DNA of 36,220 nt, taken from contig CAZJMI010000001.1 in NCBI GenBank assembly GCA_964547305.1, positions 1 to 36,220 of the forward strand, in the 5' to 3' direction. A model generated the notes under the pieces. It was given only the letters and a program-made list of their open reading frames with translations, ran no database searches and was not told the origin of the DNA. Numbering within the stretch: position 1 is the first letter of the stretch; every line of letters begins with the position of its first letter. The position numbers and the translations under genes are program-made. Source of the stretch: an uncultured Gammaproteobacteria bacterium. Its GTDB lineage: Bacteria; Patescibacteriota; Patescibacteriia; UBA2591; JBAYNP01. Below are positions 1 to 36,220 of the stretch, in pieces.

Positions 1-968
1 TATTTATTCTCCGGGCGGTAACTGACGGCGTCTGGGGAATAGCTGTCGGGGATTTCGCGGCGTGTTATTTCCGGGGTTGCCAGGGTCTTGCCGGGTGGAG
101 GTGGCGGCGGAGCGTGGGGTTCCGGCGTGGTGATGGGGTGGTCGGTGGGACGCGGAATTTCCCGGGTTTCCTCGCCGAGTAGGGGAATGGCTGATAGATT
201 TTCAGCTGTTGCTGTTTCTTCAGCGCAGGCGGGACAAATCCAGCGACCGGTATATTTATCGAATTTCACGCGTGGGTCACGAGTGTCAATAATGGGATGG
301 GTTCGCGATTTGGAGCAAGCTATGAGCCACCACTGGGCACGACAGGTAGTACACACGAAGTGTCGATTGCCAATGCGTGTTCCGTGTTCTTTGCCGGTGG
401 ATCCGCAATGGGGACAGATATCCAGGGCCGCGGGGACGGATTGCGCGCGTTGCGCGCGCGGGTGTTCTTCGCGGTCACAATGAGGGCACATATAGCGGCC
501 AATACCCTTGTCCATGTGGACGGTGGCTCGATCGCGCGTGTCGAAAGAGTCTTTACAGGTGGGACAAACAATTCTTTCCCAGTGACAGCCACAGATAGAG
601 CAATAGCCACGACCGGTGCCAGGGGTGTCCTGGGCATAACTACCGGGGCGTCCGCAAATCGGACAAATGTGTGGGTCAATTTTTAGGAAAGATATTGATC
701 CGGCCATGGCTTGTTCGATGAGTTCGGGTTCAACCTTTATCCTAGTGGCCGGATCGGACTTTTTTTCGGGGGTGATGTCGACTACATCCAGATGGCGGTT
801 TTTTGAACAGATCAAGTTTCGTATCACTTTATATAGCAGAAGAACGCAGGCCAACAGAATTAATCCCACGAATATTATCGCGGCGATTCTGATGAAGCCA
901 GCGAATTGAGCCGCAGTAGCAGCTTCAATTCCGGGTGGATTGAAGAACGACAGGAAAATCGGGAACAT
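1..968 (-). CDS. Membrane-anchored protein with repeated CxxC zinc-ribbon pairs; partial, C-terminus runs off the window start
   Basis: Absent from the ORF track because it is edge-truncated. The minus-strand ATG at 968-966 lies 5 nt after AAGGAGG (plus strand cctcctt, 974-980). Checking tta/cta/tca in that frame, I found no in-frame stop down to base 1. Translation begins MFPIFLSFFNPPGIEAATAAQFAGFIRIAAIIFVGLILLACVLLLYK (hydrophobic anchor). It continues with CPICG..CSICGC, CPTC..CPHC, CPHCG..CTTC, CPAC and a Pro-rich tail (PPPPPP). Confidence 0.6.
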   Translation of the reverse strand, partial: MFPIFLSFFNPPGIEAATAAQFAGFIRIAAIIFVGLILLACVLLLYKVIRNLICSKNRHLDVVDITPEKKSDPATRIKVEPELIEQAMAGSISFLKIDPHICPICGRPGSYAQDTPGTGRGYCSICGCHWERIVCPTCKDSFDTRDRATVHMDKGIGRYMCPHCDREEHPRAQRAQSVPAALDICPHCGSTGKEHGTRIGNRHFVCTTCRAQWWLIACSKSRTHPIIDTRDPRVKFDKYTGRWICPACAEETATAENLSAIPLLGEETREIPRPTDHPITTPEPHAPPPPPPGKTLATPEITRREIPDSYSPDAVSYRPENK

Positions 969-1144
969 GGAAACCTCCTTAGGGGAAGATAAATTTTCAA
1001 ATTACAGTTTAGATACAATGTGCAGTCTAGTTTATTTTGCATAAAAAGTCAAGGGGGGGGTAGGTAATGTGCACACACATATGGCGGTTTTGGAAGAAAT
1101 ATGGTTTAATTAGGAGTAATTGATTAATTAAGTTTTTGAATTTT

Positions 1145-1924
1145 ATGGCGTATTATTATCGAAAAGTACTGTATAATCCAAAGGATACCAATTTTTTTAA
1201 GTTGAGTCGGTCAAAGATAGATTTGTTTGTGGAGTGTCCGCGCTGTTTTTACTTTGATCGGCGGTTGGGCGTGTCGCGTCCGCAGGGGTTCCCATTTACT
1301 CTAAATAGCGCCGTGGACACTCTTTTTAAGAAGGAATTTGATATTTATCGGGCGAAAGGCGAGGCGCATCCTTTGATGAAGGCGTATGGTTTGGACGCAG
1401 TGCCATTTAAACATCCGAAAATGGATGTGTGGCGGGAAAATTTTACTGGAGTGCAGGCGTTGCATCGCCCGAGTAATTTTTTGATTTTTGGGGCGGTGGA
1501 TGATTTGTGGGTGACGCCAAAGAATGAGGTGATTGTGGTGGATTACAAATCTACGGCTTTAAATAAAGAGATTACGCTAGATGAGGAATGGAAAGATGGG
1601 TATAAAAGGCAGATGGAAGTTTATCAGTGGTTGTTGCGCCAAAATGGGTTGCAGGTGGCGGATACGGGTTATTTTGTATATGCTAATGGGCACACTGATC
1701 GACCGACGTTTGATGGTAAATTGGAGTTCAAGGTGACGCTTCTACCATATACCGGCAATGCAGCTTGGATTGAGCCAAAGCTGATGGAGATTAAGGAATG
1801 TTTGAATAGCGATAAAATCCCAGAAGCGGTGACGACGTGTGAATATTGCAAGTTTGTTAAGGAGCGGATGGCGTATGAAGGTGATAAAAAACCTACACAG
1901 AGCGATTTGTTCGGAGCGGGGTAG
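1145..1924 (+). CDS. PD-(D/E)XK nuclease family protein (Cas4/RecB-like fold with Cys pairs)
   Basis: The track ORF 1136-1924 starts at TTG; the first ATG is at 1145. GAVDDLW ... VIVVDYKST gives the D...(D/E)xK nuclease core. Cys pairs ECPRCFYF (N-terminal) and TTCEYCKF (C-terminal) resemble Cas4/AddB-type Fe-S nuclease domains. Confidence 0.6.
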   Translation: MAYYYRKVLYNPKDTNFFKLSRSKIDLFVECPRCFYFDRRLGVSRPQGFPFTLNSAVDTLFKKEFDIYRAKGEAHPLMKAYGLDAVPFKHPKMDVWRENFTGVQALHRPSNFLIFGAVDDLWVTPKNEVIVVDYKSTALNKEITLDEEWKDGYKRQMEVYQWLLRQNGLQVADTGYFVYANGHTDRPTFDGKLEFKVTLLPYTGNAAWIEPKLMEIKECLNSDKIPEAVTTCEYCKFVKERMAYEGDKKPTQSDLFGAG

Positions 1925-1999
1925 AATGGCCGTAAATAATGTAGATATCGAAGACCGGCGGTGAAAACCGGCCGGTTTGTGTTAGTCCCCCGCTACCCC

Positions 2000-2028
2000 T
2001 TTACAAATTATGCAAAATGTGGTAGTAT
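2000..2028 (+). promoter_or_regulatory. Sigma70-like promoter (TTTACA - 17 nt - TGgTAGTAT)
   Basis: TTTACA at 2000-2005, a 17-nt spacer, and TAGTAT at 2023-2028 preceded by TGg (extended -10). It lies upstream of the SD and ATG at 2088, which argues against the longer 2010 start. Confidence 0.4.
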
Positions 2029-2087
2029 ATAAGGGTAATTTTGACAGGAAAAGAAAGAAAAAACCCATAAGAAGGAGGTCTTTGAAA

Positions 2088-3098
2088 ATGAAGAATTTAA
2101 GCCTATTGTATGTGATTCTCGCGCTATTGCTACTGACGGCGTTTTGGCCGGCAGAGGGCGCGTTTCGGTGGCAGTGGTCGCCGGAAAAGTCGGCTCCGCG
2201 TAATGCTGCCGAACGGCTCCAGCAGATCACCGAAAATCTCGAACGTGTTGGCTGGCCAGCCGGGGTGAATGCGAAAAGTATTGTGTCCAATGCATATTGG
2301 ACGCAGGCGGATCAGGAGTTGAAGAATCAGCTCATGACCGATCCGCTAACTTTTCTGCGGACGCGAAATGCAGGACAAGGCACCGAAGATTCGTTGGGGG
2401 CGATTATTTTCGCCGGTTTTTTGGCGAAAACCAAGCTGGATAGTTCGGATGTGACATTTTTCGCCGAGCATTATCCGCAGGTGTTAGCTCGGAAGGCGTT
2501 CATGGGACTGGAATTATGGAACTGGATCATCTCCGATCCAGTTGGCATGGTTCAGCGCTGGTCTTATTGGGAGAGGTATAAGTTCTTCCAGGAATTTGTC
2601 GAGGTGACCGGTATCGATAACGCTGATGTGGCATATCTGGCCGGACCGGAGCTGGAAGAATTGAACGCGGCCAGAGTCGCGGACTCGATGGAGACTATTT
2701 TGCCGCCATCGAGTGAGCCGACAACTGACGCGGAGTTGGCAGCCAGGATCGCATTGGCCAGAGCGAGAATGGAAGGAATGTTCTATCCGAGTCATTATAT
2801 AACGAAGATGGAGCGCGACACGTCGTGCTATGTGGTGACGCCGAAGTATCTGATGGCCGCGGCGCTGGATGCGATTAGTAGCGCTGCTGATACGGTGGTG
2901 GCGGATAGCGCGACAATAGGTGATACAGTCGCTACGGTTATCGATACAGTGGCTATTCGTGGAGAGCTCGAAAAAGCACGAGAAGAGCTCGATACGACCG
3001 GCGCGGTGGCTGATGCTGATGGTAACGGCGAAGACTCGCAAGAGTCGAGTCTAACCGAGGAGGAGAAAAATATTCATCTTTTTTCGGTGGAGCCCTGA
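2088..3098 (+). CDS. Hypothetical secreted/membrane-anchored protein (N-terminal signal-like segment)
   Basis: The ATG at 2088 is preceded by GAAGGAGG (2071-2078). The N-terminus MKNLSLLYVILALLLLTAFWPAEGA looks like a signal peptide. I recognise no family motif. The C-terminus is acidic. Confidence 0.55.
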   Translation: MKNLSLLYVILALLLLTAFWPAEGAFRWQWSPEKSAPRNAAERLQQITENLERVGWPAGVNAKSIVSNAYWTQADQELKNQLMTDPLTFLRTRNAGQGTEDSLGAIIFAGFLAKTKLDSSDVTFFAEHYPQVLARKAFMGLELWNWIISDPVGMVQRWSYWERYKFFQEFVEVTGIDNADVAYLAGPELEELNAARVADSMETILPPSSEPTTDAELAARIALARARMEGMFYPSHYITKMERDTSCYVVTPKYLMAAALDAISSAADTVVADSATIGDTVATVIDTVAIRGELEKAREELDTTGAVADADGNGEDSQESSLTEEEKNIHLFSVEP

Positions 3099-3165
3099 AG
3101 CCATGGCAAGTGACTGTGCATACAGTCACGCCGTAGTTCGGGTAGCGGAATTGATATTTATAAGG

Positions 3166-3191
3166 GGGACGTTTTAGGACGTCCCTTTTTT
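3166..3191 (+). terminator. Rho-independent terminator
   Basis: Stem GGGACGT (3166-3172) pairs with ACGTCCC (3179-3185), with a 6-nt loop, followed by TTTTTT (3186-3191). A separate perfect 8-bp hairpin, GTGACTGT-gcat-ACAGTCAC, sits at 3110-3129 without a T tract. Confidence 0.7.
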
Positions 3192-3268
3192 GTTTGCGCG
3201 GAGATTCGTGAGTGGGATATTGGCGGGGTGATGACAGGTGTGGTAGAATAGTAATGTGAGGTATTTAA

Positions 3269-3559
3269 ATGAATAAATATATGGCGAAAACAACAGCAGT
3301 AAAAATTGAGACAAAAACTAAGACTCTGGCGACGGTAGCGCTGGTATTGGCGGGGGTGGCAGTACTGGGCGCGTGGGCGTTGATGTTTTTGGTCGGGAGC
3401 GGGCCGGGGATTTTGACGGATTTGGAAGGGCGCGCGGGCGGTGTGTTTGGCGATAGAGCGGAAAAACCGAATTGCGAGTGTTTCGGCAGTCAGAATGAAG
3501 AATGTTGTTCTTGTACTTGGAGTGATGGCAGCCGTGGTAGCGCTTGTCGGTCGAAATAA
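3269..3559 (+). CDS. Small hypothetical membrane protein with a Cys-rich C-terminus
   Basis: ORF of 96 aa. It has a hydrophobic stretch LATVALVLAGVAVLGAWALMFLV and then CECFGSQNEECCSCTW. No recognisable family. The start could be 3269 or 3281. Confidence 0.35.
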   Translation: MNKYMAKTTAVKIETKTKTLATVALVLAGVAVLGAWALMFLVGSGPGILTDLEGRAGGVFGDRAEKPNCECFGSQNEECCSCTWSDGSRGSACRSK

Positions 3560-3658
3560 AAACAAATAGGAGACTAAATAGCAGTAGTAGGTGAGACTGT
3601 TTTTTAATTGTGAAAAACAAAGCGTATAGGCGGTTGTTTTTTGATAAGACGAAATGGG

Positions 3659-3687
3659 TTGACAAAATATTGTTATAGTGGTAGTAT
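3659..3687 (+). promoter_or_regulatory. Sigma70-like promoter (TTGACA - 17 nt - TGgTAGTAT)
   Basis: TTGACA at 3659-3664, a 17-nt spacer, and TAGTAT at 3682-3687 preceded by TGg. It shares the GTGGTAGTATA block with the promoter at 2019-2029. Confidence 0.45.
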
Positions 3688-3743
3688 AGTGGGTGATAGT
3701 TGGATATTTGAAATGTTAGAAAATAAAAAAAGGAGACGGTTAA

Positions 3744-4310
3744 ATGGCGGATGAAAATTCCAAGATGAGACTAAAGTATAACGCGCCGGTTATACTGACT
3801 TTTTCGCTGGCATGCGCGCTGGCACTGCTGATAGATAAAACCGTGTACGCGGGGTTTATTCAACGGTATTTAACCGTAGGGACAAGTCTCGCGGAGCCGC
3901 TGGATTGGTTTCGTCTCTTCGGCCATATCGCGGGTCACGCGAGCTGGGGCCATTTTTATGGCAACTTGTTATATTTGCTTTTGTTGGGCCCGATAGTCGA
4001 GGAAAGATATGGTTCAGTCAGGACGTTGGTGATGGTGTTGATTACCGCGGTGGTGACGGGCTTGATAAATGTGTTTTTCATGAGCTCTGGTCTTTTGGGG
4101 GCGAGTGGTATTGTCTTCATGCTGATAATCTTGGCTTCAATCGTTAATGTCAGAAGAAAAGAGATACCGATAACGTTTATAGCTGTCATTATTCTCTTTT
4201 TGGGGCAAGAGCTCTTGAAAGTTGGGGCTAATGATAACGTCTCGCACTGGGGACATCTGGTAGGAGGAGCAACCGGCGGGGCTCTAGGGTTTTGGCACAA
4301 CAACAAGTAA
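3744..4310 (+). CDS. Rhomboid-family intramembrane serine protease
   Basis: SD AAAGGAG lies upstream. Motifs: WGHFYGNLLYLLLLG (HxxxN), GASGIVFML (GxSG catalytic Ser) and HWGHLVGGATGG (catalytic His, HxxGxxxG). Multiple hydrophobic helices. Confidence 0.85.
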   Translation: MADENSKMRLKYNAPVILTFSLACALALLIDKTVYAGFIQRYLTVGTSLAEPLDWFRLFGHIAGHASWGHFYGNLLYLLLLGPIVEERYGSVRTLVMVLITAVVTGLINVFFMSSGLLGASGIVFMLIILASIVNVRRKEIPITFIAVIILFLGQELLKVGANDNVSHWGHLVGGATGGALGFWHNNK

Positions 4311-4334
4311 CGACGCGAAGATAGAAATATGTAC

Positions 4335-4360
4335 GGGGGTTAATAGCCCCCTTTTCTTTT
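4335..4360 (+). terminator. Rho-independent terminator
   Basis: GGGGG (4335-4339) pairs with CCCCC (4347-4351), with a 7-nt loop, followed by the T-rich tract TTTTCTTTT. Confidence 0.6.
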
Positions 4361-4411
4361 GGTAAAAAATTGTTTTTGGGTAATGCGCGAAGCGCTAATT
4401 GGGGAAGGAAG

Positions 4412-4439
4412 TTGCTTTAGGGGGTGTGGGTGCTAAAAT
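4412..4439 (+). promoter_or_regulatory. Sigma70-like promoter (TTGCTT - 16 nt - TGcTAAAAT)
   Basis: TTGCTT at 4412-4417 and TAAAAT at 4434-4439 with an upstream TGc. It sits about 30 nt before the 4469 start. Confidence 0.35.
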
Positions 4440-4468
4440 TGAAAGGCAAATTGAAATAGTAGTAGACG

Positions 4469-5212
4469 ATGAAGATGGAATATTTAAAAAAATTTCAAAA
4501 GGAATTGAGAAAATTAGCCGATCGGGAAAAGGCGAGTATTTTGGCGCGTTTTTTTAAAACAGGGAAAGGGGAATATGGCGAAGGAGATAAGTTTTTGGGA
4601 GCGACGGTGCCGAAGCAAAGGGAATTGATCAAGGGGTTTTTGGATTTAGGGTTGAATGATTTGGATAAATTGTTGAAGTCGGTGTGGCACGAGGAGCGAT
4701 TGTGCGCGCTTTTGATCCTGGTGAAGCAATATGAGGCGGCGAGTAAGAGCAACGACGCGGCACGGCGCGGAGAGATTTTTAAATTTTATTTGGCGCATAC
4801 GGCGCGGATTAATAATTGGGATTTAGTAGATTTGTCGGCGCCGAATATCGCGGGGGATTATTTGTGGCGGCTGAAGACGGATGGGCGCGTAAAAGAGACG
4901 GGCGCGATTTTGGGCAAATTGGCGGGGTCGCGAAGTCTGTGGAAGCGGCGCATCGCGCTTTTGGCGACTTTTACTTTTATTCGCGCGGGAATTTTTGGCG
5001 AGACGCTGAAATTGGCGGGTAAGTTTTTAAATGACCCCGAGCCGCTGATTCACAAAGCGACCGGCTGGATGTTGCGGGAAGTTGGAAAAAGAGATATGGC
5101 GGTTTTGTGGGGGTTTTTGGATAAATATGGGATGAAAATGCCGCGGACGGCTTTGAGATACGCGATTGAACGGATGGGTGAAAAAGAGCGCAAAAGGTGG
5201 ATGAAAAAGTAG
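4469..5212 (+). CDS. DNA alkylation repair protein (AlkD/AlkC-like HEAT-repeat glycosylase family)
   Basis: The N-terminus ...LRKLADREKASILARFFKTGKGEYGEGDKFLGATVPKQREL..., then WHEERLCALLILV and INNWDLVDLSAPNIAG, is the typical signature of this family. Length is about 245 aa. Confidence 0.75.
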   Translation: MKMEYLKKFQKELRKLADREKASILARFFKTGKGEYGEGDKFLGATVPKQRELIKGFLDLGLNDLDKLLKSVWHEERLCALLILVKQYEAASKSNDAARRGEIFKFYLAHTARINNWDLVDLSAPNIAGDYLWRLKTDGRVKETGAILGKLAGSRSLWKRRIALLATFTFIRAGIFGETLKLAGKFLNDPEPLIHKATGWMLREVGKRDMAVLWGFLDKYGMKMPRTALRYAIERMGEKERKRWMKK

Positions 5213-5238
5213 TTGATTTTGGCGGTAGGCGAGAAAAA

Positions 5239-5247
5239 TGGTATAAT
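5239..5247 (+). promoter_or_regulatory. Extended -10 element TGgTATAAT
   Basis: TGGTATAAT at 5239-5247, about 20 nt upstream of the 5269 ATG. A weak -35 TTGGCG lies at 5219-5224. Confidence 0.35.
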
Positions 5248-5268
5248 GGAGGGTGAAAAATTAATAAT

Positions 5269-6102
5269 ATGAAAAACGGGGAAAATCCATCAAAAGACAT
5301 TGTCTTGTTTAAGAAAAAAGAAATTAGAAGAGCCATTCACAATAAGGAATGGTGGTTTGCAATTGTCGACGTAGTTAGAGCATTGACTGATTCTGTGCAA
5401 CCAGATGGGTATATTAAAGATATGCGGCGGAGAGATCCCGAACTTTCTAAAGGGTGGGGGCAAATTGCCACCCCCCTTTTAATTGATACTGCCGGGGGCA
5501 AGCAAAAAATTAATTGCGCCACGCCCGAAGGGATATTGCGCATCATCCAATCCATCCCGTCACCCAAAGCCGAGCCGTTTAAACGCTGGCTAGCGCGGGT
5601 GGGCTACGAGCGGCTGCAAGAGATAGAAAATCCAGAGTTGGCCAGTAAAAGAACGCGACTGCTCTACAAGCTCAAAGGCTATTCTGACAAATGGATTGAA
5701 AATCGCATGCGCGGGATTGTAATTCGGGATGAGTTGACAGATGAATGGCAAAAACGAGGAGCCGCGCGCGAAAGGGATTATGAAATTTTGACCGCGGAAA
5801 TATCCAAGGCGGCTTTTGGGGTCACTCCGGGCGAATATAAAAAACTCAAAGGCGTCAAACGGCAAAATTTGCGCGACCATATGGACGATTTTGAATTGAT
5901 TTTGACTATGCTTGGCGAACGCACCACGGCTGAAATCCATCGCGTCAAAGATACTAAGGGTTTGCCACGACTCAAAGATGACGCGCGGCGCGGGGGTGAA
6001 GTAGTCGGTACGGCGCGAAGCAACATTGAAAGGCAAATTGGTCGCTCGCTGGTGTCTAAAAAGAATTTTTTGAAAAACAAAGAAAATAAAAAGCTAAAAT
6101 AA
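5269..6102 (+). CDS. Bro-N domain / DNA-damage-inducible protein D (DinD)-like protein
   Basis: The N-terminus KEIRRAIHNKEWWFAIVDVVRALTDS matches the Bro-N pattern. The remainder (PKAEPFKRWLARVGYERLQEIENPELA...) resembles DinD-type proteins. Confidence 0.65.
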   Translation: MKNGENPSKDIVLFKKKEIRRAIHNKEWWFAIVDVVRALTDSVQPDGYIKDMRRRDPELSKGWGQIATPLLIDTAGGKQKINCATPEGILRIIQSIPSPKAEPFKRWLARVGYERLQEIENPELASKRTRLLYKLKGYSDKWIENRMRGIVIRDELTDEWQKRGAARERDYEILTAEISKAAFGVTPGEYKKLKGVKRQNLRDHMDDFELILTMLGERTTAEIHRVKDTKGLPRLKDDARRGGEVVGTARSNIERQIGRSLVSKKNFLKNKENKKLK

Positions 6103-6109
6103 AACCGAT

Positions 6110-7087
6110 ATGAACAACATTTTCACCCAGCTGGAGGCGAGCGGACTGACCGGACGCGGCGGGGCGGGTTTTTTGACGGCCAAAAAGTGGCGCATGTTTC
6201 TGGCGGCCGAAAATACGGAAAAATACATCGTGTGCAACGCGGCGGAAGGCGAGCCGGAGGTGGCGAAGGACTTTTTTATTTTGGATAATTACGCGCGGGA
6301 GGTGGTCGGCGGGATAGCGCTGGCTTTGAAAACTTTTAAGGCTAAAGAGGCGTATATCTATCTCAATCCGGATTACTGGGAGCATTTCGAGGGGACTTTG
6401 GCAAAACAGATAGGAAAATTGCCGATTAAGCTGTTTAAAAAGCCGCATGGGTACATAGCGGGAGAGGAGACGACGCTGCTGGAGGCGATTGAGGGGGATA
6501 TGTTGATGCCGCGACCGAGGCCGTTATATCCGATTGAAAGTGGGCTGTGGGGATATCCGACTTTGATAAACAATGTGGAGACTTTTTATTATGTTTATCA
6601 GATAAGTAAGGGAAATTATCGGGGGACGAGATTTTATACCATCGGCGGGGAGGTGACACGACCGGGAAATTATGAATTAGGAGAGGATTTAAGTATCAAG
6701 CAGGTGCTGGAGCAGACGCAGAATTGGCCGCAATTTGAATTTTTTGTGCAGGCGGGGGGAGGCGCGAGTGGTGAGATATTGTTGGCGACAGAATTGGACG
6801 AGCCTTTGAAGGGGGCCGGCTCGCTGGTGATTTATAACAAAGAAACGACCGACCCGTGGAAATTGATGCTCAAATGGGTGGATTTTTACAGATTAGGGAA
6901 TTGCGGGAAGTGTGTGCCATGTCGGGAGGGGTTTTATCGGCTGAAAGAAATGCTGATGAGCGGTCGGCAAGATAAAGAGCTGGTGAAAAAACTGGCGCTG
7001 AATATGCGGCAGACGAGTTTTTGTCCTTTGGGGCGGAGCGGATATGTGCCGCTGATGAGTTTGCTGGAGAAGATTATCGGGGCTTAA
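6110..7087 (+). CDS. NuoF/HydB-like NAD(P)H-binding flavoprotein subunit (minimal form)
   Basis: Motifs GLTGRGGAGFLTAKKW, CNAAEGEPEVAKD, GEETTLLEAIEG and CGKCVPCREG...SFCPLG (4Fe-4S) match the 51-kDa flavoprotein family. Only about 14 aa precede the GRGG motif, and there are no extra ferredoxin domains. Confidence 0.8.
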   Translation: MNNIFTQLEASGLTGRGGAGFLTAKKWRMFLAAENTEKYIVCNAAEGEPEVAKDFFILDNYAREVVGGIALALKTFKAKEAYIYLNPDYWEHFEGTLAKQIGKLPIKLFKKPHGYIAGEETTLLEAIEGDMLMPRPRPLYPIESGLWGYPTLINNVETFYYVYQISKGNYRGTRFYTIGGEVTRPGNYELGEDLSIKQVLEQTQNWPQFEFFVQAGGGASGEILLATELDEPLKGAGSLVIYNKETTDPWKLMLKWVDFYRLGNCGKCVPCREGFYRLKEMLMSGRQDKELVKKLALNMRQTSFCPLGRSGYVPLMSLLEKIIGA

Positions 7088-7096
7088 TTTTTAAAT

Positions 7097-8827
7097 ATGG
7101 TAGAGCAAGAAATTACAATCAAAATAAACGGGCGGGAAATAAAGGCTACTCCCGATCAAACTATCGGCGAAGTGGCATGGCATAGTGGGATTAAAATTCC
7201 GACGTTGTGTTTCCATCCGGATTTGAAAATCAAGGCCAGTTGCCGGATATGCGTGGTGGAGATTAAAGGGCGCGAGGGGTTATTTACTTCGTGCTCGACG
7301 CTGGTGGAAGATGGGATGGATATTTTGACGGAATCGGAGGCGGTGAAGGCGGCGCGGGTGGTGAATCTGGAATTATTGTTCGCGCAACATCAGGAAGAGT
7401 GCGGAGATTGCGTGATTAGCCATAATTGCACGCTATTGAGACTGGCGAAGGAACATGATATCAAAATCGAGCATTATGTCGACCGTAAGACGGATTTTCC
7501 GGTGTATAAATTCGGGCCGGCGATTGAATTTAATTCTTCCAAATGCATCGATTGCGGGAATTGCACGGAGGTATGTGCCATGCAGGGGGTGGACTTCTTG
7601 GAGACCAAGAAGGGTGAGGATAATTTGCCAGTAGTGGGGCCGACGAGCGATAAGACCAAAGACTGCATCTATTGCGGGCAGTGTGTGACTCATTGTCCAG
7701 TGGGAGCCTTTGAGGCGGTGGGCGAGTTCGAAGAAGTGGAGGAGCCGCTGGCAGATAAGGGTAAAACGGTGGTCTTTCAATTCGCGCCGGCGTGCAGGAC
7801 GGCTATCGGGGAGGAATTCGGGTTGCCATACGGGCCAGAATTGGAGGGCAAGTTGATAGCCGCCATCAGAAAACTGGGCGCTAATTTCGTGTTCGACGTG
7901 AGCGTGGGAGCGGATTTCACGACTTTTGAAGAATCGGATGAGTGCGTGGCGTGCGTGAAAGAGGGTGGCAGTAAATTGCCGGTGCTGACATCGTGCTGTC
8001 CGGCGTGGGTGAAGTATATTGAGTTTAATTATCCGCAATACGTGGGTCATCTGGCGACGGCACGTTCGCCGCATATAATTTTGGGTGGGTTGATAAAAAC
8101 CTACTGGGCGCAAAAGCAGGGTTTGAAACCGGAACAAATTTCGGTGGTGTCAGTGATGCCGTGCACGGCCAAAAAGTATGAGATTCGGCGGCCGGAATTG
8201 AAGATAGATGGCTGGATGCCGGTGGATTATGTTTTGACGACACGGGAACTGGCATTTTTGTTTCGACGGCACGGAATAGATTTGGGCGCGTTGGCGGAAG
8301 AAAAATGTGACAATCCTTTTGGAGAATATTCGGGCGCGGGAGTGATTTATGGCGCTAGCGGTGGAGTGATGGAGTCGGCTATTCGGACGGCGTATTACAA
8401 AATGACGGGTAGCGAATTGCCGGGTGTGGATTTTGAACAGGTGCGCGGTATGGAAGGGATAAAGAAGGCGGAAGTGGTTTTGCCAGGTAATAAAAAGGTG
8501 AAAATAGCGGTGGTGGCGGGTAACGGCAACGCCAAGAAGGTTTTGGATGAGCTGGCGAAAAATCCGCACGCCTATGATTATATCGAGGTGATGTCGTGTC
8601 CGGGTGGCTGTATCGGGGGCGGGGGACAACCCTTGCCAGCGACGGCGGGTATTCGGGCGCAGCGAGCGCAGGTGCTCTATGGGCTGGATCGCGGAAAGGG
8701 AATTAGGGCGGCGCATCAAAACCCGATTATTCAAAATATGTATGCCGACTTCCTCAAAGATGATGAATTTCGCCGAAAAATCACGCAGACGCGGTTTGGG
8801 AAGAAGGAGCGGGAGTTTAAGGGGTAG
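7097..8827 (+). CDS. hydA: [FeFe]-hydrogenase catalytic subunit (CpI-like domain layout)
   Basis: An N-terminal 2Fe-2S-like segment and two ferredoxin motifs (CIDCGNCTEVCAM, CIYCGQCVTHCPV). H-cluster signatures are TSCCPAW (L1), MPCTAKKYE (L2) and EVMSCPGGCIGGGGQP (L3). Confidence 0.9.
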   Translation: MVEQEITIKINGREIKATPDQTIGEVAWHSGIKIPTLCFHPDLKIKASCRICVVEIKGREGLFTSCSTLVEDGMDILTESEAVKAARVVNLELLFAQHQEECGDCVISHNCTLLRLAKEHDIKIEHYVDRKTDFPVYKFGPAIEFNSSKCIDCGNCTEVCAMQGVDFLETKKGEDNLPVVGPTSDKTKDCIYCGQCVTHCPVGAFEAVGEFEEVEEPLADKGKTVVFQFAPACRTAIGEEFGLPYGPELEGKLIAAIRKLGANFVFDVSVGADFTTFEESDECVACVKEGGSKLPVLTSCCPAWVKYIEFNYPQYVGHLATARSPHIILGGLIKTYWAQKQGLKPEQISVVSVMPCTAKKYEIRRPELKIDGWMPVDYVLTTRELAFLFRRHGIDLGALAEEKCDNPFGEYSGAGVIYGASGGVMESAIRTAYYKMTGSELPGVDFEQVRGMEGIKKAEVVLPGNKKVKIAVVAGNGNAKKVLDELAKNPHAYDYIEVMSCPGGCIGGGGQPLPATAGIRAQRAQVLYGLDRGKGIRAAHQNPIIQNMYADFLKDDEFRRKITQTRFGKKEREFKG

Positions 8828-8860
8828 AAATTGGTTTTATAAAATTAGTAACATATAATT

Positions 8861-9388
8861 ATGAAACGAAAAGAAAACAATTACGCCTTTATAGATAGTC
8901 AAAATCTGAATTTAAGCATTCAATCTTTAGGCTGGAAGCTAAATTTTAAAAGATTTCGAGTTTATTTAAGAGAAAAATATTTAGTTGAAAAGGCCTATAT
9001 TTTTATAGGATATATTGAGGGCAATAATGATTTATACACTAGCTTGCAAGAGGCTGGTTTTATCTGTATATTTAGGCCGACATTAAAATACAAAGACGGA
9101 ACAATAAAAGGTAATTGTGACGCGGAATTAGTTTTACAGGCCATGATTGATTATAATGATTATGATAAGGCCGTTTTAGTGACAGGAGACGGGGATTTTC
9201 ATTGTTTAGCTAAATATTTAATTGATAATAATAAGTTCAAGGCCCTGATTATTCCTAATGGGTTTAAATTTTCCGCCTTGTTAAAAATGAAAATTTTTCG
9301 AACATTTTTGCGTTATCTCAACGGTTTAAAAAATAGATTGGAGTATAAAAAAGAAAAGGCCCCAGAAGGACGAAACCTTAAGGGGTAA
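8861..9388 (+). CDS. NYN-domain (LabA/DUF88-like, PIN-related) putative RNase
   Basis: NYAFIDSQNL at the N-terminus, then NCDAELVLQAM and VLVTGDGDFHCL, are the conserved acidic motifs of NYN domains. The gene is visibly more AT-rich than its flanks. Confidence 0.7.
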   Translation: MKRKENNYAFIDSQNLNLSIQSLGWKLNFKRFRVYLREKYLVEKAYIFIGYIEGNNDLYTSLQEAGFICIFRPTLKYKDGTIKGNCDAELVLQAMIDYNDYDKAVLVTGDGDFHCLAKYLIDNNKFKALIIPNGFKFSALLKMKIFRTFLRYLNGLKNRLEYKKEKAPEGRNLKG

Positions 9389-9538
9389 TCTTTTCCGTTG
9401 GTGATACTTTAATAGTATAGCAAACTATAAAATGGTGTCAAGGCTGGTAAGATTGTGTGGGCACGGCTTAGCAAAAAAGAGAAGGAGTGGAGGGGGTAAA
9501 GTTGGGCGGTGGCTATGTATAAATCTTTTACATTGTTG

Positions 9539-9567
9539 TTGACAATAATTTTTGCATAGCGTAAAAT
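9539..9567 (+). promoter_or_regulatory. Near-consensus sigma70 promoter (TTGACA - 17 nt - TAAAAT)
   Basis: TTGACA at 9539-9544, the 17-nt spacer ATAATTTTTGCATAGCG, and TAAAAT at 9562-9567. It lies directly upstream of the 9576 start, giving a very short leader. Confidence 0.55.
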
Positions 9568-9575
9568 AGGGGTAT

Positions 9576-10343
9576 ATGCTTTCAAATTTTATCCGACAAC
9601 AACGCATCAAACGCCAAATAACTCAAGCAGAGCTGGCGGGGGAGCTGGGCATTTCCCGTCCCACCTATTTGCAGATTGAGCGTGGCGAAAGGGAGCTCAC
9701 TATATCCGAAGCCAAAAAGCTGGCGGCGGTTTTTGGTTTGTCGCTGGAAGATTTTTTGGAGGCGCGGGAAGCAAAAAGCGAGGTGACTTTGGCGAAACCA
9801 GTGACCAAAAAACCGGAGACCTTACAAATTCGCGTCACACGGAAAAATATAGATAAATTCAAGCAAGTTTTGCTGTATGTGTTGAATAAAGTCGGCGGTA
9901 AACCCAATGTCGGCGAGACAGTTTTGCAAAAGTTATTGTATTTCATTGATTTTGATTACTACGAAAAGTTTGAGGAAAGTTTAATGGGGGCGACTTATAT
10001 CAAAAATCATCATGGACCCACTTCCATCGAGCTGGGGGCGATAGTCAAAGAAATGCAGAAAGATGGCGAATTGGAGGTCGTAAAGAGTCAGTACTTCAAA
10101 TATCAGCAAAAGAAATATCTGGCACGAAAACGCCCCAATCTGGAAATACTCTCGGCGCGTGAGATAGAACATATTGACGATGTCTTGGCGCGGCTGGCGG
10201 ATAAAAATGCCGGTGAAATAGAAAAATATTCGCACGAAGATATTCCTTGGAAATCCGCGCAAGATGGCCAGCAACTTTCTTATGAAAGTGTTTTTTATCG
10301 CGACGAAAGGTATTCGGTAAGAAATTATGATGATGAACTTTAA
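9576..10343 (+). CDS. XRE-family HTH fused to a DUF4065 (Panacea / SocA-GepA-like) domain; putative antitoxin
   Basis: The N-terminus ITQAELAGELGISRPTYLQIERGERELTISEAKKLAAVFG is a Cro/C1 HTH. The C-terminus KFKQVLLYVLNKVGGKPNVGETVLQKLLYFIDFDYYEKF...YIKNHHGPTS matches the DUF4065 pattern. Confidence 0.7.
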   Translation: MLSNFIRQQRIKRQITQAELAGELGISRPTYLQIERGERELTISEAKKLAAVFGLSLEDFLEAREAKSEVTLAKPVTKKPETLQIRVTRKNIDKFKQVLLYVLNKVGGKPNVGETVLQKLLYFIDFDYYEKFEESLMGATYIKNHHGPTSIELGAIVKEMQKDGELEVVKSQYFKYQQKKYLARKRPNLEILSAREIEHIDDVLARLADKNAGEIEKYSHEDIPWKSAQDGQQLSYESVFYRDERYSVRNYDDEL

Positions 10344-10674
10344 TGAACTGCCAGAATTTCAGAAAGAATTCAAGCAACTGGGCAAAAAATACAGGTCATT
10401 GCCAAACGATTTGCGAGAGTTTCGCAAGGTAGTCGCCGTCATTCCGCTCGGCAACAGCAAGCATTTTAATATTATCGCTCAAACGGAGACAATTTGCGTG
10501 TTAAAAGTTAGATTATTTTGCAAATGTTTGAAAGGTAGCTCCTTGCGCATTATCTGCGCGTATTGTGAACGAGAACGGCGTATTGAATTTATGGAAGTGT
10601 ATTTTAAAGGCAACAAGCCGAATGAAAATAGCGCGCGGGTGAGGGGGCATTTGAAGTCCTTATCAGTAAAATAG
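10327..10674 (+). CDS. Putative RelE/ParE-superfamily (HigB/Gp49-like) toxin
   Basis: It overlaps the upstream gene by 17 nt (ATGATGATG within ...YDDEL*), which suggests translational coupling. FQKEFKQLGKKYRSLPNDLREF at the N-terminus and SSLRIICAYCERERRIEFMEVYFKGNKPNE at the C-terminus fit the RelE/ParE-like layout. The assignment is by pattern only. Confidence 0.5.
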   Translation: MMMNFNELPEFQKEFKQLGKKYRSLPNDLREFRKVVAVIPLGNSKHFNIIAQTETICVLKVRLFCKCLKGSSLRIICAYCERERRIEFMEVYFKGNKPNENSARVRGHLKSLSVK

Positions 10675-10756
10675 GGAGGAGGGAAGGGTAAAAAGTGTTC
10701 ATCTGACAGGCATTGAATGATCGCCATTGCTCAATTGGTCGCAAATTGGTAAGATA

Positions 10757-13312
10757 ATGGCAAGTGAGTTTAATTTAGCTTATAGTAAAACCATGGAAAA
10801 AACACCCAATTTTCATAAAATTTCCGAAGAGAGAAAAGAATTACGGCGGACTATTAGTACGGAACTTGATATTGATGTTAACAAGGCGAGAAAAGATGGG
10901 CTAGACAAGGTGGATGACCCTATGTTTCAAAAGCATTATAAAGATGAATTCGCGGATAAAGACGCGCAAGCAAAGGGTTTTAAAATTCCCAGAGTTCATG
11001 ATGAGAGTAAAAGAAAAACAGCCAAAGTCAAAGATAGTAAAGGTGTTGAAACTGATGTTGAAGTTGAAGTTAAGGATTGGACGGCGGCAAAAAATATGCT
11101 CAAAGAGCAAAGGGCGGACTATGGAAAAGAATTAGCTAAATCAGAAATTGACCGCGAAGTGATTTTTGAAGAAAATCCGGAATTAAAGGAAGTGCTGGAA
11201 ACAATAGACCAAATAGCCGATTTAAAAAATTTCCGTATGCGACGCATGTTGGAAATTTTAAATAGGGGAATTTCACCAGCGACCAAAAAACGCAATACGG
11301 CGATATTGGAAACTATCAAACAAGAAATTAGCGAGCATACAAATGAATTAGGGCAAGCGGATTTGAATATCTTACGGCAAGCCGAACTGGTAAAATATAA
11401 AGAAAATTTAGGTCAAAGCGGGCATATTTGTATTACACCGTCAGTGGAAAGGGATTTAGACGCGGTGGGCAATAGAATTATTACCGGCAAGCCGATATTT
11501 TTACACGGACCGACCGGTACCGGCAAGACCTCTTTGGCTAGATTCGCGGCGGAGCATTTTACTGGCAAAAATTCAGAAATGGTTTTTTGTAATCCGCAAA
11601 CCAAAGAATCAAATGTGTGGGGCAAAACCGGCATTAAGCCGACTAAAGGCGGAGCCATAGAAACAGTTGAAATATATGGGCCGTTGGCGAAGGCCATGGC
11701 GGAAGGTAAGACGGTTATTTTTGATGAGTTTACCGCCTTGCCAAAAGAGCAGATGGTTTTTATTAAGGGAATTTTTAACGCCAAAATCGGCGATAGCATT
11801 AATATAGTTGGTAATGGCATTGTGAATATTAAGCCGGGCTTCCAGATGATTTTTACTTCCAATTTAAAATCAGGGAAAAACCCTGAAAGGCAGGATTTGC
11901 CCCCGGAAATCGCGCGTGAGTTTGAACAAAATAATTTAGAAATAGAATATACGCCGATAGAAGAGGCCTACGATATTATGCTGACACGGCTGGCAAGTGA
12001 AGATGGCGCAATTGATATGTCTTACTATGATTTAAAGACTACTCTGCCGAATTTGTGCAAAGCGATGGCTAACATTCAGGGGGCATATACTAATGAAACT
12101 GATAATGACCTAGCTAAAACGATTGGAGCCATAGATGTTTCTGGCAAGGCACCCGCGCTGAAAAAATTTGTTTTAACTCAAGGCACGGTAGAAAATATTT
12201 TATCAGCATGGCTAATAAGAAAAAAAATTGGTGAAAATGATATGACATTTGCTGAATTTTTAGACGATAGATTGAAAATCGCGTTGACTTTTAAAGAATA
12301 CCCTAAAGAAGATCGTATTTTAGCCGCTAAAATTTTGGCCGCGCGAGGTTTTCTAACTACCCTAGATGTCCAAGACATGGGCTTGTCAAACGACATCCTG
12401 GCTTTTGACACGGCTAGAGCATTGCGAGGCGAAGAAGCAGTTGAGGGGTTGAGGGAAAAATCGGGGGCGGTCAAACATTTAACCCTAAAACAAGTGGCCG
12501 AACTGGACCCGTTTCAAAAAAGAGCAGAGCGGTTGGGCGATATAGCAGACGCACTGTTGGAGCCCGAAGCAGGAGAAGAAAAAACCGACCCCGAATTAAA
12601 TGATATTCTTAAAAAAAGAAAAAAAATCGCTGGCGAAAAAGGAATAACCAAAAATCCAGAAATTCGTACTATCTACGAGGGAAAGGATATCGCTATCAAT
12701 ATAGAAACCAAAATTCAAGAATATCTTGATTTCTATCAGAAAAGCGGCGTTGCCGTGGATGCCGATTTTGAAAATACTATAAGGGGTATCTGGGCAAGGG
12801 ATATTGATAAAATTCAAGCAGAAATTGAAAAATATGGCTTTGACGAAGTGCTACTCATCCCATCCATCACCGACCTGGCCGACTTGGCGGAAAAGATGAA
12901 AACTACTACCAACGACCACTGGTTGAGTGATAATTTCAAGGATGGCGAGGGCTGGGCGGGAGCCAAAAGCCAGCATGCCAATCTACCACGGATAGTATTG
13001 GTACATAAAAATGGCGCGCGAAACATATCTGACCATCCCGAGTTGGCCAAGACCAAGAATATTTTAGGCAGTGATGTTAATTTAGCCGCAACCCTGTCTT
13101 TGGAAGAATATCTTATCTTCCAGAAAAAATACTTTGAAGATACAGGCGAACATCTAGATTCTAAAAATAGCTGGACTTGGTTGGCCACCAAATCGGGCGT
13201 TTGTCTCGTCTGCGCTTCTTGGGCTTCTGACCGGCTCCGTGTGGATGCCTGTGGCCTTGACGCTCAGAGTGCCGATTTGGGCGCTCGCCCCTCCCGCAGT
13301 TTCTCATTGTAG
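10757..13312 (+). CDS. DGR target 1: AAA+ (AAA_5/MoxR-like) ATPase with a C-terminal hypervariable lectin-like module carrying VR1
   Basis: The track ORF starts at TTG 10727; the first ATG is 10757 (MASEFNL). Walker A is FLHGPTGTGKTSLAR, Walker B is TVIFDEF, and FQMIFTSN is sensor-1-like. The last ~200 aa are paralogous to the C-terminus of 17236-18285. The final 101 coding nt before ...RSFSL* form VR1. Confidence 0.85.
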   Translation: MASEFNLAYSKTMEKTPNFHKISEERKELRRTISTELDIDVNKARKDGLDKVDDPMFQKHYKDEFADKDAQAKGFKIPRVHDESKRKTAKVKDSKGVETDVEVEVKDWTAAKNMLKEQRADYGKELAKSEIDREVIFEENPELKEVLETIDQIADLKNFRMRRMLEILNRGISPATKKRNTAILETIKQEISEHTNELGQADLNILRQAELVKYKENLGQSGHICITPSVERDLDAVGNRIITGKPIFLHGPTGTGKTSLARFAAEHFTGKNSEMVFCNPQTKESNVWGKTGIKPTKGGAIETVEIYGPLAKAMAEGKTVIFDEFTALPKEQMVFIKGIFNAKIGDSINIVGNGIVNIKPGFQMIFTSNLKSGKNPERQDLPPEIAREFEQNNLEIEYTPIEEAYDIMLTRLASEDGAIDMSYYDLKTTLPNLCKAMANIQGAYTNETDNDLAKTIGAIDVSGKAPALKKFVLTQGTVENILSAWLIRKKIGENDMTFAEFLDDRLKIALTFKEYPKEDRILAAKILAARGFLTTLDVQDMGLSNDILAFDTARALRGEEAVEGLREKSGAVKHLTLKQVAELDPFQKRAERLGDIADALLEPEAGEEKTDPELNDILKKRKKIAGEKGITKNPEIRTIYEGKDIAINIETKIQEYLDFYQKSGVAVDADFENTIRGIWARDIDKIQAEIEKYGFDEVLLIPSITDLADLAEKMKTTTNDHWLSDNFKDGEGWAGAKSQHANLPRIVLVHKNGARNISDHPELAKTKNILGSDVNLAATLSLEEYLIFQKKYFEDTGEHLDSKNSWTWLATKSGVCLVCASWASDRLRVDACGLDAQSADLGARPSRSFSL

Positions 13313-13347
13313 GGTAGCTTGTAGCTTGAGTACTTTTAACTTCTTGT
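12812..13347 (+). repeat. Paralogous segment A (target-gene 3' module plus about 50 nt beyond the stop); partner is 17779-18320
   Basis: The DNA is mostly identical in blocks. One example is CAGAAATTGAAAAATATGG.TTTGACGAAGT...CGACTTGGCGGAAAAGATGAAAACTAC. The 34-nt block GTAGCTTGTAGCTTGAGTACTTTTAACTTCTTGT is identical at 13314-13347 and 18287-18320. A diverged middle section separates the blocks. Confidence 0.8.
13194..13294 (+). repeat. DGR variable repeat 1 (VR1)
   Basis: It aligns without gaps to the TR over 101 nt. There are 20 differences: 18 at TR adenines and 2 elsewhere. It ends in the shared block TTGGGCGCTCGCCCCTCC. Confidence 0.9.
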
Positions 13348-13596
13348 TCTTTTTTACTTTTTTATTTTTTGCCCCCGTTTCGGCTAGTATAACCACAAAT
13401 AAACGATTGATTGGTTTGCCGAAGCACTCAAACAAATAAAGACCGGCGGCTGGCGCATATTCTTTTTGCGCGCTGGGTAGTTTGTTTGGTGGTGTGTTAT
13501 AAACAAGGAACTGCAGTTTTGTATTGGGAAATGACACCTGATAAATGGAGTATGGTTTCCTCGCTTGGAGCGGATAATACAAGACCAAAAGAGGGG

Positions 13597-13697
13597 CGGG
13601 CGTTCGTCTCGTCAACGCTAATTGGAATTCTGACAAGCTCAATGTGAATGCCAATGACCTTGACTATCAGAATGACAATTTGGGCGCTCGCCCCTCC
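13597..13697 (+). repeat. DGR template repeat (TR)
   Basis: An intergenic 101-mer collinear with VR1 and VR2. It contains 24 adenines and eight AAY codons in the VR frame (..N A N W N S D K L N V N A N D L D Y Q N D N L G A R P S). Its 3' flank diverges from the VR flanks (IMH*-like). Confidence 0.9.
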
Positions 13698-13712
13698 AGC
13701 CGTTCTGTGGCT

Positions 13713-14051
13713 CTAGTTCATGTTCCTGGTGTATTTTATCCAGCCCTGTGTCATTTTGCCGATTTCTTGCAGGGCGGCTTCTTGTTCAAGATAGCTTTTG
13801 GTGTCAATTATTTTACAATTTAGAGTTATCCTAAATAATATTTTTAGCAATTCTATTTTGCAATTAGCCTTGAGTAATATTTTTTCCTTTTCGTATTTTG
13901 AGGCGCAAGCCGCGAGAATAAAAAGCTCTACGCTGTCTAAAATCGCGTTTTCTGTTTTTTCTCCAAGTGAATATCTTTCATGTTTAGGAAATTTGAATAT
14001 AATTTTGTGAGTGGTTTCATAAAGACGGAACAATTTAACCGTTATGGGCAT
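13713..14051 (-). CDS. avd: Avd-like accessory protein (four-helix-bundle / 23S rRNA IVS protein family)
   Basis: The track ORF is 13713-14087. An internal ATG at 14051 gives MPITVKLFRLYETTHKIIFKFPKHERYSLGEKTENAILDSVELFILAA..., the typical N-terminus of four-helix-bundle (Avd/IVS) proteins. Size (about 112 aa) and its position next to the TR and RT also fit. It is AT-rich. Confidence 0.75.
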   Translation of the reverse strand: MPITVKLFRLYETTHKIIFKFPKHERYSLGEKTENAILDSVELFILAACASKYEKEKILLKANCKIELLKILFRITLNCKIIDTKSYLEQEAALQEIGKMTQGWIKYTRNMN

Positions 14052-14072
14052 TTCTAAATTGGAAAAATTAGT

Positions 14073-15065
14073 ATGATTATTATCCATAAAAATTATGATG
14101 AATTATTTAGTGTTGAGAATATTTTAATTGCGTGGCAAAGATTTAGGCGGGGAAAGTCCAACAAAAAAGATGTGATAAATTTTGAAGCGCATTTAGAGGA
14201 TAATCTGTTTAGTTTGTCTGGCGATTTGCGAAGCCATATTTATAGGCATTCAGCTTATGGTTATTTTCAGATTTTTGATAATAAAGAGCGGGATATTTAC
14301 AAGGCACAAGTCCGAGATAGAATAATCCACCAAATTATTTATGATCATTTGTCGGAGATATTTGAGCTGGAGTTTATAGCCGATTCATATGCTTCAAGAA
14401 TAGGTAAAGGGCAATATAGTGCGATAAACGCGTTGAAGTATTTTGTTAAATTGATTAGCGGGAAAAATCGGCGGCAATGTTTTATTTTAAAATGTGATGT
14501 TAAAAAATATTTTGATAATATAGATCAAGTAATTTTGCTTAATTTAATAAAAACAAAAAATATTGATGGTGAAGTATTAAAAATTATTATGGAAGTGATA
14601 TACAGCTTCCTATCAAATGTGGGAATGGGCAAAGGCATTCCGTTGGGTAATATTACCAGTCAAATTTTTGCGAATATTTATTTAAATGTATTAGACCAAT
14701 ATGTTAAGAATGAATTGAAATGCCGGTTTTATATAAGATATAACGACGATTTTGTAATAATTACGGACAATAACAAAAAACTGAAAGAAATCAGAGAAAA
14801 GATTATTATTTTTGTCCAGAATAAACTGCTTTTAGAAATACCATTAGCCAAGACTAGCATTAGAAAAATTAGTTGGGGCGTTGATTTTTTGGGTTTTAAT
14901 GTGCTGAAGGGGGCAGTTTTGTTGCGGGACAAAACCAAGCAAAAAATATACTCAAAATTAAGCGAAAAAAATATAAATTCCTATCTTAGTATTTTAAAAC
15001 ACTGCAATTCGTATAATTTGACGAAAAAAGTTTTGGCTATGGCAACGCCCCGCGAAATTTGCTAG
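14073..15065 (+). CDS. DGR-type reverse transcriptase
   Basis: RT motifs: DRIIHQIIYD; CDVKKYFDNID; GIPLGNITSQIFANIYLNVLD (the DGR-typical xGNxTSQ motif); RYNDDFVIIT (YxDD catalytic box); GVDFLGFNV. About 330 aa with no maturase/endonuclease extension. It is adjacent to the TR. Confidence 0.9.
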   Translation: MIIIHKNYDELFSVENILIAWQRFRRGKSNKKDVINFEAHLEDNLFSLSGDLRSHIYRHSAYGYFQIFDNKERDIYKAQVRDRIIHQIIYDHLSEIFELEFIADSYASRIGKGQYSAINALKYFVKLISGKNRRQCFILKCDVKKYFDNIDQVILLNLIKTKNIDGEVLKIIMEVIYSFLSNVGMGKGIPLGNITSQIFANIYLNVLDQYVKNELKCRFYIRYNDDFVIITDNNKKLKEIREKIIIFVQNKLLLEIPLAKTSIRKISWGVDFLGFNVLKGAVLLRDKTKQKIYSKLSEKNINSYLSILKHCNSYNLTKKVLAMATPREIC

Positions 15066-15074
15066 TATAGATAT

Positions 15075-17219
15075 ATGGAAAACCCAATAGAGCAACCAAA
15101 ATTAGTAGAAACAAAAAAAGTCAAGAGTGGCGGTGGGGAAACGGCGGAAAATCAGCGCGCCGAAAACAAACATGCCGAGGCAGTGGCATTTTTTGAAAAT
15201 AACCGCGATTATTTTGATAGCTACGCCGGAGGTCGGGTAAATATAGAACCGGCTCCGCCGAGTATTCCAACTTTTGCTTTTGATTTGGAAAAAACGCCTC
15301 CGACTATCTATGTCAATTCCATGTTTTATAAAAAACAGGGACTTTCGGATGTTAAGACGCGCTTTGCAATTTGTCATGAGATAGAGCACTTTTTGGAAAA
15401 AATGAATATGCTAGACGAATATGGCGGTGAAAAGAAATTTGAAAGGTATTTAAAAAAACTGAAAAGCTCAAGGTGGGAAAAATTATTGGATAATTGTGTC
15501 GCGGATATTAGAGAAAATCGGTCGGTGGTAGCGAGAACTAATGAAGCCGAAAGAGAGCTGGAGATTAAAATGTATCAAGAAGATTTATTTCCAACAACGG
15601 ACTTTACCGAGCAACCCAAGCACATTCAATTTGCGGAGGCGCTTTTGAGAGAGGCGCGCGTGCCGGATGAGAAATGCCAAGTGGCACCGGAGGTTAGGCA
15701 GGCGTTGGATGAATTAGTCGCAGAAGCGGCGAAAATTAAAAAAACAAAAAATATAGACCTGATGGACATTTTGACTCATCCAGAGACCCCGATGTCTAAG
15801 CGGTTGCAGTTACAGGAAAAGTTTATTGAGCCGAAAATGAAAAAACTTTTAGAGCAGGACATTGAGGATAAAAAGAAGCAAAAAAAGAAGGGTGAAAAAG
15901 GTGAAAAAGGTGAAAAAGGCGAGCAGGGCGAAGGAGAGCAAGGAGAGGGTGGGCAAGCGGATAGCGAACAGCATGAGGATAAAAAAGATAAAAACAAAGA
16001 TAAGGGCAAAAGTGGGGACGAGAAAAAAGATAATTCTGAAAAGAACGGGGAAAAGAATGAAAATAATAAGGACGAGGAGGGTGAGCAAGAAAAAAATGCC
16101 GATGAAAAGAACGAAGAGAAAGGCGAAAAGGGAGCCGGCGGTCAAGAGCAAGAAGAGACCGATCCCGATAAAATATTTTCTGATGATTATGAGGCGGTAG
16201 AAAAGAAATTTCCCGAAGCTATGCCCATAGAAGAGGCAGAAAAGGCCTTAAAAGAATGGCAAGTCAAACAAAAAGAAAATAGTCCCGAAAGAATGCTGGA
16301 CAGGGCGGATGAAGAGTATGCCAGGAAAATCGGGGTAAAAAAAGAGGATTTGCAAAACTACAGAAACGCGGTTAAAGCGCTGGAAAAAATAATCAATCCA
16401 GAAACCAATGTGGCGGTTTTGGAGGAATTGAAAGACCTCTTTGCCAGAATAATCGCCAAAAGGATTAAACCGGTGCCCGCGCCAAAATATCCGGTAGATG
16501 AAGGCGAAGAATTGGTTGATGTGGTGGGAGCAGTGGTAGAACCGCGAGCCGGGAATTTACAGCCCAGAGTTTGGGAGACCACGGAAATCAAAGAGAAAAA
16601 AGGCGACCGTTTCGGTGAGGTGGAGATTACTTTGGTTTGCGACCGTTCCGGTTCCATGCAAGAGGGGCAAAAAGCGCCCGAACAGCGCAAATCGGCGATT
16701 TTAATGATGCGGGCATTAAAGGAATTTGCCGAAATGTGTGAAGAAGAAAAAATAAATTTAGAAAAATCATTGGAAATAAAATCGGAAATTTACAGTTTTG
16801 CCAATAGCGCGGAAGATGGCGCGCCAATAAAGAAAATGTCCGCCGAGCTGGGCGAGGTTGAACAGATAATAGTATTGAAAAAATTGTACGATTTGTCCGG
16901 CGGCCGCACTACCGATTTTAATTGTCTGGAGGCAATCAGTGTCAAGATGGATGATGAGATTAAGCGAAAGATCAAAGATGGCGAACTGAAGAAAATTGTC
17001 ATTATCTTTACCGATGGGGGAAGTCACGGCGTGGAGCGAGTACAAGTGGCTTTAAAAACTTTGCGCGATGACGGCGTGGCGGCTATAGGAATAGGCGTCA
17101 CCGCCACGGGCGCAGAGGTCTTAACTACTTACGCGCCGGATGCCCTAGTGGTGGAAGAAGTGACTAGATTGCCGCTGGTTTTGGGCGACCTGCTCAAGGA
17201 ACATTTGAAGGACTTGTAA
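15075..17219 (+). CDS. HExxH metallopeptidase-like N-domain, K/E/G low-complexity linker, and C-terminal vWA domain protein
   Basis: FAICHEIEHFLEKM supplies HExxH. A ~110-aa linker rich in K/E/G spans roughly 15850-16170. The vWA MIDAS is VEITLVCDRSGSM ... GGRTTDF ... VIIFTDGGSHG. The combination resembles DUF2201_N plus VWA partners of MoxR-type ATPases; this rests on pattern recognition only. Confidence 0.75.
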   Translation: MENPIEQPKLVETKKVKSGGGETAENQRAENKHAEAVAFFENNRDYFDSYAGGRVNIEPAPPSIPTFAFDLEKTPPTIYVNSMFYKKQGLSDVKTRFAICHEIEHFLEKMNMLDEYGGEKKFERYLKKLKSSRWEKLLDNCVADIRENRSVVARTNEAERELEIKMYQEDLFPTTDFTEQPKHIQFAEALLREARVPDEKCQVAPEVRQALDELVAEAAKIKKTKNIDLMDILTHPETPMSKRLQLQEKFIEPKMKKLLEQDIEDKKKQKKKGEKGEKGEKGEQGEGEQGEGGQADSEQHEDKKDKNKDKGKSGDEKKDNSEKNGEKNENNKDEEGEQEKNADEKNEEKGEKGAGGQEQEETDPDKIFSDDYEAVEKKFPEAMPIEEAEKALKEWQVKQKENSPERMLDRADEEYARKIGVKKEDLQNYRNAVKALEKIINPETNVAVLEELKDLFARIIAKRIKPVPAPKYPVDEGEELVDVVGAVVEPRAGNLQPRVWETTEIKEKKGDRFGEVEITLVCDRSGSMQEGQKAPEQRKSAILMMRALKEFAEMCEEEKINLEKSLEIKSEIYSFANSAEDGAPIKKMSAELGEVEQIIVLKKLYDLSGGRTTDFNCLEAISVKMDDEIKRKIKDGELKKIVIIFTDGGSHGVERVQVALKTLRDDGVAAIGIGVTATGAEVLTTYAPDALVVEEVTRLPLVLGDLLKEHLKDL
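15891..15917 (+). repeat. Tandem 9-nt repeat (GGTGAAAAA x3) inside a purine-rich low-complexity tract
   Basis: GGTGAAAAAGGTGAAAAAGGTGAAAAA encodes GEKGEKGEK. It is followed by the degenerate GGCGAGCAGGGCGAAGGAGAGCAAGGAGAG. Confidence 0.8.
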
Positions 17220-17235
17220 TTTAAATTATAAAAAT

Positions 17236-18285
17236 ATGAAAAATGAATTTTCGGAGCTAAAACTGTCGAAAAAAGTCGTTCCAAAACAAGAAAAGGATGG
17301 AAACCCTGCCCGACAAGAAAAATCGCAAGATGAGTTGCGGACAAGAATGGAAGAGAGAATTAAACTTTTGTCGGCAGACCTAGACCAAAAAATAGCGGAT
17401 TATAGGCAAGCGAAGAAAGAAGGTTTATTTGAAGACCAGGATGGCGAGACTGAAGGTAGCGGAGAAAATAGAAGAAAAGCAGCTCTGGAAGAAATGAATG
17501 TTATTGGCGACCGTGGAGTAAAAATGCGGGATATGCTAGATAGAGGAGAGGGCTTGCCACAATTTCAGAGTGAGATTTCTACTGCCTACAAGTATACTAT
17601 TGAAGAAACCGATCCACAGACAAACAAGGTGGCTAAAGTGGAAAAAAACGAAAAGATTAATATAGACATAGAACAAAAAATAACCGATTTCAAAAAACTG
17701 TATAAAGATACAGGAGTAAGCACTCCTAAAAATTTTGAAGATATTATTCTAAACATTTGGAATGATAATTATGACGCTATCCAGGCAGAAATTGAAAAAT
17801 ATGGTTTTGACGAAGTCCTGCTCATCCCACCCATCACCGACCTAGCCGACTTGGCGGAAAAGATGAAAACTACCGACAGGGATCACTCGTTGAGCGATAA
17901 CTTCAAGGATGGCGGTGGCTGGGCCGGAGCTAAAAGCCAGCATACCAACCAGCCACGGATAGTTCTCGTCCACAAGGTCAAAGAGCTTGATAACCATCCC
18001 GCGACTCAAGCTACATTAGGTAAAACAGGACAAGAGATAATAGATGACCCGGAGTTGGGATATAAGGGAATATTAGACCTGGGCGAGTACCTTATTTTTC
18101 AAAAGAAATATTTTGATGAAACTGGCGGACATTTAGATGAAAATAAATGGGTTTGGTTAGCCACTAAATCGGGCGTTCGTCTCGTCAACGCTATTTGGGA
18201 TTCTGGCAGGCTCCATGTGTCTGCCGATGGCCTTGACGTTCAGTTTGACCATTTGGGCGCTCGCCCCTCCCGCAGTTTCTCATGA
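17236..18285 (+). CDS. DGR target 2: charged N-terminal region plus a paralogous C-terminal lectin-like module carrying VR2
   Basis: The C-terminal ~200 aa (IQAEIEKYGFDEVLLIPPITDLADLAEKMKTT...WVWLATKSGVRLVNAIWDSGRLHVSADGLDVQFDHLGARPSRSFS*) parallel the C-terminus of target 1. The last 101 coding nt before RSFS* form VR2. Confidence 0.85.
   Translation: MKNEFSELKLSKKVVPKQEKDGNPARQEKSQDELRTRMEERIKLLSADLDQKIADYRQAKKEGLFEDQDGETEGSGENRRKAALEEMNVIGDRGVKMRDMLDRGEGLPQFQSEISTAYKYTIEETDPQTNKVAKVEKNEKINIDIEQKITDFKKLYKDTGVSTPKNFEDIILNIWNDNYDAIQAEIEKYGFDEVLLIPPITDLADLAEKMKTTDRDHSLSDNFKDGGGWAGAKSQHTNQPRIVLVHKVKELDNHPATQATLGKTGQEIIDDPELGYKGILDLGEYLIFQKKYFDETGGHLDENKWVWLATKSGVRLVNAIWDSGRLHVSADGLDVQFDHLGARPSRSFS
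18170..18270 (+). repeat. DGR variable repeat 2 (VR2)
   Basis: It aligns without gaps to the TR over 101 nt. There are 14 differences: 13 at TR adenines and 1 elsewhere (the same T/G site as in VR1). Confidence 0.9.
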
Positions 18286-18417
18286 GGTAGCTTGTAGCTT
18301 GAGTACTTTTAACTTCTTGTCCCTTGTTACTTTTTTATTTTTATTTTTTACCCACCCTTGAACCCCGCCCACAAATAGTGTAAAATAGGGGCAGTTTTTA
18401 ATTTTAAACATAAAGTT

Positions 18418-21069
18418 ATGTCAGACAAAAAATTCGTGTACTATTTCGGTGAGGGTGACGGCAGTATGAAAGCCATTTTGGGCGGCAAGGGCGCCAATCT
18501 GTCGGAAATGTTAAAAATGGGGATTCCGGTGCCGCCGGGTTTTACGGTGGGGACGGAGGTTTGCGATTTGTATTACAAGAGCGACAAGCAATATCCGGAC
18601 TATATTAAAGCCGAGGTGGACGAATATTTGACGCGGCTGGAAACGGAAATGGGTAAAAAGCTGGGCGCTGCCGAGGACCCGCTTTTGGTGTCGGTGCGTT
18701 CGGGGGCGGCGGTTTCCATGCCCGGGATGATGGACACGGTTTTGAATCTGGGTCTCAATGACAAGTCGGTGGAAGGTCTGGCGAGCAAGACGGGCAATCG
18801 GCGTTTTGCCATGGATTCGTATCGGCGGTTTTTGCAAATGTATGGCGATGTGGTGCTGGGAGTCAAACACTCGTCTTTTGAAAAGATTTTGCATGGCACC
18901 AAAGAAGCCAAGGGTGTGAAATTTGATACCGAGCTGGATGAAAACGATTTGGCGGGGGTGATTGAAAAATACAAGGCAGCTACCAAAGAGGAAATCGGGC
19001 GGGACTTTCCGCAGGACCCGCAGGAGCAACTTTGGGGCGCGATTGACGCGGTTTTTAGCTCTTGGAATAACGAGCGGGCGATTTCTTATCGTAGAATTAA
19101 TGAAATTACCGGTTTGATCGGTACGGCGGTCAATGTGCAAGCTATGGTTTTTGGCAATATGGGTGAAAATTCCGGCACCGGTGTGGCTTTTACGCGCAAT
19201 CCGGCGACGGGTGAGAACAAAATTTATGGCGAGTATCTGATGAACGCGCAAGGCGAGGATGTGGTGGCTGGTATTCGCACGCCGAAAATGATTAGCGAGC
19301 TGGAAGTGGCGCAACCGGAGATTTACCAGCAATTCGCGGAAATTATGGCGCGGTTGGAAAAGAATTATAAGGATATGCAGGATACGGAATTTACCATTCA
19401 AGAGGGCAAGCTGTATTTTTTACAAACTCGTTCCGGTAAGCGCACGGCGCAAGCGGCGGTGCGAGTGGCGGTGGAAATGTGTGGCGAGGGCTTGATCACC
19501 AAAGAAGAAGCGGTTTTGCGGGTGGACCCGAAACAATTAGACCAACTTTTACATAGACAGCTGGATGTGGAGGCGAAAAAAGCAGCGACTTTGATCGCTA
19601 AAGGTTTAGCGGCTAGTCCGGGTGCGGCGGTGGGAAAAATCGTCTTTACGGCTTCTAAGGCACAGGCATGGGTGCAGGAGGGCGAGGCGGTGATTCTGGT
19701 GCGCCAGGAGACCTCACCAGAGGATATAGAGGGCATGCACGCGGCGAAGGGTATTTTGACTGCTACTGGCGGTATGACCTCGCACGCGGCGGTGGTGGCG
19801 CGCGGTATGGGTAAGTGTTGTGTGGCGGGTTGTAGCGGTATCGGTGTCAATGAAGAGGCGGAGACCTTGACTATTGTCGATGGTGGGCAGATTTTGAAAG
19901 AAGGGGATTATCTGACTTTGGATGGTAATACCGGTGAGGTCTTCGCGGGAGAAATAAAAACCGTGGAGCCGGAATTAAGCGGCGATTTTGAGACCCTGAT
20001 GGCTTGGGCGGATGAGTTTAGAAAATTGGGCGTGCGTGCTAATGCTGATACTCCGAAAGACGCGCAGACCGCGAAAAAATTTGGCGCGGAGGGTATCGGA
20101 CTTTGTCGCACGGAACATATGTTTTTTGAAACCGAGCGTATCAAAGCGGTGCGTGAAATGATTTTATCGGAAGATGAAGCCGGGCGCGAAGTGGCTTTGG
20201 AAAAAATTCGTCCGATGCAAGAAGGGGATTTTTATCAGTTGTTCAAAGAAATGGATGGTATGGGGGTGACGATTCGCTTTTTGGATCCTCCTTTGCATGA
20301 ATTTTTGCCGCAAGCAGAAGATGATATCGTGGAATTGGCGGGCGAGATGGGCGTGGCGGTAGAAAAATTGCGTGCGACTATTGCCAGTTTGCACGAATTT
20401 AATCCCATGCTGGGACATCGCGGTTGTCGTCTAGCCATTACCTATCCGGAAATTGCGGTCATGCAGACCAAGGCGGTGATTGGCGCGGCTTTGCGGGCGA
20501 AAAAAGAGGGTTTAAATCCGCAGCCGGAAATTATGATTCCTTTGGTGGGCAAGCCGGAAGAATTAACTTATTTGGAAAAAATCGTGCGTGCGACGGCGGA
20601 TGAGATGATTGGCGCGGCGGACGCGGAAGGTGGCGCGGGCGCGGATTTGCATTATAAATTCGGGACGATGATTGAAGTGCCACGCGCGGCAGTGGTGGCG
20701 GATGAGATTGCCAAGACGGCGGAATTTTTCTCTTTTGGGACGAATGATTTGACGCAGATGACTTTCGGATTTTCGCGTGATGACGCGGGGAAATTTATCA
20801 AGGATTATTTGGCTAAAGGAATTTTGGAGAAAGATCCATTTCAGAGTATCGATCGTGCGGGTGTCGGAGAGCTGATTAAAATGGCATGTGAACGGGGGCG
20901 GGCGACGAGGCCGGATATTAAACTGGGAATATGCGGGGAGCATGGTGGCGACCCGGATTCTATCGAATTTTGTCAGCAAGTCGGCTTGGATTACGTCAGT
21001 TGTTCGCCTTTCCGTGTGCCGATTGCACGGCTGGCGGCGGCACAGGCGGCGTTGCGGGGGAGGCAATAG
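18418..21069 (+). CDS. ppdK: Pyruvate, phosphate dikinase
   Basis: 883 aa. The N-terminus is FVYYFGEGDGSMKAILGGKGANLSEMLKMGIPVPPGFTV. The phospho-His loop is TATGGMTSHAAVVARGMGKCCV. The C-terminal PEP-utilising TIM domain shows GLCRTEHMF ... FFSFGTNDLTQ ... GICGEHGGDP. Confidence 0.95.
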   Translation: MSDKKFVYYFGEGDGSMKAILGGKGANLSEMLKMGIPVPPGFTVGTEVCDLYYKSDKQYPDYIKAEVDEYLTRLETEMGKKLGAAEDPLLVSVRSGAAVSMPGMMDTVLNLGLNDKSVEGLASKTGNRRFAMDSYRRFLQMYGDVVLGVKHSSFEKILHGTKEAKGVKFDTELDENDLAGVIEKYKAATKEEIGRDFPQDPQEQLWGAIDAVFSSWNNERAISYRRINEITGLIGTAVNVQAMVFGNMGENSGTGVAFTRNPATGENKIYGEYLMNAQGEDVVAGIRTPKMISELEVAQPEIYQQFAEIMARLEKNYKDMQDTEFTIQEGKLYFLQTRSGKRTAQAAVRVAVEMCGEGLITKEEAVLRVDPKQLDQLLHRQLDVEAKKAATLIAKGLAASPGAAVGKIVFTASKAQAWVQEGEAVILVRQETSPEDIEGMHAAKGILTATGGMTSHAAVVARGMGKCCVAGCSGIGVNEEAETLTIVDGGQILKEGDYLTLDGNTGEVFAGEIKTVEPELSGDFETLMAWADEFRKLGVRANADTPKDAQTAKKFGAEGIGLCRTEHMFFETERIKAVREMILSEDEAGREVALEKIRPMQEGDFYQLFKEMDGMGVTIRFLDPPLHEFLPQAEDDIVELAGEMGVAVEKLRATIASLHEFNPMLGHRGCRLAITYPEIAVMQTKAVIGAALRAKKEGLNPQPEIMIPLVGKPEELTYLEKIVRATADEMIGAADAEGGAGADLHYKFGTMIEVPRAAVVADEIAKTAEFFSFGTNDLTQMTFGFSRDDAGKFIKDYLAKGILEKDPFQSIDRAGVGELIKMACERGRATRPDIKLGICGEHGGDPDSIEFCQQVGLDYVSCSPFRVPIARLAAAQAALRGRQ

Positions 21070-21148
21070 GCCTGTTTTGACTTTTATTGATTAGGTGATA
21101 TAAGATAAATTGAATGGTTTTTTGAAAATATAATTTGAAGGGAGTCAA

Positions 21149-21451
21149 ATGACGGGTAAAACGGGTAAAGACAGCAAAAGTACCGGACGTAGGAAACGCG
21201 GGAAAATGGAACCGTGTCCTCCGGCGCCATATGAGCCGCTGAAAACGGAAATTTGGGGGGATGTAAGTCCTGAATTTAGGAGTCAGCTAAGAGCTATTAT
21301 GGATTTGCCAACAGATGGGGAGGGCGGAGGTAAATTTGGTCAGTTGGTGTCTAATGTCTTAAAGATACAAGAGATGCGAGCGAATACGATGGGGCAAAAG
21401 TCTAGTGGAAAAAAGTCAAAAAATAAAAACAGGAGGGATGAAAATGGGTAA
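21149..21451 (+). CDS. Hypothetical small basic protein
   Basis: ORF of 100 aa with GGGAG upstream. Both termini are Lys/Arg-rich. No recognisable motif. Confidence 0.35.
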   Translation: MTGKTGKDSKSTGRRKRGKMEPCPPAPYEPLKTEIWGDVSPEFRSQLRAIMDLPTDGEGGGKFGQLVSNVLKIQEMRANTMGQKSSGKKSKNKNRRDENG

Positions 21452-21569
21452 GCCCCGGCTTCCTACAGACCTGCAAAATTTAGCGGTAGGCGATGATGTT
21501 GATGGCGGTCTTTTTGGAAGGACGGCCGGAGATATTCTAGCTGGTAAAATAAAAATGCCGGGCCTATAG
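21444..21569 (+). CDS. Possible 41-aa small ORF overlapping the previous stop
   Basis: Below the length cut-off of the ORF track. AGGAGG at 21431-21436 lies 7 nt before the ATG at 21444, and TAG is at 21567-21569. Translation: MGKPRLPTDLQNLAVGDDVDGGLFGRTAGDILAGKIKMPGL. Confidence 0.25.
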   Translation: MGKPRLPTDLQNLAVGDDVDGGLFGRTAGDILAGKIKMPGL

Positions 21570-21576
21570 GGGTTTT

Positions 21577-21608
21577 GTCGTTACCTCTTTAACAAAAACG
21601 ACTTTTTT
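21577..21608 (+). terminator. Possible terminator hairpin between convergent genes
   Basis: GTCGTT (21577-21582) pairs with AACGAC (21597-21602), followed by TTTTTT. The 14-nt loop makes it weak. Confidence 0.3.
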
Positions 21609-22347
21609 ATTTGGCGTTTTTCAGCAGGTCGATGATGTATTTTTTGTATTTGATTTGGTCGCGGATGGAATTGAAAACTTCCAAGGCGATGATATCACTA
21701 AAGACGAAATCAGGTAGAGTCTTTAGGTAGTCAAATTCATCGAGGGAGGAGATGGTGTGCACATCTTCATTTTTTTCGTAGGAATAGCCGTTGAGGTGAT
21801 TGCATTTGAAAAGGCGGGGGGTGTTTTTTTGGTTGACTACGAATTCAAATTCTTTGGACCATTTTTCTTCGGCGGCTTTGAAATGTGAAAGGTCAACGCA
21901 GAAGCCACCGATTTTATTAATATCCACGTTTTCGGGTATGCTGTCGTTGTAATTCATTTCCAGGCAGAGCAGGTGATGGTAGCCGTTCCATTTCGGTAAT
22001 TTGGAAAATGAGTTTTCATGAATGGTAAGGCAGGGATTATGGTATTTTTCACAGAGGTATTTTAGCTCGGCTTTGGTCATGTCGTTTTTAATGTGGATTA
22101 AGGGGATTTTTTTGACGCAGCTGGCTTCAAGCGCGGCGTATATCTTTTTGCGTTGGGACTTGTCGAATATTTCAAGAAAAAGAGCGATGGTGTCCAGCCC
22201 GAGAGAATTGATTTCGGATATTTTTTCTTGCCAGTCGTGGTCGGTTTGGCCGGTAAGGCTGAAAAGTATACGGTTGGATAGTTTCTTTTTCGACATGAGG
22301 CTTTTTTGTTGGTTAAAATTAGCGGGCAGATTGTCTTGGGAATACAT
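21607..22347 (-). CDS. Hypothetical protein, possibly a xylose-isomerase-like TIM-barrel (sugar phosphate isomerase/epimerase) fold
   Basis: ORF of 246 aa. LCLEMN (lxxEN-like) and GGFCVDLSHF (DxxH-like) resemble motifs of this family. The start is uncertain: 22347, or 22296 at MSKKK. Confidence 0.4.
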   Translation of the reverse strand: MYSQDNLPANFNQQKSLMSKKKLSNRILFSLTGQTDHDWQEKISEINSLGLDTIALFLEIFDKSQRKKIYAALEASCVKKIPLIHIKNDMTKAELKYLCEKYHNPCLTIHENSFSKLPKWNGYHHLLCLEMNYNDSIPENVDINKIGGFCVDLSHFKAAEEKWSKEFEFVVNQKNTPRLFKCNHLNGYSYEKNEDVHTISSLDEFDYLKTLPDFVFSDIIALEVFNSIRDQIKYKKYIIDLLKNAK

Positions 22348-22483
22348 TAATTATGCCGATTTTGGGCCCGATGGGCAAGGGGGATACTGATTGGTGCGCG
22401 GCGACGGGTTGACTTATTATGTATATTATGATAAGATAAAAGGGTTGAAAATGGTTGTTTAAATTTGAAAAAAGGAGGGTGAG

Positions 22484-22741
22484 ATGCCGAGGGTTAAGAC
22501 AATAGAGGAAAAAGACGGGGAAACTATCCTTTTGATGGCTGCTAGAACTGGTGACGATGAAGATGCTTATGATTACTATTATGAGCATCCGGACCATCCC
22601 GGCTGGGGCAAGTTTCATTGCAGTTGCTATGATATCGAGTATTGTCGGCAGTTGCGGGATGAATGGGTGGCGCAAACAAGGGCTCAAATCGAGAAAAAAT
22701 TTCATAAGACATTCGAGGTGCTTAGTCGGAGGTGTCGATAA
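22484..22741 (+). CDS. Hypothetical small acidic protein
   Basis: ORF of 85 aa with AAAGGAGGG upstream of the ATG. No recognisable family. Confidence 0.45.
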   Translation: MPRVKTIEEKDGETILLMAARTGDDEDAYDYYYEHPDHPGWGKFHCSCYDIEYCRQLRDEWVAQTRAQIEKKFHKTFEVLSRRCR

Positions 22742-22836
22742 TGGGGGCGGTCAAAATGAGACCGTCCTTTTTGGTTGGTTAAAATTGCGGTGGTGGCGGC
22801 TTTTTGCTATAATGCCAGGGTATTTATTAAGGCAAA

Positions 22837-24345
22837 ATGGATAGTATGGAGTTTTCACAGAATAAAAATTTAAAATTGAGCGCGGAGCGATTTGGGCAAG
22901 TGCGGCGAGCGGTCGCGGGGGCGAGGGAGGAGATGGCGCGGGAAGGGTTGAAGGATGACGGAGGCGAACGACGCCGGCGGGCGGAAGAAAAATTGGCGCA
23001 GGAGCCCGTGGATAGAGAGACAGCGGAGCGAACGCGCGAACGAATTTTGAATAAGTATATAGATGTATGGCATATCGGGGCGCCGGAAATTCGTGGGAGT
23101 TTGGAGGCGGTGCACGCGGCGGTGCCCAGTCGAGGGATGATATTGCGCTATATCAAAAACAAACGAGCAGATTTACTCCAAGACGAAAGCTTTGAAGATT
23201 TATACGCGAAAATAGGTGAGATTGAAGGAGAATTGGAAGACTGGATTCAGGAGCACAAGGAGCCGGAGTTTGATTTGGATGAAAAGGAATTCCATTGGTG
23301 CGAGCCGATTTTGCCGCATGCGGTGAAAGCGCTTAAGAAAAAATATACTGACGGGGGCAAGTTGATTGATAAATTGGCGGTGGATATTTTGAATTTTAAA
23401 AATAAGGTGGATGATAAAACGGGGGAAATCGTGCGAGCCGGGGCGGAAGTGGCGGACATTTCTCATAGCATTTCCCGACAGCCGAGATTGTTGGTAGATA
23501 TGAATCGCGCAACGGATGTTAGTTCTAAAGCTTTGGAATTTAATACCGGAGCACGAGCGGCGCAATGGTATGTTTTTGATAAGTTTACGGAAAGATTTAA
23601 AGAGGGAAATAAATTGGTGGTGCCATTTTTGCAGATAGAGGTGCATGGCAAATCAAACAAGGATGAGGATTTCGTAATAGGGGGGAAGATTACGGCCGGT
23701 AAAGTTTTTTGCGACCCAGCGATAAGCCAGTGGTTAAAAGACAAATTGGAAAAAAAGATCAGGAAATATGATTTGTCAGTCGTGGGTAAAAATGGCGAGC
23801 GTAGGTTGGCGACGGTCAAAGTGGCGATTGAGGGGGAAAAATATTGCGGAGACCATAATCTTTATTCTTTCCGGTATGGCGAAGGCGGAAAAGCCGGGTT
23901 GGGTGAGCTATTACAGACAGCACAAATAGAAATAGACGGCAAGGTAAGATCCGGGCAAACGGATTTGGTGGGCAGGATGTTGGCGGAAGTTTTGGCGGAT
24001 TTTTCGGCGGAATTCAAAGGCGCTGAAAGTTTGAAAAAATATATAGTAGAAAATACCAGCGCAGAAGATAGAAACAGGCTGAATGGTATATATAAAGTCA
24101 AAACAGTACAAGACGATAGAATAAAAAGCGGCAAGGTGGGTTTGTCAGGTGTGTGGAGAGATGTTTTGGGAGCGAAGGTAGGGGATGATATGCGGGTTGG
24201 TAAAAAGATGTTTAGGGTGGTAAAGGTGCCAAAAGATTTGGTTAACACGGAGGGCGCGGTTTTTAGTCCGCAAGATGAAGTGGTGGAAAGGGTCGAAATG
24301 AAGGTTAAAAACCAAAAGCCGCCGAGGGCGGCGGATTCGGAGTAA
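22837..24345 (+). CDS. Hypothetical 502-aa protein; the central region is weakly reminiscent of the N-formylglutamate amidohydrolase (FGase) fold
   Basis: A long ORF whose opposite-strand ORFs look like shadows. ISHSISRQPRLLVDMNR and FLQIEVHG resemble the FGase HxG...D.NR and ..H motifs. This is a weak, pattern-only suggestion. Confidence 0.5.
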   Translation: MDSMEFSQNKNLKLSAERFGQVRRAVAGAREEMAREGLKDDGGERRRRAEEKLAQEPVDRETAERTRERILNKYIDVWHIGAPEIRGSLEAVHAAVPSRGMILRYIKNKRADLLQDESFEDLYAKIGEIEGELEDWIQEHKEPEFDLDEKEFHWCEPILPHAVKALKKKYTDGGKLIDKLAVDILNFKNKVDDKTGEIVRAGAEVADISHSISRQPRLLVDMNRATDVSSKALEFNTGARAAQWYVFDKFTERFKEGNKLVVPFLQIEVHGKSNKDEDFVIGGKITAGKVFCDPAISQWLKDKLEKKIRKYDLSVVGKNGERRLATVKVAIEGEKYCGDHNLYSFRYGEGGKAGLGELLQTAQIEIDGKVRSGQTDLVGRMLAEVLADFSAEFKGAESLKKYIVENTSAEDRNRLNGIYKVKTVQDDRIKSGKVGLSGVWRDVLGAKVGDDMRVGKKMFRVVKVPKDLVNTEGAVFSPQDEVVERVEMKVKNQKPPRAADSE

Positions 24346-24368
24346 CTTGCGATGAGAAGGCGAGAAAA

Positions 24369-24551
24369 TTAAACGGCGATGCCCTTTTTACGCAAAGTTC
24401 TTAGACAGTGAGCGCAGATTTTAATTTTAACGCCGTCAATGTTTTTTGACTGCAAATTCAAAGACTGCTTGCGCTTGGTGGCGTGCATGGAATGACTGCG
24501 GCTGACGTTATTGAGCGGGATTCTTTGACAGAGGGCACATTGCTTGGACAT
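24369..24551 (-). CDS. rpmB: 50S ribosomal protein L28
   Basis: From the ATG at 24551: MSKQCALCQRIPLNNVSRSHSMHATKRKQSLNLQSKNIDG.... This is the L28 pattern (Cys-x2-Cys N-terminus, NxVSxSH, NLQ). The track start at 24572 is an upstream TTG. Confidence 0.85.
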   Translation of the reverse strand: MSKQCALCQRIPLNNVSRSHSMHATKRKQSLNLQSKNIDGVKIKICAHCLRTLRKKGIAV

Positions 24552-24619
24552 AAGAGTATAAAACAATAGCAAAATTTGACGACTTCTAATCTAACATATT
24601 ATTTTTAACTTGGCAAGAG

Positions 24620-25294
24620 ATGATTATCACTTATCTATTTTCCCGGCCGTTGTTCTTCTTCGCGTGGGTGCTGGCGATTATTTTGGCTTTGTCGGTGCAT
24701 GAGTTCGCGCACGCCTTGATGGCTAAGCTGCAGGGCGACAATACGGCGGCGGCGCAGGGGCGCATAACTTTGAATCCTTTGGCGCATATTGACCCTTTGG
24801 GGGCGTTGATGCTTTTAACACTGGGATTCGGTTGGGGTAAGCCGGTGCCGTTTGACCCGCGTAATTTGGGTAGCAAGCGTTTGAGCCCGGCTTTGATAGC
24901 TTTGGCGGGGCCGTTGTCAAATTTGGTGATGGCATTTTTGGCGGCGGTAGTAATAAAACTTTTGGCGAATAGCGGGGTGGTGTTGATGACCGGATTCGGG
25001 ATGGTATTTTTGATTTTATTCTTGTTCCTGAATCTGGCCTTGATGCTGTTTAATTTAATCCCGATACCACCGCTCGATGGCTCAAAGGTGCTATTCGCGG
25101 CCTTGCCGGCATCAACGGCGGATTTTCAGGATATGTTGTCTAAATGGGGGCCGTTTATCATCTTGGGCTTGATATTGTTGGATAGTTTTGGTGGGCCGGG
25201 GATTATAAGCGGGGTAATCAATGGGGGAATAAATATAGTTGGTAATTGGCTATTGCCGAATTTCAGCCAATGGGTGGGCGCGATTTTGGGGTAG
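24620..25294 (+). CDS. Site-2 protease family (peptidase M50) membrane metalloprotease
   Basis: HEFAHALMA supplies HExxH in the first TM region, and NLIPIPPLDGSKV supplies NxxPxxxLDG. The protein is polytopic and hydrophobic. Confidence 0.85.
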   Translation: MIITYLFSRPLFFFAWVLAIILALSVHEFAHALMAKLQGDNTAAAQGRITLNPLAHIDPLGALMLLTLGFGWGKPVPFDPRNLGSKRLSPALIALAGPLSNLVMAFLAAVVIKLLANSGVVLMTGFGMVFLILFLFLNLALMLFNLIPIPPLDGSKVLFAALPASTADFQDMLSKWGPFIILGLILLDSFGGPGIISGVINGGINIVGNWLLPNFSQWVGAILG

Positions 25295-25311
25295 GCGAGC
25301 TTTAAACTGAT

Positions 25312-25340
25312 TTGACATATTTGGTATATTATGTTAAGAT
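25312..25340 (+). promoter_or_regulatory. Sigma70-like promoter (TTGACA - 17 nt - TGtTAAGAT)
   Basis: TTGACA at 25312-25317 and TAAGAT at 25335-25340 with an upstream TGt. Confidence 0.4.
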
Positions 25341-25384
25341 TTAAGTGCCATTGATAAATTCAGAAAACAAAAAAGGAGGTTTTT

Positions 25385-25561
25385 GTGAAAAGAATCGTGG
25401 GCAGAAAAAAAAGAGAAGAGTATTCTCTACGGAGGATAAAGGCGCGTTTCCCAAAAAATGCCGGCCTGGACCATCCATGGACACGAGCAATAGTGTTCGT
25501 GCTTGTCTCGGCGGTGGCGCTGGCGGCGGTTGGTTGGTTTTTGGCAAATATGGTATCCTAG
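25385..25561 (+). CDS. Possible 58-aa small membrane protein (GTG start)
   Basis: AAAGGAGG lies 6 nt before the GTG at 25385. Translation VKRIVGRKKREEYSLRRIKARFPKNAGLDHPWTRAIVFVLVSAVALAAVGWFLANMVS* has a basic N-terminus and one TM helix. I prefer it to the 79-aa track ORF 25345-25584 in another frame. Confidence 0.35.
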   Translation: MKRIVGRKKREEYSLRRIKARFPKNAGLDHPWTRAIVFVLVSAVALAAVGWFLANMVS

Positions 25562-25697
25562 CGCCGGAGCGAGTAGGACGGTAGATTCTTAATATTCCAA
25601 GCCAAACCGCATAAAAGGGATTGGCTTGGTTTTTGTTTTGATTTTTGAGGCGATTCCGGGTATAATTGTAAATAAGCTAATAAAACTATGTATAATT

Positions 25698-26606
25698 ATG
25701 ACTCCAAATTTTGAAAATCATCATCAGCTAGAAGAGAAAAAAGAAGCAAAAAAAGAGAATTCGCGGAATTTGGAGGCCAGGGAAACCCCTTGGCATTTGA
25801 GGGCCTTGGGCGCTGGAGTGATTGAGATGTTTTGTAAAAAGTTTTCTGTTGATGGAATTGAAAATATCAAGGATGCCAAAGAAAACAATCCGGATGGTAA
25901 ATTTATTATTACAGCCGCGCATTTGAATAATTTGGATGTGCCGGCAATGCTAAAAGTTTTGGGTAGTTATTTCGATATGCAGATTACGGGCGAATCGGTT
26001 TTATTGGAAAAAATGAAATATTTCGCGCATAAGTTGGCGATTAGTTCGATGTTGGGAGAGGGGTTTACTCCGTTGGATTACAAAGAAAATAAGGTTAGCA
26101 AACACGGTTCTTTTAATCCAGATAATTTTGTTGGGTTACTAAAAAAAATTGAGGGAGGGAAAACTCCGTGGATAGCAATTAGTCCGATGTCGTTGAATGG
26201 GAAAATGAGGCGGCCGGGTGTCGGTGCTATTTACGCGGCGGCATTATCTGGGTCGGCGATTATTCCGACAGCGTTGGATGTCAAATCAAGCGGTTCCGTA
26301 AGCTTGGAGGGCATCAAGGAACAGGCTAAGGGCTTGATTAAGCGCGCGGAGGCCGTTTATCGTATAGGGCGGCCTTTTGGATTACCGGATATGGATGTCG
26401 GTATTATTGAGGAAGTTATGGCAAAAAGGAAAAAAGGCGAAGTGCTTACTGCTGATGAAAAATCAAAATTTGGCGTAGTCGTTCGACAGTTAAGAGAGCA
26501 AGCGGATTTGTTAGCAGGGCGCGTGGCCGAGCTTTTGCCGGAGGAAAAGAGATTTGTAGGTAGAAAAGAGACCCCAGAAGTAATGCCTACCGCGAAAGCT
26601 ACTTAA
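25698..26606 (+). CDS. Lysophospholipid (1-acyl-sn-glycerol-3-phosphate, PlsC-like) acyltransferase family protein
   Basis: The ATG at 25698 gives MTPNFENHH. ITAAHLNNLDVPAM contains the HxxxxD acyltransferase motif. The track start 25626 lies upstream, in a region that looks non-coding. Confidence 0.5.
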   Translation: MTPNFENHHQLEEKKEAKKENSRNLEARETPWHLRALGAGVIEMFCKKFSVDGIENIKDAKENNPDGKFIITAAHLNNLDVPAMLKVLGSYFDMQITGESVLLEKMKYFAHKLAISSMLGEGFTPLDYKENKVSKHGSFNPDNFVGLLKKIEGGKTPWIAISPMSLNGKMRRPGVGAIYAAALSGSAIIPTALDVKSSGSVSLEGIKEQAKGLIKRAEAVYRIGRPFGLPDMDVGIIEEVMAKRKKGEVLTADEKSKFGVVVRQLREQADLLAGRVAELLPEEKRFVGRKETPEVMPTAKAT

Positions 26607-26640
26607 GATGGGTGGTGGGCGCGATTTTGGGGTAGGGCTC

Positions 26641-26669
26641 TTGACACCCGCCAGCCAATCCCGTATAAT
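26641..26669 (+). promoter_or_regulatory. Perfect-consensus sigma70 promoter of the str operon (TTGACA - 17 nt - TATAAT)
   Basis: TTGACA at 26641-26646, the 17-nt spacer CCCGCCAGCCAATCCCG, and TATAAT at 26664-26669. It lies about 60 nt upstream of rpsL. Confidence 0.65.
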
Positions 26670-26731
26670 CTCTAAGAAATAGTCAGCCGCTAATTGGCTG
26701 TATGAGTTTTTGTTCACCTTATTTTTATTTT

Positions 26732-27202
26732 ATGCCGACAATTCAACAATTGTTACGTAAGCCAAGAAAATCCGGGTCAAAGAAACCCAAGGCGCCAGCT
26801 TTGTTTAAAAACTTAAATTCGCTGAAACGAAAGACTTACGAAATGCCTGAATCCAATCCGTTTAAGCGTGGCGTGTGCTTGAAAGTGACGACCATGACTC
26901 CGAAAAAACCAAACTCCGCCCTGCGTAAAATAGCCAGGGTGCGTTTGTCGTCCGGTGAAGAAGTGACGGCGTATATCCCGGGTATGGGGCATAAATTGCA
27001 AGAACACTCGGTGGTTTTGATTCGCGGTGGACGGGTGCGCGACTTGCCAGGCGTGCGTTATCATATTGTGCGTGGCGTCTATGACGCGACAGGCGTGGAT
27101 AAAAGACAGCAAGGCCGCAGTTTATATGGCGCCAAGAAGCCGAAGGACAAAAAGGAAGGTAGAGGAGAAGTCGCGAGTGCTAAAAAGAAAAAGAAAAAAT
27201 AA
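26732..27202 (+). CDS. rpsL: 30S ribosomal protein S12
   Basis: [13 protein letters not shown]...[71 protein letters not shown]. It has an internal insertion after PAL and a Lys-rich C-terminal tail. The ATG is at 26732. Confidence 0.97.
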
Positions 27203-27220
27203 TTTTAAAAACTATTTAAT

Positions 27221-27691
27221 ATGAGAGGTAAAAATCCAGCTCCAAAGAGAAAGATTGCTCCCGATCCGAAATTCGGTAGTGTTTTGTTGGCCAAGTTTAT
27301 AAATCATTTGATGTCGGATGGTAAGAAGTCCACGGCGCAGCGGGTTTTGTATCAGGCATTGGATATAGTAAAAGAAAAAAGTAAGGGTGCTCCGTTGGAG
27401 GTTTTTGAATTGGCAATAAAGAATATCGCGCCGGAGGTGGAAGTGCGGTCACGGCGCGTGGGCGGAGCTAATTACCAGGTGCCGATTTATGTGACCGAGG
27501 CGCGCAAGAACGCCTTGGCGTTTCGGTGGTTGACGGCCGCGTGTAATGCTAGAACGGGTGCTCCGATGGCGCAAAAGTTGTCAGGCGAACTGCTGGAGGC
27601 AGCCGATAATCAAGGTAACGCTATCAAGAAAAAGCAGGATGTGTATAAGATGGCGCAGGCTAATAGAGCATTCGCGCATTTTGCCAGATAA
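27221..27691 (+). CDS. rpsG: 30S ribosomal protein S7
   Basis: KFINHLMSDGKKSTAQRVLY...VEVRSRRVGGANYQVPIYV...ANRAFAHFAR. Confidence 0.97.
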   Translation: MRGKNPAPKRKIAPDPKFGSVLLAKFINHLMSDGKKSTAQRVLYQALDIVKEKSKGAPLEVFELAIKNIAPEVEVRSRRVGGANYQVPIYVTEARKNALAFRWLTAACNARTGAPMAQKLSGELLEAADNQGNAIKKKQDVYKMAQANRAFAHFAR

Positions 27692-27767
27692 AAGGACTGA
27701 AGTTTTTAAATAATAATCAATAATTAAGAGCGAGGGCGATTTATTTGTCTCTCGCGCAGCTAAAATT

Positions 27768-29867
27768 ATGAGAGAATATCCTTTGGAAAAGACTAGAAAT
27801 ATAGGCATTATCGCCCATATTGACGCGGGTAAAACTACCGTGACCGAACGGGTTTTATTTTATACCGGCAAAAAACACAAAATTGGAGAAGTGCATGAGG
27901 GCGCGGCCGAAATGGACTGGATGGAGCAAGAGCAAGAGAGAGGCATCACCATTACTTCAGCGGCGACGACTTGTTTTTGGTCTCCGAGACAGGACAAGGA
28001 TATGCATCGCATCAATTTGATTGATACCCCAGGACACGTGGATTTTACAGCGGAAGTGGAGCGTTCTTTGCGAGTTTTGGACGGCGGGGTGGTGGTTTTT
28101 GACGGGGTGGCCGGAGTAGAGTCGCAATCAGAAACCGTGTGGCATCAAGCCGAGAAATATCATGTACCGCGCATTTGCTTTATCAATAAGATGGATCGTA
28201 TGGGCGCGGATTTTTATTATGACATCAAGACCATTGCCGATCGATTGACCGATCGCGCGTTTCCGATTCAGCTACCGATAGGCGCGGCGGAAACTTTTAC
28301 CGGTTTGGTGGATTTGTTTACGCGTAAGGCATATATCTATAAAGATGATTTAGGGAAAGAAATAGAAGAAACAGAAATTCCAGGAGATATGAAAGAAAAG
28401 GTGGAAGAGTATCGTCATCGTTTGATCGAGGCGATTGTAGATCAGGATGAAAAAATGATGGAGCAATACTTAGGCGGCGAAGAACCGAGCCTGGAAGATT
28501 TGCGTAAAGTTTTAAGAAAGGCAGTGATTGCCAATAAATTGGTGCCGATTATGGTGGGCTCGGCCTTGAAAAATAAAGGCGTGCAATTTATGTTGGACGC
28601 GGTGGTGGATTATTTACCATCGCCTTTGGATGTCCCGCCACTTGAAGGACACAGTCCCGATAATGAAGACGAAAAGATTAAATGTGAAGCTGCGGACGAT
28701 GCTCCGGCGGTGGCTCTGGCTTTCAAAATCGCGACCGATCCATTTGTGGGCAGTTTATGCTATTTCCGCGTTTATTCGGGTAGGATAGAAGCTGGTTCGT
28801 ACGTCTTGGATACGACAACCGGCAAAAAAGAGCGTATTGGGCGGATTTTGCGGATGCATGCCAATAAAAGAGAAGATGTAAAGGAGGTATACGCGGGAGA
28901 AATTGCCGCCGCGGTTGGTATGAAAGATGTGACTACCGGGCATACTCTATGTGATCCGGCCAGGCCGGTGGTACTGGAATCGATTAATTTCCCGGAACCG
29001 GTTATTTTCATGGCCATTGAGCCGAAAACTAAGACTGACCAAGAGAAGATGGGTTCCGCAATCACTAAATTGGTGAGTGAAGACCCAACTTTCAGAGTGC
29101 ATACCGACGAAGATAGTGGACAGACGATTATTGCCGGTATGGGCGAATTGCATTTAGATATTATGGTGGACAGAATGAAACGTGAATTTGGAGTGGAGGC
29201 GACGGTCGGTAGGCCGCAGGTGGCATACAAGGAAACAATTCGCAAAATGGTGGAATCTGAAGGCAAATATGTGCATCAATCCGGTGGTCGCGGGCAATAT
29301 GGTCATTGTCGTTTACGCTTGGAGCCGTTGGAATCCGGTAAGGGGTTTGAATTTGTGGATGCTGTCAAGGGCGGAACAATTCCTAAGGAGTATATACCGG
29401 CGATTGAGAAGGGTATTAAGGAATCAATGGCTAACGGAGTAATGGCGGGTTATCCTTTGGTGGATTTCAGGGCCACGGTTTATGACGGGTCATATCATGA
29501 AGTGGATTCCTCGGAAATCGCGTTTAAAATCGCGGCCAACAGAGCTATTCAGGGGGGCGTAAAGAACGGGAATCCGGTAATTTTGGAGCCGACTATGAAG
29601 ATAGAAGTGGTGACACCGGAAGAGTTTATGGGGGACGTGGTGGGCGATTTGAACTCACGACGAGCGCATATTCAAGAAATGCGAGAACGTGGTATGATGA
29701 AAGTGATCACTGGCGATGTACCGTTGGCGGAAATGTTTGGTTACGCGACGACTTTGAGATCTTTGTCGCAAGGTCGCGCCAGTTATTCTATGGAATTCTC
29801 TAAGTACGCAGAAACTCCGACTAATGTTATGAATCGGATTATAGAGGAAAGAAACGGTACAAAATAA
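27768..29867 (+). CDS. fusA: Elongation factor G
   Basis: [37 protein letters not shown] and FINKMDR are the GTPase motifs. The length is 699 aa and it follows rpsG. Confidence 0.97.
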
Positions 29868-29902
29868 TCATCCGATAGGCATTAATAGATAAAATAACCA
29901 CT

Positions 29903-30274
29903 ATGGAGCAAAATTCATTTGAACGTCTGCTAAATTTCATGGCCAAAAGCGGCGACCGATGCGTGATTATGGAAAAGGGTCAGCCGGCCTTTGTGCTAAT
30001 GAAGATCGAAGACTACGAAGAGCTGTTAATGGCGCATAGTGGGGTTGAAGGCTTGACAGAGGGAGAATTATTGGATAAGATTAACAGGGAAGTGGCCATT
30101 TGGCGCGCCAGCCAGGAAGATGAGGTTGAAAATGAGACAGCGGAAGAGATAGTAGCGGAGAATAGTCCACAGTATGAACGGACGGAAAATTGGCCGGAAG
30201 TGGGGCCCGAAGAGGTTCCAGGGGAGGGGAGGGAAGAGAATGAGCGCGATCGTTACTATGTGGAGCCGCTTTAA
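29903..30274 (+). CDS. Hypothetical protein with a Phd/YefM-antitoxin-like N-terminus and an acidic tail
   Basis: DRCVIMEKGQPAFVLMKIEDYEELL resembles the Phd/YefM core (xVxIxxxGxPxAVLxSxExYExL). The C-terminal half is Glu-rich. No adjacent toxin ORF. Confidence 0.45.
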   Translation: MEQNSFERLLNFMAKSGDRCVIMEKGQPAFVLMKIEDYEELLMAHSGVEGLTEGELLDKINREVAIWRASQEDEVENETAEEIVAENSPQYERTENWPEVGPEEVPGEGREENERDRYYVEPL

Positions 30275-30370
30275 AAACAAAGTTCTGTTATATATTTAAT
30301 AAAAGCAATTAATTTGGCGAGTGCATAATTTATTAGTAAGTACACGCCAAAAGAAAGGAATTTAATAAAA

Positions 30371-31564
30371 ATGGCCGAGAAATTTGAGAGAGTTAAACCG
30401 CATGTCAACGTTGGTACCATTGGGCACGTTGATCATGGGAAGACAACTTTGACCGCCGCTATTTTGCATGTTTTGGGTTTAGCGGGAAAAATCGCGCAGA
30501 AAAAGAGCGTTGACCAAATTGACAATGCCCCAGAGGAAAGAGAAAGAGGCATTACTATCGCCACGGCGCACGTGGAGTATGAATCAGACGCACGTCACTA
30601 CGCGCACATTGACTGTCCAGGTCATGCCGATTATGTGAAGAATATGATTACCGGCGCGGCACAGATGGATGGCGGTATTCTAGTGGTTTCGGCGGCCGAT
30701 GGACCGATGCCACAAACCAGAGAGCATATTTTGCTAGCACATCAGGTTGGTGTGCCGACATTGATTGTGTTTTTGAACAAGGTGGATATGGTGGATGATC
30801 CCGAATTGATTGATTTGGTAGAGGCGGAGGTGCGCGATTTATTGAAGAAATACAATTATCCTGGCGATGAGGCAATATTTATTCGTGGTTCAGCTACCAA
30901 GGCCTTGGAAGCAACAAGCGTGGATGATCCGAACGCCAAAAGTATTTTGGAACTAGTAAAAGCATTGGATGAAAATATTCCCGAGCCGGTGCGTGATTTG
31001 GACAAGCCATTTTTGATGCCGGTAGAGGATATCTTCTCAATCGAAGGTCGTGGCACAGTAGTGACCGGTAGAATCGAAAGAGGTATTATCAAGGTTAATG
31101 AAGAGGTTGAGATCGTGGGCATTCGTCCGACGACCAAGACAGTAGTGACTGGCGTGGAAATGTTTAAGAAATCCCTGGACGAAGGTCGCGCGGGAGATAA
31201 CGCGGGACTGCTTTTAAGGGGTACCAAGAAAGAAGATATCCAGAGAGGTCAGGTGGTGGCTAAACCGGGGTCAGTGACTCCGCATACGGATTTTGAAGCC
31301 GAGTGCTACATTTTGACCAAAGACGAGGGTGGGAGACACTCGCCATTCTTTAAGGGCTACAAACCACAGTTCTATATTCGTACGACTGATGTGACGGGCG
31401 AAATGGAATTACCAGCCGGAACAGAGATGGTGATGCCCGGAGATACCGTTAATATTAAGGTTAAACTGTTGTCTCCGGTAGCCTTGGAAGAGAAGATGAC
31501 TTTCGCTATTCGCGAAGGTGGCCGTACAGTGGGCGCCGGCGTGGTAGCTAAGATTATTAAGTAG
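30371..31564 (+). CDS. tuf: Elongation factor Tu
   Basis: [31 protein letters not shown] and NKVDMV motifs. 397 aa. Confidence 0.98.
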
Positions 31565-31598
31565 GAATTTTACCAATAGCACTTTAACTTTTAAGGTA

Positions 31599-31973
31599 AT
31601 GGAAGATAAAAAACCGGCTAGCAAGGACAGCGCCAAGAAGGACAAAACCACCAAGGAAGAGACATATCATCCGCGGATAAGATTGAAGATTCGGGCGTAT
31701 GACCACAAGATAATCGATCGTTCCATTAAGACGATTATTGATGTGGCGGAAAAAACCGGAGCGAAGGTGATCGGACCAATTCCCTTGCCAACGGAGAAAT
31801 CCGTGTATACGGTTTTGCGTTCTACTTTCGTGCACAAAGACGCGCGCGAGCAGTTTGAGCGGCGCGTGCATAAGCGGCTGATTGATATCTTGGAGCCGAC
31901 CCCGAAGACTATTGAAGAGATGACGGCTTTGAATTTGCCGGCGGGGGTTGACATCCAAATTAAAATGAATTAG
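31599..31973 (+). CDS. rpsJ: 30S ribosomal protein S10 (with a ~20-aa basic N-terminal extension)
   Basis: [41 protein letters not shown]...[31 protein letters not shown]. Confidence 0.95.
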
Positions 31974-32216
31974 ACTGGTTAGGGTCAATTTATTAACAAC
32001 CTAGTTCCGAAATGTGTCTGACGATAACCCCTTAAATGGGAAGTGTCGACAGCTCATCGAAGGGCTCAAAGGGAGTGACTGTTCATCTATAAGTAGTTTT
32101 TACAACATTTAGTATATTGCCGTTCCGGATATACAAATGGCCGGCTTTAGGGATGACTTCTCTAGAGTCGGTCTTTGTTATCCTAATTGTCGGTGATTGA
32201 GTCGTAAGGTTGAAAT

Positions 32217-32831
32217 ATGAAATTTATTTTAGGCCGAAAAGTTAATATGACACAGCGTTTCCGCGAAAGCGGGGAAGTTTTGCCGTTGACGATAATTCAA
32301 GCCGGACCATGCGTGGTGACACAGGTTAAGACGGCTATTAAGGATGGCTATACGGCGGTACAGGTTGGTTTCGGCACTAAAAATCATATTAACAAATCTT
32401 TGGAAGGTCACCTGAAAGCTAATGGCAAGGTGGCCGTTTTACGTGAATTTCGGGTGGAAGATATAGATACGGGGGAATATGAAGTAGGTAAGAAGCTGGA
32501 AGCGGGTATTTTTGAGGCCGGAGAATTGGTGGAAATCGCAGGTAAATCAAAGGGTAGGGGCTTCGCTGGCGTGGTTAAGCGACATGGTTTTCACGGACAG
32601 GATAAGGGACATGGCAATAAAGACCAGTTGAGAATGCCGGGATCTATCGGAGCGACCGACGCGGCCAGAGTTTTAAAAGGAACGCGCATGGGCGGCCGCA
32701 TGGGTATGGACAGGGTGACGACTAGGAAAATGAAAATATTTGAAGTGGACGCGGCCAATAATTTGATTTATATTGTTGGGCCGGTGCCGGGAGCCAGAAA
32801 TTCATTAGTAGAAATCCGTGGCGCGAAGTAA
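32217..32831 (+). CDS. rplC: 50S ribosomal protein L3
   Basis: MKFILGRKVNMTQRFRESGEVLPLTIIQAGPCVVTQVKT...GKSKGRGFAGVVKRHGF. Confidence 0.96.
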   Translation: MKFILGRKVNMTQRFRESGEVLPLTIIQAGPCVVTQVKTAIKDGYTAVQVGFGTKNHINKSLEGHLKANGKVAVLREFRVEDIDTGEYEVGKKLEAGIFEAGELVEIAGKSKGRGFAGVVKRHGFHGQDKGHGNKDQLRMPGSIGATDAARVLKGTRMGGRMGMDRVTTRKMKIFEVDAANNLIYIVGPVPGARNSLVEIRGAK

Positions 32832-32844
32832 TTTAAAATAAGAT

Positions 32845-33501
32845 ATGACGAGCGAAAGTTTAAAAATAAAGATTTATAGCCAAGACGGAACCGTAGTGGG
32901 GGAGCAAGACCTGGAACGGAAGGTTTTTGGAGTGGAAGTGAAGCCTGATGTGGTGCAGCAAATAGTGGTGGCGCAGATGGCTAACGCGCGGCATAATTTA
33001 GCTAAAACAAAGATGCGCGGAGAAGTGGCTGGCGGTGGACGTAAGCCGTGGAAACAGAAAGGCACCGGAAGAGCGCGTCAGGGCTCTACTAGATCGCCTT
33101 TGTGGTCTGGTGGTGGCGTAGTTTTTGGGCCAACCGGCAACAGTAATTATGGTAAGTCGGTCAATAAAAAGCTCAAGACTAAGGCATTATTTATGTGTTT
33201 GACCGATAAATATCAAGACGAAAAGATAGTACTGTTGGACAAATTGGAAATTGCCGAAGGGAAGACTAAGTTGATGGTGAACATTTTAAACAAATTGCCG
33301 GGAGTTGGTCAAAAGACATTATTGGTGTTGGATGGCAAAAATGAGATGTTGATTCAGGCCGCGAGAAATATACCAAAGGTGAAAGTTATTAAAGCTGACA
33401 GTTTGAACGCGGTTGATTTGCTGGACGCGAAATATGTGTTGACGATCAAGGACGCGTTGGAAGTAATTGAGAAAACTTATTTAAAAAAAGCAGTAATTTA
33501 G
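32845..33501 (+). CDS. rplD: 50S ribosomal protein L4
   Basis: RGEVAGGGRKPWKQKGTGRARQGSTRSPLWSGGGVVFGP. Confidence 0.96.
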   Translation: MTSESLKIKIYSQDGTVVGEQDLERKVFGVEVKPDVVQQIVVAQMANARHNLAKTKMRGEVAGGGRKPWKQKGTGRARQGSTRSPLWSGGGVVFGPTGNSNYGKSVNKKLKTKALFMCLTDKYQDEKIVLLDKLEIAEGKTKLMVNILNKLPGVGQKTLLVLDGKNEMLIQAARNIPKVKVIKADSLNAVDLLDAKYVLTIKDALEVIEKTYLKKAVI

Positions 33502-33505
33502 ATAT

Positions 33506-33937
33506 ATGGGATTGTTTAGCAAAAAAACAAGTCAACAAGAACCGGAGGCTAAGGCGAAAGTCGCGGTAAATTCAAAGCCAGTAGTCCAGGCTAAGCCGAC
33601 TCGCGTGGAAGCGGACCCGGTGAAGGCCGAAGCTTTGAAGCACAAAATGAAAGCTAAGGCACATAGGGTTCTAGTGCGGCCATTAGTGACGGAAAAGACA
33701 GCCAATTTAGCGGTGGTTAATCAGTATGCCTTTGAGGTAAAGCCTAATGTAAACAAAATTACCATCGCGGAAGTGATAAGCGCGCTGTATGGCGTAAATG
33801 TATTGAAAGTGCGAACAATGATAGTACGAGGCAAATCAGTGCGTTATGGTAGAACTCAAGGACAAAGAAAGATATGGAAGAAGGCCTTGGTGACATTGAA
33901 GGCCGGAGAAAAGATTGATACTTTTGCTGGAATATAA
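33506..33937 (+). CDS. rplW: 50S ribosomal protein L23 (with a ~50-aa N-terminal extension)
   Basis: VLVRPLVTEKTANLAVVNQYAFEVKPNVNKITIAEVISALYGVNVLKVRTM. It sits between rplD and rplB. Confidence 0.93.
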   Translation: MGLFSKKTSQQEPEAKAKVAVNSKPVVQAKPTRVEADPVKAEALKHKMKAKAHRVLVRPLVTEKTANLAVVNQYAFEVKPNVNKITIAEVISALYGVNVLKVRTMIVRGKSVRYGRTQGQRKIWKKALVTLKAGEKIDTFAGI

Positions 33938-33961
33938 ATATAAATTACCGAAAATAAAGAT

Positions 33962-34810
33962 ATGCCAATTAAACTTTACAAACCAACTACCCCGGGACGA
34001 CGCCATGCCAGCGTGGTGAAGAATTCGGAGGTTAGTAAGAAACGGCCGCAGAAGTCTTTGATTAAAATCAAGAAAAACAAGGCTGGGCGAAGCGCGGGTA
34101 AAATAGCGGTAAGACATCAAGGTGGAGGCGAAAAAAGGTATTTGCGCTTGGTGGATTTCAAAAGAGATAAGTTCGATATGCCAGCCAAAGTAATTGCCCT
34201 GGAATATGATCCCAACCGTACCGCTTATATAGCCTTGGTGGAATATACTGATGGAGAAAAGAGATATATTTTGTCGCCGGAAGATTTGAAAAATGGCGAG
34301 GAGATATTATCCTCAAAAGAAAAAATCGCACAAAAAGTTGGTAATTGTATGCCCTTGGAGTTAATGTTGCCTGGGAGCGCGATACATAATATAGAATTAC
34401 AACCAGGAAAAGGCGGCAGTATGGTGCGTTCGGCCGGAGCGGTAGCCACATTGATGGGCTGCGAGGGTAAATACGCGCAGGTTAAAATGCCTTCCGGTGA
34501 AGTAAGATTGATACTTAAAACATGTTTGGCCACATTAGGTAAAGTTGGTAAGGCGGAGCAACGTTTGGTAAGATTAGGTAAAGCTGGTCGCAGTCGTCAT
34601 TTGGGCAAGAGACCGGAAGTGCGCGGAACAGCGATGAACCCCGTGGATCATCCGCATGGCGGCGGAGAAGGCAATCAGCCGATTGGTATGAAGTACCCGA
34701 AGACCCCGTGGGGCAAGCATGCTTTGGGAGTCAGAACCAGGAAAGTAAAAAAGGCGAGCAGCAAGTTAATTTTAAGCCGTAGAGGCAAGGGTAGAAGAAA
34801 AAAGAAGTAA
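33962..34810 (+). CDS. rplB: 50S ribosomal protein L2
   Basis: MPIKLYKPTTPGRRH...GKAGRSRHLGKRPEVRGTAMNPVDHPHGGGEG. Confidence 0.97.
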   Translation: MPIKLYKPTTPGRRHASVVKNSEVSKKRPQKSLIKIKKNKAGRSAGKIAVRHQGGGEKRYLRLVDFKRDKFDMPAKVIALEYDPNRTAYIALVEYTDGEKRYILSPEDLKNGEEILSSKEKIAQKVGNCMPLELMLPGSAIHNIELQPGKGGSMVRSAGAVATLMGCEGKYAQVKMPSGEVRLILKTCLATLGKVGKAEQRLVRLGKAGRSRHLGKRPEVRGTAMNPVDHPHGGGEGNQPIGMKYPKTPWGKHALGVRTRKVKKASSKLILSRRGKGRRKKK

Positions 34811-34819
34811 TTTAATTAT

Positions 34820-35104
34820 ATGACTAGAAGTATTAAAAAAGGTCTATACATTGATCCCAAGCTACTAAAGAAGATTTCAGTGGTAAAGCGGGGCGACAGT
34901 ACAATAATCAAGACTTGGGCGCGGGCTTCGACGATCGCGCCGGAGATGGTGGGTTTTACATTTGGGGTACATAATGGTAAAACACATGTTCCGGTGCTAA
35001 TTACGGAAAATATGGTTGGTCATAAATTAGGCGAGTTCTCATCGACGCGTAAGTTCATAAGACACGGCGGCAAGATGCAAAAAGAAATAGATAAGAAAAA
35101 ATAA
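34820..35104 (+). CDS. rpsS: 30S ribosomal protein S19
   Basis: [18 protein letters not shown]...[33 protein letters not shown]. Confidence 0.97.
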
Positions 35105-35110
35105 AATAAT

Positions 35111-35704
35111 ATGGAAATTTCAGCCAAAGCAAAAAATATAAGAATGTCTCCTTCCAAGGTTCGTTTGGTGGTGAATTTGGTGCGCAAGATGACAGTGGAA
35201 AAAGCTTTGGCGCAGTTACCGTTCGTAAAGAAAGCCGCCAAGGTGCCGGTTTTAGCCTTGTTAAAGTCGGCGGTGGCGAACGCGGAGAATAATTTCAGCG
35301 TAGAGTCAAGCAATTTATATATTAAAGAGATTTTTGTGGGCGAGGGAAACACGTTGCATCGTTGGCGGGCCAGGGCCTTTGGGCGAGCGGCGGCGATTCG
35401 TAAGCGTGGTAGTCAAGTGACGATAGTTTTAGATGAAATAGTGCCCAAGGAACCGAAAGAGCGCAAGCAAAGTGAATTAGAGGCTCCAAAGATGGTGAAC
35501 GCGCCGGAAGGGGCGGCTCCAGCGGCGGCTTTGCCAGTGGAAGTGGCTTCGGAGAAAGGCGCAGGGAAAGAAAAAAGTGGCAAAGAGAAGGCCTTTGAAG
35601 GCGATAAAGCCGGAAAGCACGATGCCGCTGACAAACCACACCGAGAATCTAAAGGCGCTGGTGGCTTTGCTAAAAAAGTTTTTAGACGTAAGACAGGACT
35701 ATAA
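35111..35704 (+). CDS. rplV: 50S ribosomal protein L22 (with a ~85-aa C-terminal extension)
   Basis: ISAKAKNIRMSPSKVRLVVNLVRKMTVEKALAQLPF...LYIKEIFVGEGNTLHRWRARAFGRAAAIRKRGSQVTIVL, followed by an Ala/Lys/Glu-rich tail. Confidence 0.95.
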   Translation: MEISAKAKNIRMSPSKVRLVVNLVRKMTVEKALAQLPFVKKAAKVPVLALLKSAVANAENNFSVESSNLYIKEIFVGEGNTLHRWRARAFGRAAAIRKRGSQVTIVLDEIVPKEPKERKQSELEAPKMVNAPEGAAPAAALPVEVASEKGAGKEKSGKEKAFEGDKAGKHDAADKPHRESKGAGGFAKKVFRRKTGL

Positions 35705-35726
35705 TAATAATTGTTAGCATAAGTTT

Positions 35727-36220
35727 ATGGGAAGAAAAGTACATCCAATAATATTCCGCCTAGGTCAAACAACTGACTGGAGTTTGAAGTGGTTTGCTAA
35801 CAAGAAAGATTTAGCGGAAAAGTTGCGCGTGGATACCGGGGCCAAGAAATTTTTGACCAAGAAATTAAGTAAGGCCGGAATCGACGCGATAGAAATAGAA
35901 AGATACGCTGATAAAGTGCGTATAAATGTGATAGCCGCCAAGCCGGGTTTGATTATCGGGCGCGGGGGAGAGGGCATTGAAAAAGTAAAAGCCGAATTGA
36001 AAAAGAATATTTACGCGCGGAATACGATGGTTGAATTAAATGTAAAGGAAGTCGCGAATGCCGGATTGTCGGCCGGAGTTATGGCTGAAGGCATAGTGAC
36101 CGAATTGGAAAAAAGAATGCCCTTCAGGAGAGTGATCAAGAGAGCCATGGATCAGGTGAAAAAAGCCGGTGCCAAGGGTGTAAAGGTGATTGTAGCCGGT
36201 AGATTGAATGGGGCAGAAAT
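35727..36220 (+). CDS. rpsC: 30S ribosomal protein S3, N-terminal part (runs off the window end)
   Basis: Not in the track because it is edge-truncated. The ATG at 35727 gives MGRKVHPIIFRLGQTTDWSLKWFANKKDLAEKLRVD.... It is in the expected position after rplV. Confidence 0.93.
   Translation, partial: MGRKVHPIIFRLGQTTDWSLKWFANKKDLAEKLRVDTGAKKFLTKKLSKAGIDAIEIERYADKVRINVIAAKPGLIIGRGGEGIEKVKAELKKNIYARNTMVELNVKEVANAGLSAGVMAEGIVTELEKRMPFRRVIKRAMDQVKKAGAKGVKVIVAGRLNGAE

Follow-up and report, generated by a model that had tools for sequence, protein, structure and literature searches.

The DGRs of the CPR have been described as having architecture B3, in which the order is TR-(avd)-RT and the targets are 'UVR4'/AAA-ATPase proteins (Wu et al., 2018, PMC5758913), and DGR clade 2 is restricted to the CPR (Roux et al., 2021, PMC8144416). 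CPR DGRs have also been described by Paul et al. (2017; cited in PMC10907252). The BPP-1 DGR has the layout mtd-VR, avd, TR, Sp and brt, and the order of the elements within Sp is given in the preprint by Handa et al. In this system, Sp47-56 is fully complementary to VR 118-127 and imperfectly so to the TR, which has been proposed as the basis of the homing direction (Naorem et al., PMC5703328). DGR-associated MoxR-vWA (VMAP ternary) conflict systems are known from cyanobacteria and gammaproteobacteria (Kaur et al., 2020, PMC7159879; Doré et al., 2024, PMC10907252).

The locus analyzed here lies in a window of 36,220 nt, i.e., the whole stretch of DNA that was examined, and very probably represents a chromosomal, complete DGR that has architecture B3, TR-(avd)-RT, and belongs to the CPR/Patescibacteria lineage. 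An earlier note on this DNA had claimed a complete DGR, and adenine-specific divergence, a DGR-type RT, Avd and intact target ORFs are indeed all present. The gene order is AAA-ATPase target with VR1, TR, (avd), RT, HExxH-VWA protein and small target with VR2:

10757-13312, plus strand: target gene 1 (851 aa), N-terminal AAA+ ATPase and C-terminal variable domain
13194-13294, plus strand: VR1, 3'-terminal variable repeat of target gene 1, with its GC block at 13279-13294
13597-13697, plus strand: TR, noncoding, 24 adenines, GC block at 13682-13697, followed by the IMH*-like flank AGCCGTTC at 13698-13705
13713-14087, minus strand: avd (PF22296 bAvd, 59.4 bits, cut-off 40)
14073-15065, plus strand: DGR reverse transcriptase (330 aa; LGNITSQ and YNDD motifs; RVT_1 at 1.9e-18)
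15075-17219, plus strand: HExxH-VWA cassette gene (VWA at 9.7e-8, aa 518-684)
17236-18285, plus strand: target gene 2 (349 aa), C-terminal variable domain as in target 1
18170-18270, plus strand: VR2, 3'-terminal variable repeat of target gene 2, with its IMH-like flank at 18271-18282

Cassettes with an inverted avd were found at about 25 loci, all in Patescibacteria, and the cassette described here is a further member of the published, widespread CPR DGR type. It shares with this type the gene order, the inverted avd, the CPR host, the chromosomal location, an AAA ATPase target fused to a C-terminal variable domain, a single TR serving several targets and the lack of a hairpin after the IMH, and there is no essential difference. 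The published accounts of CPR DGRs that were consulted, Paul et al. (2017) apart, describe no HExxH-VWA gene inside the cassette, no structured leader of ~220 nt located 5' of the TR, no post-VR motif and no T-before-A changes. The new elements arising from the comparison are the covarying leader, a primer-like strand favouring the VR flank and the T-before-A changes. The earlier reading of the sequence had missed the inverted avd, the known CPR cassette type and the absence of a BPP-1-type hairpin.

Computed alignment of TR, VR1 and VR2 yielded collinear 101-mers without gaps, reproducing what had previously been aligned by hand, including the 24 TR adenines and every mismatch count. VR1 differs from the TR at 20 positions, 18 of which are TR adenines, the other two being C13605->T and T13665->G. 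VR2 carries 14 mismatches, 13 on TR adenines, and the sole exception is again T13665->G. The enrichment at adenines is significant for both repeats (Fisher one-sided, p = 5.9e-13 for VR1 and 3.8e-9 for VR2). With A replaced by N, the TR pattern fits only TR, VR1 and VR2 in the window (0 matches expected by chance), and a repeat finder independently recovered the same family. Between VR1 and VR2 there are 18 differing positions, 17 of them at TR adenines; the two VRs have been rewritten independently of each other, as had been suggested, and the TR/VR divergence is adenine-specific. Read in the VR frame, the TR holds 16 adenine-containing codons, half of which are the eight AAY codons counted before (seven AAT, one AAC). 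All 24 adenines occupy codon position 1 (nine) or 2 (15), and AAG is the only stop-capable codon. About 6e14 peptides are possible from these codons; relative to the TR translation, VR1 is changed at 14 positions and VR2 at 10. In the wider family (33 TR/VR pairs from 18 loci), 471 of 491 mismatches (96%) fall at TR adenines, while the non-adenine changes are concentrated on T directly 5' of A.

Ordinary paralogy would require a duplicated C-terminal domain and a pseudogene fragment, shaped by normal mutation and selection, next to an unrelated RT. The two targets are true paralogues over ~210 aa and a 57-nt repeat lies behind both genes, as this explanation would have it. Nevertheless, the mismatches sit on TR adenines, the bias is directional with the A always in the TR, the same preference holds across the related pairs, and avd and RT always adjoin the TR, so that the explanation retains practically no probability. 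Ordinary paralogous repeats are refuted by the computed TR/VR alignments.

The RT with its LGNITSQ and YNDD motifs had been taken for a DGR RT, and this assignment held when it was compared with solved structures and with an HMM set. The closest solved structure in a PDB search is 8ub7 (BPP-1 bRT; 115.5 bits, 3.3e-32), vs. 66 bits or less for the best group II RT. The residues aligned to I181/G182/Q187 of bRT are L/G/Q, inside an invariant P-L-G-x-x-T-S-Q. At E<=1e-10 the RT has 1867 relatives; every genome-derived locus among them belongs to Patescibacteria, which is also the only lineage-named match. It could be argued that the enzyme comes from a group II intron, retron or DRT system and that the repeat pattern is coincidental, given that group_II_RT_mat is the top NCBIfam match by score (137.9 bits) and that relatives carry the JGI label 'retron-type reverse transcriptase'. 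Such an origin is highly improbable, since every group II, retron and DRT model scores far under its curated cut-off (137.9 against 300 for group_II_RT_mat, 49 against 235 and 69 against 200), the nearest solved relative is a DGR bRT, Rfam detected no group II intron or retron RNA, the 330-aa protein has no maturase or endonuclease extension, motif 4 contains SQ and not SP, and Avd adjoins. The Avd-like gene reported beside the TR stands, as PF22296 scores above its cut-off, but its minus strand had gone unnoted. NF033474 (DivGenRetAVD) reaches 73.2 bits on Avd, just short of the equivalog cut-off of 80. The avd gene runs opposite to TR and RT, with the starts of avd and RT overlapping head-to-head, and position and orientation are identical in all related loci; no extra synonymous constraint was found in avd.

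Both VRs close intact ORFs at their 3' ends and make up the last ~36 codons of the targets (33 in the repeat and three in the flank). Target gene 1 starts with ATG at 10757, in an ORF already open from TTG 10727, and encodes a MoxR/dynein-type ATPase (PF07728 AAA_5 at 8.9e-13, aa 257-382) with the Walker A motif GPTGTGKT; homologous AAA-fused targets are present in related loci. In target 2, a part with coiled helices and a beta region precedes the C-terminal 210 aa, which are 63% identical to target 1, and its AF2 model has a pLDDT of 88.8 overall and 96.7 in the C-terminal domain. Foldseek gave no match of any kind for the variable domain at E<=0.001 in PDB or BFVD, although C-type lectin (CLec), FGE and Mtd entries were weakly enriched. 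The HExxH-VWA protein consists of an N-terminal HEIEH region, an acidic/Lys-rich linker and the C-terminal VWA domain. HEIEH is invariant in 17/17 homologues, the gene lies beside or near RT in nearly all related loci, and the protein is likely a partner of the AAA+ target. One feature is shared with the VMAP ternary systems: a MoxR-type AAA+ ATPase and a protein with a vWA domain accompany the DGR, and a peptidase-like module (HExxH at this locus) lies close by. In those systems, however, the CLec/FGS variable domain is on the vWA protein, whereas here it is on the AAA+ ATPase and a stand-alone protein; the RT is of clade 2 here and clade 5 there, and Pfam bpMoxR scores only 20.2 at this locus, under its cut-off of 27. 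The locus showed no VMAP, TIR or caspase effectors. The role of the DGR may be to vary the ligand-binding tips of a MoxR-like AAA+/VWA machine in a bacterium that depends on a host.

With BPP-1 the locus has in common adenine mutagenesis, AAY-rich TR codons, an RT-Avd pair (the RT sequences match at 3e-32), and a GC-rich block followed by differing IMH/IMH* flanks. In contrast to BPP-1, avd is inverted and occupies the place of Sp, the locus is chromosomal and not phage-borne, an AAA+ ATPase and a small paralogue serve as targets instead of a tail fibre, and the variable domain is not demonstrably of the CLec fold. Also unlike BPP-1, there is no GC-rich hairpin or cruciform after the IMH, although the hairpin was looked for. 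The remaining comparison concerns the flanks of the repeats and the RNA:

13295-13306, plus strand: VR1 IMH-like flank CGCAGTTTCTCA, complementary to leader strand 13507-13514
13313-13329, plus strand: post-VR motif GGTAGCTTGTAGCTTGA, copy 1, conserved
18286-18302, plus strand: post-VR motif, copy 2, inside the 57-nt repeat
13377-13507, plus strand: 5' part of the leader RNA, with hairpin P1 at 13377-13425, hairpin P2, which is variable, at ~13426-13490, and an A-rich linker
13508-13599, plus strand: leader domain B, with primer-like strand, P3, P4, A-rich stretch and TR 5' flank
13508-13514, plus strand: primer-like strand GAACUGC, followed by the invariant A 13515
13515-13525 with 13576-13586, plus strand: helix P3, 11 bp, with covariation
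~13526-13538, plus strand: small stem-loop P4 of domain B
13587-13591, plus strand: AAAAG of domain B, followed by the G-rich 5' flank of the TR

The shared 3' end of the three repeats is GGGCGCTCGCCCCTCC, beyond which the flanks diverge. The IMH/IMH*-like divergence described earlier is strengthened by the C(TR)/A(VR) difference, which was seen again in many related loci. As a small correction to it, similarity runs ~7 nt beyond the GC block (AGCCGTT in the TR, CGCAGTT in the VRs) and the match reaches 13704. The 57-nt repeat after target gene 2 is 95% identical to 13313-13369. The post-VR motif has two matches in the window against 0.02 expected and is kept behind the VRs of related loci; no hairpin formation by it was found.

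A structured leader of ~220 nt, conserved and covarying, sits 5' of the TR. The covariance model R1 matches each locus exactly once, in every case immediately 5' of the TR (E 3e-18 to 9e-30), and no Rfam match was obtained for the leader. In an alignment of roughly 16-20 related loci, which form only 3-4 groups, RNAalifold revealed compensatory changes in seven of 12 P1 pairs; P3 is paired in 98.5% of cells, with compensatory changes in five pairs and a covariation score reached by none of 500 shuffles. The window's own MFE fold gives all helices including P1 and P2 (z = -2.4). After P4, domain B holds an unpaired A-rich stretch and the invariant GGUUUCC and GAUAA. A predicted 15-bp helix closing the TR (13591-13605 with 13682-13696) is paired in 87% of cells, as opposed to 43-60% for slid controls, and includes six compensatory pairs; no conserved structure was found downstream of the TR.

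The structured RNA, which is 5' and not 3' of the TR, looks like a circularly permuted DGR RNA in which primer strand, 11-bp duplex, small stem-loop and adenosines follow each other as in the BPP-1 spacer. Judged by element order and base-pairing logic, with neither sequence nor 3D similarity, the leader may be the functional equivalent of Sp, shifted to the 5' side of the TR. GAACUGC-A (13508-13515) would then be the counterpart of the primer strand Sp47-56, P3 that of the 'cPRT stop' duplex, and P4 with the following adenosines that of the Sp71-81 stem-loop and A-minor adenosines. The leader RNA offers new clues to DGR priming and targeting. In most loci the VR flank pairs at 7/7 positions with the primer-like strand, so called for its position; within the largest group, the TR flank reaches 6/7. 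The duplex of the strand with the VR flank is the stabler one in 16/16 loci, with mean energies of -11.1 kcal/mol for the VR flank, -7.9 for the TR flank and -3.9 for shuffles. Three variants of strand and flank covary (CTGC/GCAG, CAGC/GCTG and TAGC/GCTA), and cognate pairs outscore non-cognate ones. As in BPP-1, an RNA strand complements the IMH better than the IMH*. From the closer fit of the primer-like strand to the VR flank GCAGTTTC than to GCCGTTC beside the TR, we infer that RNA-linked cDNA may be sent to the IMH and not back to the TR.

Rather than recognizing the DNA target, the leader could pair in cis with the VR1 flank (13297-13304 with 13507-13514) when target 1, leader and TR are read through into one transcript, the helix then having a structural or regulatory role, a possibility that we consider doubtful but worth weighing. 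VR1 is always found ~200 nt upstream of the leader and on its strand, the plus strand between the two yielded no sigma-70-like promoter, and the plus-strand genes are packed operon-like. However, Sp47-56 of BPP-1 fits the VR IMH perfectly and the TR IMH* imperfectly, in a pairing thought to act at the DNA target; there, avd and the TR lie between the VR and Sp, and the VR is several hundred nt upstream. VR2, 4.6 kb away, also keeps the same flank, which could equally be explained by the encoded …SRSF.

As a working DGR, the locus would have RT and Avd bind a plus-strand RNA comprising the ~220-nt leader and the 101-nt TR, and RT would copy the TR from its GC-rich 3' end towards its 5' end with misincorporation at adenines. 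The cDNA would replace VR1 or VR2 at the C-terminal codons of the MoxR-type AAA+ ATPase or of the small paralogue with the same C-terminal domain, and the 16 adenine-containing codons would be recoded.

Current activity is unproven because no VR variation was seen across assemblies. Two further assemblies of this population carry an identical VR2, the only SNP (18042) being outside the VR, and the VRs of two relatives are identical in assembly pairs from different samples. These observations, together with T13665->G being common to both VRs, would suit a fossil DGR, in which both VRs were rewritten in the past, movement ended and the VRs are now fixed alleles. It appears unlikely that this is the case, as assemblies are consensus sequences that hide minority variants and some may come from the same or related samples, whereas RT (YNDD), Avd and both target ORFs are intact and the TR adenines are all still at codon positions 1 and 2. 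Furthermore, non-adenine mismatches are rare (1-2 per VR), which argues for little decay since the last homing.

The two variable repeats (VR1 and VR2), located at the 3′ ends of target genes 1 and 2, and the template repeat (TR) were aligned by script, and the genes of the cassette were annotated, giving the following features.

10757-13312, plus strand: target gene 1, encoding an AAA_5 (MoxR/dynein-type) ATPase domain at residues 257-382 with the Walker A motif GPTGTGKT
13194-13294, plus strand: VR1, a gap-free 101-mer relative to the TR
13597-13697, plus strand: TR, a 101-mer with 24 adenines
13713-14087, minus strand: avd, encoding a bAvd-family protein
14073-15065, plus strand: RT gene, encoding 330 residues with RVT_1 as the sole Pfam domain
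15075-17219, plus strand: gene of the VWA protein, whose N-terminal HEIEH motif is invariant in 17 of 17 homologues
17236-18285, plus strand: target gene 2, the last 210 residues of its product being 63% identical to the end of the target 1 product
18170-18270, plus strand: VR2, a gap-free 101-mer relative to the TR

VR1 differs from the TR at 20 positions, 18 of which are TR adenines (Fisher p = 5.9e-13), the rest being C13605->T and T13665->G. VR2 shows 14 mismatches, 13 of them on TR adenines (Fisher p = 3.8e-9), and the remaining one is T13665->G, as in VR1, so that non-adenine decay amounts to just one or two positions per VR. The same bias was observed in 33 TR/VR pairs from 18 loci, in which 471 of 491 mismatches (96%) fall on TR adenines. 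Between VR1 and VR2 there are 18 differences, and since 17 of these are adenine-templated, the two targets must have been rewritten separately, in independent past events. The three-copy family was also returned by an independent repeat finder, and a search with the TR pattern, every A being replaced by N, matched only TR, VR1 and VR2 in the window, with 0 matches expected by chance. In the frame shared by the two target genes, eight TR codons are AAY and 24 of 24 TR adenines occupy codon position 1 or 2; in the rest of both genes about 30% of A occupies codon position 3. Only one TR codon (AAG) is stop-capable, and about 6e14 different peptides are theoretically possible. A 16-nt block consisting of G and C only, GGGCGCTCGCCCCTCC, closes each of the three copies, and the sequence past it is CGCAGTTTCTCA at the VRs and AGCCGTTCTGTGG at the TR; as these sequences indicate, some similarity runs on for about 7 bases beyond the block. 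The C/A difference between TR and VR flanks is seen again in relatives. From its sequence, the locus would therefore have a GC-rich element and an IMH (the VR-end flank element) where the VR ends, and an IMH* of different sequence where the TR ends, as expected for a DGR. The hand alignment of the earlier note was thus reproduced exactly, together with its 24 TR adenines, its mismatch counts, the eight AAY codons, the common GC-rich end block with diverging flanks and the independent rewriting of the two VRs.

The RT was found to be closest, among solved structures, to the BPP-1 DGR RT (8ub7; 115.5 bits, E 3e-32, residues 5-293 aligned), with group II RTs reaching at most 66 bits in the same PDB comparison. 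The motifs LGNITSQ and YNDD are invariant across the family, and motif 4 (P-L-G-N-I-T-S-Q) aligns with I181/G182/Q187 of bRT, residues that touch the template and the incoming nucleotide. Having a motif 4 of the form [LIV]GxxxSQ and a YxDD motif, and being devoid of maturase and endonuclease domains, the RT can be presumptively assigned on sequence grounds to the DGR clade. A group II intron was rejected (TIGR04416 137.9 vs a cut-off of 300; no Rfam group II match around the locus, even at E<=10), as was a retron or DRT (retron St85 49 vs 235; Drt3a 69 vs 200; no Rfam matches). More generally, no real Rfam match was obtained for the whole window at the gathering threshold or for 13250-14150 at E<=10, and no tRNA was found in a search of the window.

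The product of avd matches PF22296 (bAvd) with a score of 59.4 against a cut-off of 40, and NF033474 with 73.2, below the equivalog cut-off of 80, while its comparison with the PDB gave no sequence match. The start codons of avd on the minus strand and RT on the plus strand overlap head-to-head by 15 nt (14073-14087), an arrangement kept in all related loci, and the promoter of avd must consequently be located within the RT gene. The minus strand has a weak -35/-10 match at 14119-14092. The earlier note had described an RT with LGNITSQ and YNDD motifs and an Avd-like gene beside the TR and had interpreted the whole as a complete DGR; both its observation and its interpretation were right, and all parts of the DGR are intact.

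Database searches returned 1867 relatives of the RT at E<=1e-10, the closest having 66% identity, and the genome-derived loci belong to Patescibacteria (CPR) MAGs in 19 of 19 cases. By self-comparison, TR/VR pairs with an adenine bias were recognized in all six loci fetched later and in 13 of the 19 related loci examined first, the other six of which are mostly short or truncated contigs. The gene order is conserved as AAA-target/VR, TR, inverted avd, RT, VWA protein and small target/VR. The succession of TR, reverse-strand avd and RT in a CPR host fits the B3 type (PMC5758913). According to Wu et al., the B3 architecture TR-(avd)-RT occurs in 90% of CPR DGRs, and their UVR4 targets matched the Midasin/AAA domain (PMC5758913), while Roux et al. 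reported that CPR DGRs form their own RT clade 2 (PMC8144416). The published descriptions matched by the cassette also include that of Doré et al., citing Paul et al. Given this agreement, the locus belongs to an already known type: as a complete DGR it falls into the well-documented B3/AAA-target type of CPR bacteria, a base finding that is ordinary for the field and, representing one more case of the commonest CPR type, adds little. The added value lies in the leader RNA, its relation to the IMH, the VWA/HExxH partner and the changes at TA sites.

Concerning the VWA protein, the HEIEH motif (HExxH, metallopeptidase-like) corresponds to residues 101-105, the N-terminal 275 residues are covered by no Pfam family, and there is a long low-complexity linker rich in Glu, Lys and Gly. 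In a comparison with MoxR-vWA (VMAP ternary) systems, AAA_5 and VWA were found to be present and bpMoxR scored 20.2 against a cut-off of 27, but no VMAP or effector domain was found in the neighbourhood. PADLOC produced only generic RT matches and none for the AAA_5/VWA proteins. The fixed link between an AAA+ ATPase, an HExxH-VWA protein and a second variable protein hints at the targets of the DGR in host-dependent bacteria. For the variable domain itself, sequence searches of the PDB and Pfam were empty. The AlphaFold (AF2) models have high confidence, with a pLDDT of 88.8 over the full length and 96.7 over the C-terminal 210 residues. Foldseek searches of the PDB and BFVD with full-length and domain models yielded no match with E<=0.001, and nothing at all in BFVD. 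The weak PDB matches (E 0.05-2.6) included many C-type lectins, formylglycine-generating enzymes (FGE) and Mtd itself, and on the basis of these model comparisons a divergent CLec fold is plausible. The hypervariable columns of the family alignment fall on the positions coded by adenines.

The noncoding stretch of 284 nt between target 1 and the TR shows strong conservation even between loci with a protein identity of only 40-66%. The comparative inferences on the leader, the IMH, the VWA/HExxH partner and the TA sites were drawn from about 16-25 related loci. The leader is a predicted RNA of about 220 nt 5′ of the TR, with hairpins P1 and P2 followed by domain B (a primer-like strand, P3 and P4), and its main paired elements are listed below.

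13377-13425, plus strand: P1, 7 of 12 pairs with double changes
13515-13525 paired with 13576-13586, plus strand: P3, 11 bp, 98.5% of cells paired, 5 double-change pairs
after P3: P4, a small stem-loop, followed by unpaired A-rich sequence and by GGUUUCC and GAUAA, both invariant
13591-13605 (G-rich 5′ TR flank) paired with 13682-13696 (GC block): the TR-closing helix, 15 bp

The covariation score of P3 was reached by none of 500 shuffles, and slid controls pair at 38-55%. Similarly, the TR-closing helix is 87% paired in 19 loci vs 43-60% in slid controls and shows 6 compensatory pairs. A covariance model of domain B (13508-13599) gave exactly one match in each locus, in every case adjoining the TR on its 5′ side (E 3e-18 to 9e-30), and the minimum-energy fold of the window shows P1, P3, P4 and the TR-closing helix (z = -2.4). 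Large insertions in the leader occur at fixed points, with about 330 nt before P1 in the related locus L001 (about 1210-1700) and additional hairpins in the loop of P1 or the P2 region of the related loci L017 (about 3190-3215), L025 and L026; these points mark variable peripheral elements. On the 3′ side of the TR, which is antisense to avd, no conserved fold was found in an 18-locus alignment (consensus -1.1 kcal/mol), nor was excess synonymous conservation seen in avd near the TR. A 3′ spacer RNA for this lineage was rejected on these two grounds.

In BPP-1 the spacer RNA (Sp) lies 3′ of the TR, the order of its elements being known from the preprint of Handa et al. By analogy, each of these elements would have a counterpart in domain B. 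The primer strand Sp47-56, which pairs with the IMH*, would correspond to GAACUGC at 13508-13514, which can pair with the flank 3′ of the GC block and is directly followed by the invariant A 13515. Sp59-70, which pairs over 11 bp with sequence directly preceding the TR to give the 'stop' duplex, would be represented by P3, likewise 11 bp long and with its 3′ strand about 10 nt upstream of the TR. The small stem-loop Sp71-78 and the unpaired adenosines Sp79-81 may be equated with P4 and the A-rich unpaired stretch past it, respectively. The most economical reading, based on element order and pairing logic and not on sequence similarity, would be a relocation of the Sp module to a place 5′ of the TR, which fits the fact that avd fills the 3′ side in B3 elements.

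The pairing of the primer-like strand was found to vary in concert with the flank. Changes in the leader heptamer are matched by changes in the flank, three combinations being found across loci (CTGC/GCAG, CAGC/GCTG and TAGC/GCTA), and cognate leader/flank pairs are better than cross-group pairs. In the largest group the leader pairs at 7 of 7 positions with the VR flank GCAGTTT and at 6 of 7 with the TR flank GCCGTTC (U opposite C), and an extended pairing of 10-13 bp is possible with the VR flank only. In 16 of 16 loci the leader forms a more stable duplex with the VR flank than with that of the TR (mean -11.1 vs -7.9 kcal/mol; shuffled leaders -3.9). Since the VR flank codes for a conserved C-terminus (…SRSF) and the leader encodes no protein, it is the leader that appears to be adapted to the VR flank. 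In BPP-1, the complementarity of Sp47-56 (UAGGUGGUCA) was found to be perfect for VR 118-127 and imperfect for the TR (-16.7 vs -10.0 kcal/mol). That Sp47-56 complements the VR better than the TR was already noted by Naorem et al. (2017), who proposed that a cDNA-linked RNA primer pairs with IMH DNA and sets the direction of homing (PMC5703328). The CPR family may thus offer independent comparative support for this idea.

The complementarity of the leader could also reflect a helix formed in cis between the leader and the VR1 flank, both being parts of one read-through transcript. This explanation, which we consider rather unlikely, agrees with the lack of a promoter-like site between the VR1 flank and the leader, the promoter scan having returned no convincing plus-strand promoter between VR1 and the TR. 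A more far-reaching reading, which we hold tentatively and with somewhat less than even confidence, is that the CPR DGR RNA is a circular permutation of that of BPP-1, with an Sp-like module 5′ of the TR because the inverted avd occupies the 3′ side, that the primer-like strand has co-evolved with the IMH flank and not with the TR flank, and that the RT may also miscopy U located 5′ of a template A. If this reading is true, the co-evolution of leader and IMH would constitute natural phylogenetic evidence that cDNA-attached RNA guides homing by base-pairing with the IMH; papers of 2024-2026 still describe the route of the cDNA into the VR as unknown. The approximately 25 loci with one cassette and differing sequences represent a natural mutagenesis series, and the covariation between the RNA strand and the IMH opens the RNA-guided homing proposed by Naorem et al. 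to direct tests in another, very distant lineage.

The miscopying of U in this proposal concerns the non-adenine TR-to-VR changes, which are not random. A T directly 5′ of A was altered in 10 of 59 cases vs 3 of 696 for any other T (p = 1e-9); nine of the 10 altered sites changed to G, mostly in TAY codons. The change shared by both VRs of the window is such a case (sites 13665 in the TR, 13262 in VR1 and 18238 in VR2), and others were found in the related loci L007, L009, L014, L017, L023, L025 and L026. This pattern suggests either a second, weaker miscopying signature of the RT lineage or recurrent selection at Tyr codons.

Two other contigs of the same population were identified through a TR-pattern scan and an exact-protein look-up (JGI 3300028191 and ENA ERZ27248920), the scan returning one contig and the look-up two. 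VR2 is identical in the window and both other assemblies, and over the 1.2-2.3 kb compared the sole difference is an A/G at 18042, outside the VR, which results in Ile/Met in target 2. Variants of VR1 from the same strain were not found by the pattern scan of metagenome contigs or the exact-protein look-up. Identical VRs were likewise seen in two relatives when assemblies of different samples were compared. Because assemblies are consensus sequences, identical VRs neither prove nor exclude activity.

Downstream of every VR-bearing gene, at a distance of 6-20 nt, the motif GGTAGCTTGTAGCTTGA, comprising two GTAGCTT heptamers, was detected and is conserved in most relatives. Its two copies in the window are contained in a 57-nt repeat.

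13313-13329: post-VR motif after target gene 1, within the repeat copy 13313-13369
18286-18302: post-VR motif after target gene 2, within the repeat copy 18286-18342

The motif, which folds into no hairpin, occupies the place of the BPP-1 hairpin. No inverted repeat or stable DNA fold indicative of a hairpin or cruciform was found after the IMH of either VR or in the relatives; a GC-rich inverted repeat at this position is a BPP-1/Legionella feature that occurs in about 34% of DGRs and is not defining (PMC5758913). Pairing of the motif with the leader was rejected, as the best duplexes lie at inconsistent places.

Beyond the DGR, the window represents ordinary chromosome and not phage, with genes for a [FeFe]-hydrogenase, pyruvate phosphate dikinase and an S12/EF-G/EF-Tu/L3 cluster. 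Directly upstream of the DGR there is a group of three genes. The first is an NYN-domain gene (8861-9388), a homologue of which is situated between the RT and VWA genes in the related locus L016. The second is an HTH + SocA/Panacea antitoxin-like gene (9576-10343), overlapped by a 115-aa ORF (10327-10674) that has no family match and is possibly the toxin of the SocA/Panacea-like gene. Finally, a promoter-like repeat, TTGAC(T/A)-N17-TAAGAT, was observed at 22409-22442 and 25312-25345, the two copies being 82% identical over 34 nt, and it is probably this genome's local consensus for promoters of the sigma-70 type.

Follow-up and report, generated by a model that had tools for sequence, protein, structure and literature searches.

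A DGR joined to a MoxR-class ATPase and its HExxH-vWA partner in Patescibacteria: a candidate programmable intracellular sensor

Textbook DGR targets are displayed binders, and the well-studied DGRs require just the RT, Avd and the TR RNA. In Patescibacteria (CPR) a different picture has been drawn. Targets fused to an AAA domain are the commonest CPR architecture according to Paul et al., as cited by Doré et al. 2024 (PMC10907252). AAA matches of the 'Midasin' kind were reported among CPR targets by Wu et al. 2018 (PMC5758913), and CPR targets were described as having neither transmembrane (TM) nor signal domains by Roux et al. 2021 (PMC8144416). DGR-diversified MoxR-vWA conflict systems are known from other phyla (Kaur et al. 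2020, PMC7159879), where the peptidases fused to the vWA component are trypsin- or caspase-like and only rarely metallopeptidases (PMC7159879; PMC10907252). Most pieces of the cassette analysed here have been described before, each on its own. An earlier note on this DNA had not recognised the arrangement as characterised; AAA-fused CPR targets, missing export signals and DGR-diversified MoxR-vWA pairs are covered by the papers named above, and the part of the claim that holds is the HExxH-vWA partner in CPR cassettes, which appears to be undescribed in the literature searched (Paul et al. 2017 not covered).

The window, that is the whole stretch of 36,220 nt analysed, carries a complete DGR, consisting of TR, a reversed avd, RT and two variable repeats. 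Every element of the DGR, ATPase and HExxH-vWA anatomy that the earlier note had described was recovered in place by ORF, Pfam and motif location:

10757-13312, + strand: target 1, ORF of 851 aa; alternative TTG start at 10727
11495-11872, + strand: AAA_5 core of target 1, aa 247-372 (Pfam AAA_5, E 8.8e-13)
11507-11533, + strand: Walker A GPTGTGKTS, target 1 aa 251-259
11591-11632, + strand: conserved NPQTKESNVWGKTG insert in the AAA_5 core
11714-11731, + strand: Walker B VIFDEF, target 1 aa 320-325
11852-11863, + strand: sensor-1 FTSN, target 1 aa 366-369
12656-13309, + strand: variable C-terminal module of target 1, aa ~634-851; variable residues aa 819-840
13194-13300, + strand: VR1, 3' end of target 1, with the IMH-like GC-rich 3' end GGGCGCTCGCCCCTCCCGCAG
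13313-13369, + strand: 57-nt T-rich segment 3' of VR1, copy 1 of a direct repeat (95% identical)
~13597-13703, + strand: TR, 107 nt with 25 A
13713-14087, - strand: avd, reversed (Pfam bAvd, E 5.7e-16)
14073-15065, + strand: RT, 330 aa (Pfam RVT_1, E 1.9e-18; PHROG RT, E 1.2e-88)
14643-14663 and 14739-14750, + strand: RT motifs LGNITSQ and YNDD
15075-17219, + strand: partner protein, ORF of 714 aa between RT and target 2
15147-15914, + strand: partner N-domain, zincin-like HExxH; HEIEH at 15375-15389 (aa 101-105)
15915-16148, + strand: disordered K/E/G linker of the partner
16164-16463, + strand: helical domain of the partner
16617-17207, + strand: vWA domain of the partner (Pfam VWA, E 9.7e-8, aa 518-684)
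16641-16655, + strand: MIDAS DRSGS, partner aa 523-527
17010-17024, + strand: TDGGS, partner aa 646-650
17190-17216, + strand: conserved C-terminal tail LLKEHLKDL of the partner
17236-18285, + strand: target 2, ORF of 349 aa
18170-18276, + strand: VR2, 3' end of target 2
18286-18342, + strand: 57-nt T-rich segment 3' of VR2, copy 2

VR1 departs from TR at 22 positions, 19 of which are TR adenines (hypergeometric P 4e-13), and VR2 at 16, of which 14 are adenines (P 3e-9). Read in frame, TR has nine AAY codons and the TR/VR differences are limited to codon positions 1 and 2; the 3' end of TR, IMH*, departs from the VRs at 13698 and 13701. The avd gene, whose 5' end overlaps that of RT by 15 nt, additionally matches NCBIfam DivGenRetAVD (E 1.7e-20) and the PHROG family 'Avd protein of DGR' (E 1.3e-18). 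Owing to the adenine-specific differences, the AAY codons, the IMH and the matches of RT and Avd, the element is considered a canonical DGR. The A-masked TR pattern has exactly three matches in the window, where none is expected by chance; VR2 is unchanged in three further assemblies of the same organism, and a collection-wide scan with the A-masked pattern detected no other variant. A hairpin was looked for in the 57-nt repeat, and none was significant. Judged from the repeats, what RT, Avd and TR rewrite is the C-terminal tip of two proteins, over ~13 codons.

In target 1, a charged N-terminal region (aa 1-220) precedes a MoxR-class AAA+ core and a conserved helical region that extends to ~aa 590, after which come a linker and the variable module. 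The AAA_5 match scores 48.9 bits against a cut-off of 22, and the residues of Walker A, the NPQTKESNVWGKTG insert, Walker B and sensor-1 are invariant across 39 homologues; the ATPase motifs are intact. Of 264 homologues, the best 60 have 50-58% identity over 95-100% of the query; every taxon name that the sources give for them belongs to Patescibacteria/CPR. NorQ is the best solved relative in the PDB (E 3.1e-5), GvpN is the top NCBIfam match, and a further match is to phrog_249, a phage family labelled 'porphyrin biosynthesis' that we take to be CobS-like. These similarities support the view that the closest relatives are MoxR-class motors working with vWA partners, and the MoxR / NorQ-NorD-type pairing suggested previously is borne out.

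The vWA domain of the partner (32.9 bits against a Pfam cut-off of 23.8) has a complete MIDAS that is conserved in the family alignment. The best Foldseek matches of its AF2 model are the MIDAS domain of Rea1/MDN1, which comes first (E 2e-5), the vWA/I domains of the anthrax toxin receptor and of integrins, and the vWA domain of NorD. The profile of the N-domain matches a chain of M. jannaschii MJ1213 in the PDB (E 1.6e-3), and no Pfam model, DUF2201_N included, matched the HExxH domain at E <= 1 in 35 family members, which leaves the DUF2201-type resemblance proposed earlier without support. The HExxH is invariant in 30 diverse aligned members; among 100 full-length representatives of the family it is lost in 19, with the MIDAS retained in 99. 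Therefore, proteolysis is not an output that all members could share.

The variable module gave a very confident AF2 model (pLDDT 95.3, pTM 0.92), in which the variable residues alternate on two predicted beta-strands and a loop and thus form a single exposed face. Foldseek returned no significant structural match for it, and Mtd, FGE and lectins were present only among the non-significant ones (E 0.7-4). The C-type-lectin/FGE-like fold that the earlier note had asked about is therefore unproven, and ligand binding by the module is suggested by analogy. Target 2 bears a paralogous module (aa 123-349, 56% identity to that of target 1) behind a conserved acidic N-terminal region (aa 1-122) with the motif FEDxxGE. 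This N-terminal region is also conserved at loci that carry another type of variable module.

Across related Patescibacteria/CPR species genomes, the vWA partner accompanies the ATPase at 38 of 41 informative loci, at 37 of them within 5 kb, and each of the 39 partners is co-oriented with the ATPase. In the window, 9 nt separate RT from the vWA gene and 16 nt the vWA gene from target 2. The identity of the ATPase follows that of the vWA protein closely (Spearman rho 0.91) and that of RT less so (rho 0.51). Of 31 loci, at least 24 have the VR at the 3' end of the ATPase gene itself, and clades with only 31-35% ATPase identity are among them; at least three unrelated sequence types of variable module and RT/Avd are found on the one ATPase-vWA chassis, and 11 of the 38 partner-bearing loci have the ATPase/vWA pair with no RT nearby. 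These comparisons show that ATPase and vWA partner co-evolve as a chassis on which the variable module with RT, Avd and TR is exchangeable. The near-constant pairing, the co-variation of identities and the number of module types are new here.

What this arrangement is for can be read in several ways. That a DGR landed by chance in an unrelated MoxR/vWA operon could be argued from the single window alone; the conserved synteny at 38 of 41 informative loci, with the same arrangement, always co-oriented, in dozens of species-level genomes whose ATPase identity falls as low as 31-35%, refutes this reading, whose probability is next to nil. It is highly improbable that the ATPase and the vWA protein assist in retrohoming, remodelling for example the RT-Avd-RNA complex, and do not themselves benefit from diversification. 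The vWA gene does lie within the cassette, immediately 3' of RT, in a highly conserved association, but the diversified target is the ATPase itself, over a quarter of the partner-bearing loci (the 11 mentioned above) have no nearby RT, RT/Avd types swap independently of the chassis, and RT, Avd and TR RNA suffice in the well-studied cases. Alternatively, the variable proteins might reach the surface of an episymbiotic bacterium non-classically to engage host cells or particles there, with the MoxR-vWA pair acting as a chaperone in their assembly or maturation. Secretion in CPR is little understood, and display is the rule among textbook targets. Host-cell interaction is given as the likely role of clade 5F, another CPR/DPANN DGR group (Paul et al. 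2017 via PMC10907252), the classical role of MoxR-vWA pairs is that of a chaperone in maturation (NorQD, PMC13036017), GvpN is the best NCBIfam match, adhesive vWA domains are frequent, and integrin I domains are among the Foldseek matches. On the other hand, Kyte-Doolittle scans, a hydropathy heuristic, found no TM-like segment (maximum 19-aa mean 1.3), signal-peptide h-region or lipobox in either target or in the vWA protein, which agrees with the earlier note and with the CPR targets of Roux et al. (PMC8144416). Export is also hard to reconcile with the covalent fusion of binding module and ATPase, seen at 24 or more of the 31 loci, and we consider a surface role unlikely.

A housekeeping remodeller or regulator, whose diversified domain tunes the choice of endogenous client, protein or metabolite, of the MoxR-vWA chaperone outside any conflict, is likewise doubtful. 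The characterised MoxR-vWA pairs work on the cell's own enzymes (PMC13036017), and regulatory tuning was proposed for cyanobacterial DGRs (PMC7517822). PADLOC defence models gave nothing convincing for the ATPase and nothing at all for the vWA partner, metabolic genes surround the cassette, and the HExxH is absent from 19% of partner relatives. However, open-ended massive diversification of ~13 codons suits a fixed endogenous client poorly, the neighbourhoods vary by genome, the cassette is tandemly duplicated in some genomes (L029, L057), and in the window it occupies a low-GC island adjoining NYN and Panacea genes. The fit of these neighbours to a conflict island, put forward in the earlier note, is overstated: the neighbours are recognised by Pfam (NYN, E 2.6e-12; HTH_3 and SocA_Panacea, E 6e-18), but they are not conserved with the cassette, as NYN occurs in 3 of ~67 related loci and the flanking genes differ between genomes. 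The 115-aa ORF at 10327-10674 has no Pfam match, and its identity as a toxin was not confirmed.

The reading that we prefer, with a probability of roughly one half, sees in the cassette a DGR, carried on the chromosome of a Patescibacteria (CPR) bacterium, that serves a conserved cytoplasmic machine of three proteins, a DGR-programmable sensor with a MoxR-vWA transducer/effector. Like MoxR ATPases, the ATPase would assemble as a hexameric ring and display six variable binding domains. With NorQD as a precedent (PMC13036017), the vWA partner could dock on this ring as NorD does on NorQ and the Rea1 MIDAS on the ring of the same protein. Once the diversified surface meets a matching intracellular ligand, for which a phage protein or one from another invader or the host cell is the most plausible candidate, ATP-driven remodelling would be passed through the vWA partner to the metallopeptidase-like domain, which might then cleave something or be released. 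Target 2 may act as a free or docked adaptor with the same binding module. A retroelement built into a conserved ATPase-vWA gene pair of many CPR bacteria suggests an intracellular sensor that can be programmed.

Mtd (BPP-1) and TvpA (Treponema) share with the present targets the C-terminal VR, AAY-coded variable residues and a GC-rich IMH, and the VR-final motif LGARPSR is presumably comparable with the GFR-type motif of known CLec VRs; they differ in being displayed or exported, in their proven C-type-lectin fold and in having no NTPase. The AAA-fused CPR targets (Paul et al. 2017 via PMC10907252; 'UVR4'/Midasin-type, 'B3' architecture of Wu et al. 2018, PMC5758913) come from the same lineage, Patescibacteria, and combine an AAA_5/midasin-like ATPase with a C-terminal VR, of CLec or unknown type in the published targets, a reversed-avd layout and no TM or signal sequences. 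The HExxH-vWA partner gene, its co-evolution with the ATPase, the conserved N-domain of target 2 and the exchange of module types on one chassis are unmentioned in the CPR literature searched (Paul et al. 2017 not covered).

The vWA-MoxR-VMAP ternary conflict systems of cyanobacteria and gammaproteobacteria (PMC7159879, PMC10907252) likewise unite in one locus a MoxR-class ATPase with a vWA protein and a binding domain diversified by a DGR; the vWA component may carry a fused peptidase, a cytoplasmic location is predicted for several targets, and the proposed logic runs from sensor to ATPase to effector. Their variable domain is on the vWA protein or a separate target, whereas here it is on the ATPase. 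The window cassette has no recognised VMAP component, and its peptidase-like domain is an HExxH zincin, rare in those systems. Most CPR RTs fall in a clade distant from the RTs of those DGRs (Doré et al., PMC10907252), and the hosts are tiny-genome CPR bacteria as opposed to multicellular ones.

By sequence and by structure, both proteins are best related to the NorQ-NorD, CbbQ-CbbO and CobS-CobT type pairs, which share the paired genes, the complete MIDAS and a long linker in the vWA partner; the conserved C-terminal tail of the partner is comparable with the NorQ-contacting C-terminus of NorD (PMC13036017). These pairs have fixed clients, no variable domain and no HExxH domain in the vWA partner, and their ATPases measure ~270 aa compared with 851 aa here, where N-terminal, helical and variable modules are added. 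Rea1/Midasin, a single giant eukaryotic polypeptide of ribosome assembly with neither diversification nor peptidase, resembles the pair in its AAA_5-family motor and a C-terminal MIDAS domain similar to the partner vWA. According to PDB entry titles, that MIDAS domain binds the ubiquitin-like domains of Rsa4 and Ytm1, which suggests a docking mode for target 2: its invariant FEDxxGE motif might dock on the partner vWA as Rsa4 and Ytm1 do on the Rea1 MIDAS.

The DGR of the window is canonical, and the anatomy described in the earlier note was recovered by ORF prediction, Pfam and an A-masked scan (the TR pattern with its adenines masked): five genes, the TR and two VRs are present, and every one of the quoted ATPase and vWA motifs was located in the window proteins. 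The features of the cassette are the following.

10757-13312, + strand: target 1, an ORF of 851 aa
13194-13300, + strand: VR1, at the end of target 1
13597-13703, + strand: TR, 107 nt, located after target 1 and before the reversed avd, whose 3' end it faces
13713-14087, − strand: avd, reversed (Pfam bAvd, E 5.7e-16)
14073-15065, + strand: RT (Pfam RVT_1, E 1.9e-18)
15075-17219, + strand: HExxH-vWA partner, 714 aa (Pfam VWA, E 9.7e-8, aa 518-684)
17236-18285, + strand: target 2, 349 aa, no match in Pfam
18170-18276, + strand: VR2, at the end of target 2

VR1 differs from the TR at 22 positions, 19 of which are TR adenines (hypergeometric P 4e-13), and VR2 at 16 positions, 14 of them TR adenines (hypergeometric P 3e-9), the TR itself holding 25 A in 107 nt. 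The A-masked pattern matches the TR, VR1 and VR2 only in the 36-kb window, where the chance expectation is zero. Nine AAY codons in the reading frame of the TR alternate with constant codons, the TR/VR substitutions are confined to codon positions 1 and 2, and the GC-rich 3' end of both VRs has two positions unlike the TR, which is the IMH/IMH* arrangement. In NCBIfam, Avd matches DivGenRetAVD (E 1.7e-20) with 73 bits, the cut-off being 80, and it is also named by PHROGs; the RT is named by NCBIfam and PHROGs independently of Pfam, and its motif LGNITSQ fits the signature of DGR reverse transcriptases, [LIV]GxxxSQ. The avd (−) and RT (+) genes overlap head to head by 15 nt (14073-14087), and therefore the promoter of each gene must sit within the other. 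A reversed avd overlapping the start of RT is the 'B3' architecture, present in 90% of CPR DGRs (Wu et al. 2018, PMC5758913). No family was detected by an Rfam scan of the entire window, and a promoter/terminator scan of 10300-18500 gave nothing decisive. A hairpin or cruciform 3' of the VRs was considered and rejected, since folding of 13280-13375, 18253-18348 and the end of the TR gave z values of -0.4 to -1.6, which are not significant. Directly after both target stop codons there is a T-rich segment of 57 nt (13313-13369 and 18286-18342), the two copies being 95% identical, so the duplication of the targets reaches beyond the coding region.

The two VRs are unlike at adenine sites, which implies that homing took place at least twice in the past. 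VR2 is identical in the window and in three other assemblies of the same organism (exact-protein look-ups found no variant), and the A-masked scan of the JGI metagenome collection returned the same VR2 sequence and no other. The assemblies and metagenome contigs examined thus give no evidence of current diversification. Three assemblies of the window organism break near the TR/VR and 57-nt repeats (L081, window 16293-18552; L082, 17088-18306; L083, 13363-18728); these may be repeat-induced assembly breaks, or they may reflect VR heterogeneity in the reads. One SNP among assemblies of this organism, A/G at 18042, is located outside VR2.

Judged by its sequence, target 1 is a MoxR-class AAA+ ATPase (AAA_5) with intact Walker A, Walker B and sensor-1. 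Its match to Pfam AAA_5 (E 8.8e-13, aa 247-372) scores 48.9 bits against a curated cut-off of 22, and GPTGTGKT (Walker A), DE (Walker B) and the sensor-1 T/N are invariant in 39 homologues, which bears out the earlier reading of an AAA_5/MoxR-like core. The conserved insert NPQTKESNVWGKTG between the ATPase motifs is likewise invariant or near-invariant in the 39 sequences. Target 1 has 264 homologues; the best 60 of the 264 align over 95-100% at 50-58% identity, and all source-given names among these 60 are Patescibacteria. In a profile search, NorQ is the nearest relative of solved structure (E 3.1e-5); the best NCBIfam match is GvpN (E 1.1e-9, far under its equivalog cut-off), and among PHROGs the top match is phrog_249, annotated 'porphyrin biosynthesis' and taken here to be CobS-like. 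All three relatives are MoxR-class motors, and NorQ and CobS act with vWA partners.

The C-terminal variable module is shared by the two targets, residues ~634-851 of target 1 being 56% identical to residues 123-349 of target 2. The AF2 model of the module is very confident (pLDDT 95.3, pTM 0.92), and in Foldseek searches of PDB and BFVD the best E is 0.33 in both, which is not significant. The weak matches include pFGE, Mtd, FGE and several C-type lectins, and a C-type-lectin relationship is possible. The lack of a significant structural match agrees with Wu et al. 2018 (PMC5758913), who left this VR class unclassified as 'UVR4'. In target 1 the variable residues (aa 819-840, from the TR/VR codons) alternate along two predicted strands and the next loop of the AF2 model, which is consistent with one exposed binding face. 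The N-terminal region of target 2 (aa 1-122; 17236-17601) is otherwise a variable charged region, in which the acidic motif FEDxxGE (longer form FEDxxGExxxGxGE) is invariant; by analogy, this motif may be a ligand of the MIDAS site of the partner. Weak BLAST pieces had pointed to homology between the N-termini of target 2 and target 1, but this was rejected because hhalign aligns the C-terminal modules only.

The partner has at least 358 homologues, for which all source-given taxon names are CPR, and Pfam recognises only its vWA domain (32.9 bits against a cut-off of 23.8). In its AF2 model the N-domain (aa 25-280) is confidently predicted and is followed by a disordered K/E/G linker (281-358); a helical domain (364-463) and another disordered stretch then lead to the vWA domain (515-711). 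The latter is a vWA fold with a complete MIDAS: in the family alignment D523, S525, T612 and D647 never vary and S527 hardly does, and DxSx[ST] is retained in 99 of 100 full-length representatives. The listing of the Foldseek search with the whole partner was filled by vWA matches; the best match of the vWA domain is the Rea1/MDN1 MIDAS (E 2e-5). Other top matches are vWA/I domains of the anthrax toxin receptor and of integrins, and the vWA domain of NorD as found in the NorQD complex; E values for Rea1, the integrins and NorD run from 2e-5 to 1e-4. A C-terminal tail, [IL]L[KQ]EHLxD[LIV], recurs across the family. The final nine residues in the window, LLKEHLKDL (17190-17216), are near-invariant family-wide and recall the C-terminus by which NorD contacts NorQ.

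The partner's N-domain is likely a zincin-like peptidase domain, of putative catalytic competence. In the AF2 model three short strands are followed by a helix bearing HEIEH. Thirty diverse partners, with identities as low as 26%, all have the H, E and H of HExxH, and E+3, a DNxxxD...N helix and an HxQ motif are conserved among them as well. In the PDB, a profile built from this domain matched M. jannaschii MJ1213 (E 1.6e-3) over 60 residues that span the strands and the HExxH helix; we take MJ1213 to be selecase, the minimal metallopeptidase of that archaeon. No curated family for the HExxH domain was found in Pfam, NCBIfam, PADLOC or PHROGs. A phmmer search of 1.84 billion representatives with the N-domain detected 259 relatives, most of the full-length ones being 600-750 aa long with the same architecture, and none of the 259 forms a bridge to any named family. 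The resemblance to DUF2201-type partners proposed in the earlier note is not supported by Pfam: searched against the DUF2201_N and DUF2201 Pfam models, 35 family members gave no match at E <= 1 and 10 distant relatives none at E <= 0.01. HExxH is kept in 81 of 100 full-length representatives of the partner; the other 19, found among family entries P0266-P0415, keep the MIDAS, which suggests pseudo-peptidase versions of the partner. Since HExxH is lost in 19% of relatives, proteolysis would not be universal in this family.

Whether the DGR and the AAA/vWA genes belong together or were joined by a chance insertion was decided by synteny. A scan of one genome per GTDB species identified 80 loci, of which 69 are true relatives, nearly all in Patescibacteria, and these loci were searched with the window's proteins. 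The order AAA-VR, TR, avd (−), RT, HExxH-vWA, target 2 is identical in five of them (L003, L004, L005, L007 and L009), and about 25 further loci have AAA...avd...RT...vWA or vWA-AAA-avd-RT. The vWA partner is present in 38 of the 41 loci with sufficient flanking DNA, at a distance of 5 kb or less in 37, and lies on the same strand as the ATPase in every case (39/39); RT is present in 29 loci of this set. Nearly every avd-bearing locus has a TR and adenine-biased VRs upstream of avd. A VR is located at the 3' end of the ATPase gene itself in at least 24 of 31 cases, including clades with 31-35% ATPase identity, and most of the other cases are boundary effects of a few nucleotides. A chance insertion is thereby excluded, and the suspected link between the DGR core and the AAA/vWA pair holds. 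No flanking housekeeping genes are common to the cassette loci, which implies that the cassette has moved or has been retained as a unit.

Some of the related loci depart from the standard arrangement. L029 (1751-16066) has two complete tandem cassettes (vWA-AAA-avd-RT twice), the second ~25% identical to the window proteins, so two divergent systems can coexist in one genome. In L002 (2543-10184) one AAA-fused target and three stand-alone target-2-like genes surround a vWA gene, and both avd and RT are missing from the 16-kb locus; the DGR core may have been lost, or it may be supplied in trans. L057 (816-10131) has a tandem duplicate of AAA-TR-avd in which the TR/VR pairs are identical; one RT and one vWA gene come after it. 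In L062 (10007-11553; Portnoybacteria) the target-1 homologue matches in pieces, at up to 84% identity and with internal deletions, and is probably a decayed copy.

Across 27 loci, identity to the window correlates strongly between the ATPase core and vWA (rho 0.91) and less between the ATPase core and RT (rho 0.51). L016-like loci have the most similar ATPase (75%) and vWA (66%) together with an unrelated C-terminal module and an RT of just 38% identity. At least three types of variable module occur, with the endings ...LGARPSRSF, ...RVVLLEI and ...LGVSFSRS, and modules of the window type are found only with an RT identity of 53-65%. The N-terminal region of target 2 is retained where the module type differs (L016, L019, L030 and L039). 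By these sequence comparisons, the ATPase body, the vWA partner and the N-domain of target 2 make up a co-evolving chassis, and the variable module, TR, Avd and RT are an exchangeable unit.

The absence of export signals from the ATPase, the vWA protein and target 2, which had been noted from the sequence, agrees with a Kyte-Doolittle heuristic: the mean of 19-residue windows never exceeds 1.3 in any of the three proteins, and neither an N-terminal hydrophobic core nor a lipobox was found in them. This result is in line with Roux et al. 2021 (PMC8144416), who reported that CPR DGR targets are typically without TM or signal domains and left open whether they are truly non-membrane.

Two genes upstream of the cassette were identified by Pfam.

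8861-9388: NYN gene
9576-10343: HTH-Panacea gene (HTH_3 and SocA_Panacea, E 6e-18)

The HTH-Panacea gene overlaps a 115-aa ORF by 17 nt (region 9576-10674). This ORF has no match in Pfam, NCBIfam or PADLOC and only a weak one in PHROGs (phrog_5869, E 4.6e-4); possibly it encodes a toxin partner of an unclassified kind. These three genes and the whole cassette lie in a low-GC island (~8860-18350; 0.30-0.43, with 0.30 in the RT gene, against 0.47-0.52 outside), flanked by hydrogenase-type genes, as read from the sequence, and a pyruvate-phosphate-dikinase-like gene. No integrase or transposase was seen among window ORFs of at least 60 aa. Of the proposed conflict island, the NYN and Panacea genes stand; they are not conserved company of the cassette in related loci, and no toxin can be recognised in the 115-aa ORF. 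Over the whole window (1-36220) nearly all long ORFs are on the + strand and the GC skew is positive in every 1-kb bin, so the window would sit on one replichore with strong gene-strand bias.

It is reasonable to regard the cassette as a candidate cytoplasmic programmable sensor coupled to a MoxR-vWA pair, to which comparative genomics adds real support. By analogy with MoxR motors, the ATPase would assemble into a hexameric ring bearing six variable modules. The partner, which like NorD combines a vWA domain with a long linker and a C-terminal tail that is strongly conserved, would dock on this ring; capture of a ligand by the diversified surface could then prompt the ATPase to remodel the partner, zincin-like domain included. 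Speculatively, target 2 could dock on the MIDAS through its acidic motif, as in the Rea1-MIDAS/UBL complexes among the Foldseek matches. In its fullest form, the proposal is that many CPR bacteria have a cytoplasmic DGR-programmable machine, in which a MoxR ring with six hypervariable binders captures a foreign (phage or host) protein and, via the vWA domain, hands it to or activates the attached zincin, the sensor-plus-mutator unit being swapped between chassis by recombination. We give this reading roughly one chance in five. If six-binder capture is true, recognition would be anticipatory, much as with antibodies, and would have ATP-driven remodelling or proteolysis as its output; the mechanism would then offer a small natural scaffold with which proteins inside cells could be targeted programmably.

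CPR bacteria hold a large share of all known cellular DGRs, and the role of DGRs in these bacteria is an acknowledged open question. Our results indicate that the commonest CPR target, an ATPase, is part of a conserved MoxR-vWA-zincin chassis that carries a DGR sensor unit open to exchange. The vague notion that an ATPase may transduce a signal can thus be replaced by testable elements: a three-protein complex, a candidate NorQD- or Rea1-like docking and a candidate HExxH output. The DGR/MoxR-vWA theme is also extended from multicellular bacteria to tiny-genome symbionts, and its presence in the latter argues against multicellularity as its driver.

To call the arrangement previously unrecognised was an overstatement. 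Doré et al. 2024 (PMC10907252), citing Paul et al., name the AAA ATPase as the commonest CPR target and suggest a transducer role for it. They also propose the diversified protein as the sensor. A Midasin/AAA match in CPR targets was reported by Wu et al. 2018 (PMC5758913), and the missing membrane features by Roux et al. 2021. In the literature searched, to which Paul et al. 2017 does not belong, no paper connects CPR DGRs with a vWA protein, with MoxR pairing or with a metallopeptidase, and the supplements of Roux et al. 2021 hold no CPR AAA/vWA content; the novelty of the partner is provisional. A precedent is given by the MoxR-vWA conflict systems of Kaur et al. 2020 (PMC7159879), in which DGR-diversified FGS domains occur and peptidase domains, rarely metallopeptidases, are fused to the vWA component. 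The window cassette does not show the make-up of the ternary vWA-MoxR-VMAP systems: it holds only ATPase, avd, RT, vWA and target 2 genes, which in Pfam and PADLOC match no families beyond those named above, and no VMAP component was recognised among them. Moreover, whereas the variable FGS/CLec domain of the vWA-MoxR-VMAP system is located on the vWA protein, in the window the variable module is carried by the ATPase and target 2.
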